The notes below the pieces were generated by a model. The model ran no database searches. It saw only the letters and a list, made by a program, of their open reading frames with translations, and was not told where the DNA came from. The position numbers and the translations under genes are program-made. Positions 1 to 64,000 of a stretch of 64,000 bases of DNA are shown here, one piece after another (the first letter of the stretch is position 1; each line of letters opens with the position of its first letter). The stretch comes from Promethearchaeota archaeon (GTDB taxonomy: Archaea; Asgardarchaeota; Lokiarchaeia; Sigyniarchaeales; SOKP01), in assembly GCA_019894975.1 (NCBI GenBank), contig JAGXNO010000001.1, positions 32,001 through 96,000 on the forward strand, given 5' to 3'.

Positions 1-17
1 AAAATTTTCTGTACTTT

Positions 18-1037
18 TTAACCTTTGGGATTCAAAATATCATCAGGATTGATTATTTCTCCATAAACTTCATGAGCTAATTTTTTAAGTCCATTTAAAC
101 CAAAAGGTTCATTTTCTAGCCTATTTGACTCCCATATCTTTAAATTACTAAATTCGTTTCTTATTTCTTCAATATAATTAAGTTGAATTGATCGAGTATT
201 AGTACAAAATTGACACTTTTTTGACTGAGGTGTTATCATATTAATATGAACTCCTTCAAGTGTAATGTACTTCTTAGTTAAGTCTCGAGCTCTTTTAATT
301 TCTTCAAAACTAGGTTTTTCTGCTATAGTAACAAGTCTTAAAGACCCTATTGTGTGAATTAAGTCAGTAATTCTCTCTCCTCTTCTTTCAAGCTCTTCTA
401 GCATTTGAAAAATCTCCTTTCCTAATTCTTTTCGTTTCTCATAGTCATCAAATGGTCTAATTAATTTCCGAAATAATTTAGAAAATTCTCTTACTGCTTC
501 TTTAATAGAATTATAAAAATTCAAAGAATATTTCAATATAACTTTAACTTGGTCCTCAGGAATTTCAAATAAAGCAATCATATTCCCAGTTGGAGGAAAA
601 TCAGCGATAATAATATCAAATTGTATTGATTGTTTATTTTCAGCATCCAAAATTTCTTGAAAAAACATTGCATTCTTAAGAGCAAGAGGGATTGAATCTG
701 CGGTAAATGTTGTATCCATAAACGTTTCTAATTGTGGGATCAAACCGACAATTGGCATTTCCTTCATTAAGGCTTTCATTTTTGTTATTAGATTATTTGT
801 ATATTTCTTGGCGTTTATATTTGGATCAGGTTCGATGGCCCAAATGTTTTCTGATAAAAGTGTTATTTTATTTCCAATTTCAGTATTAAATAAATCGGTA
901 AGGTTATGTGCCATATCAAACGATATTAGTAAAATTTTTTTATCTGGAAGAAGATCTGCTAACTTCACAGCAGTAGCGGCACTAATAGAGCTTTTACCAA
1001 CACCACCCTTTCCACCCAATACGATAATTTTCTCCAT
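18..1037 (-). CDS. ArsA/Get3(TRC40)-family ATPase, single domain
   Basis: Deviant Walker A GGKGGVGKSS, switch I DMAHNL, switch II DFPPTG, C-terminal CQFC; ATG at 1037 preferred over 1052. Confidence 0.85.
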   Translation of the reverse strand: MEKIIVLGGKGGVGKSSISAATAVKLADLLPDKKILLISFDMAHNLTDLFNTEIGNKITLLSENIWAIEPDPNINAKKYTNNLITKMKALMKEMPIVGLIPQLETFMDTTFTADSIPLALKNAMFFQEILDAENKQSIQFDIIIADFPPTGNMIALFEIPEDQVKVILKYSLNFYNSIKEAVREFSKLFRKLIRPFDDYEKRKELGKEIFQMLEELERRGERITDLIHTIGSLRLVTIAEKPSFEEIKRARDLTKKYITLEGVHINMITPQSKKCQFCTNTRSIQLNYIEEIRNEFSNLKIWESNRLENEPFGLNGLKKLAHEVYGEIINPDDILNPKG

Positions 1038-1299
1038 TTGGAATTTTCTCATTCATTTTTCAAATTATATATCAAAAATAAATATGGCATAAAAAACTAA
1101 TCAATATATCTGAAAATTAGCAAAAAAATAAATTCTTTAATTAATTTAATTAATAATAATCATCACAATAAGATGATTTCAAGTTTAAAATCACAAATAA
1201 AATTAAAGCATAAAAATCAAAATTATTCAAGTTCTTATTTAATTCGTATAACAACAAATAAAATTTGAGTATATATTAAAAATTTAGTTTATTTATAGA

Positions 1300-2527
1300 A
1301 TGGATGTGATAAAGATTACAGATCAGAATGAGTTTACTACAAAATATATTATTGAAGTTAAATTTTCAATTAAAGGAGTTGTTGAAAAAAGCGATATAGT
1401 CGGCGCCATTTTCGGTCAAAGATAAAAGTCAATAGCCATATCGGCAAATCGGCTAAACTGAAGGTCTTCTTTTAGATTTAGATTTAAGAGATCTACAAAA
1501 ATCTGGACGAATTGGACGGATAGAAGTAGATAATATTTCTAAAGAGGGTGTCTCAGAAGGAAATATTAAAATTCCATCCTCATTAACTAGAAAGGAGACC
1601 GCACTCTTGGCGGCGACAGTCGAAACAGTCTCTCGCGTTGGCCCGTGCGAGGCTGAAATTACCCTAATTGAAATTAGAGATGTTCGTGAAACCAAACGTA
1701 AGAAAATTATTGAAAGAGCTGCCCAACTTCTAAAGCAATGGGACCAAAAGTCTTTAGAACAAAGTGAAATTGAAGAGAAGATGGATAAAGATATTAAACT
1801 CGGAGAAATAATATCTTGGGGTCCTGATAAACTCCCTGCAGGTCCAGATGTGGAAAAAAATCCAGATCTCATTATCGTAGAAGGAAGAGCCGACGTTTTA
1901 AATTTATTACGAATAGGTATTAAAAATACAATTGCAGTTCAAGGAACTCAAGTACCTAAATCAGTAATAAGTTTAGGAAAAAAGAAGAAGACAGTAACAT
2001 GTTTTCTTGATGGGGATCGAGGAGGTACTATTATTTTAAATGAATTATTGCAATTGTTAAAAATTGACTTTGTTGCTAGAGCTCCTGACGGGCATGAGGT
2101 TGAAGAGCTAACGAGAAAACAAATGATTAAAGCACTGCAAAACAAAAGATCCGCGAAAGATTTAAGAGATATGACGTCTGGATCTACGGAAGGAAAAAAA
2201 TATAATACTAAGGAAGAAACACTTCAAAAGTACCTCAAGAAAGTAAAAATAAAAGATGAAGCAATAATTGTGGAAGCAATTAATACTATTGAAACAGGGC
2301 ACAGTATTGGGTTTAACAAGAGCCTTAATAAGTTATTTGATTTTCCCGTTGGGGGTATTTTTGAAAAAATTAGAGATTTTAAAGATACTCAATATTTAAT
2401 TATCGATGGAGTTTTAACAAAAAGACTTTTATCACTGTCTATAAACATGAAAATCAAGTTTATTGCATGCAAAAATAAGGAAGATGAATTAACAATTCCA
2501 GAGCATTTAGTTGTCTTTTATTTTTAA
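1300..2527 (+). CDS. dnaG: Archaeal DnaG (TOPRIM, exosome-associated); exons 1300-1419 and 1457-2527, 396 aa when joined
   Basis: Exon 1 MDVIK...[26 protein letters not shown]; exon 2 [24 protein letters not shown]...IIVEGRADV...DGDRGG. The track ORF 1607..2527 is only the distal part of exon 2. Confidence 0.92.
1420..1456 (+). other. 37-nt candidate BHB-type intron in dnaG mRNA
   Basis: Removal restores frame and the motif GAIFGQ-TEGLL; central helix GGUC(1414-17)/GGCU(1451-54) followed on each strand by AA|A; TAA stops in both exon frames inside the insert. Confidence 0.85.
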
Positions 2528-2542
2528 TTAAAATATTAAATC

Positions 2543-2782
2543 TTATACAATTGGTAATGCTACAGAGAAGATTAGTTGTATAACAAATGATAAAGCACCT
2601 AAAACTAAGATACCTATTCCACAAATTTTAAAAACCAAAAAGTAATCTTTTCTATTAGGTTTATTCGCAATTTTTAGAATCCGTTTTGAATTTTGAAAGA
2701 AAAGCGACAGTCTTTCAAACAAACCAGGTTTCTTTTTCTTATCTAGTTTTGAATACTTATCATACTTTGGGTAATTTGACAC
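2543..2782 (-). CDS. secE: Protein translocase SecE/Sec61-gamma
   Basis: RILKIANKPNRKDY motif plus C-terminal TM; next to ftsY. Confidence 0.9.
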   Translation of the reverse strand: MSNYPKYDKYSKLDKKKKPGLFERLSLFFQNSKRILKIANKPNRKDYFLVFKICGIGILVLGALSFVIQLIFSVALPIV

Positions 2783-2838
2783 AATAAAATAAATTAAAAA
2801 AGCTTTTTTAAGTTATCTGGTTAAATCAAATACAAATT

Positions 2839-3738
2839 TTAATCGAGGTCAAGAATACTTGAAATAAAAAGGTCTTTATTAAAAGGTTTTAAATCGTTAT
2901 AACCTTGACCTGTTCCTACAAACAGGATTGGTTTTTTAGTTTCGAATGAAATTGATAAAGCCGCACCACCTTTCGAGTCCGCGTCAAATTTTGTTAAGAT
3001 ATTTGCATCAATTCCTACATGACGATCGAATTCTCTAGCTTGATACAAAATATCGTTACCCGCAAGACTATCCCCTATAAAAACAACCAGATCTGGTTGT
3101 ACCACACGAACCATTTTCTGCATTTCCATCATTAAGTTTCGGTTTGTGGTTTGTCTTCCAGAGGTGTCTATTAAAACTACCTCGATTTTTTTTGCTTTAG
3201 CATGCTCAATTGCATCATAAGCAACTGAAGAAGGATCAGATTTGTACCCATGTTTTATAACAGTGATACCTACATTGTCCATATGTTTAGATAGTTGTTC
3301 AATAGCTCCAGCTCGGAATGTATCTGAAGCAGCTGCAACACAATTTATATTATTTTTTTTTAAGAGATGAGCTACCTTAGCAATTGTAGTAGTTTTTCCC
3401 GTTCCGTTAATTCCAAGAAAAACAAGTATGTAAGGTTGTCCTGAGGAGATTTTTATTTTTATTTCATTCATTAAGTCAATTTCCTTTTCAGGGGTTAAAA
3501 TACTTATAATAATATCTTTTAATGTATCAAATAAGATTTTTTTAGTTGATTTTAAACGAGTAATTTGTTGCCCCTCAAACGACTCAATAAGGTTTTTACA
3601 GATTTCATCTGCAGTGTCTATAGCAACGTCATTACTAATAAGGAGTATTCTTAAATCATTAATAGCATCCTCTATCTTATTTTCTGTTAATGTTTTTTTA
3701 ACAAAAGTAGAAAACACATTTTTTAGTTTCTTCGCCAT
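2839..3738 (-). CDS. ftsY: SRP receptor FtsY
   Basis: GINGTGKTTT, DTFRAGAIEQL, DTSGR, TKFD, GTGQ. Confidence 0.97.
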   Translation of the reverse strand: MAKKLKNVFSTFVKKTLTENKIEDAINDLRILLISNDVAIDTADEICKNLIESFEGQQITRLKSTKKILFDTLKDIIISILTPEKEIDLMNEIKIKISSGQPYILVFLGINGTGKTTTIAKVAHLLKKNNINCVAAASDTFRAGAIEQLSKHMDNVGITVIKHGYKSDPSSVAYDAIEHAKAKKIEVVLIDTSGRQTTNRNLMMEMQKMVRVVQPDLVVFIGDSLAGNDILYQAREFDRHVGIDANILTKFDADSKGGAALSISFETKKPILFVGTGQGYNDLKPFNKDLFISSILDLD

Positions 3739-3792
3739 TTATATCCCCCATGAAAATCAGCATATCCTAAAGGAAATTTACACAATAAAGGG

Positions 3793-4209
3793 TTATTTTG
3801 GAAGGTAAGATCTTTGAATAAGTTGAGATGTTTTCTGCAAATTAAGATCAATGTTTTGCAATTGAGTTGCTATAAATTGGATTTCCTTATCATGTTGTTC
3901 AATTCTTTTATCAAGAATTTCAATTGCACCATCCAAGTCTTTTTCAATTATAACGTCTTGAGTGATTGCAAGTAACACTTTCTCAGGATCATTAATAGAG
4001 GCCTTAATATTTGCCATTCCCCCTATAGGTATTAATATCTCATCGTTTACTTTAACTCCTTCTTTAATATTCTCAATAGTTATTTTTGTATTCACAATAT
4101 TTGATCGAGATACATTTAGAATTTCAAATTGACCTTGGTACATATCCCGTTGTTCCTTCAACATTCTAAAAATTTGTAGTTGTTCTTGATAATCCTGAGA
4201 GGGTTCCAA
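3793..4209 (-). CDS. pfdA: Prefoldin alpha subunit
   Basis: Coiled coils flanking EILIPIGG hairpins; conserved LX-pfdA-ftsY order. Confidence 0.92.
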   Translation of the reverse strand: MEPSQDYQEQLQIFRMLKEQRDMYQGQFEILNVSRSNIVNTKITIENIKEGVKVNDEILIPIGGMANIKASINDPEKVLLAITQDVIIEKDLDGAIEILDKRIEQHDKEIQFIATQLQNIDLNLQKTSQLIQRSYLPK

Positions 4210-4238
4210 ATTTTATCAAATCCGTTTGATTTTTTTAG

Positions 4239-4466
4239 TTATCCCGATAATTCTCTTATTAGGTAATCTTGAGATTCTTCTAAAGCTATTTCTTTTACTT
4301 CTTGAATGTTAATTTGACGCCTAAAAATTCCAATAGAGGTAATTTGGCTTAAAGCTTTTTCAAGAGCATCTTCCTCCTTCAACGCACGGACTTCTTTACG
4401 AAACAAATATTTCTTATGCTTCTTGCTGTAATTGCCAATTATTCTATATATTTTAATCTCTGACAT
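4239..4466 (-). CDS. rpl18a: Ribosomal protein eL20 (LX/L18a)
   Basis: KIYRIIG...FRKEVRALKEEDALEK; synteny with eIF6 and pfdA. Confidence 0.9.
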   Translation of the reverse strand: MSEIKIYRIIGNYSKKHKKYLFRKEVRALKEEDALEKALSQITSIGIFRRQINIQEVKEIALEESQDYLIRELSG

Positions 4467-4558
4467 TGTTATTTAGATCCATTGAATCAAAGCTATTAAG
4501 AAAGGATAATATTTTAGAAAATATTAAATTTTGCTTTTTAGTAATACCTGATATTTCT

Positions 4559-5239
4559 CTACAATTGTAAAATTGATGTGATTCTCATGAGTTCTGGGCC
4601 AGTGCAATCGACTCCAAAAATTCCACTCTTATCATTTACAATTGCACCTGAACCCAAATATGGTACACCACGGTTAACCGTTGAAACATCAACCTCATCA
4701 ACTTTCAAAATTGAAGTAATGAATTCTATCTCATCATCGTTTGAGAGAGGATGTACTAGACAGCCATTATTGTTTGTTAATGAAATTGAACCTGGAAGAT
4801 AGTTATTAGCAAATTCATAAATAACAGTCTCAACGTTTAATGTGGTTTCAATTTCCTTTTTATACTCTTTCAGAAATGAACTGATAATAGCACCCTTATC
4901 ATTACAAAGAATCAAGTTTCCAAATGCATTATCTATAGATTTTAGAATACATATTTGAGGAGAATTATTTTCTTCTTTTAAGTGATCTTTTAGCTCTTCT
5001 AATTCATCGTCCTTAATGATATGAGGAACAATTATGCCATACTTATTAGATGCCGAATAGATACCTAATAAATCAGAATTATTAATTGTTAGGGGATAAA
5101 AAGGTTCCGCAAATGTATTTCTAAACTTCTTAAGTATTGGTTTAATTAATGTTGGGGGATAAAGGACGTAAGAATTATTCGCTGTAAGATATACTCCAAT
5201 TAAACTACGTCCGAAAACTTGAGATCTTAAAATTGTCAT
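4559..5239 (-). CDS. eif6: Translation initiation factor 6
   Basis: GNLILCNDKGA, NNNGCLVHP, STVNRG, TGPEL motifs. Confidence 0.96.
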   Translation of the reverse strand: MTILRSQVFGRSLIGVYLTANNSYVLYPPTLIKPILKKFRNTFAEPFYPLTINNSDLLGIYSASNKYGIIVPHIIKDDELEELKDHLKEENNSPQICILKSIDNAFGNLILCNDKGAIISSFLKEYKKEIETTLNVETVIYEFANNYLPGSISLTNNNGCLVHPLSNDDEIEFITSILKVDEVDVSTVNRGVPYLGSGAIVNDKSGIFGVDCTGPELMRITSILQL

Positions 5240-5321
5240 TCTTAAATTGATAAAATTTTACTTTTTCTATTACTTTTTTATAAAAAAAGAATATGCTTTT
5301 TTGACTCATCCATTAAAGATA

Positions 5322-5774
5322 TTATGCTAGATATACAACGCATAGTCCGTCTATATTTTTTGTGACTCTTACTTTTAATTTCCTTGGAGGTTTTTGAATT
5401 CCACGTGCCCAAATCCTCTCATTTACCTCTTGAGAAATTATCAAAGACTCAGGTTTAAAATGGCGGGTCATAAAATCTCTTAAAAACCGTATTGATTTTT
5501 TAGCCCATTTATTTCTTGGACCTATTCTCGCTTTGGCTAGAGGAACAACATAAATTCTTTCATCAATAATTTCTTCTTCTTTAGGGATTTCTTCTTCCTC
5601 AAATTCCTCTAAAGCCTCCTCTTCAAAAATTTCACTAATTTCTTCTTCTTCTGTAATTTCATCTAGACTGAATTCTTTGATCTCTTCAATTTCATCTTCT
5701 GCAATTTCTTCTTTCGAGTCGATTAACTCATCTTCTAACTCATCTAAACTAATTTCCTTTTCCTTTTTTGCCAT
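5322..5774 (-). CDS. rpl31e: Ribosomal protein eL31 with acidic N-terminal extension
   Basis: ERIYVVPL, VNERIWARGIQKPPRKLKV. Confidence 0.95.
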   Translation of the reverse strand: MAKKEKEISLDELEDELIDSKEEIAEDEIEEIKEFSLDEITEEEEISEIFEEEALEEFEEEEIPKEEEIIDERIYVVPLAKARIGPRNKWAKKSIRFLRDFMTRHFKPESLIISQEVNERIWARGIQKPPRKLKVRVTKNIDGLCVVYLA

Positions 5775-5809
5775 AATTTTTCAGATCAATTATCCATTAA
5801 AATCTATTT

Positions 5810-5971
5810 TTAATCTCTCTTTAGCCTGGTATTTCTCCATGTTCTCCGTGAATAGGGACTACTTCTAACTTTTCCCCCTGTTCTCTGAATTACCCAATTG
5901 GGAACTGAACTATTCTGCTTCAGTTTCTTTGCTCTACGCACTTTCGATGGTAAATCTTTATTACGAGCCAT
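5810..5971 (-). CDS. rpl39e: Ribosomal protein eL39 (53 aa, not in the ORF track)
   Basis: Manual translation MARNKDLPSKVRRAKKLKQNSSVPNWVIQRTGGKVRSSPYSRRTWRNTRLKRD; directly upstream of rpl31e. Confidence 0.95.
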   Translation of the reverse strand: MARNKDLPSKVRRAKKLKQNSSVPNWVIQRTGGKVRSSPYSRRTWRNTRLKRD

Positions 5972-5992
5972 TTTAGATTCCTTATTTTATAA

Positions 5993-6346
5993 TTATTTTT
6001 TAATATTAAACTCTTTCTTTTTGTCAAACGTTGATATCTGCTCTAAGAGCTTTTTAAATGCTTTATCTGGTAGAGGTGTTGCTCCTCTTAACTTGCCACT
6101 TTGAAATAATTGAATTAATTGTAATTCTATTTGTTCCGCAAATTGTGGTTTAACAATTCGGATATTTTCTAATCGTTGTCTTCCTTCAACACTTAAGATC
6201 TTTCTCATTACTATATATTTTTTTTCTTCAAATTCTTGTTGTTGAGCTTGTGCCATTTGTTGGTGTGCTGCTTGTTGTCTTAACTCTTCCAACTTTCTCC
6301 TTCGGATATTTTCCAACTCGTCGTCGTCGCTCAATCTGAACACCAA
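5993..6346 (-). CDS. PDCD5-family DNA-binding protein
   Basis: DDELENIRRRKLEEL, ILSVEGRQRLENIRIVKP. Confidence 0.93.
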   Translation of the reverse strand: MVFRLSDDDELENIRRRKLEELRQQAAHQQMAQAQQQEFEEKKYIVMRKILSVEGRQRLENIRIVKPQFAEQIELQLIQLFQSGKLRGATPLPDKAFKKLLEQISTFDKKKEFNIKK

Positions 6347-6367
6347 AAATTATGATTATTAGTATAT

Positions 6368-6793
6368 TTATTCTTTACTTCTTATAATCCCATATGACGT
6401 TCTTTCCAATAAACTAGTTCCTTCAGATGACAGAACTCTTCCTTTTTTATCTTTTACTTCAATTAATTTTGCATTTTCAAGTTGCTGTAATGCTACTCTT
6501 ATTATTTTTCCACTTCCTCGAGCAGAATGATGCAATCCTTTTCCTTTTCTATTTTTTCCACCATAAAATTTTCGAAGTTTGTTGACACCTATAGGACCAT
6601 ATTTATTCACTTTTCTAAGCAATGAAGCGCTTCTGATATACCAGAAGTTTTCTGAATCGACTGGGGCTAATTCTTTAAAAAATGCAGTTTTCCAAAATTC
6701 TGAACCTTTAGGTGGTGAAATTTCGGGATATTCCTTTAACTTTTCTGCAATGATTTCAATAAGTTTTTCTGGTGAAACAACATATATAGACAT
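6368..6793 (-). CDS. rps19e: Ribosomal protein eS19
   Basis: KELAP, WYIRSASLLRK, GSGKIIRVALQQLE. Confidence 0.97.
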   Translation of the reverse strand: MSIYVVSPEKLIEIIAEKLKEYPEISPPKGSEFWKTAFFKELAPVDSENFWYIRSASLLRKVNKYGPIGVNKLRKFYGGKNRKGKGLHHSARGSGKIIRVALQQLENAKLIEVKDKKGRVLSSEGTSLLERTSYGIIRSKE

Positions 6794-6883
6794 GATCTTT
6801 AATTCAATATTTCTTTATAATATTTAATACGTTTTTAAAGCTAGAATAAATTAAAAATTTTTGTATTCTTGAATTCTAAGACA

Positions 6884-7153
6884 ATGGATTATCAGAAAGA
6901 ATTTAAAAAAACTTTACTATCAAAACCACATTGTACATTGGGCAAGCAGGGAATAACTGAAGAGTTTATCCTGCATGTTATTAAACTACTGAAAAGATAT
7001 AAAATAATTAAGATAAAGGCATTAAAAACAATCGCTTCTAAATCAAATATCGATAGTATTGCAGATGAAATTTCAAAATTAACAAGTTCTTACTTGTTGG
7101 ATGTAAGAGGTAAGATTTTCATTCTTTCATTAAAACCCATTAAGGAAAATTAA
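6884..7153 (+). CDS. YhbY/CRM-domain RNA-binding protein
   Basis: LGKQGIT, IIKIK, DVRGKIFIL; ATG 6884. Confidence 0.85.
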   Translation: MDYQKEFKKTLLSKPHCTLGKQGITEEFILHVIKLLKRYKIIKIKALKTIASKSNIDSIADEISKLTSSYLLDVRGKIFILSLKPIKEN

Positions 7154-7178
7154 TCAAACGACTGCTTAACTAATTTAT

Positions 7179-7517
7179 ATGACTAGGAAAAATAGAAATT
7201 ATAAGCCTATAATAAAAAAAATTGCATATAGTAGGATAAACTATTTGCTTCAAAGAGCTCATGAAATATTTCCTCTTAATAAACCATTAGCAAATAGATA
7301 TACGTATTTAGCTAGCCGTTATTCTCAAAGAGCAAAAATTAAAATTCCTTATACCTGGAAAAAACGTTTATGTAAAAAATGTAAAAGATTTTTATATCCT
7401 GGATTGAATTATAGAGTCAGGTTACATTCTCATAGAGGAAAAGGTTCCCATGTGTCTCTAACATGCTTCGAATGCAATAAAACAACCAGGTATTATATCA
7501 AAACTATAGGTGATTAG
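7179..7517 (+). CDS. rnp4: RNase P protein Rpp21 (component 4)
   Basis: IAYSRINYL, CKKC...L.PG...RVRL...CFEC zinc ribbon. Confidence 0.93.
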   Translation: MTRKNRNYKPIIKKIAYSRINYLLQRAHEIFPLNKPLANRYTYLASRYSQRAKIKIPYTWKKRLCKKCKRFLYPGLNYRVRLHSHRGKGSHVSLTCFECNKTTRYYIKTIGD

Positions 7518-7556
7518 AAAGATCATTGAAAATTAAACTATTAATTTAAATTAACT

Positions 7557-8231
7557 ATGCCTTTAATCATATTTTTAGTGGAATGTGGTATTGAATTAAT
7601 ACCCAAAGAAATTAGAAGCCATTCTGCTGTAAGAAAAAATCTTTCAGCGCAAATATACTCATCACAACTATTAGATAACGCTCTGCACCATAGTGCTATG
7701 GTAAATTTAAAAAATTCTGAAAAGAGAGGACGACCCGACATCGCTCATTTAAGTTTACTAAATGCTTTAGGATCACCTTTGAATAAAAATGGAAATCTCC
7801 GATTATTTTTACATACCATAAAAAACAAAATTTATGAATTCAATCCAGATATAAGAATATCCAGAAATTACAACCGCTTTAAAGGATTAATGGCAAAACT
7901 TTTGATTGATAACGATATCAACGTAAATGGTACAAAGTTGATTTCATTATTCAATGGAACTATTCAAGATCTTCTAAGCACTTTTAAAGATCCTAAAATC
8001 CTTCAATTTTCAAAGAAAGGTAAATTAATACAAAATTATAACGAATTATTTCTTGGAGACATATCTAAAAATAATATAGCAATTATTGGTGGATTTCAGA
8101 AGAGTACCTTCTCAGATGAATTTTTAGATTTATCTAAAAACTTAATTTCTATATCTAATTATTCATTGGACGCTTGGGTGGTCGTAGGTAAGGTTATCAA
8201 TTTTTATGAATTATCTCATAATATAATCTAA
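7557..8231 (+). CDS. nep1: Nep1/Emg1 rRNA pseudouridine methyltransferase
   Basis: LLDNALHH, RGRPDIAH, SPLNK, RNYNRFKGLM, IGGF. Confidence 0.95.
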   Translation: MPLIIFLVECGIELIPKEIRSHSAVRKNLSAQIYSSQLLDNALHHSAMVNLKNSEKRGRPDIAHLSLLNALGSPLNKNGNLRLFLHTIKNKIYEFNPDIRISRNYNRFKGLMAKLLIDNDINVNGTKLISLFNGTIQDLLSTFKDPKILQFSKKGKLIQNYNELFLGDISKNNIAIIGGFQKSTFSDEFLDLSKNLISISNYSLDAWVVVGKVINFYELSHNII

Positions 8232-8305
8232 ATACGCTAAAAAGAGAAAAGTTAAAAGAAATTAACCACTCAATTTAATACTAATTTCATTCAAAAATGT
8301 ATCAA

Positions 8306-8377
8306 GCGCTCGTTGTGTAGCGGTTATCATCCAGGACTTCCAATTCTGGGACCCGGGTTCAATTCCCGGCGAGCGCA
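8306..8377 (+). tRNA. tRNA-Gly(TCC), no intron
   Basis: Acceptor GCGCTCG/CGAGCGC; anticodon arm CAGGA-CTTCCAA-TTCTG; T arm CCGGG-TTCAATT-CCCGG. Confidence 0.96.
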
Positions 8378-8633
8378 CACTTTAAATTTAATATTGTTTT
8401 AGGATTTATAACTTTCTTGGTAATTTTTATTTTTTAAAATCCAAAAAATTATATTTACAAACTTGTATGTTATATATGAAAAAACGTCAGCTAAATTTTT
8501 TTTTTTCATTTCCATATTAGATCACTTTTTTATTTATCTGGCGTTTTTTCCTTTTCTATAGAGGACTATGATGCTTCCAATAATCTTATATTATTAATTT
8601 TATTATGAAAATACAGAACTATTACTCGCAATC

Positions 8634-9770
8634 ATGGTTAATTATAGATATAAAGAATTTAAATCTGTTATAAACAAATTGAAATATCCTGATTCTTGGT
8701 TTTGGTCTCGGTACACTTTAAATTCTTATTCGGGATGTGCTCACGCATGCATTTATTGTGATGCTCGGAGTGATCGATATTATCTAGAAGATTTTGAAAA
8801 TGAAGTTATAATTAAGCAAGATTTTGATAAAAAATTGGACTTAAGACTAAAACGAGCTCGAACACTGTTACCAGATGTCATTGCTGCAGGAGGAATCAAC
8901 GATTCTTATCAACCGGTTGAAAAAGAGGTTGAACAAACAAGAAAAGTGCTACAAGTTATCGCAAAACATAAATTTCCCCTTAACATAGCAACAAAATCAA
9001 AACTCATTACTCGGGATATTGATATTCTCAATAATATTGCTGAAGACTCATGGTGTACAATCGGGTTTTCAATAAGTACAATAAATGAAGAACTTGCGAA
9101 TTTTTTAGAACCTTACTCTTCCCCTCCTTCTGAAAGATTTAACGCTTTAAAAATGATTAAAAAAGGAGCGTCGAATATTCAAGTAGGTACATATTTTATG
9201 CCAATTATCCCGTTTCTAGCTGATGACGATTATAATATGGGAGATGTGATAAAACAATCAAAGAACGCTGGTGCTGATTTTATTTTGTTTTCTCCCGGTT
9301 TAACATTGCGCGATTCTCAAGCTGCATATTTTATAAAAAAGCTAAGAAATAGTAAATATAAACAGACTGTTAAACCTTTACTCGAACTATATAAAGGTCA
9401 AATTTATCCTCCTGGTCATTATGTAAGAAACCTTCATTTAAAATTATTGAAGTTATGTGAAAAGTATAATCTGGCTGTTAGAGTAAAAAGGTGGATTCCT
9501 TCTGATTACCGCAAATGGAATTATAAGATCTCAGAACTTTTGCTAAATAAAGAATACATGAACTCCTTAAGAACAGGTAAATCAAATAAAAAGCTGATGT
9601 GGGCTGGCTTAAATTTAAATAATTTGGAAGAATCAATAGTAGATGTCTATAATAGAGGAGATTTGCATATGGTAAAAAACTTTAATTCCAAAATAATTGA
9701 ATTTATAGCACCTTATTTAGAAAAAAGTAAGGAATTAAAACAAAAACAGGGGTTAGAAAAATTTCTCTGA
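8634..9770 (+). CDS. Radical SAM protein, spore-photoproduct-lyase-like family
   Basis: YSGCAHACIYCDAR, DSYQPVE, TKS motifs. Confidence 0.88.
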   Translation: MVNYRYKEFKSVINKLKYPDSWFWSRYTLNSYSGCAHACIYCDARSDRYYLEDFENEVIIKQDFDKKLDLRLKRARTLLPDVIAAGGINDSYQPVEKEVEQTRKVLQVIAKHKFPLNIATKSKLITRDIDILNNIAEDSWCTIGFSISTINEELANFLEPYSSPPSERFNALKMIKKGASNIQVGTYFMPIIPFLADDDYNMGDVIKQSKNAGADFILFSPGLTLRDSQAAYFIKKLRNSKYKQTVKPLLELYKGQIYPPGHYVRNLHLKLLKLCEKYNLAVRVKRWIPSDYRKWNYKISELLLNKEYMNSLRTGKSNKKLMWAGLNLNNLEESIVDVYNRGDLHMVKNFNSKIIEFIAPYLEKSKELKQKQGLEKFL

Positions 9771-10507
9771 TAAATGTAATAACCCATGAAATTATCGAAG
9801 AATTGAAAAACACTGCTCCTAAATTAACAACCGAACAGATTGATAGACGAAATAAAATATTAAATTCCAATAATCCAAACTTTTATGGATATGGTCATAA
9901 GCTATCTGATATAGAAAGAATTACTAGAACCATACATAAGAAGTATGAGTGTAGTTATGAGGATGCACTTTCTATTTGTAAAAGTTTTGTCAGTTCCAAT
10001 ATCCATGAAGAGAAGTTTTCCGGTATTTTTTTTCTCAATCACTTTAAAAGCAATTTTAATCAAACCACTATAAATTTTTTTGAGTTCCAATTATTGAATT
10101 ACTGTGATACTTGGGCTTTTTGTGATAGCTTTTGCATCAGGATTATTGGACCATTTCTCGGGAAAAAGAATAACCAGCAATTAGCTGAAAAAACTATTGA
10201 TAAATGGTCAAATTCTGAAAATCTTTGGGTTAGAAGAGCATCTCTGGTAATTCTTCTTAAAATTGTAATGATAAAAAGAGAATTCAATGAGGAATATGTA
10301 TTTAAAATAATAGAAAAAATGCTTAAATACCCCGAAGATTATATTCAGAAAGGAGTTGGTTGGCTCTTTAAAACCTGTTCAAAATTTAATCCTGATTCAA
10401 TTTTTCTTTACTTAATGAGTAATAAGAAAAGACTCCCTCACTTAATTCTAAGGTATGCTAGCGAAAAATTGCCTGAAGAAAAAAAAGTTAAGGTTTTAAA
10501 AAAATAA
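9767..10507 (+). CDS. AlkD-like DNA alkylation repair protein (start CTG 9767 or TTG 9803)
   Basis: DTWAFCD, WSNSENLWVRRA, YIQKGVGW, RYASEKL; frame is open back through a CTG overlapping the upstream TGA. Confidence 0.85.
   Translation: MINVITHEIIEELKNTAPKLTTEQIDRRNKILNSNNPNFYGYGHKLSDIERITRTIHKKYECSYEDALSICKSFVSSNIHEEKFSGIFFLNHFKSNFNQTTINFFEFQLLNYCDTWAFCDSFCIRIIGPFLGKKNNQQLAEKTIDKWSNSENLWVRRASLVILLKIVMIKREFNEEYVFKIIEKMLKYPEDYIQKGVGWLFKTCSKFNPDSIFLYLMSNKKRLPHLILRYASEKLPEEKKVKVLKK
10208..10507 (+). repeat. Copy 1 of a 300-bp diverged direct repeat (alkD 3' end)
   Basis: Aligns without gaps to 13095-13394. Confidence 0.9.
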
Positions 10508-10645
10508 AGTTCTCAATGTAAAATACATTAGGATGATATCAAAAACATAGTAAATAAGAAAAAATCCTTTAGAACCCTTTCAAAAGTATTAAATACTTTT
10601 AAGTCAAATTTATAATTAATCTAAAAAATTTTAGGTTAAGATTAT

Positions 10646-13027
10646 ATGAAATCTAGTGGAAGAAAAGCAGTATTTATAGTAAGTTTAGGAATAATCTTCA
10701 TAATTTCGAATGTTTACAATTACAATTTCTTCATTGATCAGCTGAATAATGATATAAATATACAAATTCGAGATGATCTTTATTTAAAAACCGCAAATTC
10801 AGAGATCTTTATAATTTCTCCTGAAAACAAGACTTACACGGAACCAATGAGTGGATATTATCCTGGAGTATATGGATTTGAAGATGAAATTATTGGGACA
10901 ACTGGAACCGATATACAATTTGTGGATTCATGGAATGGTGCTCCTACCTCTGCTTCAATTGAATCAGAAATAGGTGGACATAAAAATGTCTTAAGAGAAG
11001 AATATTCTGGAGCGACTCATGGTGATATCTTTCATTACTTTGATACTAACCATATTTCTGGGCAATACGAATTCTGGTTTCGATGTGGAAACCCGTTAAC
11101 AGTAAGCCAATTTCTCTTTATGGAAGGAGGTTTAGCCGGGCCACATCCTCAAGTTAGAGACGGTTTTTTTAATTACTATGATGGAGCACAACATAATCTA
11201 ATTCCATGTAATCCAGATCAATGGTATCAACTAAAATTTGAATGGTATTCGAATAATACGTTTGATATGTATGTAGACAGTACTAAAATATTGGTTGGAG
11301 GAGAAAATTTAAACAATATGACACTTGGTCCTGATAGAATTAGACTTACGGTATATGCAGTTACAACCAACTATTACGATGCAGTAGGTTATTCATGGGA
11401 CCCAGCTTATTTAGTTGGAGATAATTTGAATGAAGGTTTGTTGTTTAGCTTCGAAAATAGTACCACTCTTGATTGGATGGGTTATTCTTTAGATGGTCAG
11501 ACTAATAGAACAATTTTTGGGAATACAACTATTGCATTTCCTAATAGAGGATCACATATAATTCAAGTTTTTGGTAATGACTCTCTTGGTAATATATATC
11601 ATTCACCTATTCGGTATTTTAAAATCTTTTTAAATCTTACTGGGAGTCCAATATATATAAACGGTCCTGTTGATTGGAGTAATGCTATTCTCCAACCGTG
11701 GTGTTCTGGCTCTGGCACTTGGAGTGATCCATATATCATTGAATATTTAATGATCGATGGTCAAAATACTGATAGGTGTATAGAAATTAGAAATTCTAAT
11801 GTCTTTTTTATTATTAGGCATTGCATCATCTACAACGGGGTTTTTGCAGGAATTTTTTTAATGGATACTACTAATGGACAATTGATATGTAATAATATCT
11901 CCGATTGTGGGGGATTATATGGTGGTATATACTTTTATTCAAGTTGTAATAACAACACAATCTCAGGAAATACATTAAACAATAATGATTGGAGTGGGAT
12001 ACATATAGAAAGTGATTGCTATTTTAACACTATCTCAAGAAATTCATTTTACAATAATATTCAGTACGGGATAACTCTTACGGATAATAATGACTACAAT
12101 AACGTTACTGATAATTTTTTTTATTTTAATAATGATGGAGCAATTAGAATAACACCTGCTACTTCTGAGAATAATAGAATTGAAAGAAATATCATGGTGA
12201 GTAAGGATGCAAAATATATCAATGATGCTGGCACAAATACAATTCTCATCTCAAACTATTATCTTACTGGAATTCCATCTTTATTTATAGAAATTAGTGC
12301 CCAGTCGTTCTCAACATCAGAATTTATTATTATATTTAATGTCTCTAGTCAATGTATTAGTTTAGAAGTACTATTCCAATCTGTTCAAATATGGTGGAAC
12401 GGAGCTGTAGTACCTTCAGATAACATTACTGACCTTGGAAACGGTTTATATAATGTATCGTTATATCCGATATTTGTCGAATCAGGTGAAGCTCCAATCT
12501 TATTGAACATGACAATTGTAGCAACTTATCATAGAGATACGTATTTCGAAACATATCTCGATGTAGAACCTCCAGAAGTTGTTAAATTTTTACAAATAGA
12601 GATGACTGAAAGTTCTTATTCAACTGAACACTTCAATTTGACCTTCTATATATTTGATGAGAATAATCAGAGTGTTAACTCAACTATAATTCAGATGTGG
12701 TGGAATGGGAGCCTTGTCTCTGGTGATGTTATTAATCTTGGGAATGGACTATATTTTGTATCTTTAGCACCAATAACCGTTGCTCCTGGAGAAAATCCAA
12801 TATTGCTTACCATGATTGTTTCAGTTGATGGATATGAAGATAAACCTTTTGAAACATACATTGCAGTAGATCCTGATATCTTGGATAAAGACGGTGGAAG
12901 AGCTGCTGAAGAATTTCCTTTCGTATTAACCATTATTATCGCCTCATCAATCTCAGGTGGAATAGTAGCTGCTGGTGCTCTAATGTTTTTACTGCGTAAA
13001 AGAAAACAAATAAGTGAAGTTGCATGA
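10646..13027 (+). CDS. Membrane-anchored surface protein with NosD-like beta-helix and two tandem beta-sandwich repeats
   Basis: N-terminal signal/TM; WCSGSGTWSDPYII then Asn-rich repeats; duplicated WWNG...LGNGLY...PILL module; C-terminal TM plus RKRK. Confidence 0.8.
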   Translation: MKSSGRKAVFIVSLGIIFIISNVYNYNFFIDQLNNDINIQIRDDLYLKTANSEIFIISPENKTYTEPMSGYYPGVYGFEDEIIGTTGTDIQFVDSWNGAPTSASIESEIGGHKNVLREEYSGATHGDIFHYFDTNHISGQYEFWFRCGNPLTVSQFLFMEGGLAGPHPQVRDGFFNYYDGAQHNLIPCNPDQWYQLKFEWYSNNTFDMYVDSTKILVGGENLNNMTLGPDRIRLTVYAVTTNYYDAVGYSWDPAYLVGDNLNEGLLFSFENSTTLDWMGYSLDGQTNRTIFGNTTIAFPNRGSHIIQVFGNDSLGNIYHSPIRYFKIFLNLTGSPIYINGPVDWSNAILQPWCSGSGTWSDPYIIEYLMIDGQNTDRCIEIRNSNVFFIIRHCIIYNGVFAGIFLMDTTNGQLICNNISDCGGLYGGIYFYSSCNNNTISGNTLNNNDWSGIHIESDCYFNTISRNSFYNNIQYGITLTDNNDYNNVTDNFFYFNNDGAIRITPATSENNRIERNIMVSKDAKYINDAGTNTILISNYYLTGIPSLFIEISAQSFSTSEFIIIFNVSSQCISLEVLFQSVQIWWNGAVVPSDNITDLGNGLYNVSLYPIFVESGEAPILLNMTIVATYHRDTYFETYLDVEPPEVVKFLQIEMTESSYSTEHFNLTFYIFDENNQSVNSTIIQMWWNGSLVSGDVINLGNGLYFVSLAPITVAPGENPILLTMIVSVDGYEDKPFETYIAVDPDILDKDGGRAAEEFPFVLTIIIASSISGGIVAAGALMFLLRKRKQISEVA

Positions 13028-13088
13028 TTTAAAAATTCAAATTTAAAATTTTTGGACTCTTTTTTTTAATCACCTCTAACTTGAGGAT

Positions 13089-13394
13089 GTGGCATCAAAA
13101 TCTGAAAATCTCTGGGTTAGAAGGGCATCTATGGTAATTCTGCTTAAAATTGTAGTGATAAAGAAAGAATTCGATGAGGAATATGTATTTGAATTAGTAG
13201 AAAACATGCTTAACTACACCGAAGATTATATTCAGAAAGGAATTGGGTGGCTCCTAAAAACCTGTTCTAAATTTAATCCTGATTCAATTTTTGGTTATTT
13301 GATGAACAATAAAGAAAGACTCCCTCGCTTAATCCTCAGATATAGTAGTGAAAAACTGTCAAATGAAAAAAGAAAACAAATTTTGAAGAAATAA
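13089..13394 (+). pseudogene. 5'-truncated second copy of the AlkD-like gene
   Basis: 75 of 99 aa identical by manual alignment to the C-terminus of 9767..10507; N-terminal part absent. Confidence 0.8.
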
Positions 13395-13504
13395 AATCCT
13401 TCCATTGCTCCTGCATTACTTTCGCAATATTTTAACAAAGCTATTTAAAATCTAAAATATAAATAACTATTTAACAGAATAACTTTAGAGATGAAAAAAG
13501 TAAA

Positions 13505-14533
13505 ATGCGAGCCGCAATACTTCAAGAAATTGGAAAAGTAAGTATAATGGATGTTCCTAAACCCTCTCCCGAACGTGGAGAAGCCCTAATAAAAATTACA
13601 ACTGCAGGTGTTTGTCATACAGACTTACATGTTGTGATGGGAGAATGGATGGAATTACCAACCCCACGCCCTTTAGGGCATGAAGGAATTGGTATAGTCG
13701 AGGAATTGGGCCCTGACTCGGGATCTGATATAAAAGTAGGTGATAGAGTTATATTGGGTCTTGGTGGAACAGGGGGATACTGGTGTGGAACCTGTGAGTA
13801 TTGTCTTTCGGGAGAAGCTATGTATTGTCCTGAAAGAAGACCCATATTCGGGATATTTAGTGAATATATTTCCGTATGGGCTCAATCTTTGGTAAAAATC
13901 CCTGATGAACTAAGTGATAATGAAGTTTCTCTAGCATGTGGAGGTTTAACAGCATATAGGGCAATCAAAAAACTTGAGAGTCTCAAAATATCTCCTGGTA
14001 AAAATATTGCCATTATTGGGGCTGCTGGTGGACTTGGTCATTATGGTGTGCAGATCGCAAAAAGTTTTGGGTATAAAGTCATTGGAGTCGATAAAGGCGC
14101 TGAAAAATTAGAGATCGTCAAAAATCTCGGCGCTGATTATGCAATAGATGCGAATGAAGTTGGGAAGTTTGTTGAAAAAGAGTTAGGGGGTGTTCAAGCA
14201 AGCATAGTATTTGCAGCTAATATTTCAGCTTATAATGTTGGAATAAAATTACTCAAAGTGGGGGGAACATTAATTGGGGTAGGCCTACCACCATTCAGTG
14301 AGGGATCGATGTCATTAACCCCATTTGAAGTAATAATGAGAAATTTACACATAACCGGATCCTTAACAGGTACTATAGAAGATATGAGAGAATTAGTTCA
14401 ATTAGCAGTAGAAGGCAAGGTTAAAACTCATATCGGTAGAACCGCAAATCTCTCAGAAATTAATGATGTATTTGAGGAAATGAGTAAAGGAAAATTCGTG
14501 GGAAGAGCTATTATTAATAATCTCATGAAATAA
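13505..14533 (+). CDS. Zinc-dependent alcohol dehydrogenase
   Basis: GVCHTD, GHEG, CGTCEYC...C, GAAGGLG. Confidence 0.95.
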   Translation: MRAAILQEIGKVSIMDVPKPSPERGEALIKITTAGVCHTDLHVVMGEWMELPTPRPLGHEGIGIVEELGPDSGSDIKVGDRVILGLGGTGGYWCGTCEYCLSGEAMYCPERRPIFGIFSEYISVWAQSLVKIPDELSDNEVSLACGGLTAYRAIKKLESLKISPGKNIAIIGAAGGLGHYGVQIAKSFGYKVIGVDKGAEKLEIVKNLGADYAIDANEVGKFVEKELGGVQASIVFAANISAYNVGIKLLKVGGTLIGVGLPPFSEGSMSLTPFEVIMRNLHITGSLTGTIEDMRELVQLAVEGKVKTHIGRTANLSEINDVFEEMSKGKFVGRAIINNLMK

Positions 14534-14557
14534 ACTAGAAAGACACTCATAAGTCCT

Positions 14558-15238
14558 ATGAAATATCTGGCAATCATTTTTGATCTATTTGGAACCCTTG
14601 TCGATAGCTATTCCGTTCAAGGCTACAACAGATTATTAGCAGATATGGCTTCAGCTCTCGAATTACCTACTGAAGATTTTTCAAGACTTTGGCGTGATAC
14701 AACTTATGAGCGTGGGATTGGGATTTTTAAAACCACCGAAGAGAGTATAAGATATATATGTAATAAACTTAAAATTTCTGTAAGTGATGATAACATTAGG
14801 AAATGCGAACAAATCAGATTAGAAACCACACGCAAAGCTTTAACTCCTAAAAATGGTGCTGTTGATATTTTAAAAAAATTAAGAGGATTAGAATACAAAA
14901 TCGGGTTAATTACAAATTGTTCTGCCGAAGTACCTCTTATGTGGAAAAATACAGAACTTTCTCATTTCTTTGATGTTACTATATTCTCCGCTTCAGTAGG
15001 CCTGAAAAAGCCTGACTCTCAAATATATAATTTAGCATGTGAACAATTGGAAGTCGAACCAAACGAATGCCTCTACTTTGGAGATGGTGATAGCGATGAA
15101 CTATCGGGAGCTTCTCAGCTAGGCATGGACGCTGTTATGATCCGTGATCCCAATGAGACGGATCCCTATCGCTTGGTTGAGGTAAATTGGGATGGAAGGA
15201 AAATTGAAATTTTCATAGAAATATTGGATCTACTTTGA
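14558..15238 (+). CDS. HAD-family hydrolase
   Basis: FDLFGTL, ITN, KKPD, GDG. Confidence 0.92.
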   Translation: MKYLAIIFDLFGTLVDSYSVQGYNRLLADMASALELPTEDFSRLWRDTTYERGIGIFKTTEESIRYICNKLKISVSDDNIRKCEQIRLETTRKALTPKNGAVDILKKLRGLEYKIGLITNCSAEVPLMWKNTELSHFFDVTIFSASVGLKKPDSQIYNLACEQLEVEPNECLYFGDGDSDELSGASQLGMDAVMIRDPNETDPYRLVEVNWDGRKIEIFIEILDLL

Positions 15239-15370
15239 TATTATTGATTTTTCAATACTTCCATTTATAGACTAAAAATATTTTTATGAGATTCTTTACT
15301 TTAATTTCTATCTTATTTATTGATAATAATTTTTTATTTATCAAAAAATGAGAGAATACATCATTACCTA

Positions 15371-15508
15371 GCCAAGGTGGCGTAGCCCGGGAAGCTACAT
15401 TGCGAATATAACGTAATGTGCACCGAACGCACTAGACTGAAGATCTAGGTATCGAGAGTTCAAAAGTAAAATCCTTTTCGGATTTTATAGAAATTCTCTC
15501 CCTTGGCA
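15371..15508 (+). tRNA. tRNA-Phe(GAA) with two non-canonical introns (about 15394-15427, D arm; 15465-15494, position 59/60)
   Basis: Acceptor GCCAAGG/CCTTGGC; anticodon arm CTAGA-CTGAAGA-TCTAG; hairpin inserts whose removal restores the D stem GCGT/ACGC and the T loop TTCAAAT. Confidence 0.9.
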
Positions 15509-15536
15509 TATATTTTTTGTTTTCTAAATTTTCTTT

Positions 15537-16046
15537 CTAGGATTTTCGTCTGTCATCATTTTTTATAAATTCGCTAAAAATTTCATTTTTCTCATCAATA
15601 AACTCCCAAAATTCATCATAAAGTTCCTTAAGTGATTTAGATTTTTCTTTAGGTTTGATCACTGTCTCTGATTTTGGTAGATTTTTACGATTTGGTTTAT
15701 ATTCAAGATAATTCCCTTCTAAGATTAAATTTTCAAATAATTCCTTATCATCTTTGACATAATTTGTAGGTTGATATTTTTGGTCGATCTTTGTTTTTTC
15801 AAATTCAAAATCGACTCTCTGATAACCACGAACCATATAATTCTTGTCGACAAAGGCTTGAAATTGGTGTTTACAAACCAGACCCTTTGCGATTGACATA
15901 GTAGTTAAACCTTTTGCATTAGTAATAACCGACTTAGGGAAATCCAAGGCTTTCTCAGATTTACAGACGGGGCAGATAAATTGAATCTTGGCTGAATTAT
16001 CTAAAGGAGTAATATCTGTATCCTGAGAAAGTTTAGTAACTGCCAT
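15537..16046 (-). CDS. Hypothetical zinc-ribbon protein
   Basis: CPVC...CKH, FVDKNYMVRGYQ. Confidence 0.7.
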   Translation of the reverse strand: MAVTKLSQDTDITPLDNSAKIQFICPVCKSEKALDFPKSVITNAKGLTTMSIAKGLVCKHQFQAFVDKNYMVRGYQRVDFEFEKTKIDQKYQPTNYVKDDKELFENLILEGNYLEYKPNRKNLPKSETVIKPKEKSKSLKELYDEFWEFIDEKNEIFSEFIKNDDRRKS

Positions 16047-16151
16047 AATGAATCCTCTTTATAATATTTAGAAATTAAACATAAAAACTCCTTTATAAAT
16101 CTAAAGAGACTGAAATTATATCTAAAATATCTAATTTGAACCAAAATTTAT

Positions 16152-16694
16152 TTAGGTGTTTTTAGGATCAAATTTTAGATTCATGTTAGTTTCATCCAAC
16201 TCAAAACTAATAATTAAGTTTGACACCAAATCACTTTCAATCTTGAAAGAGTGTTTCCCTTCAGTTAATATATTTAGAGATTCTGAATCAAGTTTAATCA
16301 AAACACTAATTATATCTCCGTAGGCAATAGTTCTTCCACTAAATTTACCCTTAAGGATATCCTCCACTTTAAATTCTACTCCCTTGTGAAAAATTAAAAA
16401 TCTGTCCTTAATTATTTCCAAGTTAACTGAATCTTTTGAAATATTAATTGGGGTATCATCTATGAATAACTTAGCATATTCAGAGAAATCGAAATTATTT
16501 AAATCAAAACTCTTTAGACTAAAATTCCCAATTTCTAAGTTCTCAGGAATTACGAATGGTATTAATAAATTTTTTACTTTTATTTGGATTGAATCCCCTT
16601 TTCCATCTCCAGTAGTATCTACAGTTAATACACTTTCTTTTGGGGGGAAGATCTTCTTTATTAATACTTTAAATGCAGATAAATCAAACGTTAT
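16152..16694 (-). CDS. Hypothetical protein, about 180 aa, probable ATA start
   Basis: Frame of track ORF 16152..16421 stays open 91 more codons to ATA 16694, preceded by SD-like AGGTTGATGA. Confidence 0.7.
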   Translation of the reverse strand: MTFDLSAFKVLIKKIFPPKESVLTVDTTGDGKGDSIQIKVKNLLIPFVIPENLEIGNFSLKSFDLNNFDFSEYAKLFIDDTPINISKDSVNLEIIKDRFLIFHKGVEFKVEDILKGKFSGRTIAYGDIISVLIKLDSESLNILTEGKHSFKIESDLVSNLIISFELDETNMNLKFDPKNT

Positions 16695-16783
16695 ATTTCA
16701 TCAACCTATTAATCTGTATTGATAGTTTCTATTAATTAAAAATTAAAAATTTTGCGAAAAAATCAATAAAATCTTGTTTAGGA

Positions 16784-17806
16784 TTATGAAACAATTTCAG
16801 AGATTTTGACAGGACGATTCTCTTCATATGATTTTTGGGCAGCTATAGCTATGACAACATTTTGAAAACCATCATCTCCATTTGGTGAAGGTTCTCTATT
16901 ATTTTGTAAACATTCGATGAAGTATCGTAGCTCTGCTGTATATGAATCCATATATCTTTGTAAGAAAAAGTATGGGATGTTATCCTCCTTTATCTTTTCA
17001 GCAGTATATAAACGTACGGTATTTGAAGTCTCATTATCAGCAATAGCACAACCCTTAGATCCAAACACTTCAACACGCTGGTCATATCCATATACGGCTT
17101 GACGAGAATTATCAACCATACCAATAGCACCATTTTCAAATTTTAGTATTAAAACTACGGTGTCGATATCCCCTGCTTTACCTATTTCAGGATTAATGAG
17201 AACAGCACCTTTAGTATAAACTTCTTCAATTTCACTTCCTACCTGAAAACGGGCCATATCCCAATCATGAATTGTCATATCGAAAAGCATCCCTCCCGAA
17301 GTCTTAATATAATCAATTGAAGGCGGTGCTGGATCACGAGCAGTAACTTTAACAATATGAGGGATACCTACTTGGCCTGAACTAACCATCTCTCTAACTC
17401 TTTGGAAATTTCTATCAAATCGCCTATTGAATCCGATCATTAGTTTCACACCTTCCTTTTTAACAATTTCTAAGGTTTCTTTGATACGTTTCAAGTCTGT
17501 GTCAATGGGTTTTTCACAGAATATATCTTTTTTCGCTTTAGCAGCTTCTTGAATGAATTTGATATGAGTATTTGTGGGTGAGGCAATAACTACTACATTT
17601 ATTTCAGGATCGAGCATAAGTTCGTTTGGATCTTTCGTAAGACGAGGTACACCAATGTCATTAGCCCATTTTTCCAATTTATCATCTCTATTGATATCAG
17701 CAACTACTTTTAACTTTAGATTCGGTATTTTGTATATAATATTTTCAATATGTATTTTCCCTATTCTACCGGCACCCAACACACCCGCAATATATGTTTT
17801 TTCCAT
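16784..17806 (-). CDS. iolG: Inositol 2-dehydrogenase (Gfo/Idh/MocA family)
   Basis: GAGRIG, CEKP, GFNRRFD, DMTIHD, YGYDQRVEVFG. Confidence 0.9.
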   Translation of the reverse strand: MEKTYIAGVLGAGRIGKIHIENIIYKIPNLKLKVVADINRDDKLEKWANDIGVPRLTKDPNELMLDPEINVVVIASPTNTHIKFIQEAAKAKKDIFCEKPIDTDLKRIKETLEIVKKEGVKLMIGFNRRFDRNFQRVREMVSSGQVGIPHIVKVTARDPAPPSIDYIKTSGGMLFDMTIHDWDMARFQVGSEIEEVYTKGAVLINPEIGKAGDIDTVVLILKFENGAIGMVDNSRQAVYGYDQRVEVFGSKGCAIADNETSNTVRLYTAEKIKEDNIPYFFLQRYMDSYTAELRYFIECLQNNREPSPNGDDGFQNVVIAIAAQKSYEENRPVKISEIVS

Positions 17807-17975
17807 TCGATATCACTCACTATCTCTTATCATTATATTATATCATAAGATTTAATATTAAATTTGGAATATACTATTTTATGTTTTTTCTAAGATATAT
17901 TTTTATAGAAATAGAGCAAATCTTTAATCACCTTTCATTTATAAAAAATAGTTAATTAAAAACAAGATTGATTTT

Positions 17976-19388
17976 ATGAGTGATAACGAATCTCGAAATA
18001 TTTCACTAAAAAAGAAAATTGTATTTGCAGTCGGGGAAGTAGGAGACAATACAGCTATGCAAACATTTACATTTCTTATATTCACATTCTACTTTGCAAT
18101 TGTAGGCGTTCCTGTAATATTGATTGGCAGTGGTTTTATTTTATGGAGTCTATGGAATGCTATTAATGACCCTCTGATAGGATATCTTTCTGATAGAACA
18201 AAAACTAGATGGGGAAGAAGATTTCCTTGGATGGTTGCAGCTACGATACCCTTAGCTATTGTAACGATACTACTTTTTACTCCTCCTATTGATCTCAATT
18301 CTCCTTCCAGTAATTTTATCTATTTTATCGTAATCCTCATTTTATTTGACACGACCTACACAGCATTTAATTTGAATTATAATGCTGTTTTCTCTGAAAT
18401 GTACGTAACTATGGAAGAACGTAGTTCAACAGGAAGGATTAGAATAATTTTTGTAATGGTAGCTTTGATTTTCGCTTTTCTTCTTCCTACTCTTATTATA
18501 GAGAATATTTTAGGTTATGATGTTGATACATTAATACCCGATCCAAATACATTGGGTCAATACCAATTGACAGGAATAATAGCAGCTGTAATAATTCTTG
18601 TTTCCTATATCATTTTATTGAAATGGGGTGTTCATGAACCTAAACATATTTCAAAAGATGCCGAAACTGCGATGTCTTTCACTAAAACGCTTAAGAATTC
18701 CTTTAAAAATAAATCCTTTCAATGGTTTTTGATACCCGCGCTAGGAACTTGGATTGTTATAAATATTTTACCTACTTTAGCACCACTTTTTATGACAGAA
18801 GCTTTAGATATTGACGATCCATTGCTTATTGGCATTCTTCTTGCGTTAGAATTTATTATAGCCGCAGCTTCTACACCATTATGGGAAAAAATTCGAAATG
18901 CCAAAGGAGCTCGAATGACAGGATTAATAGGAATAATGACATGGATAGTTCCCATTTTGCTTTTTGCTTTCTCGGTTAATGTTCAAATGGTTTTTGTTGT
19001 GCAACTTTTCAATGGGATAGGTCTTGGTGGAGGATTGTATTTTTATGATCAATGTATCGCAGAAATAATTGATGAAGATGAGATTACGCATGGAACACGA
19101 CGATCTGGGATATATTACGCAATTTTTAATTTCTTTATCCGAATATCAATGATCATTAATTTCTTACTAATTATGATTGTTTTTAGTACAACAGATTGGT
19201 ATACTTACACACCGAAGCCAGGAATAGATACTCTATTAGGACTTCAAATTCTAATGGGTGTTTATCCTGCTATTGTTCTTATAATTTCTTGGATAGGTCT
19301 GTATTATTATCCAATAAAAGGAGAGAAACTGGCAGAAAATAGAAGAAAGCTGACGGAGTTGCATAAAAAGAAGTTGAAAGAATTATAA
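17976..19388 (+). CDS. MFS transporter, GPH/MelB sugar symporter family
   Basis: NDPLIGYLSDRTKTRWGRR; multi-TM; divergent from iolG. Confidence 0.9.
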   Translation: MSDNESRNISLKKKIVFAVGEVGDNTAMQTFTFLIFTFYFAIVGVPVILIGSGFILWSLWNAINDPLIGYLSDRTKTRWGRRFPWMVAATIPLAIVTILLFTPPIDLNSPSSNFIYFIVILILFDTTYTAFNLNYNAVFSEMYVTMEERSSTGRIRIIFVMVALIFAFLLPTLIIENILGYDVDTLIPDPNTLGQYQLTGIIAAVIILVSYIILLKWGVHEPKHISKDAETAMSFTKTLKNSFKNKSFQWFLIPALGTWIVINILPTLAPLFMTEALDIDDPLLIGILLALEFIIAAASTPLWEKIRNAKGARMTGLIGIMTWIVPILLFAFSVNVQMVFVVQLFNGIGLGGGLYFYDQCIAEIIDEDEITHGTRRSGIYYAIFNFFIRISMIINFLLIMIVFSTTDWYTYTPKPGIDTLLGLQILMGVYPAIVLIISWIGLYYYPIKGEKLAENRRKLTELHKKKLKEL

Positions 19389-19484
19389 AACTCAAACAAG
19401 TCTATATTTAAATTCCTAAACAAAACTTTTTATATTATTTTTATCTATTTATTGTTATTCTATAATTGTATAGGTCTGATTAAA

Positions 19485-20147
19485 ATGGATGAAAATTTAG
19501 AAATTGAAGATAATGATGAAGAATTAGAGGAAGCTGCAATCGAAAGTACGGGAGAAAAGGAAAAACAAAAACAAGAAATAAATTTAAAGAAAAATCAATC
19601 ATTCTACTTAAACCAATCAAAAGACTCATCAACAGATATTTCTGTATGGGGGTCATTTAAAACAAGATCAGCGGACTCTTTAGAAATTTTGGAAGATGAA
19701 TCATTTTATAGAACTCCAGTAAGCAATATCGTCGAAAATGAAAGCGAATTTTGTCTTTTTGTGGAATTACCTGGTTTAGATAAGAAACATGTTAATATTA
19801 CATTACAAGAGGGTGTCTTAGAAATAACAGGTGATAAATCTATGAAACATAAAGAGGAGAAGAAGGAGAAAGAAGAAAAGAAAGAGAAAGAAGAAAAAAA
19901 GGAGAAGAAGGAGAAAGATGAGAAAAAAGACAAGCATAAAGAGAAAAAAGATAAAATTAGGGATAAAGTAAAGGGAGATTACCTAAGACGGGAATTTAGA
20001 TCAGCAAGTTTCTATCGAAGTTTTCATTTACCTGAAGAGATAAATTTAGAAGGAATTGATGCAAGTTTTAAAAATGGGATTTTAAGATTAACAATCCCTA
20101 AAAAAACTACTGAAACTGACGATAAGAAAGTAATTGAAATAAAATAA
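19485..20147 (+). CDS. Small heat-shock protein Hsp20 with a Lys/Glu repeat insert
   Basis: ELPGL, FYRSFHLP, ASFKNGILRLTIPK, terminal IEI. Confidence 0.92.
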   Translation: MDENLEIEDNDEELEEAAIESTGEKEKQKQEINLKKNQSFYLNQSKDSSTDISVWGSFKTRSADSLEILEDESFYRTPVSNIVENESEFCLFVELPGLDKKHVNITLQEGVLEITGDKSMKHKEEKKEKEEKKEKEEKKEKKEKDEKKDKHKEKKDKIRDKVKGDYLRREFRSASFYRSFHLPEEINLEGIDASFKNGILRLTIPKKTTETDDKKVIEIK

Positions 20148-20235
20148 ACAAAAATCAGATTATTTTCTAATTTCTTATTATTATCAAATAAAATGATAAA
20201 TTAATAAAAAAAATTGAAAAATATTGGATAAACAG

Positions 20236-20718
20236 TTAAATTTTTCCACCACAATATGCACAATATTGAGCTGATTCTTTAGTAATAGGTGTACCACAAT
20301 TAGAGCAATACTTTGAAGGTTCTCCTGGAGCAGTTTCTGTTTCTTTTGGCACGATACGTTTAACTTGACCGGTTTCAGAATTAAACTTTGCTCTTAATTG
20401 TCCTGAAGCTTTTAAATCTAAGATTATTGCGCGAATATCTTTTCTAGTAATTCCTGTACCCACACTCACTTGTTCTATTGATGCTTCTGGGTTATCTTGA
20501 AATTCAGCTAATACAATGTTTCTCAACTTGCTTCTATTCGCTATTGCTAAGATTTGACCTACTAGAATCGCAACACCAATTCCCGTCGATATAAAACCCC
20601 ACCAAGACCACTCATCCCACGGAATAAATGAGGAAATTCCCCAATATAAAAAAGCTCCAGCAATAATTAATGTACATATGGAAAAAGATTCAGAATATTG
20701 ATTTTTTTCATACTTCAT
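20236..20718 (-). CDS. Two-TM protein with winged-helix-like region and C-terminal zinc ribbon
   Basis: Two hydrophobic helices; CSNCG...CAYCG. Confidence 0.7.
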   Translation of the reverse strand: MKYEKNQYSESFSICTLIIAGAFLYWGISSFIPWDEWSWWGFISTGIGVAILVGQILAIANRSKLRNIVLAEFQDNPEASIEQVSVGTGITRKDIRAIILDLKASGQLRAKFNSETGQVKRIVPKETETAPGEPSKYCSNCGTPITKESAQYCAYCGGKI

Positions 20719-20853
20719 TTTATACTCATCAAATTTGTGATTGAACTAGTTCAGTAAAAGAAGATATTAAAATTTATAATATTTAGCAAAAAATTTAAAT
20801 TTACTAGGTTGTCTCATTAGGGTAATGTAATTGTGTTAAATTAACCCTACAAA

Positions 20854-21207
20854 TTAATTGGTAATTATGCAACTGTTTATAATATCAAAAATTCGAGAGA
20901 AGTCGAGTTGATCTTCCACCAAAGTAATTATAATATTCCCTAAAATTTTAATTGATAGTATATAAAAGTTATCAGAATGAATAATATTAAAATCTGGACT
21001 ATGTACTCCAATCTCTGAAGTAATCTCTTCAGCTAGCTCATACAATTGCGACATGTTTAACGCTATAGAAGTCTTATTAAAATTCTGGTCAATATACGAT
21101 TTCTTAACTGCCCCATTTTCAGTACAAATCAGTACGAAGTAGAGTCCAGAATCCCCAAATTCCTTGATCAAGGAATCTAGAACTAATTCAACTTCTAGAG
21201 CAGTCAT
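20854..21207 (-). CDS. Roadblock/LC7-like protein
   Basis: About 117 aa; helix, VLICTENG hairpin, helix, three strands, helix pattern. Confidence 0.65.
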   Translation of the reverse strand: MTALEVELVLDSLIKEFGDSGLYFVLICTENGAVKKSYIDQNFNKTSIALNMSQLYELAEEITSEIGVHSPDFNIIHSDNFYILSIKILGNIIITLVEDQLDFSRIFDIINSCIITN

Positions 21208-21361
21208 TGTGATATTAATTATTGGTTTGTTTATATATAATTTTTGGTGAATTTTATTATTTCTATTCAAAATCTCACATTAATTATACTTAATTATGGT
21301 TAAATGATTAAAAAGCCATTTTTTTTAGTAATTTTAATTATTTAAAACTCTCAAAATCAAT

Positions 21362-21826
21362 TTAGATCTCAAAATATTGATTAATTATCCTATCAAAGCA
21401 GTGGAAAGGGCTAACTTCTCCTTTAAAATTCTTTATGTGAGAATTATAATATGTATCTATGAATTTTTCAATAACAATTTGGACGCAACTCTTAAAATTG
21501 TCAGAAATCCTATGCTTTTCAACAAAATATGCGAATATAACTTTTCCTCTAGAACAAACGTAAAGATGGTGGTTTCCAAGATTAACATCTTCAAGTTTGA
21601 TTCCTGAATCTTCACTACCAATAAGATCTTGAGAGTATATTAATATGGCTGAAATAAATCCAGCAATTTGAAAAATATTTTTTTCAATTCTTAATTGATT
21701 TTTTGCAACTTTTGAAAAATACAATAGTCCTGTCTTATCTAGAACTAGAAACCCAATTAATCCATTTGCTTTAGGAAAATTCCCTTCCAAATTAAATTCC
21801 TGGCACTTATCATCTGAATTTATCAT
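21362..21826 (-). CDS. Longin-like domain protein
   Basis: VLDKTGLLYFS, IAGFISAI, FKGEVSPF..F pattern typical of longin folds. Confidence 0.65.
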   Translation of the reverse strand: MINSDDKCQEFNLEGNFPKANGLIGFLVLDKTGLLYFSKVAKNQLRIEKNIFQIAGFISAILIYSQDLIGSEDSGIKLEDVNLGNHHLYVCSRGKVIFAYFVEKHRISDNFKSCVQIVIEKFIDTYYNSHIKNFKGEVSPFHCFDRIINQYFEI

Positions 21827-21968
21827 TATTACTAAAACAAAATTTGTGCAAAAATAATCTTTTGTACTAATAATGTTATCACTTAACTAGTATATAAATC
21901 TTTTTTGATAAGAAACTGATCTTTTTGACCACAAAATCTACTTGATTAAACAAAATAGATTAAAAACC

Positions 21969-22718
21969 TTATTTTTTCTTCAAATACTTATAGATGACAT
22001 CAAAATCAGTCAAATTAAAGGGTTTTGAAATTGAACCTGTAGCACCTAAATCTAATGCTTTTTTCTCTACTTCTATACTCGGAATGGCTGTAAGGATGAA
22101 AATCGGGATATTTTTTAATTTATTATCTTCTTTAATTCTCTTTAAAATCTCATATCCATTAATATCTGGCAGTATAATGTCGAGTAAAATCAGTTTTGGT
22201 GCATATCTTTTTAATTCTTTTAAGCCTTTAAAGCCACTCAAAACACCTTTACAAACAATCTTCATTGACTCAAAATAACTCGTCAGTAAGTTAACAGTCT
22301 CTTGGTCATCTTCTATTAATAAAATATCATATTTTAGCTTTTGATTAAAATCTTCTGCTTCTAAATCAAATTCAAAATTATCTAAATGTTCTACAATTTT
22401 GTTCTCTAGTACCGAACATTGGTTTAGTACATTCTTAAGTATAGAAATTATATTACTATCTATTGTATCCCCCTGTGTTTCAACAATTAGTTGTAAATAT
22501 CCTTTGATTGATGTTAAAGGTTCTTTCAAATCATGAGATAAATTGGAAAGATCCAATCCTTTGCATTGAATAAAGAATCTTAAAGCTTCTCTAATTAATT
22601 TAGATAATGTAGAATAATTCTGATTTTTAGCGAATGTTTGCCATTCTTCTTTGATATCTTTTGATACGTATAAAGAAATTCTTTCTTTATCCTGGTTATA
22701 ATCTGGACTAATTTCCAC
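21969..22718 (-). CDS. Response regulator: RHH + HisKA-like + receiver
   Basis: RISLYV...LSKLIREAL; SHDLKEPLTSI; IEDD, LLDIILP, SKP. Confidence 0.85.
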   Translation of the reverse strand: MEISPDYNQDKERISLYVSKDIKEEWQTFAKNQNYSTLSKLIREALRFFIQCKGLDLSNLSHDLKEPLTSIKGYLQLIVETQGDTIDSNIISILKNVLNQCSVLENKIVEHLDNFEFDLEAEDFNQKLKYDILLIEDDQETVNLLTSYFESMKIVCKGVLSGFKGLKELKRYAPKLILLDIILPDINGYEILKRIKEDNKLKNIPIFILTAIPSIEVEKKALDLGATGSISKPFNLTDFDVIYKYLKKK

Positions 22719-22919
22719 CCACCTTAAATAATTAAAAGTTAAGAAAAATTGTACTTTTTATACATATTTATACTATTTTACATATATATATATTTTTTTA
22801 CACTTAGCTTTAAATAGAAAAATAATAAGATTATATTAGTTTTACTTGAAGTCTAAAATAAAATATAAAAAATATAAAAAGAAATAAAAATAATTGTTTA
22901 ATTGCTTCTGTACTATTCT

Positions 22920-23750
22920 TTATTCATCTAATTTTAACGAATTTTTTAAATCTTCTGCTAAGGTTCCTAATTTGTGCGCAGTTGATGTTACTTCTTCCAT
23001 TGATGCTGTCTGCTGTTCTGCTGATACACTTATTCCTTCCATAGAACCGAAAGAGTTATTAATTTTACTGATAACATTACTAATTTTATCATTTGTTTCA
23101 CGAACTGCTGATTTTGATTCCTCTGCTAATTTACGAACTTCATCAGCTACAACCGCAAATCCCCTTCCTTGTTCCCCTGCTCGTCCAGCTTCAATACTTG
23201 CATTTAATGCTAGTAAGTTGGTCTGATCAGATATATTTGTAATGATTCCCATTACCTTGCTTATATCCTTAGTTGCAGACATAACTTCTTGAGTTTCAAG
23301 CGTCATGCTCTGTGTTGATGTAGCAATTTCTTCTGATGCGGCATTCACTTCACTTGCACTTGCGGCTAATTCATTTGCTATATTTGCTACATTAATACTT
23401 GCATTAGAAGCAGCAGCAATCACACTTTTCATCTCATTATTTGTTTTTTCAATTTTTTGTTCAAGGAAAGGAAGAACTGCAAAGAATAAAGCAGATACAC
23501 CTATGAATAAACCAAAACTTTCACCAAAAGCATCTGCATAATCCGAATCCCAAAGCATCCATTTATCCAGAAAATTCCCTAAAGTATATAAAGCCCCTCC
23601 AATTAAAGAAAAGACATAAATCGCATTAGTTGGAGTTCTCCTTTTATAATATACAAGTACAGCGATAACAGCACCGATCCAAAAGAAGATCATTCCCACT
23701 AAATTAAGACCTCCATCTCGAAAATCTATAGGATCAATTTGACCAAGCAT
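22920..23750 (-). CDS. Methyl-accepting chemotaxis-like protein
   Basis: [35 protein letters not shown]; three N-terminal TMs. Confidence 0.93.
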
Positions 23751-24068
23751 TTATTTCTCCACCATCCCTCTGCTTTTATGACTTACTTTAAGTTGTTTCC
23801 CTTTCAAAATCTTACCATAATATTCATATCCGGCCGCAACGCACATGAGAACCCCAGCTACCATAGCAAAAAAATGCTCCATAAAATTAAAAGTATCAGG
23901 TGCGTAAAAAGCCTCTAGGTTTGTGGAAAGAAAAGTTATGAAAAGAGCATAATAGGCTGGAAACCATTTCATAATATCTCTTCTCTTCTTTAAAAGATAA
24001 GGAGAAAAGGCCACTGGAATGGATATAATGATTAAAACTATTAATTCGTTAATTTCTAAAACCGGCAT
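23751..24068 (-). CDS. Three-TM membrane protein
   Basis: Three hydrophobic segments; abuts the MCP gene. Confidence 0.7.
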   Translation of the reverse strand: MPVLEINELIVLIIISIPVAFSPYLLKKRRDIMKWFPAYYALFITFLSTNLEAFYAPDTFNFMEHFFAMVAGVLMCVAAGYEYYGKILKGKQLKVSHKSRGMVEK

Positions 24069-24538
24069 TTATCCAAAGCTCCTTTTTTTTGTTAATAAAT
24101 TATTTCAAATTTTTTTTATGAAAATTGTATAGTACTAAAATGACGACACAATTTTATAACTAATAATTGAATTTGTATATAAACTCTATTTTTTACAAAC
24201 AAATACGCGATAATGGAAAAAAATTAGTATTATGTTATTTTTTTTATAACAACAAATGTCTAATGATAAAATAATCATCCTTATTTCATCCTTTCAATGA
24301 CCCCATTCAATGCTTCAAGATTGCTTTAATGTTTAATCTCAGAGCACAATAAAAGAAAACCAAATCCATCTAAAAAGAAAAAGATTTAAATTAACAAAAT
24401 TTCTAAATTTATGTAAAAATACAAAAAAGTGATAAAATTTTCTTCTATAGTATCAATTCTTAAGAATTCATCAACAAAACACACATAAATTTACATTTAT
24501 GAAAAAAAAAAATTACTATTATTTTATAAGAAATATAA

Positions 24539-27500
24539 ATGGTTTTTAAAATGGAAAAATCAAATCCTCAAATAAAGCAGTATAATAAAGGAGCTTTAGA
24601 TGATAAAGATGAAGTACCTCAAAAAATTAATAAATTTGAAAATTTATATCATGAATTATTCTATAATTCTTTTAGTGGAATGGCATATCATAAAATTATT
24701 TATGATTCCGACGGAAAACCAATTAACTACTTAATAAAAGCAGTGAATCCACAGTATGAATCTGTTTTATTGATTAAACGCGAGGATATAATAAATAAGA
24801 CTGCTACTAAAGCATATAATGTTGAGAAACCACCATATTTAGAGATATTTTCAAGAGTAGCAGAAACGCAAAAATCATTCTCATTTGAGACTTATTTTCA
24901 GCCGATGAATAAATATTTTCAAATTACCGTCATCTCTTCAGAAAAAGGAGAATTTATAACGGTATTTGATGATATTTCAGAAAAAAAAAAATTAATTGAA
25001 TCAGAAGAAAAATATAGGCTTATTACAGAAAATGCAAATGACTTAATTTGCATATTAAATAAGAATTATAAATTTGAATTTATTAATGAGAAAACCTACT
25101 TAAAAGTTTTAGGCTATTCAAAAACTGATTTAATTGGAAAATCCGCACTGAAATTAAATCATCCTAAAGATTTTGAAAGTTTTGTATCTTCCTTTTGGGG
25201 CAAAGATGAAATTGATGATAGAACGGTGGAATTAAGAGTAAAGCATAAAAATGGAAAATGGATATGGTTGAATATTAACATTCAAAGATTTAATAATGAA
25301 GAAAATGAGAAAAAGTTTTTATTAGTCTCCAGAGAGATTACCTTCAGAAAACTAGCGGAACAAAAGATTAAGGAATCTGAAGAAAAATATCGGCATTTAT
25401 TTGAAGATTCTCCTTTTGCAATCGCTTTATTTAATTTTGAGGGACAGATACTCGAATGTAATTCATATGTTGAACAATTATTGGGATTTAAAAAAGAAGA
25501 ACTAACAGGAAAAGATTATAAATTATTAAATCTAGTCCCAAAAGAATATAGACCTTCGGTTTTGAACGGTTTTAAAAGATTGGTTGAAGAAGATATTCCT
25601 AATCCAAAAAGAATTCAACTATATACGAAAGAGGGGAGTTTAATATGGGTTTTACTGCACACATCATTGATTAAATTACAAGAAATGAAATTTATACAGG
25701 TAATCGTTGAAAATATCACAGAAATGAAAAAGGCTGAAGATGCCTTACGGGAAAGTGAAGCAAGATTTCGTTTACTCACAGAACAAAATTTATTAGCTAT
25801 TTCTATTATTCAGGATAATAAAATTGTATATGCAAATCAAGCACTTGCTGATTTAAATGAATACTCAATACAGGAGATGCTTGATTGGAAACCAAATGAA
25901 CTTACCAAAGCAATATATCCCGAAGATATTCCTTTTGTATTGAGCCAATCAGAAAAAAAACAAAGAGGAGACACCCATGATGTTATTCCACATTATTCCT
26001 ACCGAAAAATAATGAAGGATGGAAGAATCAAATGGGTTGACCTTTACTCAAAAACAATACACTATAATGGAAAACCAGCAGATTTAGTATCCCAAATAGA
26101 TATCACTGAACAAAAGAAAATGGAAGAAAAATTAAGAGAGTCTGAAGAAAATTATCGAGAGTTAGTAAATGATGCTAATAGTATCATTTTAAGGTGGGAT
26201 ATAGAAGGAAAAATTAATTTCATCAATGAATTTGGAGAAAGCTTTTTTGGGTATTCTAAATCGGGACTTGTTGGCAAACAGGTTATAGGAACTATCGTTC
26301 CAGAAACCGAAACTACTGGGAGAGATTTAGAAAAATTAATGGAGAATATTTGCAAATCCCCTGATATATATAAAAATAATGTAAATGAAAATATAACTAA
26401 ATATGGAAGAAGAGTATGGATATCATGGACTAATAAAGCCATTAAAGATGTCGATGGGACTTTAATTGGGATTTTGTCCGTTGGAAATGATATTACAAAA
26501 CAAAGAATAGCAACATTAAGGATATCTGAATCCGAAGAGAAATTTAGAACTATAACTGAACAATCTTTTATAGGTATTGCTATTTTACAGAATTTTAAAT
26601 TTAAATATGTAAATCAACAATTCGCTGATACTCTAGGATATGAATCTAAAGAAATTTTGAAATGGAATCCTAAAGAATTTATTGAATTTATCCATCCTGA
26701 TGATCGAAAAAGGGTTATGGAAATAGCTGAAAAAAAATATTTTGGTAAAAATGAAGTGTTAGAGGATTTACAGTTTAGAATAATAAAAAAAACGGGAGAA
26801 ATAATTTGGTTAGAAATTATATCTAAAACTATCCCTTTCGAAGGGGACTTAGCAGATCTAATTGCAACATCGGATATCACTAAGAAAAAAGAAGCAGAGC
26901 AAATTATCATTGAAGAAAATAAAGCTTTATTAGAATTAAATAAAATGAGGAAAGATATTATTACACGTGTTTCTCATGAATTAAAAACACCCTTAACTTC
27001 TATATATGGTGCGTCTCAAATTCTTCTAAAACATTTCGATGGAAAAATAGGAGATGAAGCGTTAAATTTTATCGAAATTCTTCATAGAGGTGCCTTAAGA
27101 TTAAAAAAACTGGTAGAAAACTTAATAGATGCTTCAAGGATCGAATCTGGAAAGCTTGAATTAAATTTACAAAGAAACGATCTTGTGAAGATTACAGTAG
27201 AGTGTGTTGAGGAAATGAGATACATATTAGAAAGTCGAAAATTATCTGTAGAACTTACATATCCAAATGAACTTGATTTTAACGTAGATAAGCTTAGGCT
27301 TCAACAAGTCATAACTAATATTTTATCTAATGCTATTAAAAATACTCCCATGGAGGGAAAAATTTACATTAGTATTATAGATAATCATGATTTTGTTGAT
27401 ATTAAAATTAGGGATACTGGAATTGGTATAACTGAAAAAGAAAAAGAGCTTTTATTCGAGAAATTTGGAAAGATGGAAAGGTACGGAATGGATTTAGGCG

Positions 27501-27628
27501 TTGACATTGAAGGTTCTGGTCTAGGATTATTCATTTCAAAGGAAATTGTAGAATTACATGGGGGAGAGATAATTGTTGAATCTGAAGGCAGAAATAAGGG
27601 TTCAACCTTCACAATTAGGTTATTTTAA
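24539..27628 (+). CDS. Cytoplasmic multi-PAS sensor histidine kinase
   Basis: Repeated ESEEKYR-PAS units; SHELKTPL, NILSNAIK, DTGIG, GSGLGL. Confidence 0.95.
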   Translation: MVFKMEKSNPQIKQYNKGALDDKDEVPQKINKFENLYHELFYNSFSGMAYHKIIYDSDGKPINYLIKAVNPQYESVLLIKREDIINKTATKAYNVEKPPYLEIFSRVAETQKSFSFETYFQPMNKYFQITVISSEKGEFITVFDDISEKKKLIESEEKYRLITENANDLICILNKNYKFEFINEKTYLKVLGYSKTDLIGKSALKLNHPKDFESFVSSFWGKDEIDDRTVELRVKHKNGKWIWLNINIQRFNNEENEKKFLLVSREITFRKLAEQKIKESEEKYRHLFEDSPFAIALFNFEGQILECNSYVEQLLGFKKEELTGKDYKLLNLVPKEYRPSVLNGFKRLVEEDIPNPKRIQLYTKEGSLIWVLLHTSLIKLQEMKFIQVIVENITEMKKAEDALRESEARFRLLTEQNLLAISIIQDNKIVYANQALADLNEYSIQEMLDWKPNELTKAIYPEDIPFVLSQSEKKQRGDTHDVIPHYSYRKIMKDGRIKWVDLYSKTIHYNGKPADLVSQIDITEQKKMEEKLRESEENYRELVNDANSIILRWDIEGKINFINEFGESFFGYSKSGLVGKQVIGTIVPETETTGRDLEKLMENICKSPDIYKNNVNENITKYGRRVWISWTNKAIKDVDGTLIGILSVGNDITKQRIATLRISESEEKFRTITEQSFIGIAILQNFKFKYVNQQFADTLGYESKEILKWNPKEFIEFIHPDDRKRVMEIAEKKYFGKNEVLEDLQFRIIKKTGEIIWLEIISKTIPFEGDLADLIATSDITKKKEAEQIIIEENKALLELNKMRKDIITRVSHELKTPLTSIYGASQILLKHFDGKIGDEALNFIEILHRGALRLKKLVENLIDASRIESGKLELNLQRNDLVKITVECVEEMRYILESRKLSVELTYPNELDFNVDKLRLQQVITNILSNAIKNTPMEGKIYISIIDNHDFVDIKIRDTGIGITEKEKELLFEKFGKMERYGMDLGVDIEGSGLGLFISKEIVELHGGEIIVESEGRNKGSTFTIRLF

Positions 27629-27650
27629 GAAATTTGAATTCTTTAAAAAA

Positions 27651-27725
27651 TGGGCCTGGCAGGATTTGAACCTGCGACATCCCAGTCCGAAGCCGGGCAC
27701 CCTATCCAGGCTAGATTACAAGCCC
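27651..27725 (-). tRNA. tRNA-Arg(TCG), no intron
   Basis: Minus strand GGGCTTG/CAGGCCC; anticodon arm CCCGG-CTTCGGA-CTGGG; T arm GCAGG-TTCAAAT-CCTGC. Confidence 0.95.
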
Positions 27726-27848
27726 TAATTTTCTTAGGTTATACATTGAAAATTCTTGATTTCAAAAAAATGTTTGCTAAAAGGCTAATTGAAATTACTT
27801 CATTTTCTGATATTAAAGAAATGAATTAGTTATAAAATGAAAATCTTC

Positions 27849-28292
27849 TTATATCTTTACCCCATTATTGATAAATTTAAGAAGCAGTCTAAATAATTTT
27901 ATGAATCTTAATCCTTGTGTTAGATTTCCATCTACTTTTATATTTCCCTTCATAAAAGCGTCGGTTCCACTCATTTCCCGTTTAAGGATTTTTATAAATA
28001 TATCTTTCTTATATTTAACTCTAAAGGAAGCTGCTCTGTTAATCCCTTTTTTATACATTATTGTGCCTTTAGACACCCTAATCCAGAAGTTAAAATTTAA
28101 ATCAGTTATTAAAATTTGGTAAATGTCATCGTAATCTATTATTTCCTCACGGATATCTTCAGTATTCTTAATAATACTAATCCCAAGCATAATGAATCGA
28201 TTTAACCCTGTAATAAATTCCTCATTATTACTTTCTAAATCGTGGATTACCGACCTAAAACCCTTTGAATCAAGCATATATACTTGTGGCAA
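27849..28292 (-). CDS. SCP2 sterol/lipid-binding domain protein
   Basis: DAFMKGNIKVDGNL motif. Confidence 0.85.
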   Translation of the reverse strand: MPQVYMLDSKGFRSVIHDLESNNEEFITGLNRFIMLGISIIKNTEDIREEIIDYDDIYQILITDLNFNFWIRVSKGTIMYKKGINRAASFRVKYKKDIFIKILKREMSGTDAFMKGNIKVDGNLTQGLRFIKLFRLLLKFINNGVKI

Positions 28293-28332
28293 AATAGCTA
28301 ATATATTATATAGTTATACCTAACTAGTACTT

Positions 28333-28416
28333 ATTATCTACATCGTCTTTTAAGCTTTTAAATGTTTCTAAAATTTTATTCTGATTATCTACATCGTCTT
28401 TTAAGCTTTTAAATGT
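28333..28416. repeat. Two exact 33-bp direct repeats separated by 18 bp
   Basis: ATTATCTACATCGTCTTTTAAGCTTTTAAATGT at 28333-28365 and 28384-28416. Confidence 0.95.
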
Positions 28417-28477
28417 ATAAAAATAAAATTTTTATATTCTAATGTATTTCTTTGATTATTACTAATTTTTCTCACTA

Positions 28478-28614
28478 GCCCACATAGTGTAGCCCGGTCC
28501 AGCATTTTTTTGCTGTATTCCAGCGAAAAGCTAAATCGGGACTGTCAAGCTCTCTCCACGAAGGCGGAGCACAGAGCTCCTGCGACGCGGGTTCAAATCC
28601 CGCTGTGGGCGCCA
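28478..28614 (+). tRNA. tRNA-Asp(GTC) with two introns (28506-28535 at 25/26; 28548-28576 at 37/38), CCA encoded
   Basis: Acceptor GCCCACA/TGTGGGC; strict BHB CTGT/ACAG at 37/38; relaxed BHB CAGC/GCTA with a 9-bp intron stem. Confidence 0.92.
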
Positions 28615-28800
28615 TTCTAACTTTCTCCTATTAATTTCTTAATATAAAGTGCAATTTTGCATTTGAAAACTTTATAATGGAAAGCACTATAGACAAAAAA
28701 TTGATGAATTTCTAAAAAAGTTCCCAGAATGATCTTGAATAGTATCATTAATTAAAGTGAATAATTAAAAAAAAAAGGTAAAAAAATACGTTAATATAAT

Positions 28801-29322
28801 TTAACAGCATCCATCATTGCATCCATCATTGCTGCTATGACCATCTCCACAGCCACAACCACATGCAGAAGGCAGATCAGGCTCGCAATTAGTTTCAACA
28901 ATCTTGATGTTAAAATTCAAAACCTTTCCCGCCATTGGATGGTTTAAATCAATCACAACCTCTTCTTCTTCAACAGATTTTATCGAGGCAGGTGTTTGAC
29001 CTTGGGGGCCCATAACCATGAGCATCAGGCCAGGTGCGAGGTCAACACCCTTTGGAAATTGCGCTTTTGGAACTTTTTGAGTCATTCCTTCCTTTAAATC
29101 ACCATAAGCTTCGGAAGGCTCAAGTCTAATAGTATACTCCTCTCCAATATTTTTATCCATAACAGAGCTGTCGAAACCTTTAATAAGTTGTCCCATCCCT
29201 ACCTGGAATTTTAGGGGAGCCCCACCATTCATCTTTGTACTATCAAAAACTGTTCCATCATCAAAAGCCCCTTCGTATTCGACTTTTATCCAATCGCCTT
29301 TTTCTACTTTTTTTACAGCCAT
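28801..29322 (-). CDS. slyD: FKBP-type peptidyl-prolyl isomerase, SlyD-like, Cys-rich tail
   Basis: GTVFDST, LIKGF, PSEAYG, DLNHPMAGKVLNF. Confidence 0.92.
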   Translation of the reverse strand: MAVKKVEKGDWIKVEYEGAFDDGTVFDSTKMNGGAPLKFQVGMGQLIKGFDSSVMDKNIGEEYTIRLEPSEAYGDLKEGMTQKVPKAQFPKGVDLAPGLMLMVMGPQGQTPASIKSVEEEEVVIDLNHPMAGKVLNFNIKIVETNCEPDLPSACGCGCGDGHSSNDGCNDGCC

Positions 29323-29460
29323 CTTAATCAAATTTTAAATTCTTATAAAAATAGTAGAATTGATGACTTAAGAGTTGATGGATTATAATTTATGAACTTT
29401 TAACCTGGATTTTAGATTTTTTAAAATAAATTATTTATTCACACTAATTCTTTACTACCT

Positions 29461-30276
29461 ATGTCAATAGAAGGTATCAATCAAGATTTATGTTCAAAAT
29501 GCAAAATTTGCATGAAAGTATGCGACAGACGGTATTTCAGAGAGGATTCATCTGGGAATATTGTCTATGAAAATCTCACTAATAATTGTATTTTTTGTGG
29601 ACATTGTATTGCTGCTTGTCCTGAAGATGCAATAAAACGCAGTCTTAACTGGGAAGATAATGTAAAGAAATATTCAGAGCCAGTTGTTTCCTATGAAAAA
29701 ATAATGCAGTTATTAAGAATGAACCGCTCGATCAGAAATTATAAACAGAAGCAAGTTCCCAGAGAGTTAATTGAAAAAGTTTTTGATGCAATGAGGTATG
29801 CTCCCAGTGCTGGTAACGCAAGATTATGGAGATATAAAGTTCTTTCCAACCCAGAAAAGATCGCAGAATTAGGTGATGTTATCTCAAGGACAATGTGGGG
29901 ATATTGGGGTTACAGTTCATATGAGCAAGCAAAGGAATACTTTGAGTCTATGGGTAGAGATACTATTTTCAATAAAGCCCCGATAGTTATAATTCTCTAT
30001 TTAGAAAGAGAAGTTCCAAATAATACTATGTATGCTATTTGGGGTGTGGATACAGGAATTGCGATTACTTATGGTCAACTTGCCGCAGAGAGTCTTGGTC
30101 TCGGAACTTGTTGGATGAATGTTCTTTTGGGTGCTATTTCTGTGAAAAAAGAAGAAATATTAAAGATCATAGGAATTAAAGGACTTGTACTAGGAGCGAT
30201 GACATTAGGCTATCCTGAAATCAAGTACAGCAGACCTACGCCACGTGAACCATTAGATGTAGAAGGATTAAATTAA
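29461..30276 (+). CDS. Nitroreductase with N-terminal 4Fe-4S domain
   Basis: CSKCKIC, CIFCGHCIAACP; RSIRNY, APSAGN, GLGTCW. Confidence 0.92.
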   Translation: MSIEGINQDLCSKCKICMKVCDRRYFREDSSGNIVYENLTNNCIFCGHCIAACPEDAIKRSLNWEDNVKKYSEPVVSYEKIMQLLRMNRSIRNYKQKQVPRELIEKVFDAMRYAPSAGNARLWRYKVLSNPEKIAELGDVISRTMWGYWGYSSYEQAKEYFESMGRDTIFNKAPIVIILYLEREVPNNTMYAIWGVDTGIAITYGQLAAESLGLGTCWMNVLLGAISVKKEEILKIIGIKGLVLGAMTLGYPEIKYSRPTPREPLDVEGLN

Positions 30277-30302
30277 ATTAATAAATAGATTCTATTTAGA
30301 TA

Positions 30303-30851
30303 TTAATCCTGATTTTCTACAGCTTCTTTTCCTGCTTTACGAGCTAATTTTAATAAATCGGTATTTTTCCCTACCTCACCCCGACGATTATAGCCTGGAG
30401 CAAGTATAGTTTCAACCAGTTCGATGTTTAGGTAATTAAAGACATCCTCAAGTAGACCAACTGTATGACGAGCATATCTTTCATGGCCACCTCCTAACGG
30501 GATTACAATAATCACTTTTTTTCCCTTAAATTCCTGATGTTTTGGATGATACCACCTGTCTAAGAAAGCTTTAAATTGTGCTGTTGGTCCCCACCAATAG
30601 ATCGGGGTCCCTAATATCCATACATCACTTTGCACCATCTTCTCTAGTAAACTAGGCATATCATCTTTATGCATGCAATGTCCGGTTTTATAACAGCTAT
30701 TACATGCTTGACAAGGGTTAATCTCTAATTTATTCAAAACAACTTGTTCAACTGAAGCCCCCGCTTCTTTAGCACCAGCTAATACTTCATCTACTAATAC
30801 TTCCGTGTTTCCTCCAATTCGGGGACTCCCAATAATTCCTAGAACTTGCAT
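30303..30851 (-). CDS. Flavodoxin-fold iron-sulfur flavoprotein
   Basis: GSPRIGGNT, CQACNSC...C, TPIYW. Confidence 0.9.
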   Translation of the reverse strand: MQVLGIIGSPRIGGNTEVLVDEVLAGAKEAGASVEQVVLNKLEINPCQACNSCYKTGHCMHKDDMPSLLEKMVQSDVWILGTPIYWWGPTAQFKAFLDRWYHPKHQEFKGKKVIIVIPLGGGHERYARHTVGLLEDVFNYLNIELVETILAPGYNRRGEVGKNTDLLKLARKAGKEAVENQD

Positions 30852-30966
30852 AATTATACTATTATAATTAGATTAAAATAGTTATCGCTTAGGTAAGGAG
30901 TTAGTCTGAAGCATTTTGAAATGAAGGAAAAAATAGAAAAAAAAATATCTATTTAAAATAGATTTA

Positions 30967-31905
30967 TTATGAAATATCACGCTTTTTCAAATATAATGCC
31001 CCAACAACTAAGAAGATGACCGAAATCACAATTAGATAAATAAACGAAACTACAGGAGGATAGTAATTGGTTTTTTCAAAACTGCTAAAATCATCTGTTT
31101 TTGCAATTCCAAACATAACAAAAAAGAAGCCAAAATAATCTAAAATTTCAGGAACAAAAGATTCTCCGAACCATAAGAAAACCTGACCAAAATGATATCC
31201 AATGTCGACATTATAGAGTAAGTATTTTTCATACCAATTACTACCATAGAATAAGAGCGGTTTAAACATCATAATAACAAGAAATGAAAAAATTACTAAA
31301 GCCAGCGGGATAAGTAGGACGTTTCGTGGTCTTCTAAATATTGATGAAAAACCCATTGTAATTCCCCCAAAGAACAATGTAATAACTAAGGAATATAGAA
31401 AAAATATCCCAAAATATGCACCAATGTCATCAAATGGATTTTTTATTACAGCGAACACAGAAATAATAGATAAACTCAGAAAACTTACTACTATCCCAAA
31501 TATATAAAGAGCGATAAATTTGCTTAGTACTATTCTTGTTCGATTAATTGGTTTACTTACTAAAAATAGCAACGTTCCCGTTCTTAATTCTTCAGAAATT
31601 AAAGGTCCTGTAGCACCTATAATAATAATTGGAAACATTATAGAAAAAGTGTAATACCACGTAGTAATTCCTAATAATTGTAGTAAATGGTCATCTCCTG
31701 AAAGATTATCAGGTGGTGTAAAAGCTAAAATTAATGCAGGAACTAATACAAGGAAAAAAACAGACATAATTATTCTTTTTATAGTGCATAAATCAAATAT
31801 TAGTGTCTTTTTGATTAATACTAGAGATGGTGATGAGCTTATTCCTGGAAATGGTTTTAATTCCCTATTTTTTTGTTTTTCCATACTAGGTTCGGTAGCA
31901 TTCAT
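30967..31905 (-). CDS. ABC-2 type permease
   Basis: EELRTGTL..LVSKPINR..IVLSKF. Confidence 0.9.
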   Translation of the reverse strand: MNATEPSMEKQKNRELKPFPGISSSPSLVLIKKTLIFDLCTIKRIIMSVFFLVLVPALILAFTPPDNLSGDDHLLQLLGITTWYYTFSIMFPIIIIGATGPLISEELRTGTLLFLVSKPINRTRIVLSKFIALYIFGIVVSFLSLSIISVFAVIKNPFDDIGAYFGIFFLYSLVITLFFGGITMGFSSIFRRPRNVLLIPLALVIFSFLVIMMFKPLLFYGSNWYEKYLLYNVDIGYHFGQVFLWFGESFVPEILDYFGFFFVMFGIAKTDDFSSFEKTNYYPPVVSFIYLIVISVIFLVVGALYLKKRDIS

Positions 31906-32873
31906 TTATTATTCACATCCTCTTCCATTATTTCGATAAATATATCCTGTAATGAAGTTTCGGGCTGACGAAATTCTCGTAAAATTACGTTATTATCGAT
32001 AATCATTTTAGGAATAGCCTTCTGAAGCATTTCGATATCTTTTGGTAATATATGTATTTTTTTATCATTCTCGTCAATCCAGGTATTAGTAATAAAATCC
32101 TTTTCCTTTAATTGTTGAATTACTTTTTCATTTGAACTTGTGTCTAAAATAATGATGATGCGATCTTCTTTGATAGAATGCATCTTTTTAATATTCTTAA
32201 TAGTGTCTGCTAAAACTATTTTTCCTTTGTTAATCATCGTGACGTTTACGCACATTTGTTCTATTTCAGATAATATGTGACTTGAAACAAAAACACTCAC
32301 TTCTTTTGATAATGTTTTAATATCTCCTATAATCTTTTTACGTCCTATAGGATCTAAATTCGATGTTGGTTCATCCAATATTAATATTTCGGGTTCATGT
32401 ATAAGAGCTGCTGCAATACCGATTCGTTGTTTCATTCCTTCTGAATATTTTTCAATTCTTCTTTCTCGAGCTCCTAATAATTCTAATTTCTCTAGTAATT
32501 CAAGAGTTTTTTTCTTAGCTTCACTTCTTCTCAATCCACTTAGTTCTCCTACATAATTTAAATATTGTTCTCCACTCATATTATCATAAAAAGCGGGATC
32601 CTGAGGTAAAAATCCTATTATTCGGCGAGCTCTTAAAGAACCAGCATCTTGGCCTTTAATACTTGCTTTACCATTTGTAATTGAGATTGCTCCTATTAAC
32701 ATATTGATTGTTGAAGTTTTCCCTGCACCGTTTGGACCTAAAAAACCATGAACTCCTGGTTCCATTGATATATCAATTTTGTTAACAGCTTTTACACTGG
32801 TTTCTCCTTTTCCATAAATTTTAGTTAGTTGTTGGGTCCATATTTCTGGTGTTGAAGAGTTTTCTTTAAGCAT
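31902..32873 (-). CDS. ABC transporter ATP-binding protein
   Basis: GPNGAGKT, variant signature YSEGMKQR, LDEPT, SSH. Confidence 0.95.
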   Translation of the reverse strand: MLKENSSTPEIWTQQLTKIYGKGETSVKAVNKIDISMEPGVHGFLGPNGAGKTSTINMLIGAISITNGKASIKGQDAGSLRARRIIGFLPQDPAFYDNMSGEQYLNYVGELSGLRRSEAKKKTLELLEKLELLGARERRIEKYSEGMKQRIGIAAALIHEPEILILDEPTSNLDPIGRKKIIGDIKTLSKEVSVFVSSHILSEIEQMCVNVTMINKGKIVLADTIKNIKKMHSIKEDRIIIILDTSSNEKVIQQLKEKDFITNTWIDENDKKIHILPKDIEMLQKAIPKMIIDNNVILREFRQPETSLQDIFIEIMEEDVNNK

Positions 32874-33044
32874 TTTTCTACACCTAAATTTTAGAATCAA
32901 ATTTTTTAATTGGATGATTCGTAAGGTTTTTTATCACGCATTATATTAAATGCTTTCTAATTTGTCACTCACTTAAGCTAGATAATATTTTGAATTATAA
33001 GAAGAGCGAATTTTAAATACTCTTAGAGTTATAGTTAAAGAAAC

Positions 33045-33743
33045 CTAGAAGTCAAAAAGGTAGGCATTTCCTCTTTTTCCTACGACATTAAGCATTCCCA
33101 TCTTTCTAAGGCAATAACTTATTTTTCCAGCTAATCTTACAGGTTTTTTGAGTGATTGTGCCAATTCCAAGTTAGTGAAGGGTGTTTCTAAACTCTTAGG
33201 TATAAAACATAAGAAGTCATCAGGATTCTTAAATTGTTTCCTTTCTAATATTCTTACTAATTTCTTATCATTAATACCCCAACCTTTTCTTCTCCAGCTT
33301 ACTTGGCTATTTTTTTCACGGATTTCTTCAATTTGAACTAAAAGTAGTTCTATAGAAAAATTTGGGTGAGTAATCATAGTAGGGATTCTTATTAATTCCT
33401 CGAATATATCTATATAAGAGCAATGTTTCGGTGATAGTCTTCTTCGAATAACCTTATTCAATTGAGAATCCAAACTACCTATCCACTTATCCCTAACAAT
33501 GGGATGAACTAGATGAATTCTGTAGTTTTGAAGGAGATTTTCAAGCTTTTTTCTAATATTTGCAAAATTACTTGTTTGTATTTCAATTAGAAGATCATCT
33601 CTAACAATATCAATTACATAATTTTCAACCTGTTTTTCAAGCTGATCATGAGATTCACTTAAAAACCATTTTAAATCAGCATGAAGAGTTGTTTCGTTTA
33701 GGGTTCCTATAAAGTTGGATTGAATATTTTTAGTGCCAGTCAT
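33045..33743 (-). CDS. Conserved protein, probable PD-(D/E)xK-like nuclease fold
   Basis: GTLNETTLHADLK, YVIDIVRDDLLIEIQT. Confidence 0.6.
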   Translation of the reverse strand: MTGTKNIQSNFIGTLNETTLHADLKWFLSESHDQLEKQVENYVIDIVRDDLLIEIQTSNFANIRKKLENLLQNYRIHLVHPIVRDKWIGSLDSQLNKVIRRRLSPKHCSYIDIFEELIRIPTMITHPNFSIELLLVQIEEIREKNSQVSWRRKGWGINDKKLVRILERKQFKNPDDFLCFIPKSLETPFTNLELAQSLKKPVRLAGKISYCLRKMGMLNVVGKRGNAYLFDF

Positions 33744-33863
33744 GTACTTATTATTTCATTTGAAAAAATTAAGTAAAAGACTTACAATTTGTATTAAAAA
33801 AGACAATATTATCTAGAGATTATTGATTTATCCTCAAGATGAGAGTGAATTATATTCAGGATA

Positions 33864-34679
33864 TTATAAACCAATCAATTCTTTTAATTTGTTAAACTCA
33901 TCTTCTTGAGCCCTTTCCATATCATTTTGCTCAATATCAAATTCTTGATCCCATTTCATCTTTTTTAATTTTTCATCAACTGATAAACCTAGTTCAGTTA
34001 TATAATAACTTTTAGCAGGTGAAAATTCTCTTAGAAATCCCTTTTTTTTAAACTCGGTAAATAGTTGCCATCCTTTCCCCTGAGTGCATTTATTTAGATA
34101 ATTAAGTATTTTTTTATGAATAATCCCATCATTATCTTCAGTTCTTTTGTTAAAAATCATTTCTTTATCATTCCGAATGAACATTAAAAAATCATGAAGA
34201 GGATCATTTTGTTTTTTCTCTTGTAATTCCCCAACAATATTATTGTAGTCTTCTTTTTCAATTTCCATAGAATCCAGGTGTCCTATAGATTTTTTGGCAA
34301 ATTCAAGGCAAGTATGTAGTTTTTCTTCATAATCTTCGCAGCCTTCTTCAGGGGTTAAATTTTCCGTCAGTTCAATAAGTTCATTTTTCTTTCTTTTCCT
34401 TCTCCAAATCTCAACTTTTAGAAAATCAATCTTCTCTTGATGTTTTTCATAAAAATAATTCTCCAATTTATCAAGATAAAAAATATAAGTTTTTACAGCT
34501 TCTTTATCGATTATTAATCCTTTGTCTAATAAAGGTCGAATTTCAGCATATTTTCTATTAATATCTCCTAAAAATACTGAAATTTTCTCAGAAGATCTCT
34601 TAAAATAACTAATTAAATCAATATTTTTTACATCATCGTTAAAGATCATCTCTATACTTGATTCAAGAGATTCTTCCAT
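33864..34679 (-). CDS. Hypothetical protein
   Basis: 271-aa ORF, no recognised motif. Confidence 0.65.
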   Translation of the reverse strand: MEESLESSIEMIFNDDVKNIDLISYFKRSSEKISVFLGDINRKYAEIRPLLDKGLIIDKEAVKTYIFYLDKLENYFYEKHQEKIDFLKVEIWRRKRKKNELIELTENLTPEEGCEDYEEKLHTCLEFAKKSIGHLDSMEIEKEDYNNIVGELQEKKQNDPLHDFLMFIRNDKEMIFNKRTEDNDGIIHKKILNYLNKCTQGKGWQLFTEFKKKGFLREFSPAKSYYITELGLSVDEKLKKMKWDQEFDIEQNDMERAQEDEFNKLKELIGL

Positions 34680-34842
34680 GATCGATCGTATAGTATCACC
34701 GCAATTTAAAAATATTTTTTAGTTTGATAGTTTTTGCGCTAAAAAAGATCCTAAATATACGGGAAATATTTTTTTAACATTTTTAAGCAATAGAGAATAA
34801 GAAAAACTAAATAACAATTAATTAATAGAATTTGGTGATTTA

Positions 34843-35328
34843 TTGAACGAACAATTCATAAAAGATTTATCTAGTGGGATAAATGGATTTTTAACTCACC
34901 TAGAACCAATGAAAGCAGTTGAAGGATTAACCCCAAGTACTGCAAGAAAGAAACCTTCCGATAAATATCATTCTTGTTGGGATTTATTGCATCATACTGT
35001 TTATTGGCAGGATATTTTACTAAAGAATCTTGACGGGAAATTCATTGATTGGATGACACTTGGTAATGAAGACAACTGGCCGTCTAATGAAAAATTAAGT
35101 AAGGATGAGTACTTCCTAGAACTTGTTAAAAAGTTTAAAAAAAATCTTGAAATAACTGCTAATAAGCTTGAGAATATTGATTTGATGGAAAAAATCAAGA
35201 TTGGTCCAGAACATACTCCAGACGTCACAAATTTTAGGTTAATTCTTGTTTTTCTTCAGCACACTTCTTATCATCTAGGACAAATAGTTACTACTAGAAA
35301 ACTGTTAGGAGATTGGAAAGAAGAATAA
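34843..35328 (+). CDS. DinB-family protein
   Basis: HSCWDLLHH, QHTSYHLGQI. Confidence 0.88.
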   Translation: MNEQFIKDLSSGINGFLTHLEPMKAVEGLTPSTARKKPSDKYHSCWDLLHHTVYWQDILLKNLDGKFIDWMTLGNEDNWPSNEKLSKDEYFLELVKKFKKNLEITANKLENIDLMEKIKIGPEHTPDVTNFRLILVFLQHTSYHLGQIVTTRKLLGDWKEE

Positions 35329-35467
35329 TTATTGCGCTATTTAAGTATCTTTATACTTTTTTTTTGTTTCAATAATTAAGTATTTCAGGTTCTAAGTTAT
35401 ATATAGTAAATAAAAAAAAAGAATGAAAAACGAATTTAAAACTTAAAATTTGGAAATGTTATTCACC

Positions 35468-35893
35468 TTAATCGTATCTCTTATACGTGAAAAGTAACCA
35501 GAAAAAGCCTACGACACCAACTATAGTGGCAACAATTATTAAATAATTAGGCCAATATGCACCATCAAAAGATCCACCACCCCAAGAAATCATTGTCATA
35601 ATGCCTGACGCGGCCATTATGCTTAGTACAACTAACCCCATTCCCATGGCGTATTCTTCTTCTTTAAACATTCCAATACCAGAGATTAAACACCAGATTC
35701 CTAATAGTATTGAAATCGTACCTTGTCCGCCGAAAATAGAAAGTACTGCATCATCAACAGCCCATTCTGGGGTATAGATGTCCGCCCAAGCTAAAAATTC
35801 CATGACTGCTTTAAAGATAAAAAGGAGTCCAATGATAATCATTAAGAAATTTAATAACTCATTTGAGTCTTTCTTTTTTTTAGTTTCGCTCAT
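35468..35893 (-). CDS. Four-TM membrane protein
   Basis: Four hydrophobic helices. Confidence 0.7.
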   Translation of the reverse strand: MSETKKKKDSNELLNFLMIIIGLLFIFKAVMEFLAWADIYTPEWAVDDAVLSIFGGQGTISILLGIWCLISGIGMFKEEEYAMGMGLVVLSIMAASGIMTMISWGGGSFDGAYWPNYLIIVATIVGVVGFFWLLFTYKRYD

Positions 35894-36048
35894 ATTAGAA
35901 TCAACCCTTTAAGTTCAAAAATATAATTGAGAGTTATTGATGTAATTATCATCCCATTATTTAAACTTATTCCACTTATTTTCTAAAAGCCTATTCTATA
36001 GGTCTTGCTATAAAATAATCTGATTCATTTTGGAATTTGAGATGTAAC

Positions 36049-37491
36049 CTAACCTAAATCAACTGCTTTATATGTCATCATAGATTCATTGCCACGTTCT
36101 ATATAGAAAAATTCGGCTTTTTCAGGTTTAAATTTTTCTTTTAAATATCGAATGACTTGTATCCCTTTCGAAAATTTATCACATATAAAGATATCTAGGC
36201 TGATATAACCGTGCTCTGGCCAAGTATGAATTGCGGCATGGCTAGTCTGTAATGTTGCAATAGCACTATATCCATATGGTTGATAATTATGATGATAAAT
36301 GTCGAGTACTGTTAAATTTGCTAATTGCAGTGAATTTATAAATATTTTTTGAATTAACTCATTGTCTAAAAGTGATTTCTGCTTTGAAAAGTGTAACTCT
36401 CCAATAAAATGAAACCCAACAGGGAGGAACGGAGGTTTGGATCCTCTTTTTATTTCTGAGGTGTAAATTGGACCAGAAGCGAAGCTAAGTTTATATTTAC
36501 TCTCGGGTTCTGCTACAGTTTGTAAGTAGTAAAGATGAGAAAATTGTCCTATAATGCTGGCTCCTTTATAATGATTGAAATCAGGGATCATTTCGGTTAT
36601 TATAAATCCATGGTCTAATATTGACAATTGCAATTTTTGCATTTCATTCGGGGGTTTGTTTCCAAAACTGAGAACACATCTTTTACCAACTAAGAGATAA
36701 TTTGTATCATTTATAGTAATATTTGATTTCAATACTTGTTTTGCTCTTTTTAGGAATAATCTTAAACCTTCATTTGTATAAGGAGGATCCATTACAGCTA
36801 CATCATATTTATTAACAATACTTTTAGGGATACTTTCTCTTAAATCGTGATGCAGAACATTAAAATTTTTTAAAGAGAGTTTGCTTGCGGAATTTGAGAG
36901 AAAATCTAAAATTCTATCGTCTATATCCACGACTGTAATTTCATTTGCTAACTTTGTCAATCCAACAGATAATGAAATGAAATCATCATCACCTAAGAAG
37001 ATAAGTCGTCTTCCTTCAATATCTCCTTTTTTTAGTAAGTACAATGTCTTTTTTAAAACTGTTGGGAAATCTGCATGAGATTGGTCGAGAGCGAACTCTG
37101 GAGATGGTCGATTTTCAAGATAGCTCTTTATTTCATTTAAATAAGAAAATTCATCAGGTAATTCTCGTAGTATACTGTCAAAGTTTTCAGGAAGAGGATC
37201 ATATTCAAAATTCAAATTAAGGTTTCTCTTTACCCAATTCCTTCCTTTATCTCCAAGAAAATTCCTTTTTTCAATAATACCGGCTTTCACCAACTCACTT
37301 CGCACTGCGGTAAGTGTAGGGATCGCTATACCTGTTTTTTGCGATACTTTCTTGTTTTTAAGAGAAGGAAATCGATACATCGTTAGGAGTATTGATCGAA
37401 CACCCTCAATACCTTCGCTTAATTGTGCTCTCTCAGCGACTAATGTAAGTATTTTCTCTATTTCTTTATTCATTGTATAATAATTATACAT
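36049..37491 (-). CDS. BpsA-like branched-chain polyamine synthase fused to a C-terminal S-adenosylmethionine decarboxylase domain
   Basis: RP...LDQ, FLGDDD, DIDDRI, HDLR, DPPYT; then YQPYGYSAIATLQTSHAAIHTWPEHGYISLDIFIC. Confidence 0.85.
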   Translation of the reverse strand: MYNYYTMNKEIEKILTLVAERAQLSEGIEGVRSILLTMYRFPSLKNKKVSQKTGIAIPTLTAVRSELVKAGIIEKRNFLGDKGRNWVKRNLNLNFEYDPLPENFDSILRELPDEFSYLNEIKSYLENRPSPEFALDQSHADFPTVLKKTLYLLKKGDIEGRRLIFLGDDDFISLSVGLTKLANEITVVDIDDRILDFLSNSASKLSLKNFNVLHHDLRESIPKSIVNKYDVAVMDPPYTNEGLRLFLKRAKQVLKSNITINDTNYLLVGKRCVLSFGNKPPNEMQKLQLSILDHGFIITEMIPDFNHYKGASIIGQFSHLYYLQTVAEPESKYKLSFASGPIYTSEIKRGSKPPFLPVGFHFIGELHFSKQKSLLDNELIQKIFINSLQLANLTVLDIYHHNYQPYGYSAIATLQTSHAAIHTWPEHGYISLDIFICDKFSKGIQVIRYLKEKFKPEKAEFFYIERGNESMMTYKAVDLG

Positions 37492-37613
37492 TTTACAATA
37501 ATAATATTATACTATTATCATTATGTTAGATCTTTACTTTAAGTAATCCTTTCTAAGGAAGAAAACTTATTTAGTAAATTGTCAAAAATGAAGATATAAT
37601 TGGTGATTAAGTA

Positions 37614-38042
37614 ATGGATAACAATTTAGCCCCACCTTGTGGTATGTACTGTGGAACGTGTAGAGCATACTTATTATTAAAAAAAGATTTATTTAAGAAG
37701 AAGGGGTACAAAACTGGATGTAAGGGTTGTAGGATTCAAAATAAAAACTGTGCTCACCTTAAAAGAGATTGTCAGGCATTGAAAAAAAATGAATTTGAAT
37801 TTTGTTTCGAATGTCAAAAATTTCCTTGTCAAAGGTTAGAAAGACTTGATAATCGTTATAAAACGAAATATAATGTTAGTTTTATTAGTAATTTGAAAAG
37901 AAATAAAGAAATCGGAACCAATAATTGGCTCGAAGAACAAGTGGAACTTTATACATGCCCTGATTGTAAAGGTGAAATTTGTGTTCATGATGCAGAGTGT
38001 TATGATTGTGGTAAGAATATCAACCAAAATAAATCAAAATAA
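37614..38042 (+). CDS. DUF3795-like Cys-rich protein
   Basis: APPCGMYCGTC, CKGCR, FCFECQKFPC. Confidence 0.8.
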   Translation: MDNNLAPPCGMYCGTCRAYLLLKKDLFKKKGYKTGCKGCRIQNKNCAHLKRDCQALKKNEFEFCFECQKFPCQRLERLDNRYKTKYNVSFISNLKRNKEIGTNNWLEEQVELYTCPDCKGEICVHDAECYDCGKNINQNKSK

Positions 38043-38065
38043 AATAAAAGAAGAATAAAGAAGAA

Positions 38066-38737
38066 ATGTCAGAAGAAATTTTAAACGAATTAAATGCAGA
38101 AGGTCTTCGATCAGTGTTTCTCAAATATACAAGAGAAGCATTTGCAAATATCCCACAGATGAATAAACCTCGTATCCTCGATATTGGATGCGGTACGGGA
38201 ATGCCTACATTAGAGTTAGCGGCATTAAGTAATGGTGAAATAACAGGGATTGACATTGATCAGGGAGTTTTGGATAAATTAAACCTTAAAATTAAGCAAG
38301 AAGGTCTTTCAAGTAGGATCAATGTGTATAATCGTTCAATATACGACACACGATTTGAAGACGAGACTTTTGACATTTTATGGGAAGAAGGAGTCATACA
38401 TTTACTTGATCTCAAGAAGACATTAACAGAGTGTAATAGAGTGCTGAAAATGAATGGTTTCATGGTAACAGGTGAAGCAACTAACTGGGTAGATAGAAAG
38501 CTCAAACATTTTCCTAAATTTGGTTTTAATCTCATCAAGCAAATTTCTTGGGAAAAAGGATGTTGGTGGTCGCAATACTATGCCCCATTGGAGGAAAAAA
38601 TCAATATTTTACGTAAGAAGTATGATAATTTCGATGATGTTGAAGAAGTTAAGCGTCATTTAATGGAAATAGAGATGGTTAAAAAAGATCCCACGGGATT
38701 TGATTGTGTAACTTATATAATGCAAAAAATTAATTAG
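38066..38737 (+). CDS. Class I SAM-dependent methyltransferase
   Basis: LDIGCGTG, FDILWEEG. Confidence 0.92.
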   Translation: MSEEILNELNAEGLRSVFLKYTREAFANIPQMNKPRILDIGCGTGMPTLELAALSNGEITGIDIDQGVLDKLNLKIKQEGLSSRINVYNRSIYDTRFEDETFDILWEEGVIHLLDLKKTLTECNRVLKMNGFMVTGEATNWVDRKLKHFPKFGFNLIKQISWEKGCWWSQYYAPLEEKINILRKKYDNFDDVEEVKRHLMEIEMVKKDPTGFDCVTYIMQKIN

Positions 38738-38788
38738 AAAAAGAAATGAGTTAAAAATCCTAAATAAAATATAAGATTATTAAATTCG

Positions 38789-41700
38789 ATGGAAATAGAG
38801 ATTAAAGGAGCAAGAGAAAACAATTTAAAGAATATCGATGTTAAATTCAAAGACGGTTTAACTGTTGTTACTGGGATTTCTGGATCTGGGAAATCATCTC
38901 TTGTTTTCGATACATTATATCATGAGTCAAATCGTCGATTAATAGAGTTATTCGGTTATAGTCGCAAATGGTCAAGTCAAAGATCTTCTTATAAATTAGC
39001 TCCAGCTAAAGTTGGGTCAATAACCGGATTGGGTCCAGCAGTTGCAGTTGGACAAAACCTACTAAATAGAAATCCAAACTCTACTTTAGCTACAGCATCA
39101 GGATTACATCCTTTATTTAGGTTACTCTATGCAAGGTTTGGGGTAAGAACGTGTCATAAATGCGGTACCAATATAACTGTCCTAACTCAGGATGAAATAA
39201 TTAATTATCTTTTTAGTTTAGCTAGAGAAAAATCTGTTGTTATTTATTCTCAGCTCGTAAACAATTCTATTGGAAGCCACAAAACATTACTAAATTTTCT
39301 TTCAGAGCAATTTTCTACAGAAAATATATATATTGATGACAAAAAATGGGAAGGATTAGCTCTCAATCCAAGTAAACCACATAAAATCTTAATAAAACTC
39401 GCTCAAATCGATAAATCAACTGCAGATGAAAATGTACAAGAAATTGTCCAAAGAAGTCAGATATTAGGTTCAAATATACTTCAAATAGAGGTTGGTAAAA
39501 AAATCGAGAAAATTACAAGAGTAAAATCTTGTGTAGAATGTGGTACATGGTTAAAAGATATTGAACCCAAGCACTTTTATATGTCTTGTCCGTTCTGTAA
39601 AAGAAAGGGATGCAAAGAATGTAATTTTACGGGGTTACATCCTTTAGCTTCGTCTGTATATTTTTCAGGTCAGATTATCACCCAATTGTTAAAATATTCA
39701 GTAAAAGATGCACTAAAGCTTTTTAAAGACACTAGACTATCGATTCCTACAAATCGATTGATAACTGAAATAACAAAAAGGTTAGTCGCATTAAAAGATG
39801 TAGGCCTTGATTACTTAACACTGAACCGTTCATCTCCTACATTATCGCGAGGTGAATCACAACGAGTAAGAATCGCACTCACTTTGATTAACCAATTAGA
39901 AGATGTTTTGCACGTACTTGATGAACCAACAATCGGTCAACATGTTACAGATATTACTAAGTTTTTACCAATTTTCCACAAATTACCTGGACCCGTTATC
40001 TTTGTAGAGCATGATAGAATAGCAGCATCTGCGGCGAATAATGCAATTGATATAGGACCTGGCGCAGGAACGAGTGGGGGATCAATAATATTTAATGGTT
40101 CTCCTTCGGAATTATGGGAGTCAAATACACCTACAGGAGAATTCTTTAGTTTAAGAAAAAAAGTCATTGTACCAAAATTAAGGCCAAAACCAAATCTCTT
40201 TTTAAAAATTGAAGCTGCTGATAAGCATAATCTTAAGGAAATAACTGTGGAAATCCCTTTAAATCGATTAACAGTTATAACGGGTGTTTCAGGTTCAGGT
40301 AAGAGTACCTTAATCGAAGATGTCCTTCATGCTTCACTACATAAGAAAAAACCAATCGGTTGCGGAAAGATTAATGGACCATCTTTAAAGTCAGTAATGG
40401 TTGATCAGAGCCCTATTGGAAAAAATCCCCGCTCAAATCCAGCTACCTATACAAAAATATCAGAAATTATAAGAAAACTATTTTCAAAAGAAACAGGTCT
40501 TAGTGCTTCTCACTATTCATTCAATAGACCAGAAGGTGCTTGTCCTACTTGTAAGGGAATGGGTGCTCTGGAGATAAGGATGCGGTATATACCTTCATCT
40601 TGGATCTCTTGTCCAGACTGTAAACAAGCACGATTTAAGGAAAAAGTTCTAAAGAATAAAGTAGTTTTCGGTGATAAATCATATTCTATTTCTGAATTCT
40701 ATAATTTATCTGTATCTGAGATTGCTGATTTAATAGAAAATGAAAATCGTTTATCTTCTAACGATTTACAAAAGTTGAAAGAAATGTTAAAGACTCTTAA
40801 AGAGATCGGTTTAGGGTATTTATCCCTTGGACAACCAAGTCCATCTTTATCGGGAGGAGAGGCTCAACGTATTAAGTTATCAAAATACTTAGGAAAAACA
40901 TCTCTAATAAATCAGATAATTATATTAGATGAACCAAGCACAGGTCTTCATCCTCAAGATTTGAAGGGATTACTAGTAATCTTAGATCGATTAGTTAGAG
41001 CAAGAGCGACAGTTATCATTGTAGAACATAATTTGGATGTCATTAAAGCAGCAGACTGGGTTATTGATCTTGGTCCTGGAGCTGGTGATGAGGGGGGTAA
41101 TATAATTTACTCTGGTCCTATTGAAGGATTATTAAAATGTAAAGATTCAAAAACGGCCAAAGCTTTGAAACTCGATGAATTAATAACACCAAGTTCAAAA
41201 AGAGGGAAAAAAAAACTACTCGATAAAATCACAATCAAAAATGCCCACATTCACAATTTGAAGGGAATCGATGTTGAATTCCCAAAAAACGCAATTAATG
41301 TAGTTACTGGTGTTTCTGGAAGTGGTAAGTCTAGTTTAGTGAGTGATGTAATCGAAGCTGAAGCCAAACGTCGCTTTTTTGAAACCTTATCCATGTATGA
41401 GCGCCAAGGGATTCGTGGGGGTCCTGAAGTACTGGTAGATGAAATATCTGGTTTAGGAGTTACTTCTCATGTTATATCAACTAGAGCACTGCATTCACGT
41501 TTTTTCATGATAAGGAATACAATAGGAAAGGCTACAGAAATTTCCCTTCATATTGCAAATTTATTAGCGTATGTTGGAGAAATTAATTGTCCAAAATGTG
41601 GAGTTTTAATGATACATAAGACAAAGATGGTATGTGATAAATGTAATACCATCATTAAATTACCCAATCCTATTCATTTTGATCCCGCATCATATCAAGC

Positions 41701-43678
41701 AGCATGTCGAAATTGCCATGGTATAGGAACTGTTAACGTCCCACAACCAGATAAGCTAATTATTAATCCGGAAAAACCATTGTGTAAGGGTGCGATGCAT
41801 TCCCCCGGATTTTTTCCTCAGGGATATTTATGTAAACCATACAATGGAGGATATTATGTTGTCCAAGCCCTTGCAAAACGTTATGATTTTGATCCAGCTA
41901 GTACCCCTTGGAATGAAATGACTAAGGAGGCTCAAGACGCATTCCTATTCGGAAACGATGAACCATTGGAAATACATTATGAGAATCGTAAAGGTGATAA
42001 ACGTACCTATCAAAGTAAATTTAATGGATTTTATCATGGATGGGTAGATGAATGGGATATTGGTGGTACATACACAGATATAAAACCATGTGAAAGTTGT
42101 AAAGGTGCTAAACTTCGACCAGAATATTTAGCTGTTACATTAAATGGTTATAATATGCATCAGTTAAGTGAACTTCCCCTAGTGGTTTTGCTAAAAGTTT
42201 TAAAAAGTATCTCCATAAAGCATGAAATTCCTGATATTGTTCATAGGAGTTATAAAACGGTCCTAGAGCGTTTGAATTTCTTAATCAAGACAGGTCTAGG
42301 ATATGTTCATTTGAATAGAATAGCAGCATCTCTTTCAGCTGGCGAAGCTCAGCGGATTAGATTAGCAGGAGTTTTAGGTAGTGGTCTTACATCTCTTACA
42401 ATTGTTTTGGATGAACCCTCGAGAGGTTTACACCCTTCGGAACTTGAAGCTTTATTGGAAGCACTTGTGGAATTACGTGATATGGGGAACACCATCTTAA
42501 TGGTAGAGCATGATATGCTTTTGATTAATTCAGCAGATTTTATTGTTGATATGGGACCAAAAGCTGGAATTGAGGGTGGTGAAATAGTTGCAACTGGTCC
42601 CCCGATTGAAATAAAAAAAAAGAACACTATCACCGCAAATTGGTTGGATGGGAGAAAAAAGTTCAAGTACAATGAACAAAAAAGAACCCCAAAAAAATGG
42701 TTAAAGATATATGGTGTGAAAGAAAATAATCTTAAAGGTGAAACAATAGAGATACCTCATGGCCTTCTGGTAGGCTTATGTGGAGTATCTGGTTCAGGCA
42801 AATCTACGCTATTGATAGATACTATTGGAAGGGCTTTAGCCCCAAAAAAACATACCACGTCAATGGCACACGAACCCATAGAGCCAGGAAAACATGATAA
42901 AATCGAAGGTGAATTATCTCAAACAATCATCATTGACCAAACCAGAGCAAGCATAACAAGCCCAATGAACTATCTTGGTTTAAAAAAAAACTTTTTCAAA
43001 ATCTTTGCTGAAAGTGAGGATGCAATATCATTAGGTTTAAGCGAAAAAGACCTTAAAAAGAGATGTACTGCATGCAAAGGATATGGGTTAAACAAGACAG
43101 ATATGGGATTCTTACCAGATATTTACGACTTATGTGAAGTATGTAATGGAACTGGATATTCTATGGATGCTTGGAAAGTGAAAGTAAATGGTATATCACT
43201 TCCCGAATTAAATGAATTGACTATTGATGAGATTCATAGATTGTTTAAAGAAGAAGATTCTATTGAAAAAAAATTAAAGTTCGTTAAAGATGTTGGACTA
43301 GGATATTTAGTAATGAATCAACCTGCTTATACTCTTTCGGGTGGAGAAGTCCAGAGACTTAAAATTGCGAAAGAATTAAGTAAGAAGAGTACAAACAAAA
43401 CTATGTACATTTTGGACGAACCTACAGTAGGACAGCATATGGAAGATGTTTCTCGTCTTATTAATGTTTTACAAAGGTTAGTTAAAAAAGGACATACAGT
43501 AGTCGTTATTGAACACCATCCACACCTTCTTGCTGCATGTGATTGGTTAATAGAACTCGGTCCTGGTGCAGGTGATGAGGGTGGAAGGTTAATCGCAGCT
43601 GGGACGCCTGTAATGATAGCTGAGGGGATAACACCTACAGCACCCTACATAAAAGAGGTTTTGGAGGAGATTGCATGA
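38789..43678 (+). CDS. uvrA: Double-length UvrA-like ABC ATPase (four nucleotide-binding domains)
   Basis: Four SGSGKS Walker A motifs, four LSxGE/LDEP sets, many CxxC fingers. Confidence 0.88.
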   Translation: MEIEIKGARENNLKNIDVKFKDGLTVVTGISGSGKSSLVFDTLYHESNRRLIELFGYSRKWSSQRSSYKLAPAKVGSITGLGPAVAVGQNLLNRNPNSTLATASGLHPLFRLLYARFGVRTCHKCGTNITVLTQDEIINYLFSLAREKSVVIYSQLVNNSIGSHKTLLNFLSEQFSTENIYIDDKKWEGLALNPSKPHKILIKLAQIDKSTADENVQEIVQRSQILGSNILQIEVGKKIEKITRVKSCVECGTWLKDIEPKHFYMSCPFCKRKGCKECNFTGLHPLASSVYFSGQIITQLLKYSVKDALKLFKDTRLSIPTNRLITEITKRLVALKDVGLDYLTLNRSSPTLSRGESQRVRIALTLINQLEDVLHVLDEPTIGQHVTDITKFLPIFHKLPGPVIFVEHDRIAASAANNAIDIGPGAGTSGGSIIFNGSPSELWESNTPTGEFFSLRKKVIVPKLRPKPNLFLKIEAADKHNLKEITVEIPLNRLTVITGVSGSGKSTLIEDVLHASLHKKKPIGCGKINGPSLKSVMVDQSPIGKNPRSNPATYTKISEIIRKLFSKETGLSASHYSFNRPEGACPTCKGMGALEIRMRYIPSSWISCPDCKQARFKEKVLKNKVVFGDKSYSISEFYNLSVSEIADLIENENRLSSNDLQKLKEMLKTLKEIGLGYLSLGQPSPSLSGGEAQRIKLSKYLGKTSLINQIIILDEPSTGLHPQDLKGLLVILDRLVRARATVIIVEHNLDVIKAADWVIDLGPGAGDEGGNIIYSGPIEGLLKCKDSKTAKALKLDELITPSSKRGKKKLLDKITIKNAHIHNLKGIDVEFPKNAINVVTGVSGSGKSSLVSDVIEAEAKRRFFETLSMYERQGIRGGPEVLVDEISGLGVTSHVISTRALHSRFFMIRNTIGKATEISLHIANLLAYVGEINCPKCGVLMIHKTKMVCDKCNTIIKLPNPIHFDPASYQAACRNCHGIGTVNVPQPDKLIINPEKPLCKGAMHSPGFFPQGYLCKPYNGGYYVVQALAKRYDFDPASTPWNEMTKEAQDAFLFGNDEPLEIHYENRKGDKRTYQSKFNGFYHGWVDEWDIGGTYTDIKPCESCKGAKLRPEYLAVTLNGYNMHQLSELPLVVLLKVLKSISIKHEIPDIVHRSYKTVLERLNFLIKTGLGYVHLNRIAASLSAGEAQRIRLAGVLGSGLTSLTIVLDEPSRGLHPSELEALLEALVELRDMGNTILMVEHDMLLINSADFIVDMGPKAGIEGGEIVATGPPIEIKKKNTITANWLDGRKKFKYNEQKRTPKKWLKIYGVKENNLKGETIEIPHGLLVGLCGVSGSGKSTLLIDTIGRALAPKKHTTSMAHEPIEPGKHDKIEGELSQTIIIDQTRASITSPMNYLGLKKNFFKIFAESEDAISLGLSEKDLKKRCTACKGYGLNKTDMGFLPDIYDLCEVCNGTGYSMDAWKVKVNGISLPELNELTIDEIHRLFKEEDSIEKKLKFVKDVGLGYLVMNQPAYTLSGGEVQRLKIAKELSKKSTNKTMYILDEPTVGQHMEDVSRLINVLQRLVKKGHTVVVIEHHPHLLAACDWLIELGPGAGDEGGRLIAAGTPVMIAEGITPTAPYIKEVLEEIA

Positions 43679-44715
43679 CTTGGGTTCCATTATTATTAAC
43701 TGATCCTTCACCTAACTTAAGATTACTTGTATTAAGTGAGTTATTACACCGTCCAGATGATGATGAGGAAGTGCAAGAATTACTTCAATTGCGTGAAAAG
43801 GACCCAATTGTTGAATCGCTCATCAAGACTCAGCTACCTGATGGTTCTTGGAGTAGTGTAGATCTTACAGGGAAAGCTTCTAGTAAAGGAAATCTACAGT
43901 CAACTTCACAGGCATTAGTGAGATTAGGATATCTTGGATATGATAAAGATCATGAAATTGTCCGAAAAGCTGCGAACTATATTTTTTCGAAACAAAAAAC
44001 CGATAATTCATGGCCAATTCCCACTACTAGAAAAGGACCATTTGAAGAAATTCGTGGATATGACATGATCCCTTTGCAAGTCGCAACACCTCTAGAAGGT
44101 TTAGCCGCTTGTGGATATTCTACTGATAAACGAGCTGAAAAGGCTTATGAGTGGTTGATGGAACAACGACTTGATGATGGAACATGGTCTACTGGAACTG
44201 CTTCAGGTGTTTATGGAGGTGTTGGGGGTTATCGGAAAATTCCACACAGTCGCTGGGGGTGCAGATCTTCAACCATTGCTACATTAAACTGTTTAGCTTA
44301 TCATCCAACAAGAAGTAAGAGTAGTATAGCAAAAAGAGCACTTGATTTAATCTTAGGATGTGAAACTAAGCAAAAAAATTTGTTGGGGTTCGTAATTTCT
44401 CGTCTAATTGGATTGGAAGAATCAAGGGGATGGAGAACTTATTATCCTAAAATGGATGCTGCTCACATTTTAAGTCTCTGTTGGAAGATTGGTGCTTCAT
44501 CAGAAGATGAGAGGATTTCAGAATTAATTGATTTTGTGAAAGATGAACAAGGTAAATATGGAATGTGGGAATGCTCATTACACCCCCAAGCATCTAGATG
44601 GTTAACCTTTGACTTATTGCTGTCACTTTCTAATTTGAGTGAAGAAACAGATTGGTTTTCTACAGAACCTCGTACTCCTTTTCAAGAATACCCCAAAAAA
44701 ATGAAGAGATTCTAA
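43675..44715 (+). CDS. Prenyltransferase/squalene-cyclase-repeat protein
   Basis: QW-type repeats QLPDGSW, QKTDNSW, QRLDDGTW, QGKYGMW; ATGA overlap with uvrA. Confidence 0.75.
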   Translation: MTWVPLLLTDPSPNLRLLVLSELLHRPDDDEEVQELLQLREKDPIVESLIKTQLPDGSWSSVDLTGKASSKGNLQSTSQALVRLGYLGYDKDHEIVRKAANYIFSKQKTDNSWPIPTTRKGPFEEIRGYDMIPLQVATPLEGLAACGYSTDKRAEKAYEWLMEQRLDDGTWSTGTASGVYGGVGGYRKIPHSRWGCRSSTIATLNCLAYHPTRSKSSIAKRALDLILGCETKQKNLLGFVISRLIGLEESRGWRTYYPKMDAAHILSLCWKIGASSEDERISELIDFVKDEQGKYGMWECSLHPQASRWLTFDLLLSLSNLSEETDWFSTEPRTPFQEYPKKMKRF

Positions 44716-44791
44716 AAGCCTTACGTGCTTTTTAATACTTGAATCAACATGGGTTCGTCCCAATGGCAATTGATGGTCTAGCACTTCAAAA

Positions 44792-45922
44792 TTATTTAAA
44801 TTTGTATCGACAGGCATCATAGACTTTTGAGACTATTGCCTCTCTACGCATTAAATTTTGTTCTTGAGATAACATCGTATTGCTGTTGAGATTAAAAATC
44901 AGATCTACCTGAGGATCACAGAAATTTACACAAGAACTTCTACCTCCATGACCAAAAGTATCTCTTGAGCAACCTATAGAACTACTTTTCCCTTTTGTAA
45001 AACCTAAGCCCCAATCTGGGGCAATTTGAAATGAAAGGATACTAAATGTTAAATCAGCAATGCCCATTCTATGTGTTGCAGTGAAATATTTAACAGTTTC
45101 TTCCTTAAGAATCCGTTTTCCATCCCATTCACCCCCATTCCAAAGGGTTCTGTAGAACTTTCCCATATCATTCGCAGTACTATAACCATTGGTACCAGGA
45201 TAAATCCTTCCTTCGAAATTATTAATCCACAAATGCATTTTTTCAGCTTCATCCGGAGTATCTTTTAAGGCTAGACGATCACCAAGATTCTTAGCTCTTT
45301 CTTTTGTCATACCTAAATATGAGGAATCCATCCCTAAAGGAACGAATATTTCTTCGTTCAAATAATCATCAATTCGACGTCCATCAATCCTGCGAATAAT
45401 TTCACCTAGGATTATCCAACTAGCTCGGGGATGATAACCACATTGTGTTCCTGGTTTATACTCGGCAGTTTCATTGCAAATATCTACAATAATTTCTTCC
45501 CAATTGGCAGTAAGCCATTTTGGGTATAGCAACATTGGAAACCCACCAGCATGTATTAAAACATGTCTAATTGTGCAAGTTTCTTTCCCATTTTTGAATT
45601 CAGGAATAATACTCTGGACTGTTTGATTTATGCTAAGTTTCCCACTTTCCCATAGTTGTGCGATTGCCACAGTAGTCCAAGGTTTTCCACTAGACCACAA
45701 TGCCAAGATTGAATCATTTCGCATCTGAATGCCGGGTTTAGCTTCTCCAACAGCAACATCAAGCACTATCTGTCCTTTTCTTGATACGTGAAGTTGAACA
45801 CCTGTATGTAACCCCTCAGATACTTGATTTTCAAGCGTTTTAATTACTTTATCTAAACTTGTTTTGTCCATCCCAACTTCTTCTGGTTTACCTATTATAC
45901 CACCAATCATTATAACGCTCAA
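44792..45922 (-). CDS. Beta-lactamase-family serine hydrolase (start may be 45871)
   Basis: SSGK (SxxK), PGTQCGY, FGHGG. Confidence 0.9.
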   Translation of the reverse strand: MSVIMIGGIIGKPEEVGMDKTSLDKVIKTLENQVSEGLHTGVQLHVSRKGQIVLDVAVGEAKPGIQMRNDSILALWSSGKPWTTVAIAQLWESGKLSINQTVQSIIPEFKNGKETCTIRHVLIHAGGFPMLLYPKWLTANWEEIIVDICNETAEYKPGTQCGYHPRASWIILGEIIRRIDGRRIDDYLNEEIFVPLGMDSSYLGMTKERAKNLGDRLALKDTPDEAEKMHLWINNFEGRIYPGTNGYSTANDMGKFYRTLWNGGEWDGKRILKEETVKYFTATHRMGIADLTFSILSFQIAPDWGLGFTKGKSSSIGCSRDTFGHGGRSSCVNFCDPQVDLIFNLNSNTMLSQEQNLMRREAIVSKVYDACRYKFK

Positions 45923-46020
45923 ACTTTTTTTAATTCTTAATACAGTAAAAAATCCTTTAAAAATAAAGTCTTCAAATCTTCTTTTTCAGTTAAGAGAAGT
46001 AATACTCTCTCTCATTCTAT

Positions 46021-46425
46021 TTAATTGTTATAGCTTTCACTAGGTTGGTAATCTGATTGAATTATATCTACACTTTCTAATTCTTGTAAATGATAATAAA
46101 GGCTAGGTTTTTTTAAATTTTTAAAATCCCCCTTACCACACATTCCTTTACATTGATTTTCATCGGAATCTAAATTTTCGTTCATATCTTTAAGAAAATT
46201 AAATATTTCATCAGAAGATTTAGGACCCTCTTTTAAATAATCAAGGATGACCCATCGAATATGACAATGTAATTCTTTTACATATTTTTCTATCTCATTA
46301 AGGGTAAGATTACTTTTCGATATAGCACTTTTACTTGCTTTTGGATTTGGATTTCTCTTTTTAGCTTTTGCATTACATCAGAAGACTTTAGAAAAGAGAT
46401 TCAAAGGATAATCAGAAAAGACCAA
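46021..46425 (-). CDS. ArsR-like winged-helix protein with in-frame TGA at codon 16 (recoded, pseudogene or later start)
   Basis: Manual translation MVFSDYPLNLFSKVF*CNAKAK...LHCHIRWVILDYLKEGPKS...CKGMCGK...SLYYHLQELESVDII; not in the ORF track. Confidence 0.6.
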
Positions 46426-46446
46426 TTTATTAAATTTTTTTTTAAC

Positions 46447-47037
46447 TTATTTTTCTTCTTTAATTTTATTATAAAACTCTAATATTATTTCTTGCCTATC
46501 ATTTGCGATTTGTTTTGTTAGATCTAGGTGCATTAAATCTTTTAATTTCATGATTTTGCTCTCAAAGTGCTTCACTACATTATCGAGATCACCACCTCTC
46601 TGAAGTGTAAATCCAATAGTTCTATATAGGCCAATTGCTCCGAGAGCGTCTAATTTATCAGCATCTGACAAAATTTTTGCTTCTAATGTTTTTGGTACAA
46701 CATTATTTGAAAAAGAATGTGCTCTGATCATATGGATTATATTCTCCAAATCTGTTTGAGGAATTATGTATTCATAAGATTTTAAGAGGTTTAGTGCTAT
46801 TTCTGCAGAATATTCGGCATGATTTTTATCATCTTTTGTGTCTTCTACGCGAATCCTGCCCACATCATGTAGATATGCTGCGATCTTTAGTAAAAATAGA
46901 TTTGCTCCTAGTTTTTTTCCTATTTGGAGACAGAGATTATATACACGCTCAACATGTGGAAAACCATGGATATCATTATCTTCAGAGTTTTCAAGGGCGT
47001 AATTCTTAACGTATGAAAGTATTTCTTCTTCTGACAT
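46447..47037 (-). CDS. HD-domain phosphohydrolase
   Basis: H...HVERV, LHDVGR, HSFS, DADKLDALGAIG. Confidence 0.92.
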   Translation of the reverse strand: MSEEEILSYVKNYALENSEDNDIHGFPHVERVYNLCLQIGKKLGANLFLLKIAAYLHDVGRIRVEDTKDDKNHAEYSAEIALNLLKSYEYIIPQTDLENIIHMIRAHSFSNNVVPKTLEAKILSDADKLDALGAIGLYRTIGFTLQRGGDLDNVVKHFESKIMKLKDLMHLDLTKQIANDRQEIILEFYNKIKEEK

Positions 47038-47079
47038 GCTAGTAACTTCTTTTTTAAAAATGAATATTCCCCAAAGTTA

Positions 47080-48048
47080 TTAAAATCTAGGAAATCCCCA
47101 TCTCTTTAATGGCCCAAACCCTTCTTCTTTGGAAATTACTATATTAGATTTTTTATCAAAAACAACTGAAATATAATAGGCGTTTTTTCTTGATAATGCT
47201 TCGCATAAAATGAGAATAGTATTGATTTTATCTCGATTTTCTTGAAAGAACGGGATAATATAATCCCATTTATGAAAGAACCTAAAATCTTTACTCAATT
47301 CTTTTGCTCTATCAAAAAGTTTCATGTTACTTGAATTCTTTACAATAGTATTTGTCAAGAGTTTTTTTTTTCTTAGTGTAAATAGAGAACTTTTACTTAT
47401 TGTGAAATTTACTTTATCAATGGTAGATTCGTTTTCATAAATAAAATAAAAGAAAGGAATAAAATTAGGAAGATAATGGGAGTTCTTAGGTAATATTAAT
47501 TGTACTATAATTCTTAAAAGGATCCTCACCCCAAAGTAGATTAGATAAGAATATAAATAGAAGTAAGCAAGTGCCATAAAGAATTCATAATACGGTTTCG
47601 TAAAAAAACTTACAATAAGAGTTGCTATGTTGATCCCTGAAAATAAAATTAGTAAAGGGTTGATTGTTCTGTCAATGATAAACCTAAATTCTTTTTTAGT
47701 AATTGGATAAAATATGGGTACTTTTGAGGCCGTTAGGAAATCTAATGTTACGTGAATACTATAGCCTATAAAAGCCGCTAACCATACTTCGAGGAATGAA
47801 AAATTTCCTATTATTGAAACAAGAAAACTAATAATTCCGGTAAATAAAAGACCAATAATATAGGAATGAGAAGCGGCCTTATGGGATAAGAAATAACTTT
47901 TTTTTAATCTCCGCAATGGTTCTAAAAACACATCAAAATCAGGAAGAAAGGTCATTATCCAAAGAAGTATTATTGCTGCCGGACTAAAGATTTTCAGTGT
48001 GAATAATCCAACTAATATACCCATAAATTGATGTGTAAAAATATCCAT
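47080..48048 (-). CDS. Membrane metal-dependent hydrolase (YdjM-like)
   Basis: MDIFTH, LPDFD, HKAASHS, HVTLD. Confidence 0.85.
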   Translation of the reverse strand: MDIFTHQFMGILVGLFTLKIFSPAAIILLWIMTFLPDFDVFLEPLRRLKKSYFLSHKAASHSYIIGLLFTGIISFLVSIIGNFSFLEVWLAAFIGYSIHVTLDFLTASKVPIFYPITKKEFRFIIDRTINPLLILFSGINIATLIVSFFTKPYYEFFMALAYFYLYSYLIYFGVRILLRIIVQLILPKNSHYLPNFIPFFYFIYENESTIDKVNFTISKSSLFTLRKKKLLTNTIVKNSSNMKLFDRAKELSKDFRFFHKWDYIIPFFQENRDKINTILILCEALSRKNAYYISVVFDKKSNIVISKEEGFGPLKRWGFPRF

Positions 48049-48112
48049 ATATAGTTTTAAAATAAAACGATATTTTTATACAATTTGATTCTTTTTAATA
48101 GGAAGCAATCCT

Positions 48113-48156
48113 ATTGTCAATCTCTCACTAACGTTTTTTGAAAGATGTCATCCAAC
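48113..48156 (-). promoter_or_regulatory. Eukaryote/Lokiarchaeia-type SECIS element
   Basis: Minus strand GUUG-GAU-GA-C-AUCUUUCA-AAAAACGUUAG-UGAGAGAU-U-GA-CAAU: AUGA/GA K-turn core, 8-bp upper stem, apical As; begins 2 nt after TAA. Confidence 0.8.
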
Positions 48157-48158
48157 TT

Positions 48159-48644
48159 TTATCTTTTTAGTTTAAAATAATGAGCAAATGTCTCATTTTC
48201 TTTTCCATAGGTTTCCATGATAAATTTTTTGAAAGCACCATAATCTAATCGCTCTTTCATAATATCAGCTCATCAATCAGCGTGTACAACGATAGTTATA
48301 TTACTATTGGGATAGAGATTAGTATTTATATCATCTTGCAAGTTCATAAATTCTCTATTTGGTCCATATGCATTAACTGCACAGTCCTCATAAATTTTAT
48401 TCTCCTCTCCATCCCAAATTAATTGCAAATAACTGTTTATCAACCCTTTATAGATAGGAAAAATTTTATTTTCTGGATTAGAATAAACTTGCTTATCTAT
48501 AACACTTAATGCGTCTATAATAGTTCCTTTGTCTTTTATAGTTATCGTGTATTCTAATCCTTTTGACAACCTTTTTTCAGGGTCAGGTGCAAAAATTGAA
48601 ACCCGTACAGTCTTTTGTTTTTGTTTTTCTACCATGATAATCAC
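48159..48644 (-). CDS. Candidate selenoprotein (possible beta-grasp fold) with tandem UGA-UGA at 48270-48275
   Basis: Track ORF ends at TGA; the frame continues TGA TGA ADIMKERLDYGAFKKFIMETYGKENETFAHYFKLKR TAA, followed directly by the SECIS. Confidence 0.75.
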
Positions 48645-48678
48645 CCCAAATGAGCTAAAATAATAGATTTACTAAATT

Positions 48679-48960
48679 CTATATAAGACCTTTAGCTCTA
48701 AGGATTTTTGGTAATTCTTTCTTAAGGATAAACGATGAAGAAAACTTTTTCTCACCATCAACGACAACGCACTTACTACTAATGTTTAGATTTTTCGCTT
48801 CTTCTGAATTAAGATTCTTAGTGTCAAAATCGATATGTTTAATATAAGGAGTAAGTTCAACAAATACTCGATTCATAAACTTATCCCATTCACAAGCGCA
48901 TGCATCTAGAGGAACATAGATATCTATCTTTAATTTCCCATTTGACTTTTCATTACTCAT
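48679..48960 (-). CDS. Small thioredoxin-fold protein with CAC motif
   Basis: IDIYVPLDACACEW, CVVVDG. Confidence 0.65.
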   Translation of the reverse strand: MSNEKSNGKLKIDIYVPLDACACEWDKFMNRVFVELTPYIKHIDFDTKNLNSEEAKNLNISSKCVVVDGEKKFSSSFILKKELPKILRAKGLI

Positions 48961-48984
48961 CTCTAACGATTCCTCTATACTTGT

Positions 48985-49203
48985 TTAATTTGTTTTATTA
49001 ATAGGTTGATTCTGCTCGCAGTGAAGTTTAACGCCACAATGTATCCCTTTCTTCAAGCGTTTAGGATTTTCAGGATCACAGGGCTCCTCATGTGAACATT
49101 GTGATTCAGCATTAGCACTACAAGAATGACCTGAATAATCAGGTGATTCTCTCATTTCTTTCATAATTATTTCTATTGTTTTATCTATTTCTTCATCAGA
49201 CAT
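48985..49203 (-). CDS. Small Cys/His-rich protein
   Basis: 72 aa with 5 Cys and 4 His; co-oriented downstream of acr3. Confidence 0.6.
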   Translation of the reverse strand: MSDEEIDKTIEIIMKEMRESPDYSGHSCSANAESQCSHEEPCDPENPKRLKKGIHCGVKLHCEQNQPINKTN

Positions 49204-49274
49204 TTCTACTTATATCCTCTTTTCTATATATATTAATTAGTTTTCTAAGAAATATATTTTTTGGATATTTTTAT

Positions 49275-50294
49275 TTATTGTGATTTCCAAAAACCTCGTT
49301 TACTAAGCAATCGTCCTAAATATACAACTGAAAGCATGACTGGAACTTCCCAAAATAATCCCATGGTTGTACCTAACGCTGCAATAGTATTATTCATAGC
49401 AATAGCAGTAGCTATAGCAATCTCAAAATGGCTAGAGGAACCGATTATTACTGTAATGATTGCCTCCCTGTATTTCATCTTAAATATTTTTGTCATTAGT
49501 ATATTATAGCCCACAACTATGACAAATCCTACTAGAAGTGGAATTGTAACTATTAATAAGTAATCCGGATGATCTAAGAGGGCCGTACCATTCATAGAAA
49601 AAAGGATTATTAATGTTGCTAGAAGCGCGATAATGGAAATCTTCCCAAGAAATGGGCGATAAGTGTCGGTGAACCATTCTTCTCCTTTAGAAGAAATCAG
49701 AACTTTCTTACTAGTTAACCCCACTATTAATGGAAGACCAATGAAGAAAAATAGCGAAATCAATAACAACACCCAATCAAGGGAAATATTTTGTATTCCT
49801 GTCAAAAATGTAACAATAGGAATATATAAAAAGATGATGGTAATCGTATTTAAGCTGGTATTAACTACATTTTGCTCTTGGTTTCCTTTCGCCATCCAAC
49901 CCCACACTAAAACCATTGCTGTGCAAGGAGAACTAGAAAGTAATATAATTGCAAGGATTAAGTCATCATTCCCTTGTAAAAATATTCGTGCCATAAGCAA
50001 TCCGATGAAGGGGGCCACAATCCAATTTGAAATAAGGGTTAGGATTATTGGTTTAGGATTTTTACCCAATTTTTTCAATTCAGATGCCTTAAGGTTTAAC
50101 ATTGCAGGATACATCATTAGAAACAAACAAATTCCAATTGGTACTGAAATTCCCCCAATCTTTAGAGCGTTAAGAGCGTCACTAATACCAGGTATGATTT
50201 GGGAAATGAGAACACCAATAAGTATACATAATAAGACCCAAAGCGGTAAAAACTTTTCAAAAAAGCTGATTGTTCTTCCTTCTTCTTCACTCAT
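49275..50294 (-). CDS. acr3: Acr3 arsenite efflux transporter
   Basis: FFEKFL.LWV, MMYPAM, NW..AP, PCTAMVLVW, HFEIAIA, EVPVML. Confidence 0.95.
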   Translation of the reverse strand: MSEEEGRTISFFEKFLPLWVLLCILIGVLISQIIPGISDALNALKIGGISVPIGICLFLMMYPAMLNLKASELKKLGKNPKPIILTLISNWIVAPFIGLLMARIFLQGNDDLILAIILLSSSPCTAMVLVWGWMAKGNQEQNVVNTSLNTITIIFLYIPIVTFLTGIQNISLDWVLLLISLFFFIGLPLIVGLTSKKVLISSKGEEWFTDTYRPFLGKISIIALLATLIILFSMNGTALLDHPDYLLIVTIPLLVGFVIVVGYNILMTKIFKMKYREAIITVIIGSSSHFEIAIATAIAMNNTIAALGTTMGLFWEVPVMLSVVYLGRLLSKRGFWKSQ

Positions 50295-50454
50295 ATTATT
50301 TAAATCCTTCTCTTATACCAATATATGAAATTTAATTGATTCTTAAATAAGAAAATTTTTATCCAAATAAAAATTTATTGATTTGAATAAGTTTTTATAA
50401 ATCTGCTTATCTTTAATAATTATTAGACATTGAGAATCTGAAGTGGTGTTATAA

Positions 50455-50841
50455 ATGGATCCTGATCATAAAAAAGAAATTTTGGATAAATTGATTAAAT
50501 GTGAAGATATAAATAATCCAGATCTTCATTTCAAACAATTGCGTGAATTAGGTAATCACTTAATTCAAAATCCTAGTTTTGATGACTTAATTAAATTTGT
50601 AAACGCTGTTGCAAATAGAAAACGCCTAATAATTATTAATACATTAAAAGAGAAGGATCGATGTGTCTGTGAATTAGAAGCTGTTTTAGACGAGTCCCAA
50701 CCGGCCATATCACATCATTTAAAAATACTTGAAAATGCTGGATTGATTAGAGGATGGAAAAAAGGTAAGTTTACACATTATGACATTGTTAAAGAACAAA
50801 TTATCTCATATATGGATATTTTAAATCAAAAATTAATATAA
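50455..50841 (+). CDS. arsR: ArsR/SmtB metalloregulator
   Basis: RCVCEL, SQPAISHHLKILENAGLI; divergent from acr3. Confidence 0.92.
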   Translation: MDPDHKKEILDKLIKCEDINNPDLHFKQLRELGNHLIQNPSFDDLIKFVNAVANRKRLIIINTLKEKDRCVCELEAVLDESQPAISHHLKILENAGLIRGWKKGKFTHYDIVKEQIISYMDILNQKLI

Positions 50842-50981
50842 ATAAGCCTTCCACTAAAATTAATAGTCTATAACTATTAAGTTTAAAAGCTAATCTAAGT
50901 ATTTTAATCGTAATCTAAAATTTAGATTTACTTGACATAATTTAATTTTAGTGAAGAAAATTTTTTGAAAACGTGAAATTT

Positions 50982-51230
50982 ATGGCAAAACCAGTACCAG
51001 ATACCGAAGAGTCAATGAATGAATGCAGAAAATTCTGTGGTCCTTGTCCTTCTTTCAAACCAAACCAACTCAATGAATTTGAACCTCATGCTCTATTCTG
51101 TTCAAGAGGAATATCACAAAAACCAAAAGACCAAATAGAAAACAAAGGATGCAGTTGTTTTGGATGTGGATTGTTCTCAAAGTATGAATTGGAAAAGGGA
51201 TTTTTCTGTGCACCTCATTTTCAACAATAA
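50982..51230 (+). CDS. DUF2769-like Cys-rich protein
   Basis: CGPCPSF, LFCSRG, GCSC..C, FFC. Confidence 0.75.
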   Translation: MAKPVPDTEESMNECRKFCGPCPSFKPNQLNEFEPHALFCSRGISQKPKDQIENKGCSCFGCGLFSKYELEKGFFCAPHFQQ

Positions 51231-51303
51231 AAAATTACTACTTCATATAATCTCTTTTTTTTTAATTTTCCTATGAAATTTTTATTAAATATTACAGTGA
51301 ATA

Positions 51304-51311
51304 TTTTAAAT
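51304..51311 (+). promoter_or_regulatory. Putative TATA box for a leaderless transcript starting near ATG 51333
   Basis: TTTTAAAT centred about 25 nt upstream of the leader ATG. Confidence 0.5.
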
Positions 51312-51332
51312 GTACAAGTATATCACAATATA

Positions 51333-51401
51333 ATGAGAATTAATTTTTCGAATAAGGTAAGAGTTCTTACCTCTTGTTGCTGTAGTACTTGTTGTTGTTA
51401 A
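51333..51401 (+). CDS. Cys-rich leader peptide MRINFSNKVRVLTSCCCSTCCC
   Basis: 22 codons, 6 Cys in the last 8; about 110 nt upstream of cysteine synthase. Confidence 0.8.
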   Translation: MRINFSNKVRVLTSCCCSTCCC

Positions 51402-51512
51402 ACAACAGTTTCATTAATTCTCAAATAACCATCAGAAATCTTTCTTTTATAAAACTCTCGTTGGTTAAAATTGTAGAATTTTAATTGTGAAATCTAAAAT
51501 TTGGGTGATAGA

Positions 51513-52502
51513 ATGAAGTCATTATCGTATAGTAGGGAAAAAGGAAAAATTGAATTTAATAATAAATTAAGAGTGTATGAAAGTATTGAAGATTTAATTT
51601 CAAATAGAGAAAATCCTTCACCATTGGTTAAACTAAATGAAAGAATTAATCCAAATAAGAATTTTCCGATTTATATGAAATTAGAGCGCTACAATCCTTT
51701 TGGATCAATAAAAGATAGAGTTGCTTATTCAATGCTTAAAGATGTAGTATTTAAGGAGGGGCAACGGATCATAGAACCGTCATCTGGGAATACTGGAATC
51801 GCTTTAGCATCATTAGCAAATGCGAGGGGTATTCCTATTGAAATAGCTGTACCGAGTAGAATTCCCGAAGAAAAAAAGATACTTTTAAAATTACTCGGTG
51901 TGAAAGAATTATGGGAAGCTGATGATAATCTATGTCCTAAGTTTCCTAATGAAGGGGCGAGAGGTGTTGTAAATGGAATATTGGAGAGTAAGGGTGGAGA
52001 ACGGTATTTTAATCCAGATCAATATGGAAATGACTTGAATGTAGAGGCTCATTATAGAACCACAGGTCCAGAAATTTGGGATCAAACTAATGGGGAAATT
52101 GATTATTTTTTTGCAGCTATGGGTACATGTGGCACTATTACAGGAGTTGGAAAATTCTTAAAAGAAAATAAACCCTCGGTTAAAATAATAGGAGTAGAAC
52201 CTTCAGAAACATTACATAATATACCAGGCTTGAAAAGAATAACTGACCTTGATGAAGATTTGATTCCAAAAATCTTAGATAAAACTGTAATTGATGAAAT
52301 TATTGAAGTAAACGATAAAGAAGCTTATAGAACCGGTATTGACTTAGCAAGAAAAAATGGCATATTAGTTGGGCCTTCTACCGGTGCAATTTTAGCCGCT
52401 GCTTTAAAGTATGCAAAATCACATGAAGGGATAGCAGTTATTATTGCCCCCGATGATGCTACTAAATATATTAGTTCATATGCGCCCTATATTAAAGAAT
52501 AG
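51513..52502 (+). CDS. cysK: Cysteine synthase family PLP enzyme (CysK/CysM/CBS)
   Basis: NPFGSIKDR, SSGNTG, HYRTTGPEIW, GTCGTITG; SD GGTGA before ATG 51513. Confidence 0.9.
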   Translation: MKSLSYSREKGKIEFNNKLRVYESIEDLISNRENPSPLVKLNERINPNKNFPIYMKLERYNPFGSIKDRVAYSMLKDVVFKEGQRIIEPSSGNTGIALASLANARGIPIEIAVPSRIPEEKKILLKLLGVKELWEADDNLCPKFPNEGARGVVNGILESKGGERYFNPDQYGNDLNVEAHYRTTGPEIWDQTNGEIDYFFAAMGTCGTITGVGKFLKENKPSVKIIGVEPSETLHNIPGLKRITDLDEDLIPKILDKTVIDEIIEVNDKEAYRTGIDLARKNGILVGPSTGAILAAALKYAKSHEGIAVIIAPDDATKYISSYAPYIKE

Positions 52503-52766
52503 TTTTCTAATAAAATTTCATTGTAAATTAGAAAATACCTTTTCTCTAAGATTTTTATTTAAAATTGATAGATAATAGCTTAAAAAGGAGATATATAGAG
52601 GAAAGCAAAATAAGTAATATTTTTTAGAGTTTAAGAAATAAAACCCTATTTTATAAATTTTGTGGTCTTTGTCGGATATCTGTTTACCCTCTAATATAAT
52701 CAACGCTAAATATATATGTATAAAAGGTCTTTAAAATAGTGTTCAAAAAATCAATAGTAAGTTAGG

Positions 52767-54038
52767 TTGAAATTTCGCATGAAAGATTTAAACGATATCC
52801 CGGAGTTTTCAAACTATTTCCGAGTGATTTCACCATCAGATGTAGAGGTTAACAAAGGTGATATATTTTATCGAGATAAATATAATGATATAATTAATTA
52901 CATTAAAGCTATGTCCACCTTCAATAGTGATAATCCCTTAAATGAGTATATTTCGCCTAAAGGAACTATTTTAATTAATGTTAATCCCGGAACTGATATA
53001 TCTGAGTTTCTAAAATTAATATCGATGAATTATTCTTTAGATTTAATTGAATTTAATGATACTGAAATTAAAAAAACCCCAGATAAGTTTTTAAAAAGTT
53101 TTCTTCAAATTTTAAAATCAATTAGAGATGCTGTTGCTGTAGAAGCAGAAGAAAAATCTGAAGAAGATACTAATAATAACTTAGATGATTCTGACACTCC
53201 CCTTGAGAAGAAATTGTTAATAATTAATCAACACTCAATTTTTAGGACGATATTAAGTGAGAATAATTTACTTGAAGTTTTTGTTACCTCAGAAAAGGAG
53301 GTTTATTCCAATTTTCTTCACTCTAATATAATTTTAATATGGATTAATTATGATCTCCGAGATGTAATAGAAATCTCTTCGAAAGTCTATGAAGTTTTTG
53401 ATATCTTTATTAAAATCAGCTTATTGAATAAAATTGAAAGAGAGACGATACTTAGAGATTTTTTAGAGAAGAACTCTAAAATAGTATTTGATGTGGATGC
53501 ATTAGTAAATTATACAGATAATTGGGAAGTTAAAGACATAAAACAATTGTTAAAGGTTGGAATTTTTAAGCACTTTCTAAATTCAGAATTAAATGAGACT
53601 AGTAATGAAATAACACACATTTTACTCGATCTAATTGAAACAGGAGAATTTTTACCTTCTATTAATTCTAAGAATTCAAACGATACCCAAAATGGTGAAG
53701 AAGGTGAAGAAAGTAAACATATCCAATATATAACTAAAATTGAAGAGGAGAATTCTAGAAAAGCTAACAATATAGATGACTATATAAATTCTATACGAGA
53801 TTCACGTCCATCAGAATTCATGATAAATCAATTATATGAAAATGCTGCCTTTTCAAATTACAATGAACTATTACTCATAATTGATAAAATTGATAAGAAG
53901 GAACCGTTAGAAGAAAACGACCGGAAAATATTAGCAGAGTATCCTTTTATTTTAACTGAGACGCCTAAAAGGGCTCAAATTAAATTGGAAAAGGCTAAAA
54001 AGAGAGTTGATCGTATAAGGCAAGCTTTTGGTAAATAA
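52767..54038 (+). CDS. Degenerate AAA+-like protein
   Basis: PKGTILINVNPGTD resembles a decayed PKGILLYGPPGTGKT; lid-like ERETIL...DVDALVNYTDNWEVKDIKQL. Confidence 0.5.
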   Translation: MKFRMKDLNDIPEFSNYFRVISPSDVEVNKGDIFYRDKYNDIINYIKAMSTFNSDNPLNEYISPKGTILINVNPGTDISEFLKLISMNYSLDLIEFNDTEIKKTPDKFLKSFLQILKSIRDAVAVEAEEKSEEDTNNNLDDSDTPLEKKLLIINQHSIFRTILSENNLLEVFVTSEKEVYSNFLHSNIILIWINYDLRDVIEISSKVYEVFDIFIKISLLNKIERETILRDFLEKNSKIVFDVDALVNYTDNWEVKDIKQLLKVGIFKHFLNSELNETSNEITHILLDLIETGEFLPSINSKNSNDTQNGEEGEESKHIQYITKIEEENSRKANNIDDYINSIRDSRPSEFMINQLYENAAFSNYNELLLIIDKIDKKEPLEENDRKILAEYPFILTETPKRAQIKLEKAKKRVDRIRQAFGK

Positions 54039-54061
54039 ATGATAATAAGATGATATAAAAA

Positions 54062-57000
54062 GTGGCTTCCCAAATCCAACTAAAGAATAAAGAAACTGTA
54101 GGTCAAAAAAATAGGAAAGTATTTGTTAAGAAAGTCATTTTAGAGAATTTCTTATCATTCCAAAAAGATGAAGTTGATTTTGGGGAAGCTAAGTTTGTCA
54201 TTATTGTAGGTCCAAATTGGAGTGGAAAAACATCGATTTTTCAAGCTATTAAATTTGCTTTAGGAAGTAATGAAAGAGACGATCGTTATACTAAATGGTC
54301 TAACTTTATAAGAAATGGTCAAAATCATGCCATGGTTGAAATTCATATTCAAAAAGAGGAGGACTTAATACAGCTTCGGAGATATGTTGTGAGAGGGCAA
54401 TCCCCATATTTTCAAATAAAAGAGAAGAATGAAAAAGAATTTCATAAAGTTCAGGCTCACGATATTCAGAATATAATTAGTGAAATAAATATCAATCCCG
54501 ATAATCAATTTGCTTTTGTAAGTCAAGGAAAGATTGATGCTATTAAAAACTTAAAACCTTCAGATTTATGTTCTTTCCTTGAAGATGGTATTGGCTTAAA
54601 ACCCCTTCGAGATGAGATTTTCCTCCAAAAAAGAAATGTATTTACTTTAGATAATGATCTCAAATCGATGAAGGCTAGAAAAAACACTTTGAACTTTTCA
54701 TTGGAACTTTTAACACCAAAATTGAATCGTTTGGAACAGAAAAACAAGTTGTTGATTGTTAGAGAAAAATATAATGATGAGCTGTTATGGGCAAATAAAG
54801 ATAAACTGGAAAAGGAAATAAAAAAAATTGAAGAAGTTATTGATAACCTCAAATTAGTCATAGATGGGATTAAAAAACGAAAGGAAAAACATGATGCCGA
54901 AATCAAGGAATTAATTAGCAAAATTTCTGTTGAGGAAGAGAATATAATTGAACTAACTAAAACAATCGGTGAACTCTCTTTTGAGAAAACTGATTTAATA
55001 GGGAAAATTCAAAACTGGCAAAAAGAAAAGATAAAGGCGAAGCAAGAATTAGATCATCTTTCCAATAAAGTAAGAGAAATTGAAAAAATTATTACTAATT
55101 ATACAAAACAAGCAGAAAGTCTAGAAAATGAATTAAAAATTGTTAAAATTGAGAAAAAAAAAATAGATACAAAAATTGAGGGTTTAATAAAAGAACAGGA
55201 GCAGTTAGTTAAGAAAATCAAGCAAAATAAAATGGTATTAGCAGAATATAATAAAATTAATGAGGATAAAAAAATAAAGAAATCAAAAATTCAAGACAAT
55301 CAAAAGTTAATATTTTCTATTAACGATGAAATCAACCAATTATTTCAAAGTTTTAAGGATATAGAACATAAGTTAGAAAGCAATAAATGGTTTCTAGATA
55401 ATCCCTCAAAAAGCTTACTACAGGAACTTGAAAAAGATCTAAGAAGCGTTTCTTTAAAAATTTATGATATTGAGGCTGAAATAAAAAAATTAGAATTTGA
55501 AAAGTCAAAAAGAATAAAGAAATTACAAATGTTACAGACTTCCTTAAGAGAACGGCGAGTTATCCTTCCTTCAAATATATCTATTCTTAAGGAAGAAATT
55601 GATAGAAGAGATTTGAAAGTTAAAGGACCCTTGATTGAATATTTGAAATACGATGATGAGTTAAGCTACGCGATTGAGTCTGTATTAGGTGAGAAATTGT
55701 TATATAGTTTTGTAGCAGAGGATTGGGATACACTAACTCTATTAAAAAGATTAAAACAGAAATATAATGCCTACTGTAATATATATCTTCCAAAAAAAAG
55801 AGATATTGAACGATTACTGCCAATTTCTGCAGATGGCATTCTAGGTTATCTAGCTCAACTAGTTAAGGTTGTTGGCGACGATAAAGATATTAAAAAAGTA
55901 ATTTACTCCAAGGTAAAAAACTGCTTAGTGGTAAAAGATTACCATTCAGGAAGAGAAATTTATAATAAAATTGGTTTCAAGGGCAAATGTGTTACCTTAG
56001 CAGGAGAACAAATTATATCATATAAATATGTGTATGAAACACCTTATGTGAAAAAACTAAAGGGATTGCTAAGCGCAGCAACACAAAAGGAGCAGTCTAG
56101 TTTATTAGAATCAGAAATCAAGTCAATAAATGAATCGATTTCTCAATTAAGGATTGAACAGTCTAAATTGGATAACATTCAAAAAGAAAATTTCAAAAAG
56201 AAAGAAACTTTCAATGATCTTTTATATAATTTCAACCAAAAACAGCGGATCACGACTAAAAAGAATCAATTATATGAACAAATGCACGGTTTGGAGAAAC
56301 TAAATTCAGAATTTGAAGGAGATCTAAAAGAATTAGATTTGAAAATCAATGAGTTGAAATCTCAAACTGATCCTGATTTTTTTAAATGGTCTGACAGAAT
56401 TAACGAGATTCCAAGTGAATTAACTTCTTTTAATGAGGAAAAGAAAAAATGGGATCTAAAATTAGATGAAAATTCAGGGATACTAAAGGAAGTAAAAGAG
56501 GAATTAACTAATCAAAAAATTGAAATAAAGGTTCAAAAATTAGAATATGAAAAAAAGAAAGAAAATTTTCAAAAAGCAGATAAAACTGCTTTTGAAATTT
56601 ATCGACGATTAGAAAATGTTGAAGATAAACTTGAGAAAATTGAGAAAGAAATTACTGACTTGAAAGAATCTAAACTACAATATCAAAATAGGAAGAATGA
56701 AATTGATAAAAAAAGTATAGAAATAACTCTGAATTTGGAACATGAAAATGTCAAATTAAACACATTTAATCAAGAATTTGAACTGAAAAAAAGCGATTTT
56801 GAACGGATTAATTCTGAAATAAGTCCCTTAGTTTCTGAACAGCTTATGGTAATTCGTCCAATAGAAGATATAAATGAGGACTTGTCAAAAATCAACAAAC
56901 AATTACTCCAATATCTCGATGTTGATGATTCGCTTTTAGTTGAAAAAGATCAAATAATAGCCTCCCTAAAGGAAATTAATAGAAGGCAAAAAGATTTAGA

Positions 57001-57523
57001 ATACGATATAAAAGCAGCAATTAAAACTGAGGGTAAGCTAGAAAAAACGTATTATGACAAATTTAGTGTAGTACTTGATGAGATTCAATCCAAAGTAAAC
57101 AAAAAGTTTGAAGATTCTCAAATCAAGTCATTTTGCTCTCTTGCTCTAAAAGGAAAATTTGAAGATCTAGGGATTGATATAAGAGCAGCAACTTCTAAGG
57201 AACAGTTAAAATCATTCACTGCACTTAGTGGAGGACAAGTATCTCTTATCTCAATATGTCTGATTTTGTCCTTACAAGAGATTAAACCTTCTCCATTGTG
57301 TATGCTTGATGAAGCAGGTATGTTTCTCGATGAGAAAAATTCAGAAATAGCTTATCAATTGATAAAATCAACATTGGAACAGAATCCAATCCAGTTGTTA
57401 ATGTTCCTACCAAAAACTTCATCTTCATTATTTTTGCTTGCTGAGAAAATAATTGGAATTGCTCGAGTTGGCAAAAATGAAATCTCTTCGGTATTTAAAC
57501 CTAAAATAATAAAGAAAAAATAA
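54062..57523 (+). CDS. smc: SMC-family ATPase, Smc5/6-like
   Basis: GPNWSGKT, Q-loop AFVSQ, coiled coils, hinge VKGPL...AIESVLG, LSGGQ, LDEAGMFLD. Confidence 0.9.
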   Translation: MASQIQLKNKETVGQKNRKVFVKKVILENFLSFQKDEVDFGEAKFVIIVGPNWSGKTSIFQAIKFALGSNERDDRYTKWSNFIRNGQNHAMVEIHIQKEEDLIQLRRYVVRGQSPYFQIKEKNEKEFHKVQAHDIQNIISEININPDNQFAFVSQGKIDAIKNLKPSDLCSFLEDGIGLKPLRDEIFLQKRNVFTLDNDLKSMKARKNTLNFSLELLTPKLNRLEQKNKLLIVREKYNDELLWANKDKLEKEIKKIEEVIDNLKLVIDGIKKRKEKHDAEIKELISKISVEEENIIELTKTIGELSFEKTDLIGKIQNWQKEKIKAKQELDHLSNKVREIEKIITNYTKQAESLENELKIVKIEKKKIDTKIEGLIKEQEQLVKKIKQNKMVLAEYNKINEDKKIKKSKIQDNQKLIFSINDEINQLFQSFKDIEHKLESNKWFLDNPSKSLLQELEKDLRSVSLKIYDIEAEIKKLEFEKSKRIKKLQMLQTSLRERRVILPSNISILKEEIDRRDLKVKGPLIEYLKYDDELSYAIESVLGEKLLYSFVAEDWDTLTLLKRLKQKYNAYCNIYLPKKRDIERLLPISADGILGYLAQLVKVVGDDKDIKKVIYSKVKNCLVVKDYHSGREIYNKIGFKGKCVTLAGEQIISYKYVYETPYVKKLKGLLSAATQKEQSSLLESEIKSINESISQLRIEQSKLDNIQKENFKKKETFNDLLYNFNQKQRITTKKNQLYEQMHGLEKLNSEFEGDLKELDLKINELKSQTDPDFFKWSDRINEIPSELTSFNEEKKKWDLKLDENSGILKEVKEELTNQKIEIKVQKLEYEKKKENFQKADKTAFEIYRRLENVEDKLEKIEKEITDLKESKLQYQNRKNEIDKKSIEITLNLEHENVKLNTFNQEFELKKSDFERINSEISPLVSEQLMVIRPIEDINEDLSKINKQLLQYLDVDDSLLVEKDQIIASLKEINRRQKDLEYDIKAAIKTEGKLEKTYYDKFSVVLDEIQSKVNKKFEDSQIKSFCSLALKGKFEDLGIDIRAATSKEQLKSFTALSGGQVSLISICLILSLQEIKPSPLCMLDEAGMFLDEKNSEIAYQLIKSTLEQNPIQLLMFLPKTSSSLFLLAEKIIGIARVGKNEISSVFKPKIIKKK

Positions 57524-57527
57524 AATA

Positions 57528-58178
57528 ATGGAAGAATTTAAGGATTATTCTGAAGAAATTAACAGAAGGATAGAAGAAATTCAGACTAAAGTTCTTTCAG
57601 GGGAAATTATTCTATTAGATACCGAGCTAGTTCCTATTTTTGAAAATTTAAAAAACACGCTCAATACAGGTAATCTCAATAAATATTCCTCAGTATATAA
57701 GAATGCTTTCCAACTTCTAATTCAGAAATTTGAAGATCTAAAAGCTTTAATTAACAATATTGATAGAAAAGAAGGATTTTTAAAATTTCTAAGATCCAAT
57801 CCCGATGATTCAGAAATTAATGAATTATTAAGTGGATGTTGGTTAAAACCTTTCAATATTGAATCTCTTTCATTCAGTTTTCTTAATACAGCTAAAGAGA
57901 GATTAGATATTAAAAGAGGTTATCCGATAGCTATAGAACAAATTGAAAAAATAGAAGTGAAAGACACTTTTTTATTGGAAATTTCTGAACAAAAATTTTC
58001 TGAAAAAATGTCAGAGTTCTATAACCGTATTAAAAATCAACTTCCCTGTGGATTTGAAGATATTTTTGAATCCGAACAGGATCAAATAAAAATTTATGAA
58101 AATTTTGTATACTTACTCCATTTACTCCAATTAGGCAAAATAAAATATCAAAAAGAGACGGATTTTTTGTATATATAA
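57528..58178 (+). CDS. Kleisin-like subunit (ScpA/Nse4-like)
   Basis: C-terminal winged-helix YENFVYLLHLLQLGKI; follows smc. Confidence 0.7.
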   Translation: MEEFKDYSEEINRRIEEIQTKVLSGEIILLDTELVPIFENLKNTLNTGNLNKYSSVYKNAFQLLIQKFEDLKALINNIDRKEGFLKFLRSNPDDSEINELLSGCWLKPFNIESLSFSFLNTAKERLDIKRGYPIAIEQIEKIEVKDTFLLEISEQKFSEKMSEFYNRIKNQLPCGFEDIFESEQDQIKIYENFVYLLHLLQLGKIKYQKETDFLYI

Positions 58179-58194
58179 TGAGTTGGTATAAATC

Positions 58195-58722
58195 ATGAAT
58201 GAATTCACTATTTTAATGCATTTATTAAGTGATAAGACAAACAAATTTCAAATGGGTGCTTCTAAGGAAGAAATTCTAAATAAATTAAACCTAAGTGGTA
58301 AAAATGAATCAATCTTTTTTGAGAATTTGATTACTCAATTATCAAATTATATCGAACCTTTGGGACTTCAAATTCGATTTAACCCTATATCCTTGTGTTG
58401 GTATCTTGCATTTGAAATAGAAGCTTCTGATTTTATTTCTGCTAATCCATTTGCTAATAAACCAAAACTGGCTGCAACATTATTCTATACTCTAATTTGT
58501 TGCCTTGAAAGATCAGGTATCGCAAAAATTCAAAGAATAAAAGAATTAAGAAAGAAGAAACATATTGTTGAAGATTTAAAGGAATTAGAGAAGATGGGAT
58601 ATTTAGAACTTGATGAAAATTTGGGAATAGTAACACTTACACCCTTGATCGGATATAACTTAGATGTAAATAAACTTATCATAAAATTAGCTTTAAAATT
58701 AAAAAAAAGGGTAGAACAATAG
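58195..58722 (+). CDS. KITE-like tandem winged-helix subunit (ScpB/Nse1/Nse3-like)
   Basis: ITQLSNYIEPLGLQIR; LKELEKMGYL...LTP; follows the kleisin. Confidence 0.65.
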   Translation: MNEFTILMHLLSDKTNKFQMGASKEEILNKLNLSGKNESIFFENLITQLSNYIEPLGLQIRFNPISLCWYLAFEIEASDFISANPFANKPKLAATLFYTLICCLERSGIAKIQRIKELRKKKHIVEDLKELEKMGYLELDENLGIVTLTPLIGYNLDVNKLIIKLALKLKKRVEQ

Positions 58723-58769
58723 TCAGCAGTTATGTTGTTATGAAAGAAAGAGGTTTTCAATGAAATCAA

Positions 58770-59660
58770 TTAAGAAATATGATGTTCTAAAAAGTTTCTT
58801 GTTATAAATTTAACTTGTTTGAGATTTTCTTCCGCTCCTGTGTAAAAAGCGTGTTGTGTGTTGGATAACAATTTTGTTTCAACTAAATTCGGAACTATCT
58901 GTTTTGCACGCTTGATGACGAATTTTCCTGGAAAAAGTATATCATTATCGGCAGCTATTAGCAACGTTGGAGCTTTAAAGTTCTTTAATTCTTCTTTTTT
59001 CATTGGTCGAGGCATGTGAGATGCAATTTTTAAATGACTAAACAGTAATATCGTCATTTTAAGCATTTCTTCATCAACATTGTGAACTAATGGTAAAAGC
59101 GTTTTTATGGCATTTTTTTTATTAGGAAATAATCGATAGCGAAGCAATGGAATTACTAATTTACGTATTATTTTTAAACCTGAACCGTTTACAAATCCAG
59201 AAGGAACAATGAATACTGCTGCCGAAATGCGCTCTGGAGCTAGCGTAACTAATTGTAGGAGAAAGCCTCCTCCAAACGATGGACCAATGATAATTGGTTG
59301 GTCGAGTCTAAGGCAATCTAAAATATCTATTGCCCATTCTCCATAATTATAATTCTTGGGAGAAAAGCGAACTTCAGCGCTTTTCCCAGGATGACCTATT
59401 GTATCAGGCGCGTAAATTCTATATTTGTCCGCCAGCGATATAAAATTTTTTAAATCAAAAGGATTAAGAGAATTTCCTCCGTGAAAAAGGATCATGGGAT
59501 AACCATCCTTCGGTCCAGCGGTTATAACATGAGTTGAGCCAAATCTCGTCTCAATAGTTGCATCTTCGTAATCAAAGCCCAATTGACTTAAGAGATCATC
59601 GTAAAAAGCCAAGATTTTTGTTTTTCCTTCTGGACTTCTGTAAATGGTTTCTTCTTTCAT
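58770..59660 (-). CDS. Alpha/beta hydrolase
   Basis: LFHGG, PDTIGHPGKS, GPSFGG. Confidence 0.92.
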   Translation of the reverse strand: MKEETIYRSPEGKTKILAFYDDLLSQLGFDYEDATIETRFGSTHVITAGPKDGYPMILFHGGNSLNPFDLKNFISLADKYRIYAPDTIGHPGKSAEVRFSPKNYNYGEWAIDILDCLRLDQPIIIGPSFGGGFLLQLVTLAPERISAAVFIVPSGFVNGSGLKIIRKLVIPLLRYRLFPNKKNAIKTLLPLVHNVDEEMLKMTILLFSHLKIASHMPRPMKKEELKNFKAPTLLIAADNDILFPGKFVIKRAKQIVPNLVETKLLSNTQHAFYTGAEENLKQVKFITRNFLEHHIS

Positions 59661-59762
59661 TTTTTTATTATAACAGCTATTTTTTAATTATTGTGATAAG
59701 TTATAAATTATTTAGATAGATTTCAAAATAAATTCGAAAATATAAAAGAATTAGATAAAAAA

Positions 59763-60398
59763 TTACTTTATAGTAGTAATTTCTAGTATCATTTCAGCAA
59801 CTCTATTGTTGAATTGTTCAACATCTGCAAAATCTTCGACCGTTTCACCACAAGTTGTAAAAAATTCATTTATTTCTATTTTTCGGGTGTTAAAGAATTC
59901 CTGAATCTGGTTTTTTGTTACGTCAATTTTTTTATCTCTATCCCCTTTTAGTAAATCAACCTTATTAATACATACATATATCTTATCAGGGAAAAACCTT
60001 ACATCGTTAAAGAATTCAAACTGAGGATCTAAGTCTCTATCAAGGGAAAAGACAGCAACTATTTGTGTAGCAATCCGTGAAATTGTAATAATACCCATTT
60101 TGACAACAGCCCTTTTCCTATCTCCCCCAGGTGCAAAGATTGTGTGAGCCCTATTGCTTGCATCTTCTCGAAACACAATTCGGTTAGGATGAATAGTCTT
60201 AGTCTCTTTTTGATTAAGAGCGTCTTCTTTATCTCCTCCCGGTACTGTTGCTTCACCTGAAAAATCAGCTTTCACTACAGAGCATTTCGTACCACCCTCA
60301 ACTTTTTCAATATCCCCTTTTTTCAAATATCTTACAAATAGACGAAGGATACTGGTTTTCCCAACACTTACGTCACCTAACAATCCAATGTTTACCAT
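59763..60398 (-). CDS. Atypical Ras-superfamily small GTPase
   Basis: G1 GDVSVGKT, G2 T, altered G3 FAPGG, G4 NKVD. Confidence 0.85.
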   Translation of the reverse strand: MVNIGLLGDVSVGKTSILRLFVRYLKKGDIEKVEGGTKCSVVKADFSGEATVPGGDKEDALNQKETKTIHPNRIVFREDASNRAHTIFAPGGDRKRAVVKMGIITISRIATQIVAVFSLDRDLDPQFEFFNDVRFFPDKIYVCINKVDLLKGDRDKKIDVTKNQIQEFFNTRKIEINEFFTTCGETVEDFADVEQFNNRVAEMILEITTIK

Positions 60399-61210
60399 TA
60401 CACTTCACCTTCTAAGAGCTTATTTAATAATAATTCATAATCGGGGATTAGAAATTGTTCAAGTAATGCATTATTATGAGCATGAATGAGTGCAATTAAC
60501 ACTTCTTTCATATTTTTCGCATTTTTCGCATATTTTGATAAATTATCTGAGGTTGGTTCTTCATTAAAATCTCTTGCATGTTCTTCAAATCCGAATTTGG
60601 ATAGATCCGGCAATGCATTGAAAAACCCAAAAGCAGAATAACCTTGATATTGGTAAAACACGAAGAATCTAGTTTTAATATTTTCAATTACTTGAGACAA
60701 ATAGGTTGATGGATATATTTCTCCTAATGTTAATTCTCCATCTTGTTTTATCACAAAATAAGGAGAAATTGGAGAAACTTGAGCACCATACATCTCTTTT
60801 GGAGGGATTGATATGAATGGGAGTTTTTCTGAAACTATTGTCCATAAATCTTCTCTTCTTTTCTCTAATAAAATATCTTTAATTTCATCGTAAGCGAAGA
60901 AGAAGTCCGATTGTAACGCTAAGAGAGAGCTAAGATATACTGATATTGAAGCAAATGTAGCTTCTAACACAGGTCTTCTCCCTCCATTTGAATCTGATGG
61001 TTTAACAGCACCTTTCCATGCTCTCAATCCAGAATAAGCAAATGACTTTACATCAAAAAAAGCTCCAGAAAGAAATAAGAAAGATGGAGCATCTCCTTTA
61101 TCACCCGTTAATAAATCCATAGATTTCTCAATCAGAATGCTTTCTAACTTAGCATCATGAAATTTAGAGTGAACCTTAGGCATTTGCAACCATGTTTTTT
61201 TCTTTGCCAA
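60398..61210 (-). CDS. Hypothetical protein coupled to the GTPase gene
   Basis: 270-aa ORF with TAATG stop/start overlap. Confidence 0.7.
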   Translation of the reverse strand: MAKKKTWLQMPKVHSKFHDAKLESILIEKSMDLLTGDKGDAPSFLFLSGAFFDVKSFAYSGLRAWKGAVKPSDSNGGRRPVLEATFASISVYLSSLLALQSDFFFAYDEIKDILLEKRREDLWTIVSEKLPFISIPPKEMYGAQVSPISPYFVIKQDGELTLGEIYPSTYLSQVIENIKTRFFVFYQYQGYSAFGFFNALPDLSKFGFEEHARDFNEEPTSDNLSKYAKNAKNMKEVLIALIHAHNNALLEQFLIPDYELLLNKLLEGEV

Positions 61211-61364
61211 AATATTTACTCTCTTTTTATTAATTTTGATAAATTTTTAAAAAACTGCTGTATAATTAATTTTTCGTATTTTAATTAAACAATATATTAT
61301 CTCAATATAATTTTTTGCACTTAATAAGAACAGATCGGGATATAATCTTAAAAACTAAACATAT

Positions 61365-61988
61365 TCAGGTATTTACCTGGTTGGCTAATAACTCTCTCAT
61401 TTTTGAAGTAATCAAATCAAATTCTTGCATTGACTTCAAATTTGATAATTTAATGCATTCTATAAATTTAGAATCCTTAAAATAATCATAGCCTAATTCT
61501 AAATCAGGATTATCATCTTTAATTTTTAAAAGAGCACCTCTTAAAAAAATCGTTATAAATTCTTCTGAACTTTCTCTTATTGATCTATCCTTCGGGTCAA
61601 TAAGTTTTATTTCAACTTGGTTGAAATCTACAAAATTAAGGACACATAATAATTTTGAATCTTTTTCTTCTCCTTTAGAAAATATTTTTCTTTTAATATT
61701 TGTACCTTTTACGCTTTCCTTGGGTACTTCCTCAATAAAATATTGTTCCTCAATTGACTTTGTATCTGTTTCCTGTAAATGATTTGTATAAATCTTGTCA
61801 GCACTCTGAAACGATTTATTCGATATTAAAGAATTGAGGAAATTTAAGACTTCTTTTAATTCGGTAATCTCTATTTGTAGTTCTTCAAGTTGTTCTTTTT
61901 TTTTATAATAGAGATTCTGAATTTTACTTAACATCAATGATAATTTTTCTATTTCTGTTTGATTATCTCTAATACCCATTGAATTCAT
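61365..61988 (-). CDS. Hypothetical protein with N-terminal coiled coil
   Basis: 207-aa ORF. Confidence 0.65.
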   Translation of the reverse strand: MNSMGIRDNQTEIEKLSLMLSKIQNLYYKKKEQLEELQIEITELKEVLNFLNSLISNKSFQSADKIYTNHLQETDTKSIEEQYFIEEVPKESVKGTNIKRKIFSKGEEKDSKLLCVLNFVDFNQVEIKLIDPKDRSIRESSEEFITIFLRGALLKIKDDNPDLELGYDYFKDSKFIECIKLSNLKSMQEFDLITSKMRELLANQVNT

Positions 61989-62060
61989 ATATGTTTTATA
62001 AGAAATTAAATGTATTTAAAAATTAATGCTATTGATAAATTAAGTAATTTTTATTAAGGC

Positions 62061-62942
62061 GTGAATAAGATGCAATCAATGATAATAACCCCCAATCCCT
62101 CGGATCCTGAAGTTCAAATACTCAGTAAAGAATTTGAAAAAAAAGGATATAATGTTGAATATTTTATCCCCTCTACAATGAAAGTATTGATTTCATTTAG
62201 AGATAAGTTTAAGGAAATGTTTAAGGATCTTGAGCCTAGAGCAGCCTTAGTAAGAGGATTTGGGGCGGCAGCAACTCAAAAAATCTTTTTTCGACTTGAT
62301 ATATTAAGAGCCATAGAAGAATATGATGTTAAATTGATAAATTCAAGAGAATCTTTAGAAATTGCTAGCGATAAATTTTTAACTTCAATCTTTTTAGAAA
62401 AACATAAAATCCCTACACCTAAAACTATTGTTTGTGAAGATCCAAATAAGGCATTAGAAGGTTTTGAAGAATTAGGTGGAGATTGTGTTTTCAAACCCCT
62501 ATTCGGATCTAAAGGGATTGGAATTACCCGTTTAAATGATAAAGCTTTTGCTGAAAATGTAATATATTCTCTCAGTAGACTAAATGAAGTGTTCTATTTA
62601 CAAGAATTTATCGAGCATAATAAAAGAGACATCAGAATATTAGTATTAGGTGATAGAGTTATCGCCGGTATGTACAGAGTAGGTGATAGTTGGAAAACTA
62701 ATATCTATGCTGGAGCAAAAGCAGAACCACTAAAAATTTCTGAAGAATTAGAAAACCTTGCAATCAAGGCTGCTCAAGTGACTAAGACTGAAATTGCGGG
62801 AGTAGACTTGATAGAAGGAAAAAGTGGTTTTCAAGTTTTGGAAGTAAATTCAATACCGGGATTTACCGCTTTACAAAAGGTTACATCGGTTAATATTGCC
62901 GAGGAAATTGTAAAGTTTTTCTTTAAAGCTGCAACTGGTTAG
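62061..62942 (+). CDS. RimK-family ATP-grasp ligase
   Basis: DKF, IPTPKT, KPLFGSKGIG, QEFI, DIR, WKTN, EVNSIPG. Confidence 0.92.
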   Translation: MNKMQSMIITPNPSDPEVQILSKEFEKKGYNVEYFIPSTMKVLISFRDKFKEMFKDLEPRAALVRGFGAAATQKIFFRLDILRAIEEYDVKLINSRESLEIASDKFLTSIFLEKHKIPTPKTIVCEDPNKALEGFEELGGDCVFKPLFGSKGIGITRLNDKAFAENVIYSLSRLNEVFYLQEFIEHNKRDIRILVLGDRVIAGMYRVGDSWKTNIYAGAKAEPLKISEELENLAIKAAQVTKTEIAGVDLIEGKSGFQVLEVNSIPGFTALQKVTSVNIAEEIVKFFFKAATG

Positions 62943-63008
62943 ATCCTTTAAAATAAAAAAAGAGAAAAAAAAAGTTAGATTCTATTAAGCCAATTTATCA
63001 ATCATTTT

Positions 63009-63344
63009 TTAGAGATCCTCAATCAATCCTATTAAGAAAGCAATTAATACTAAAACTCCTGCGATTATATCTACAAAAATAATTAGTAATATTGCAAAAA
63101 TCAAAAGTACAATCCAATGAAATGGGATCGGATTATTTGGTTTCAAAGCAACCCAGAATGTTAAAATTACCACTACTAAGCCAATAATAAAGTTAACAAC
63201 AATATCTATCCCAACATCAATAGGTAAAACTTGATATTGGTTACCTACATTTGTAAGTCTAAGTATTAAATATACTAATCCTACCACGGCTCCAATAATT
63301 GTTAAAAATTTCATTAATTGTCCATTTTTGTAATTTTTAGTCAA
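63009..63344 (-). CDS. Small membrane protein
   Basis: Three to four hydrophobic helices. Confidence 0.65.
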   Translation of the reverse strand: MTKNYKNGQLMKFLTIIGAVVGLVYLILRLTNVGNQYQVLPIDVGIDIVVNFIIGLVVVILTFWVALKPNNPIPFHWIVLLIFAILLIIFVDIIAGVLVLIAFLIGLIEDL

Positions 63345-63545
63345 TTTGTATCATCTCATTTGAAATAATATTTCTTATTAAGTCATTAAGTTATAAAAGC
63401 ATTTATATTTCAATTTAGAAGTACTGAATAAGTTAACGAGGGTTATTTTAGCAATGTGTTAGAAAAGCTAAGGATTTTACTTTTTCTATAATGTATTATC
63501 ACGATATTTTTTGATTTTATATAAGATTTTTTTGGTAAAATTCAT

Positions 63546-63719
63546 GTGATTGATGAAAAAATAAACCGTTATAAACAGGAAATTGATCTCGCAAAAAGTT
63601 TATCTAGTCTGAAACATGCCGATCGAGATTATTATGAGAATTTAATTATCAGGTTTGAAAAAATCCTAAGGTTTTATGAAGATTTAAAAATCTGGAGAGA
63701 ATATGGTAAAAGTGAATAA
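63546..63719 (+). CDS. Small hypothetical helical protein (57 aa)
   Basis: Manual translation MIDEKINRYKQEIDLAK...RFYEDLKIWREYGKSE. Confidence 0.55.
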   Translation: MIDEKINRYKQEIDLAKSLSSLKHADRDYYENLIIRFEKILRFYEDLKIWREYGKSE

Positions 63720-63759
63720 TAAATACAATGCTGTATTCCTTTCACTTCTAAAATCTGAA

Positions 63760-63999
63760 TTATTTAATCCCTAAAATATTAAAATCAAAATCATTTTTTA
63801 GTATCAAAAAAATTTTATGCATTGGTAATCCTATAACATTCGAAGGGGAACCTTTTATATACTCAATAAATAAACTTGCTTTTTCAGTTATTGTATATGC
63901 TCCTGCTCTTCCTTTCCAATCTCCTGATCTAATATAGTTCCAAATTTCATTGTCGGAGAGTTGAAGGAATTTGACAGTAGTACTATCATAATCCGTAAT
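63760..63999 (-). CDS. maf: Maf-family nucleotide pyrophosphatase, C-terminal part (runs off the window)
   Basis: TTVKF..LSDNEIWNYI..GDWKGRAGAY...GSPSNVIGLP. Confidence 0.9.
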   Translation of the reverse strand: MTDYDSTTVKFLQLSDNEIWNYIRSGDWKGRAGAYTITEKASLFIEYIKGSPSNVIGLPMHKIFLILKNDFDFNILGIK

Positions 64000-64000
64000 A

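Follow-up and report, generated by a model that had tools for sequence, protein, structure and literature searches.

The closest described counterpart of the locus reported here is the bulge-helix-bulge (BHB) intron in the cbf5 pre-mRNA of Crenarchaeota, known from Aeropyrum, Sulfolobales and Desulfurococcales (PMC2738675). In the literature that we searched, cbf5 of Crenarchaeota is the only archaeal protein-coding gene with a reported BHB intron. Archaeal tRNA genes form the second point of reference, with introns at non-canonical positions whose relaxed BHB motifs are cut by the tRNA splicing endonuclease EndA in its (alpha-beta)2 form (PMC5829648). Non-canonical tRNA introns are abundant in the tRNA genes of Asgard archaea, and the papers on Asgard introns treat tRNA genes only (PMC11291895; bioRxiv 10.64898/2026.10.13.758758). 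Neither for Asgard mRNAs nor for dnaG did our searches return a report of BHB introns, an absence that is no proof that none has been published.

Three further systems are relevant to a short interruption of a coding sequence. In eukaryotes, the HAC1/XBP1 mRNAs contain an intron that is cut by Ire1 at small stem-loops, after which the exons are rejoined by a tRNA-type ligase, RtcB in metazoa. In the bypassing of phage T4 gene 60, the RNA remains uncut and matched take-off and landing codons are needed. Finally, the self-splicing introns of group I and group II possess a ribozyme core of several hundred nucleotides.

Here, we analysed a window of 64,000 nt, which is the whole stretch from position 32,001 to 96,000 on the forward strand of contig JAGXNO010000001.1 (GCA_019894975.1), from a Promethearchaeota archaeon. 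Near its start lies a dnaG gene in two pieces, listed here, as are all features below, in window coordinates:

1300-1419, + strand: dnaG exon 1, 40 codons, ending in ..VGAIFGQ and covering positions 1-26 of the NCBIfam DnaG profile
1420-1456, + strand: putative intron of 37 nt, in which each exon frame meets a TAA, that of exon 1 at 1423 and that of exon 2 at 1454
1457-2527, + strand: dnaG exon 2, 356 codons plus a stop codon (2525-2527), with the Toprim domain

The NCBIfam DnaG profile NF003108 matches exon 1 over positions 1-26 and exon 2 over positions 27-282 (E = 4.9e-108 for exon 2), and the Toprim domain is detected by Pfam in the exon 2 piece. As profile positions 26 and 27 are contiguous across the exons, the split of dnaG is exact. 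The open reading frame of exon 1 runs on past 1419 into AGA TAA, exon 2 sits in another frame, stop codons occupy 1423-1425 in the first frame and 1454-1456 in the second, and the 37-nt length also shifts the frame. A reading of the same DNA made from the letters alone, to which we refer as the sequence-only reading, had described the position and size of the insert, its stops in both frames and the change of frame, and all of these match the sequence. Removal of the insert is required for a full-length DnaG because of the in-frame TAA at 1423 and the frame shift, and joining 1419 to 1457 yields the sequence found both in intronless relatives and in one RNA contig (X19 record 7, described below). 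The sequence-only reading had also named an intact second dnaG as evidence that would count against splicing; none is present in the assembly (3.9 Mb in 175 contigs, 95% complete), in which dnaG is single-copy. Furthermore, no other copies of the intron sequence were found in the organism's own genome, and thus it is not a repeated or mobile element.

The starts of these genes deserve a separate remark. The window dnaG begins ATG GAT GTG; in most relatives, as compared through L002, L003, L022 and others, this ATG is missing and the gene seems to begin two codons further on, at the GTG. Public gene calls of intron-bearing dnaG (P0005, P0009, P0003 and P0004) use internal TTG or GTG starts and are 306-351 residues long, and the N-terminal exon is therefore missing from databases, as can be seen by comparison with 1607-2527 of the window. 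Given this truncation, such genes escape annotation pipelines or are wrongly labelled as broken.

The boundaries of the insert can be drawn as a BHB motif, composed of the following elements:

1408-1413, + strand: possible outer exon helix h, 5' strand AUUUUC, pairing with 1460-1465
1414-1417, + strand: central 4-bp helix H, exon strand GGUC, pairing with 1451-1454
1418-1420, + strand: 5' bulge AA|A, exactly 3 unpaired bases between H and the intron helix, predicted cut 1419/1420
1421-1423, + strand: intron closing helix h', 5' strand GAU, pairing with AUC 1448-1450
1435-1445, + strand: inner intron hairpin, GCC 1435-1437, loop, GGC 1443-1445; 96% of cells pair (alignment A1, helix 4)
1448-1450, + strand: intron closing helix h', 3' strand AUC, pairing with GAU 1421-1423
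1451-1454, + strand: central helix H, intron strand GGCU, pairing with GGUC 1414-1417
1455-1459, + strand: 3' bulge AA|ACU, of 5 nt provided that helix h forms, predicted cut 1456/1457
1460-1465, + strand: possible outer exon helix h, 3' strand GAAGGU, pairing with AUUUUC 1408-1413

The central helix GGUC/GGCU is made up of two G-C pairs and two G-U pairs, with no further pair possible at its ends, and AA|A follows on both of its strands. On the intron side, the pairs G1421-C1450, A1422-U1449 and U1423-A1448 leave a 5' bulge of exactly 3 nt, whereas on the 3' side another two bases after AA|A stay unpaired, and C1458, lying opposite C1413, precludes a strict 3-nt bulge there. The window motif is thus a relaxed BHB (HBh'-like) rather than the strict form. 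The exon-side helix AUUUUC/GAAGGU can form, and 89% of its cells pair in alignment A1, with the bases of both strands being fixed by coding. All of the pairings proposed in the sequence-only reading are present (GGUC/GGCU, GAU/AUC, AUUUUC/GAAGGU with a 5-nt bulge, and AA|A on both strands), and its proposed cuts, placed on each strand 2 nt past the central helix, restore DnaG exactly, as the profile continuity 26|27 confirms. Free-energy folding disfavours the BHB model, at -3.8 kcal/mol versus -12.6 kcal/mol for the minimum free-energy structure, and when seven loci and the window segment were folded the BHB was not returned, the helices being too short for folding to decide. By itself, the window sequence is suggestive only.

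Comparison with related genomes carries the argument further. We searched exon 2 against 154 genomes of the same order, 144 of which gave a dnaG match, and wherever the open frame of dnaG was shortened we fetched the 5' region as well. Of these 144 genomes, 52, belonging to eight genera of the window's family and to one other family, have 29-43 nt inserted at the codon boundary used in the window, FGQ|TEG (site A). The relatives without an insert that we examined read exactly ..GGNCAA|ACNGAA.. at this boundary. Every one of the 52 inserts introduces a stop in the exon 1 frame and 48 of them also shift the frame. Their ends are conserved, and the middle is variable yet always a hairpin, with h' extending into a hairpin of 6-9 bp in the short-type relatives. 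The window's own insert is found again, with one base changed, in an independent ENA DNA contig (L095).

To describe the pairing across these loci we used alignment A1, which holds 45 distinct insert-bearing sequences. All cells (100%) of the central helix pair in it, and its third pair, which joins the wobble base of a Gly codon to an intron base, occurs as CG in 28 sequences, AU in 7, UG in 6, GC in 2 and GU in 2. The observed covariation score was reached by none of 500 shuffles, and sliding the partner columns lowers pairing from 94% to 24-52%. Helix h' pairs in 93% of cells, its first pair being G-C in 45 of 45 sequences, its second AU or GU in 43 and its third paired in 38. As a control, the same Gly codon position varies freely in the 26 examined relatives without a site A insert, with GGA as the commonest codon. 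Between intron-bearing species, the dN/dS of exon 2 is 0.08-0.18 at a dS of 0.2-2.1, so that this exon evolves under purifying selection. The comparative patterns show selection acting on an RNA helix that exon 1 forms with the 3' end of the insert, the helix that would position the two cuts of EndA. Recurrence at the same site in 52 genomes, together with the covarying central helix, excludes chance, for which a single sequence would have been insufficient. An alignment of Asgard dnaG loci had been put forward as a check in the sequence-only reading, and it did reveal same-position inserts with a covarying central helix.

Inserts in dnaG extend beyond this order and beyond this site. In a search of 400 genomes of the phylum, using as query a junction-spanning peptide from an intronless relative, split dnaG matches appeared in three more families. 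At site A, the inserts of G269 (31 nt, with a perfect GGUC/GACC), G268 (34 nt, with one G.A mismatch in the central helix) and G399 (32 nt, with GGCC/GGUU) are all of unrelated sequence. At site B (SDI|VGA), 19 nt upstream of site A, hairpin inserts of 30-31 nt occur in G053 (L089), G101 (L045), G107 (L051) and G145 (L043), with the central helices AGAU/GUUU, AGAU/GUCU and AGAU/AUCU, and these four genomes are without a site A insert. At site C (TEGL|L, phase 1), G253 (L100) and G262 (L099) carry an insert of about 28 nt with GCCU/GGGU and the bulges AC|A and AA|U, the removal of which restores TEGLLGEDLDL; a split match at dnaG was obtained in all 18 matching genomes of the G253/G262 family. 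That one cut rule holds at three sites within about 35 nt is far better explained by a common structure-measuring nuclease than by any sequence-specific process.

The genome encodes candidates for both enzymatic steps. Two genes carry an EndA domain (PF01974, over the cut-off; own genome C22 and C55), one of 202 aa with the Tyr/His/Lys catalytic pattern and one of 200 aa without it, and judged by their sequences the two paralogues apparently form an alpha/beta pair; RtcB is encoded as well. (Alpha-beta)2 EndA is one of two EndA types able to cut non-canonical motifs (PMC5829648), and most Asgard genomes have been reported to contain two EndA paralogues (bioRxiv 10.64898/2026.10.13.758758).

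On this basis, we consider it very likely that 1420-1456 is an EndA-type (BHB) spliced mRNA intron within the coding sequence of dnaG, and dnaG of this archaeon very probably needs RNA splicing. In the pre-mRNA, GGUC at the exon 1 end and GGCU at the intron end would pair as the 4-bp central helix, flanked on one side by the AAA bulge and the short intron helix GAU/AUC and on the other by the relaxed bulge. EndA, apparently of the two-subunit alpha/beta type, would cut 2 nt after the central helix, at 1419|1420 and 1456|1457, and RtcB would ligate the exons into a frame of 396 codons (40 + 356) reading ..GAIFGQ-TEGLL... The intron would be released, probably as a circle, and unspliced RNA would yield only a 41-residue peptide. 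We infer that EndA and RtcB are the enzymes acting on dnaG RNA, and the splicing step might have a regulatory role.

The proposed mechanism is the same as that for cbf5, and the interest of dnaG lies in its lineage, in the gene itself and in the multiplicity of sites. The cbf5 and dnaG introns are alike in being short, non-spliceosomal and located in a protein-coding sequence, with a BHB-like structure for the tRNA splicing endonuclease; both are patchily present and precisely absent among related species, and both occur in hosts with a heteromeric EndA. Unlike in cbf5, the experimental proof of splicing in dnaG consists of one RNA contig. The host gene also differs, as does the lineage, which is Loki-type Asgard and not Crenarchaeota (the source names of close homologues are Promethearchaeota or Lokiarchaeota), and the dnaG inserts of Asgard lineages occupy at least three sites in a stretch of about 35 nt. 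With archaeal tRNA introns the insert shares the 4-bp helix, the 3-nt bulge, the intron hairpin, the contribution of half of the motif by the exon, a similar size range and an enzyme set that is encoded in this genome. Unlike in tRNA genes, however, the exon half is protein-constrained coding sequence, and removal restores a reading frame and not a cloverleaf.

We also looked for the spliced form in RNA, comparing four runs that are all recorded as metatranscriptomic, two of which (X14 and X17) are flagged as probably DNA, while X19 is polyA RNA-seq of a sediment. X19 record 7 is a contig of 151 nt, the first 19 letters of which correspond to 1399-1417 and the rest to 1455-1586; because AA precedes both cuts, 1417 joined to 1455 equals the 1419|1457 junction. 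This contig carries the junction TTCGGTCAA|ACTGAAGGT, without the insert, and encodes an intact VGAIFGQTEGLLL.., so that the junction predicted in the sequence-only reading is found in one RNA-seq contig. Its depth is 2.7, and it extends 19-21 nt on the exon 1 side, against a threshold of 31 letters for a bridging record. The contigs of X14, X17 and X18 lie inside exon 2 only, none crosses the junction, and they give no information on spliced or unspliced forms.

The origin of the X19 contig matters for its interpretation. It is 96.7% identical to the window, compared with 84-86% to the three closest relatives without a site A insert, and four of its five differences from the window (GAA AAT GCA at 1529-1537) are common to L095, the ENA DNA contig that has both the 37-nt insert and this rare GAA AAT GCA variant. 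In the protein database, all homologues with at least 88% identity are truncated gene calls, that is, interrupted genes, and full-length homologues reach at most 86% identity. The simplest reading of these sequence matches is that the contig represents a spliced transcript from an intron-bearing strain. Less probably, it derives from an intronless strain very close to the window species.

Among other accounts of the insert itself, one keeps its removal from RNA and assigns it to a different activity, either another endonuclease with a ligase or a self-cleaving activity that recognizes the hairpin. The non-canonical 3' bulge of 5 nt speaks for such a process, as does the fact that the BHB is not the thermodynamically preferred fold. 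We nevertheless judge it very unlikely, as the conserved features are precisely those that EndA measures (the 4-bp helix, the 3-nt bulge and the cuts 2 nt after the helix), and they are kept across unrelated insert sequences and three sites. Self-splicing is further opposed by the size of the inserts, since 29-43 nt cannot accommodate a group I or group II intron, and by the Rfam search, which finds only tRNAs in the window; the 37-nt size and the lack of any Rfam ribozyme family in the window rule out a group I or group II intron.

Slightly less probable still is a two-part DnaG, in which a peptide of 41 residues would form the N terminus and a separate C-terminal protein would be initiated within exon 2. 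A TTG at 1607 does open an ORF of 306 residues, but the break would fall inside the most conserved N-terminal motif, GAIFGQ|TEGLL, and no conserved start codon exists near the start of exon 2, the window having none for 50 codons. Precise intronless alleles in sister species and the joined RNA form in the X19 contig also contradict a two-part protein.

That the ribosome crosses the insert by recoding, through a frameshift or bypassing of the T4 gene 60 type, with the RNA left uncut, is highly improbable. The resemblance to gene 60 is superficial: in both, a coding sequence is interrupted by a short stretch that is not translated and contains a stop codon, and here too the stop comes right after the take-off point, with an adjoining hairpin. 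Unlike in gene 60, matched take-off and landing codons are absent, as CAA 1417-1419 faces TAA 1454-1456 and landing from GGU to GGC would be followed by a stop. Furthermore, the insert lengths fall into all three frame classes and every insert contains stops, and thus no single frameshift works; bypassing would not require an exon base to covary with the 3' end of the insert, and an RNA contig without the insert exists (X19).

Finally, we give almost no weight to a broken dnaG, whether a pseudogene or an assembly or sequencing artefact, even though public gene callers return only truncated products of 306-351 residues, because an independent ENA assembly and 51 other species share the insert, the gene is single-copy, and both exons are otherwise intact with a dN/dS of about 0.1 over a dS of up to 2. 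Assembly error and a decaying copy had also been named by the sequence-only reading as findings that would refute an intron: the first is answered by the insert's presence in independent assemblies and 51 other species, and the second is contradicted by the exon dN/dS of about 0.1.

Other genes of the window and genome show interruptions of their own. The eS30 gene (own genome C108, L096 about 1442-1530) has a 31-nt hairpin insert after ..SLTKAGK, in which CUGG/CUAG forms the central helix and an AAA bulge lies on either side, which makes it a second BHB-type insert in a coding gene of this genome. A match to the cdhC family (L097, own genome C131:18906-20342, minus strand) contains two TGA codons in frame, which may reflect another insert or selenocysteine. 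Within the window, a tRNA gene of 134 nt at 28478-28611 (+) was missed by ARAGORN and found by Rfam (33.9 bits). It has 64 nt in the anticodon-arm region, where the model has 17, and a separate 14-nt insertion, amounting to about 60 extra bases, and from this layout it probably carries two introns. The sequence-only reading had spoken of relaxed-BHB tRNA introns in the window, and of these we confirmed only the one intron-bearing tRNA at 28478-28611. We also scanned the own genome de novo for BHB motifs that, once taken out, would connect two open frames, and frame-restoring matches proved no commoner than frame-breaking controls at any stringency; dnaG ranked fourth, and the background was too high for introns to be counted.

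The multiple dnaG sites and the second interrupted gene, eS30, in this genome form the basis for a broader proposal, which we regard as unlikely. In it, dnaG would be one case of a wider layer of endonuclease-spliced mRNA introns in Asgard archaea, with many genes per genome and several sites per gene, in which splicing by EndA and RtcB would go beyond housekeeping and gate the production of core proteins, such as the exosome partner DnaG, in a manner like that of HAC1/XBP1. The parallel with HAC1/XBP1 lies in an endonuclease-cut mRNA intron, a tRNA-type ligase and a change of reading frame; the two differ in the nuclease, which for HAC1/XBP1 is Ire1, not EndA/TSEN, and HAC1/XBP1 splicing is known to be stress-regulated. 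The functional link between the exosome and the tRNA-splicing enzymes that the sequence-only reading had drawn is speculation.

With another well-supported case besides cbf5, tRNA-type splicing of mRNA would no longer look like a crenarchaeal oddity. The case presented here concerns a conserved, single-copy information-processing gene of Asgard archaea, into which inserts have entered at three or more sites in different lineages. Its wider relevance is to the origin, near the root of eukaryotes, of intron-bearing coding genes and of non-spliceosomal mRNA splicing, and the wider layer, should it exist, would concern the Asgard archaea, the closest prokaryotic relatives of eukaryotes.

Follow-up and report, generated by a model that had tools for sequence, protein, structure and literature searches.

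A cysteine-codon leader upstream of cysK in an Asgard archaeal family, a putative ribosome-based sensor of cysteine supply

In an Asgard archaeon, a gene of the cysteine synthase family is preceded by a micro-ORF that ends in two clusters of cysteine codons, and this leader is likely to be a cysteine sensor acting in cis on cysK through stalling of the ribosome. The locus is found in a stretch of 64,000 nucleotides from a Promethearchaeota archaeon (contig JAGXNO010000001.1 of assembly GCA_019894975.1), hereafter the window, whose first letter is position 1. The core of this reading, a translated leader with Cys codons that regulates cysK, had been put forward in a preliminary description of the locus and is backed by all the comparative tests run. 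It rests on the open frame, the linkage to cysK, the joint gain and loss of both, the leaderless geometry, the conserved helices and a parallel Trp leader.

Leader-peptide attenuation is a textbook bacterial mechanism and needs coupled transcription and translation. The preliminary description held that it is not an established mechanism in Archaea; in agreement with this view, no report of it was found in a full-text literature search aimed at archaeal and Asgard cases. Control by cognate-codon leaders has been published so far for bacteria only, and the loci described here most likely represent it in archaea.

The Leader Micro-ORF

51333..51401, plus strand: leader micro-ORF, 22 codons plus stop, encoding MRINFSNKVRVLTSCCCSTCCC; SD absent
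51375-83 and 51390-98, plus strand: Cys codon clusters of the micro-ORF

Read directly in the window, the micro-ORF starts at ATG 51333 and stops at TAA 51399-51401, with the start, peptide and stop originally claimed, and six of its last eight codons are Cys codons. Two in-frame upstream starts, ATG 51273 and GTG 51297 (in G000), were judged unused; translation from them would traverse the TATA box, and the corresponding extension of the frame is closed in G077a.

Such an ORF is rare. The 3.9-Mb genome contains 47,800 ATG micro-ORFs of 10-40 codons, of which only 7 have at least six Cys codons, and the present one alone combines two CCC runs with an intergenic position. Another Cys-rich micro-ORF (C164:59081, containing CCCCC) was discarded, being antisense within a 313-aa gene. 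Across 400 Asgard genomes, the pattern CCC-x-CCC-stop was found in these leaders and in 3 further matches, which were rejected as chance occurrences antisense inside genes; the control gave 5.

The frame is open in all 19 distinct leader versions, and differences in length between them amount to whole codons only (21, 22 or 23). The N-terminus reads MRI(N/K), or MRF in G080, and the mid-section turns over extensively (FSNKVRVLTS, NQTKLGFLTF, SYVMVTNITS, FRQQNQPNSYF) while the Cys clusters and the stop are retained. From 4 to 7 Cys are present per micro-ORF, arranged as CC(C) and then CC(C)(C), and their number drifts within this range even between near-identical leaders; the Cys codons also vary synonymously between TGT and TGC. 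In all 19 versions the C-terminus is CC(C)(C)-TAA, the stop following the Cys run directly. At least two consecutive Cys codons can be found in 19 of 19, as in polycysteine sORFs of the mycobacterial type, and, as in classical attenuators, the cognate codons form a run within a short ORF upstream of the gene. On these comparative grounds, the micro-ORF is real and selected.

Promoter, Start Geometry and Translation Signals

51293..51312, plus strand: leader promoter region; motif and spacing to the ATG fixed in 18 of 19 leaders
51303-11, plus strand: TATA-like ATTTTAAAT, with a TTTTAAA core from 51304, i.e., -29 from the ATG
51503..51509, plus strand: SD-like GGGTGAT of cysK; a G-rich motif lies just 5' of the ATG in every leader
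51513..52502, plus strand: cysK/cysM-family PLP enzyme, 329 aa, PALP domain; putative regulated gene

The TATA-like box that had been noticed ahead of ATG 51333 was located at 51303-11. Between it and the micro-ORF ATG the bases vary among leaders and the spacing does not. Just 5' of the box is a conserved imperfect palindrome, (A/C)ACC(A/G)TGAATATT, which could be a BRE or the site of a regulator.

Genome-wide, G is enriched before start codons at -14 to -8, which indicates that SD use is common in this genome. Among its SD-less genes, TATA-like heptamers peak, at about two-fold, with starts between -33 and -29, while SD-bearing genes are depleted of such heptamers at the same positions. The geometry of the micro-ORF, with no SD and a TATA start at -29, matches the SD-less class. 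Since the SD is absent and the distance from TATA to ATG is fixed, a leaderless start is indicated, and the micro-ORF is probably the start of a leaderless mRNA.

The cysK gene itself has its G-rich motif at -10 to -6 in G000 and thereby fits the SD class, which argues for its being read from a longer mRNA. The SD proposed earlier for cysK stands, GGGTGAT being found at 51503-09, while the position of the cysK ATG had to be corrected to 51513. The AGAATTTTAAT box was considered as a TATA box of cysK's own and is disfavoured, for it would lie at -34/-35 of an SD-bearing gene, a class that is TATA-depleted there. Within this box AGAATT is fixed and the TATA-like part varies (TTTAAT, CTTAT, ATAAG, CTTTT, CTAAT), so that a role as RNA partner for AAUUCU fits better than a promoter. 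A second promoter for cysK may still lie inside the leader. From these sequence signals we infer the transcription start, the co-transcription of micro-ORF and cysK, and the translation of the micro-ORF.

Conservation and Linkage to cysK

Upstream of orthologous cysK genes, the leader was found in 9 genomes of 3 genera belonging to one Asgard family and on 12 metagenome contigs, giving 19 distinct versions in all. The upstream search that had been proposed as a check on the uORF thus bore out its conservation, and the cysK genes behind the leaders all belong to one subfamily. The orthologues of this cysK (69-90% identity) have a patchy distribution, with ten full copies in nine of the 135 family genomes. 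Eight of the ten full copies are preceded by the leader; the ninth leader is on a contig of G018 that ends right after the first cysK codons. The two copies that have no leader, in G021 and G077b, are both located within sulfur-assimilation clusters, one comprising CysE, an Rrf2 regulator and a second cysK (G021), the other PAPS reductase, TauE and sulfite reductase (G077b).

A covariance model built from four leaders was used to search 54 genomes of the genus and detected one copy each in seven of them. Beyond this genus, it detected two more copies, of which the strong one belongs to a second genus and the divergent one to a third. A wider pattern, built from features common to the most divergent copies, recovered 12 copies from metagenome contigs and 8 from the genome collection; six additional matches lacked a Cys ORF and were due to chance. 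These 12 metagenome and 8 genome-collection copies have cysK downstream in every case where the contig extends far enough. The leader ATG and the cysK ATG are 171-185 nt apart and in the same direction. In the genomes searched, the leader is present as one copy per genome and never away from cysK, and no poly-Cys ORF was found at the other cysK paralogues (~40% identity).

Upstream neighbours differ. In the window, the leader is preceded by genes for an ACR3 arsenite permease (on the minus strand), a regulator of the ArsR/SmtB type and a DUF2769 protein rich in Cys; cysK is followed by an unassigned 423-aa protein and then by an SMC operon. The cassette directly follows ACR3, ArsR and the Cys-rich DUF2769 gene in six of nine genomes, and DUF2769 alone is upstream in G077a. 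A PEMT/ICMT-like gene takes this place in G080 and no recognised gene in G115, these two genomes carrying the micro-ORF beside cysK without arsenic genes. Orthologues of DUF2769 can be found in 17 of the 54 genomes of the genus, and 11 ACR3, ArsR and DUF2769 loci of the same genus without this cysK are also without the micro-ORF, the gene next to DUF2769 being another one (an AAA-like gene in eight). The micro-ORF, leader and cysK are thus gained and lost jointly as one cassette, as is predicted for a cis-regulator and unlike a peptide belonging to the arsenic locus.

The arsenic-locus setting found in most genomes would equally suit a thiol-rich peptide. Three-thiol sites bind As(III) well, and a functional Cys-rich micropeptide, either arsenite- or metal-binding or redox-active, could be made together with cysK while the RNA fold tunes its own translation. 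The place of the cassette behind the arsenic genes in six of nine genomes (behind DUF2769 alone in G077a) would agree with this, as would the Cys clusters being the conserved part of the peptide. However, the same-genus arsenic loci lack the micro-ORF whenever cysK is missing, G080 and G115 combine micro-ORF and cysK with no arsenic genes, and occurrence with metal-resistance genes independently of cysK was seen neither at the 11 loci nor in these two genomes. Moreover, the number of Cys drifts between 4 and 7 even in near-identical leaders, the ORF is single-copy and never apart from cysK, and a Trp analogue before trpB2 (see below) is not explicable in this way. The micropeptide is therefore judged unlikely, and the metallothionein-like alternative offered in the preliminary description is weakened by the eleven loci without cysK.

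A short Cys-rich peptide could also be a RiPP precursor matured by neighbouring enzymes, all the more as a radical-SAM gene is located beside cysK in G115 and G080. However, the two radical-SAM proteins are mutually unrelated (E = 0.09) and encoded on different strands, the other seven contexts contain no radical-SAM gene and no maturase is conserved across the loci, and the peptide, 21-23 residues long, is not divided into a leader and a core region. Scarcely any probability can be given to this explanation.

The cysK Enzyme and Its Origin

The best matches of the enzyme are cysteine synthases, with 267 bits for TIGR01136 (cut-off 344) and E 1e-52 against CysM/CysK structures in the PDB; by these matches, it is a divergent member of the cysteine synthase family. 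As these scores fall short of the NCBIfam thresholds, and a CysE could not be detected in this genome (95% complete), the precise reaction that the enzyme catalyses cannot be named with certainty. Bacterial relatives with 69-73% identity carry Deltaproteobacteria and Planctomycetota labels, which suggests that the cysK gene was transferred across domains. At four distinct bacterial loci the enzyme gene is located beside sulfite reductase-TusA, PAPS reductase and a second cysK, and the sulfite reductase and PAPS reductase neighbourhoods of these relatives support a role in cysteine synthesis. No poly-Cys micro-ORF is present at these four loci, whose cysK genes are 69-72% identical. Import of the leader from bacteria was therefore rejected, and the leader is better regarded as an archaeal addition.

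Regarding the charging of tRNA, a canonical CysRS is present in the genome (495 bits) and SepRS is absent from it, so that the charging of Cys-tRNA should follow free cysteine.

The RNA Fold of the Leader

51334..51344, plus strand: P1 5' arm, UGAGAAUUAAU; UG of the start codon plus codons 2-4
51413..51423, plus strand: P1 3' arm, AUUAAUUCUCA; begins 11 nt past the stop codon
51355..51372, plus strand: P2 hairpin over codons 8-14, AGGTAAG/CTTACCT; 94.7% of cells pair
51390..51407, plus strand: P3 hairpin over the last Cys codons, the stop and AACAACA; 98.5% of cells pair
51426..51467, plus strand: P4 hairpin, UAACCA/UGGUUA; 99% of cells pair; U-rich loop of about 30 nt
51439-48, plus strand: U-tract TCTTTCTTTT, inside the P4 loop
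51475..51480, plus strand: AGAAUU box, able to pair with AAUUCU (51416-21) in the P1 3' arm

The 99-nt element at 51330-51428 has a folding energy of -24.2 kcal/mol, compared with -13.25 +/- 2.77 for shuffled sequences (z = -3.95; 0 of 200). Folded alone, it is predicted to form a three-way junction in which P1 encloses P2 and P3, and P1 joins the 5' end, start codon included, to an arm behind the stop codon. P1 corresponds to the perfect 11-bp inverted repeat of the preliminary description, which was found as claimed (TGAGAATTAAT at 51334-44 with ATTAATTCTCA at 51413-23); both hairpins named there were recovered as well, AGGTAAG/CTTACCT at 51355-72 and TGTTGT/ACAACA across the last Cys codons and the stop. 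In the four leaders measured, 11 nt separate the stop from the P1 3' arm; in G077a, a 1-nt deletion leaves 10 nt.

The helices differ in how they are conserved. Both P1 arms are near-invariant, synonymous sites included; in the divergent G080 the arm sequence is changed and the AUGAGA/UCUCAU core pairing retained. In G027, P2 is swapped for a different stem at the same place (AUGUAAU/AUUACAU). The changes observed in P3 (A to G) preserve the pair as G-U. For P4, a C-G pair replaces U-A by a double change, and in G080 this position is taken by another sequence that likewise pairs. In the alignment of the 19 leaders, fitted to the covariance model, 96.8% of cells pair, vs 30-58% with the partners slid, and 4 pairs are changed on both sides; given that the leaders are close relatives, this covariation is real but thin.

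The AGAAUU hexamer is invariant in the 18 leaders other than that of G080, apart from one A to G change among these 18 that is still compatible with a G-U pair. Together with the P1 3' arm, this box forms a candidate alternative helix, P1'. P1 and P1' are mutually exclusive and both conserved; P1' comprises just 6 AU-rich bp and, as it never varies, cannot draw support from covariation. Other pairings were tried and rejected: a helix P5 between the box and UAAAAUU before the SD is broken by C or A in several leaders, the pairing of UUUCAU with either start codon is short and AU-rich, and that of CUCAAAU with AUUUGGG is short, AU-rich and not conserved. By a rough estimate of our own, about one match of the UUUCAU or CUCAAAU type is expected by chance.

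A strong fold, P1 arms that are invariant even at synonymous sites, and P2 and P4 stems that change sequence yet keep pairing could all be expected of an element that functions as RNA only, either riboswitch-like or as a protein-bound three-way junction, the ORF being a by-product of UGU-rich strands. However, an Rfam scan of 50800-51700 yielded best matches of 11-19 bits against cut-offs of 44-140 and hence no family. Further, the frame stays open despite unrelated mid-sequences and indels (a chance of ~0.13 per independent lineage by our own base-composition estimate), in all versions the ATG keeps precisely the spacing from TATA that a leaderless start would have, the stop comes immediately after the Cys run in 19 of 19, and a Cys-codon ORF is in keeping with the function of the gene downstream. 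An RNA-only element is accordingly considered quite improbable.

The inverted repeats could instead act at the DNA level, as operators of a repressor such as the neighbouring ArsR that controls cysK initiation or forms a roadblock. Both arms hold an ATTAAT-type palindrome, the conserved imperfect palindrome lies over the TATA box and overlaps the BRE/TATA region, an ArsR/SmtB regulator is encoded upstream in six genomes, and the P1 arms are invariant rather than covarying. In contrast, G080 keeps the AUGAGA/UCUCAU complementarity while having lost the ATTAAT palindromes and having no ArsR nearby; the arms are 68 bp apart, unlike a single operator; and the ORF, P2, P3 and P4 are left unexplained. 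The probability of this explanation is put very low, although DNA operators could add another layer of control alongside the leader mechanism.

A Trp Leader Before trpB2

The preliminary description had also proposed to look for cognate-codon uORFs before other amino-acid biosynthesis genes. When the whole genome was scanned for micro-ORFs rich in a single amino acid and located 5' of long ORFs, one further convincing case emerged, the Trp-rich MTLASNLNWCWQWPWRSR found 218 nt before trpB2, and this check came out positive in 25 of 30 loci of the family, where a Trp leader with 3-6 Trp codons precedes trpB2. A poly-Leu micro-ORF near an acetolactate-synthase-like gene (C160:5938) was rejected, being out of frame inside a gene. 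MTLASNLNWCWQWPWRSR is intergenic, has no SD and has a TATA-like motif at about -29 from its ATG. The core of the Trp leaders reads W(C/R)WQWPW(R/S)W. A hairpin at the stop codon shows compensatory changes, e.g., GGCGUU/AACGCC vs GGUCUU/AAGACC, and U-runs are located 20-55 nt past the stop. No paper on a Trp-rich leader before trpB2 of this Asgard family was found.

The two leaders are unrelated in sequence and share one design. Both can be found in the same genomes, without SD, with TATA at about -29 and with the cognate codons at the 3' end; the Trp leader has 15-24 codons, a hairpin across the stop codon, U-rich runs 20-55 nt further on and, about 210 nt from its ATG, a biosynthetic gene that is SD-led, all in common with the Cys leader. 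The Trp leader is far commoner (25 of 30 loci vs 9 of 135 genomes for the Cys leader) and, unlike the latter, shows clear compensatory changes in the stop hairpin and nearly universal U-runs of at least 5. Two unrelated cognate-codon leaders of one design in one lineage increase the confidence that both are ribosome-based sensors.

Proposed Mechanism and Regulatory Output

Taking the leader as a ribosome-stalling sensor, transcription would begin at the AUG or right beside it, with a ribosome loading on the nascent leaderless RNA. With plentiful Cys-tRNA(Cys), this ribosome would traverse both Cys clusters and terminate, after which the 5' end including the start codon would pair with the arm 11 nt behind the stop; P2 and P3 would fold and the leader would lock into a compact P1-P2-P3 junction, the state of low cysK expression. 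As the closed junction would hide the start codon of the micro-ORF, the first ribosome alone would report. With scarce Cys-tRNA(Cys), the ribosome would stall on 51375-98 and hold P2 and P3 open, and queued ribosomes would cover the P1 5' arm, so that the junction could not close. The freed P1 3' arm may then pair with the AGAAUU box as P1', and cysK expression would rise.

Two forms of output can be envisaged as about equally likely: either fewer transcripts would end within the U-rich P4 region, or the SD and start codon of cysK would become more accessible. The preliminary description had placed a U-tract before the cysK SD; its position at 51439-48 stands, while its role as a terminator is not supported, since it lies in the P4 loop and a T-run of at least 4 is present at this position in 14 of 19 leaders. 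It reaches T6 at most and is weak (T4-T6) compared with the T9-T10 that ends the upstream DUF2769 gene. In the leaders, neither an intrinsic terminator before cysK (a stem directly followed by a U-run) nor a conserved SD-masking helix was found. Folding of nine leaders under ribosome masks (free, stalled at Cys cluster 1 or 2, or at the stop) gave no consistent change in access to the cysK SD and AUG.

Relation to Known Systems

In mycobacteria, leaderless polycysteine sORFs have been proven to act as attenuators that respond to cysteine (Canestrari et al., bioRxiv 10.1101/834739), and the mycobacterial "Cys ribulon", e.g., Ms5788A, is the system closest to the Asgard Cys leader (10.1101/834739). 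Both have a micro-ORF with at least two consecutive Cys codons, leaderless in mycobacteria and probably so in the Asgard leader, located 5' of genes for cysteine or sulfur metabolism, and in both the proposed sensor is the pausing of the ribosome at scarce Cys-tRNA. RNA pairing is required in the mycobacterial leader, and the Asgard leader has a conserved predicted RNA fold. Unlike the mycobacterial leaders, the Asgard one has an archaeal TATA/BRE promoter, depends on archaeal machineries for translation and termination, and shows no sequence relationship to them. While a stalled ribosome frees an SD-masking duplex in Ms5788A, no conserved helix of this kind was found in the Asgard leaders; in its place, the three-way junction is predicted to lock up the micro-ORF's own start codon. 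Further, the Asgard leader occurs at one locus per genome, whereas the mycobacterial system is a multi-locus regulon.

With the bacterial trpL, hisL, leuL, pheL, thrL and ilv attenuators, the Asgard leader shares 3'-proximal cognate codons before a biosynthetic gene, a structured RNA with a U-rich stretch and, in P1 and P1', candidate exclusive helices. Unlike classical attenuators, it displays no GC-rich terminator stem with a U-run right behind it, its U-rich stretch is located in a hairpin loop and is not found in all leaders, and its start is probably leaderless rather than SD-led. Archaeal RNA polymerase can terminate at U-tracts without a hairpin, and hence the 3:4 terminator logic of bacteria cannot simply be transferred.

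Significance

With somewhat better than even confidence, it can be proposed that Asgard archaea sense the supply of both Cys and Trp through ribosome-mediated leaderless leader peptides, in which the start codon would be locked after the first ribosome and the output would be adapted to the hairpin-independent termination or the translation initiation of archaea. If so, it would be the first case of control by attenuation in Archaea, and one that arose independently of its bacterial counterpart. The position of the cassette at arsenic loci also suggests that cysteine supply is tied to thiol-based detoxification.

Leader micro-ORFs of this kind constitute an unannotated gene class that is missed by standard annotation. 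If the proposal is true, the closest prokaryotic relatives of eukaryotes read their amino-acid supply by pausing on upstream ORFs, which would offer a handle on the coupling of transcription and translation in Asgard cells and on regulated termination or translational control with archaeal machinery, and would bear on whether uORF-based nutrient sensing predates eukaryotes.

Promoter region and probable upstream terminator

Adjoining the TATA box of the leader, the folded RNA with the Cys-rich micro-ORF 5' of cysK, is a conserved imperfect palindrome, (C/T)ACC(A/G)TGAATATT (window 51293-51312), found at the same position in 18 leaders from the 19 distinct versions compared. A possible role is that of an operator, bound by ArsR or a different regulator, which would add transcriptional control to that exerted by the leader. 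The micro-ORF frame also contains upstream starts (window 51273-51332), ATG 51273 and GTG 51297 (several relatives have an ATG), from which the extended micro-ORF would cross the TATA box. As the extension frame is closed in G077a, one of two cysK copies in a genome of the same family, the extended form is probably not used.

A T9-T10 run ends the DUF2769 gene, located upstream of the leader, at every locus, whether the cysK cassette is present or not (window 51231-51275; L086-L100). Far stronger than the T4-T6 run within the leader, it looks like the usual terminator of the genus.

cysK orthologues, relatives and paralogue

Two cysK orthologues lack the leader, both in sulfur clusters, where protein-based control may replace it:

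L008 (G021:C71): neighbours CysE, an Rrf2-family regulator and a second cysK
L050 (G077:C2), the other G077 copy (G077b): neighbours PAPS reductase, a TauE-like exporter and sulfite reductase

Relatives of this cysK subfamily (window 51513-52502) with 69-73% identity occur in MAGs labelled Deltaproteobacteria and Planctomycetota (proteins P0073, P0087, P0099 and P0114; loci L133-L139), next to sulfite reductase-TusA, PAPS reductase, ThiF and a second cysK, a distribution which suggests that the gene moved across domains. Regarding its substrate, no clear candidate for serine acetyltransferase (CysE) was found in the 95%-complete genome G000, to which the window belongs; in the whole genome, CysRS was found and SepRS was not. 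The acceptor of the cysK product may therefore be O-phosphoserine or some other compound.

In many genomes, two small conserved ORFs containing Cys lie before the other cysK paralogue (~40% identity; L002, G000:C120, upstream of 61855; L013-L020); they resemble zinc-finger microproteins rather than codon-run leaders:

ORF 1: MHCGQAMHKEGEQLVCWMGASCGAQPIPEHHGK..., 39 aa
ORF 2: MLYWNGKECGYRPADCLVCEKCLEKGCK, 28 aa

A Trp-rich micro-ORF before trpB2, a probable leader

In G000, trpB2 is preceded at 218 nt by a leaderless micro-ORF:

L102:2033-2089 (contig C98), minus strand: Trp-rich micro-ORF MTLASNLNWCWQWPWRSR, leaderless
L102:468-1871 (contig C98), minus strand: trpB2

This micro-ORF is kept in 25 of 30 family loci, with a core WxWQWPW and 3-6 Trp; its stop codon lies inside a hairpin with compensatory changes, and U-runs are found downstream. 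The micro-ORF before trpB2 is probably a Trp-sensing leader.
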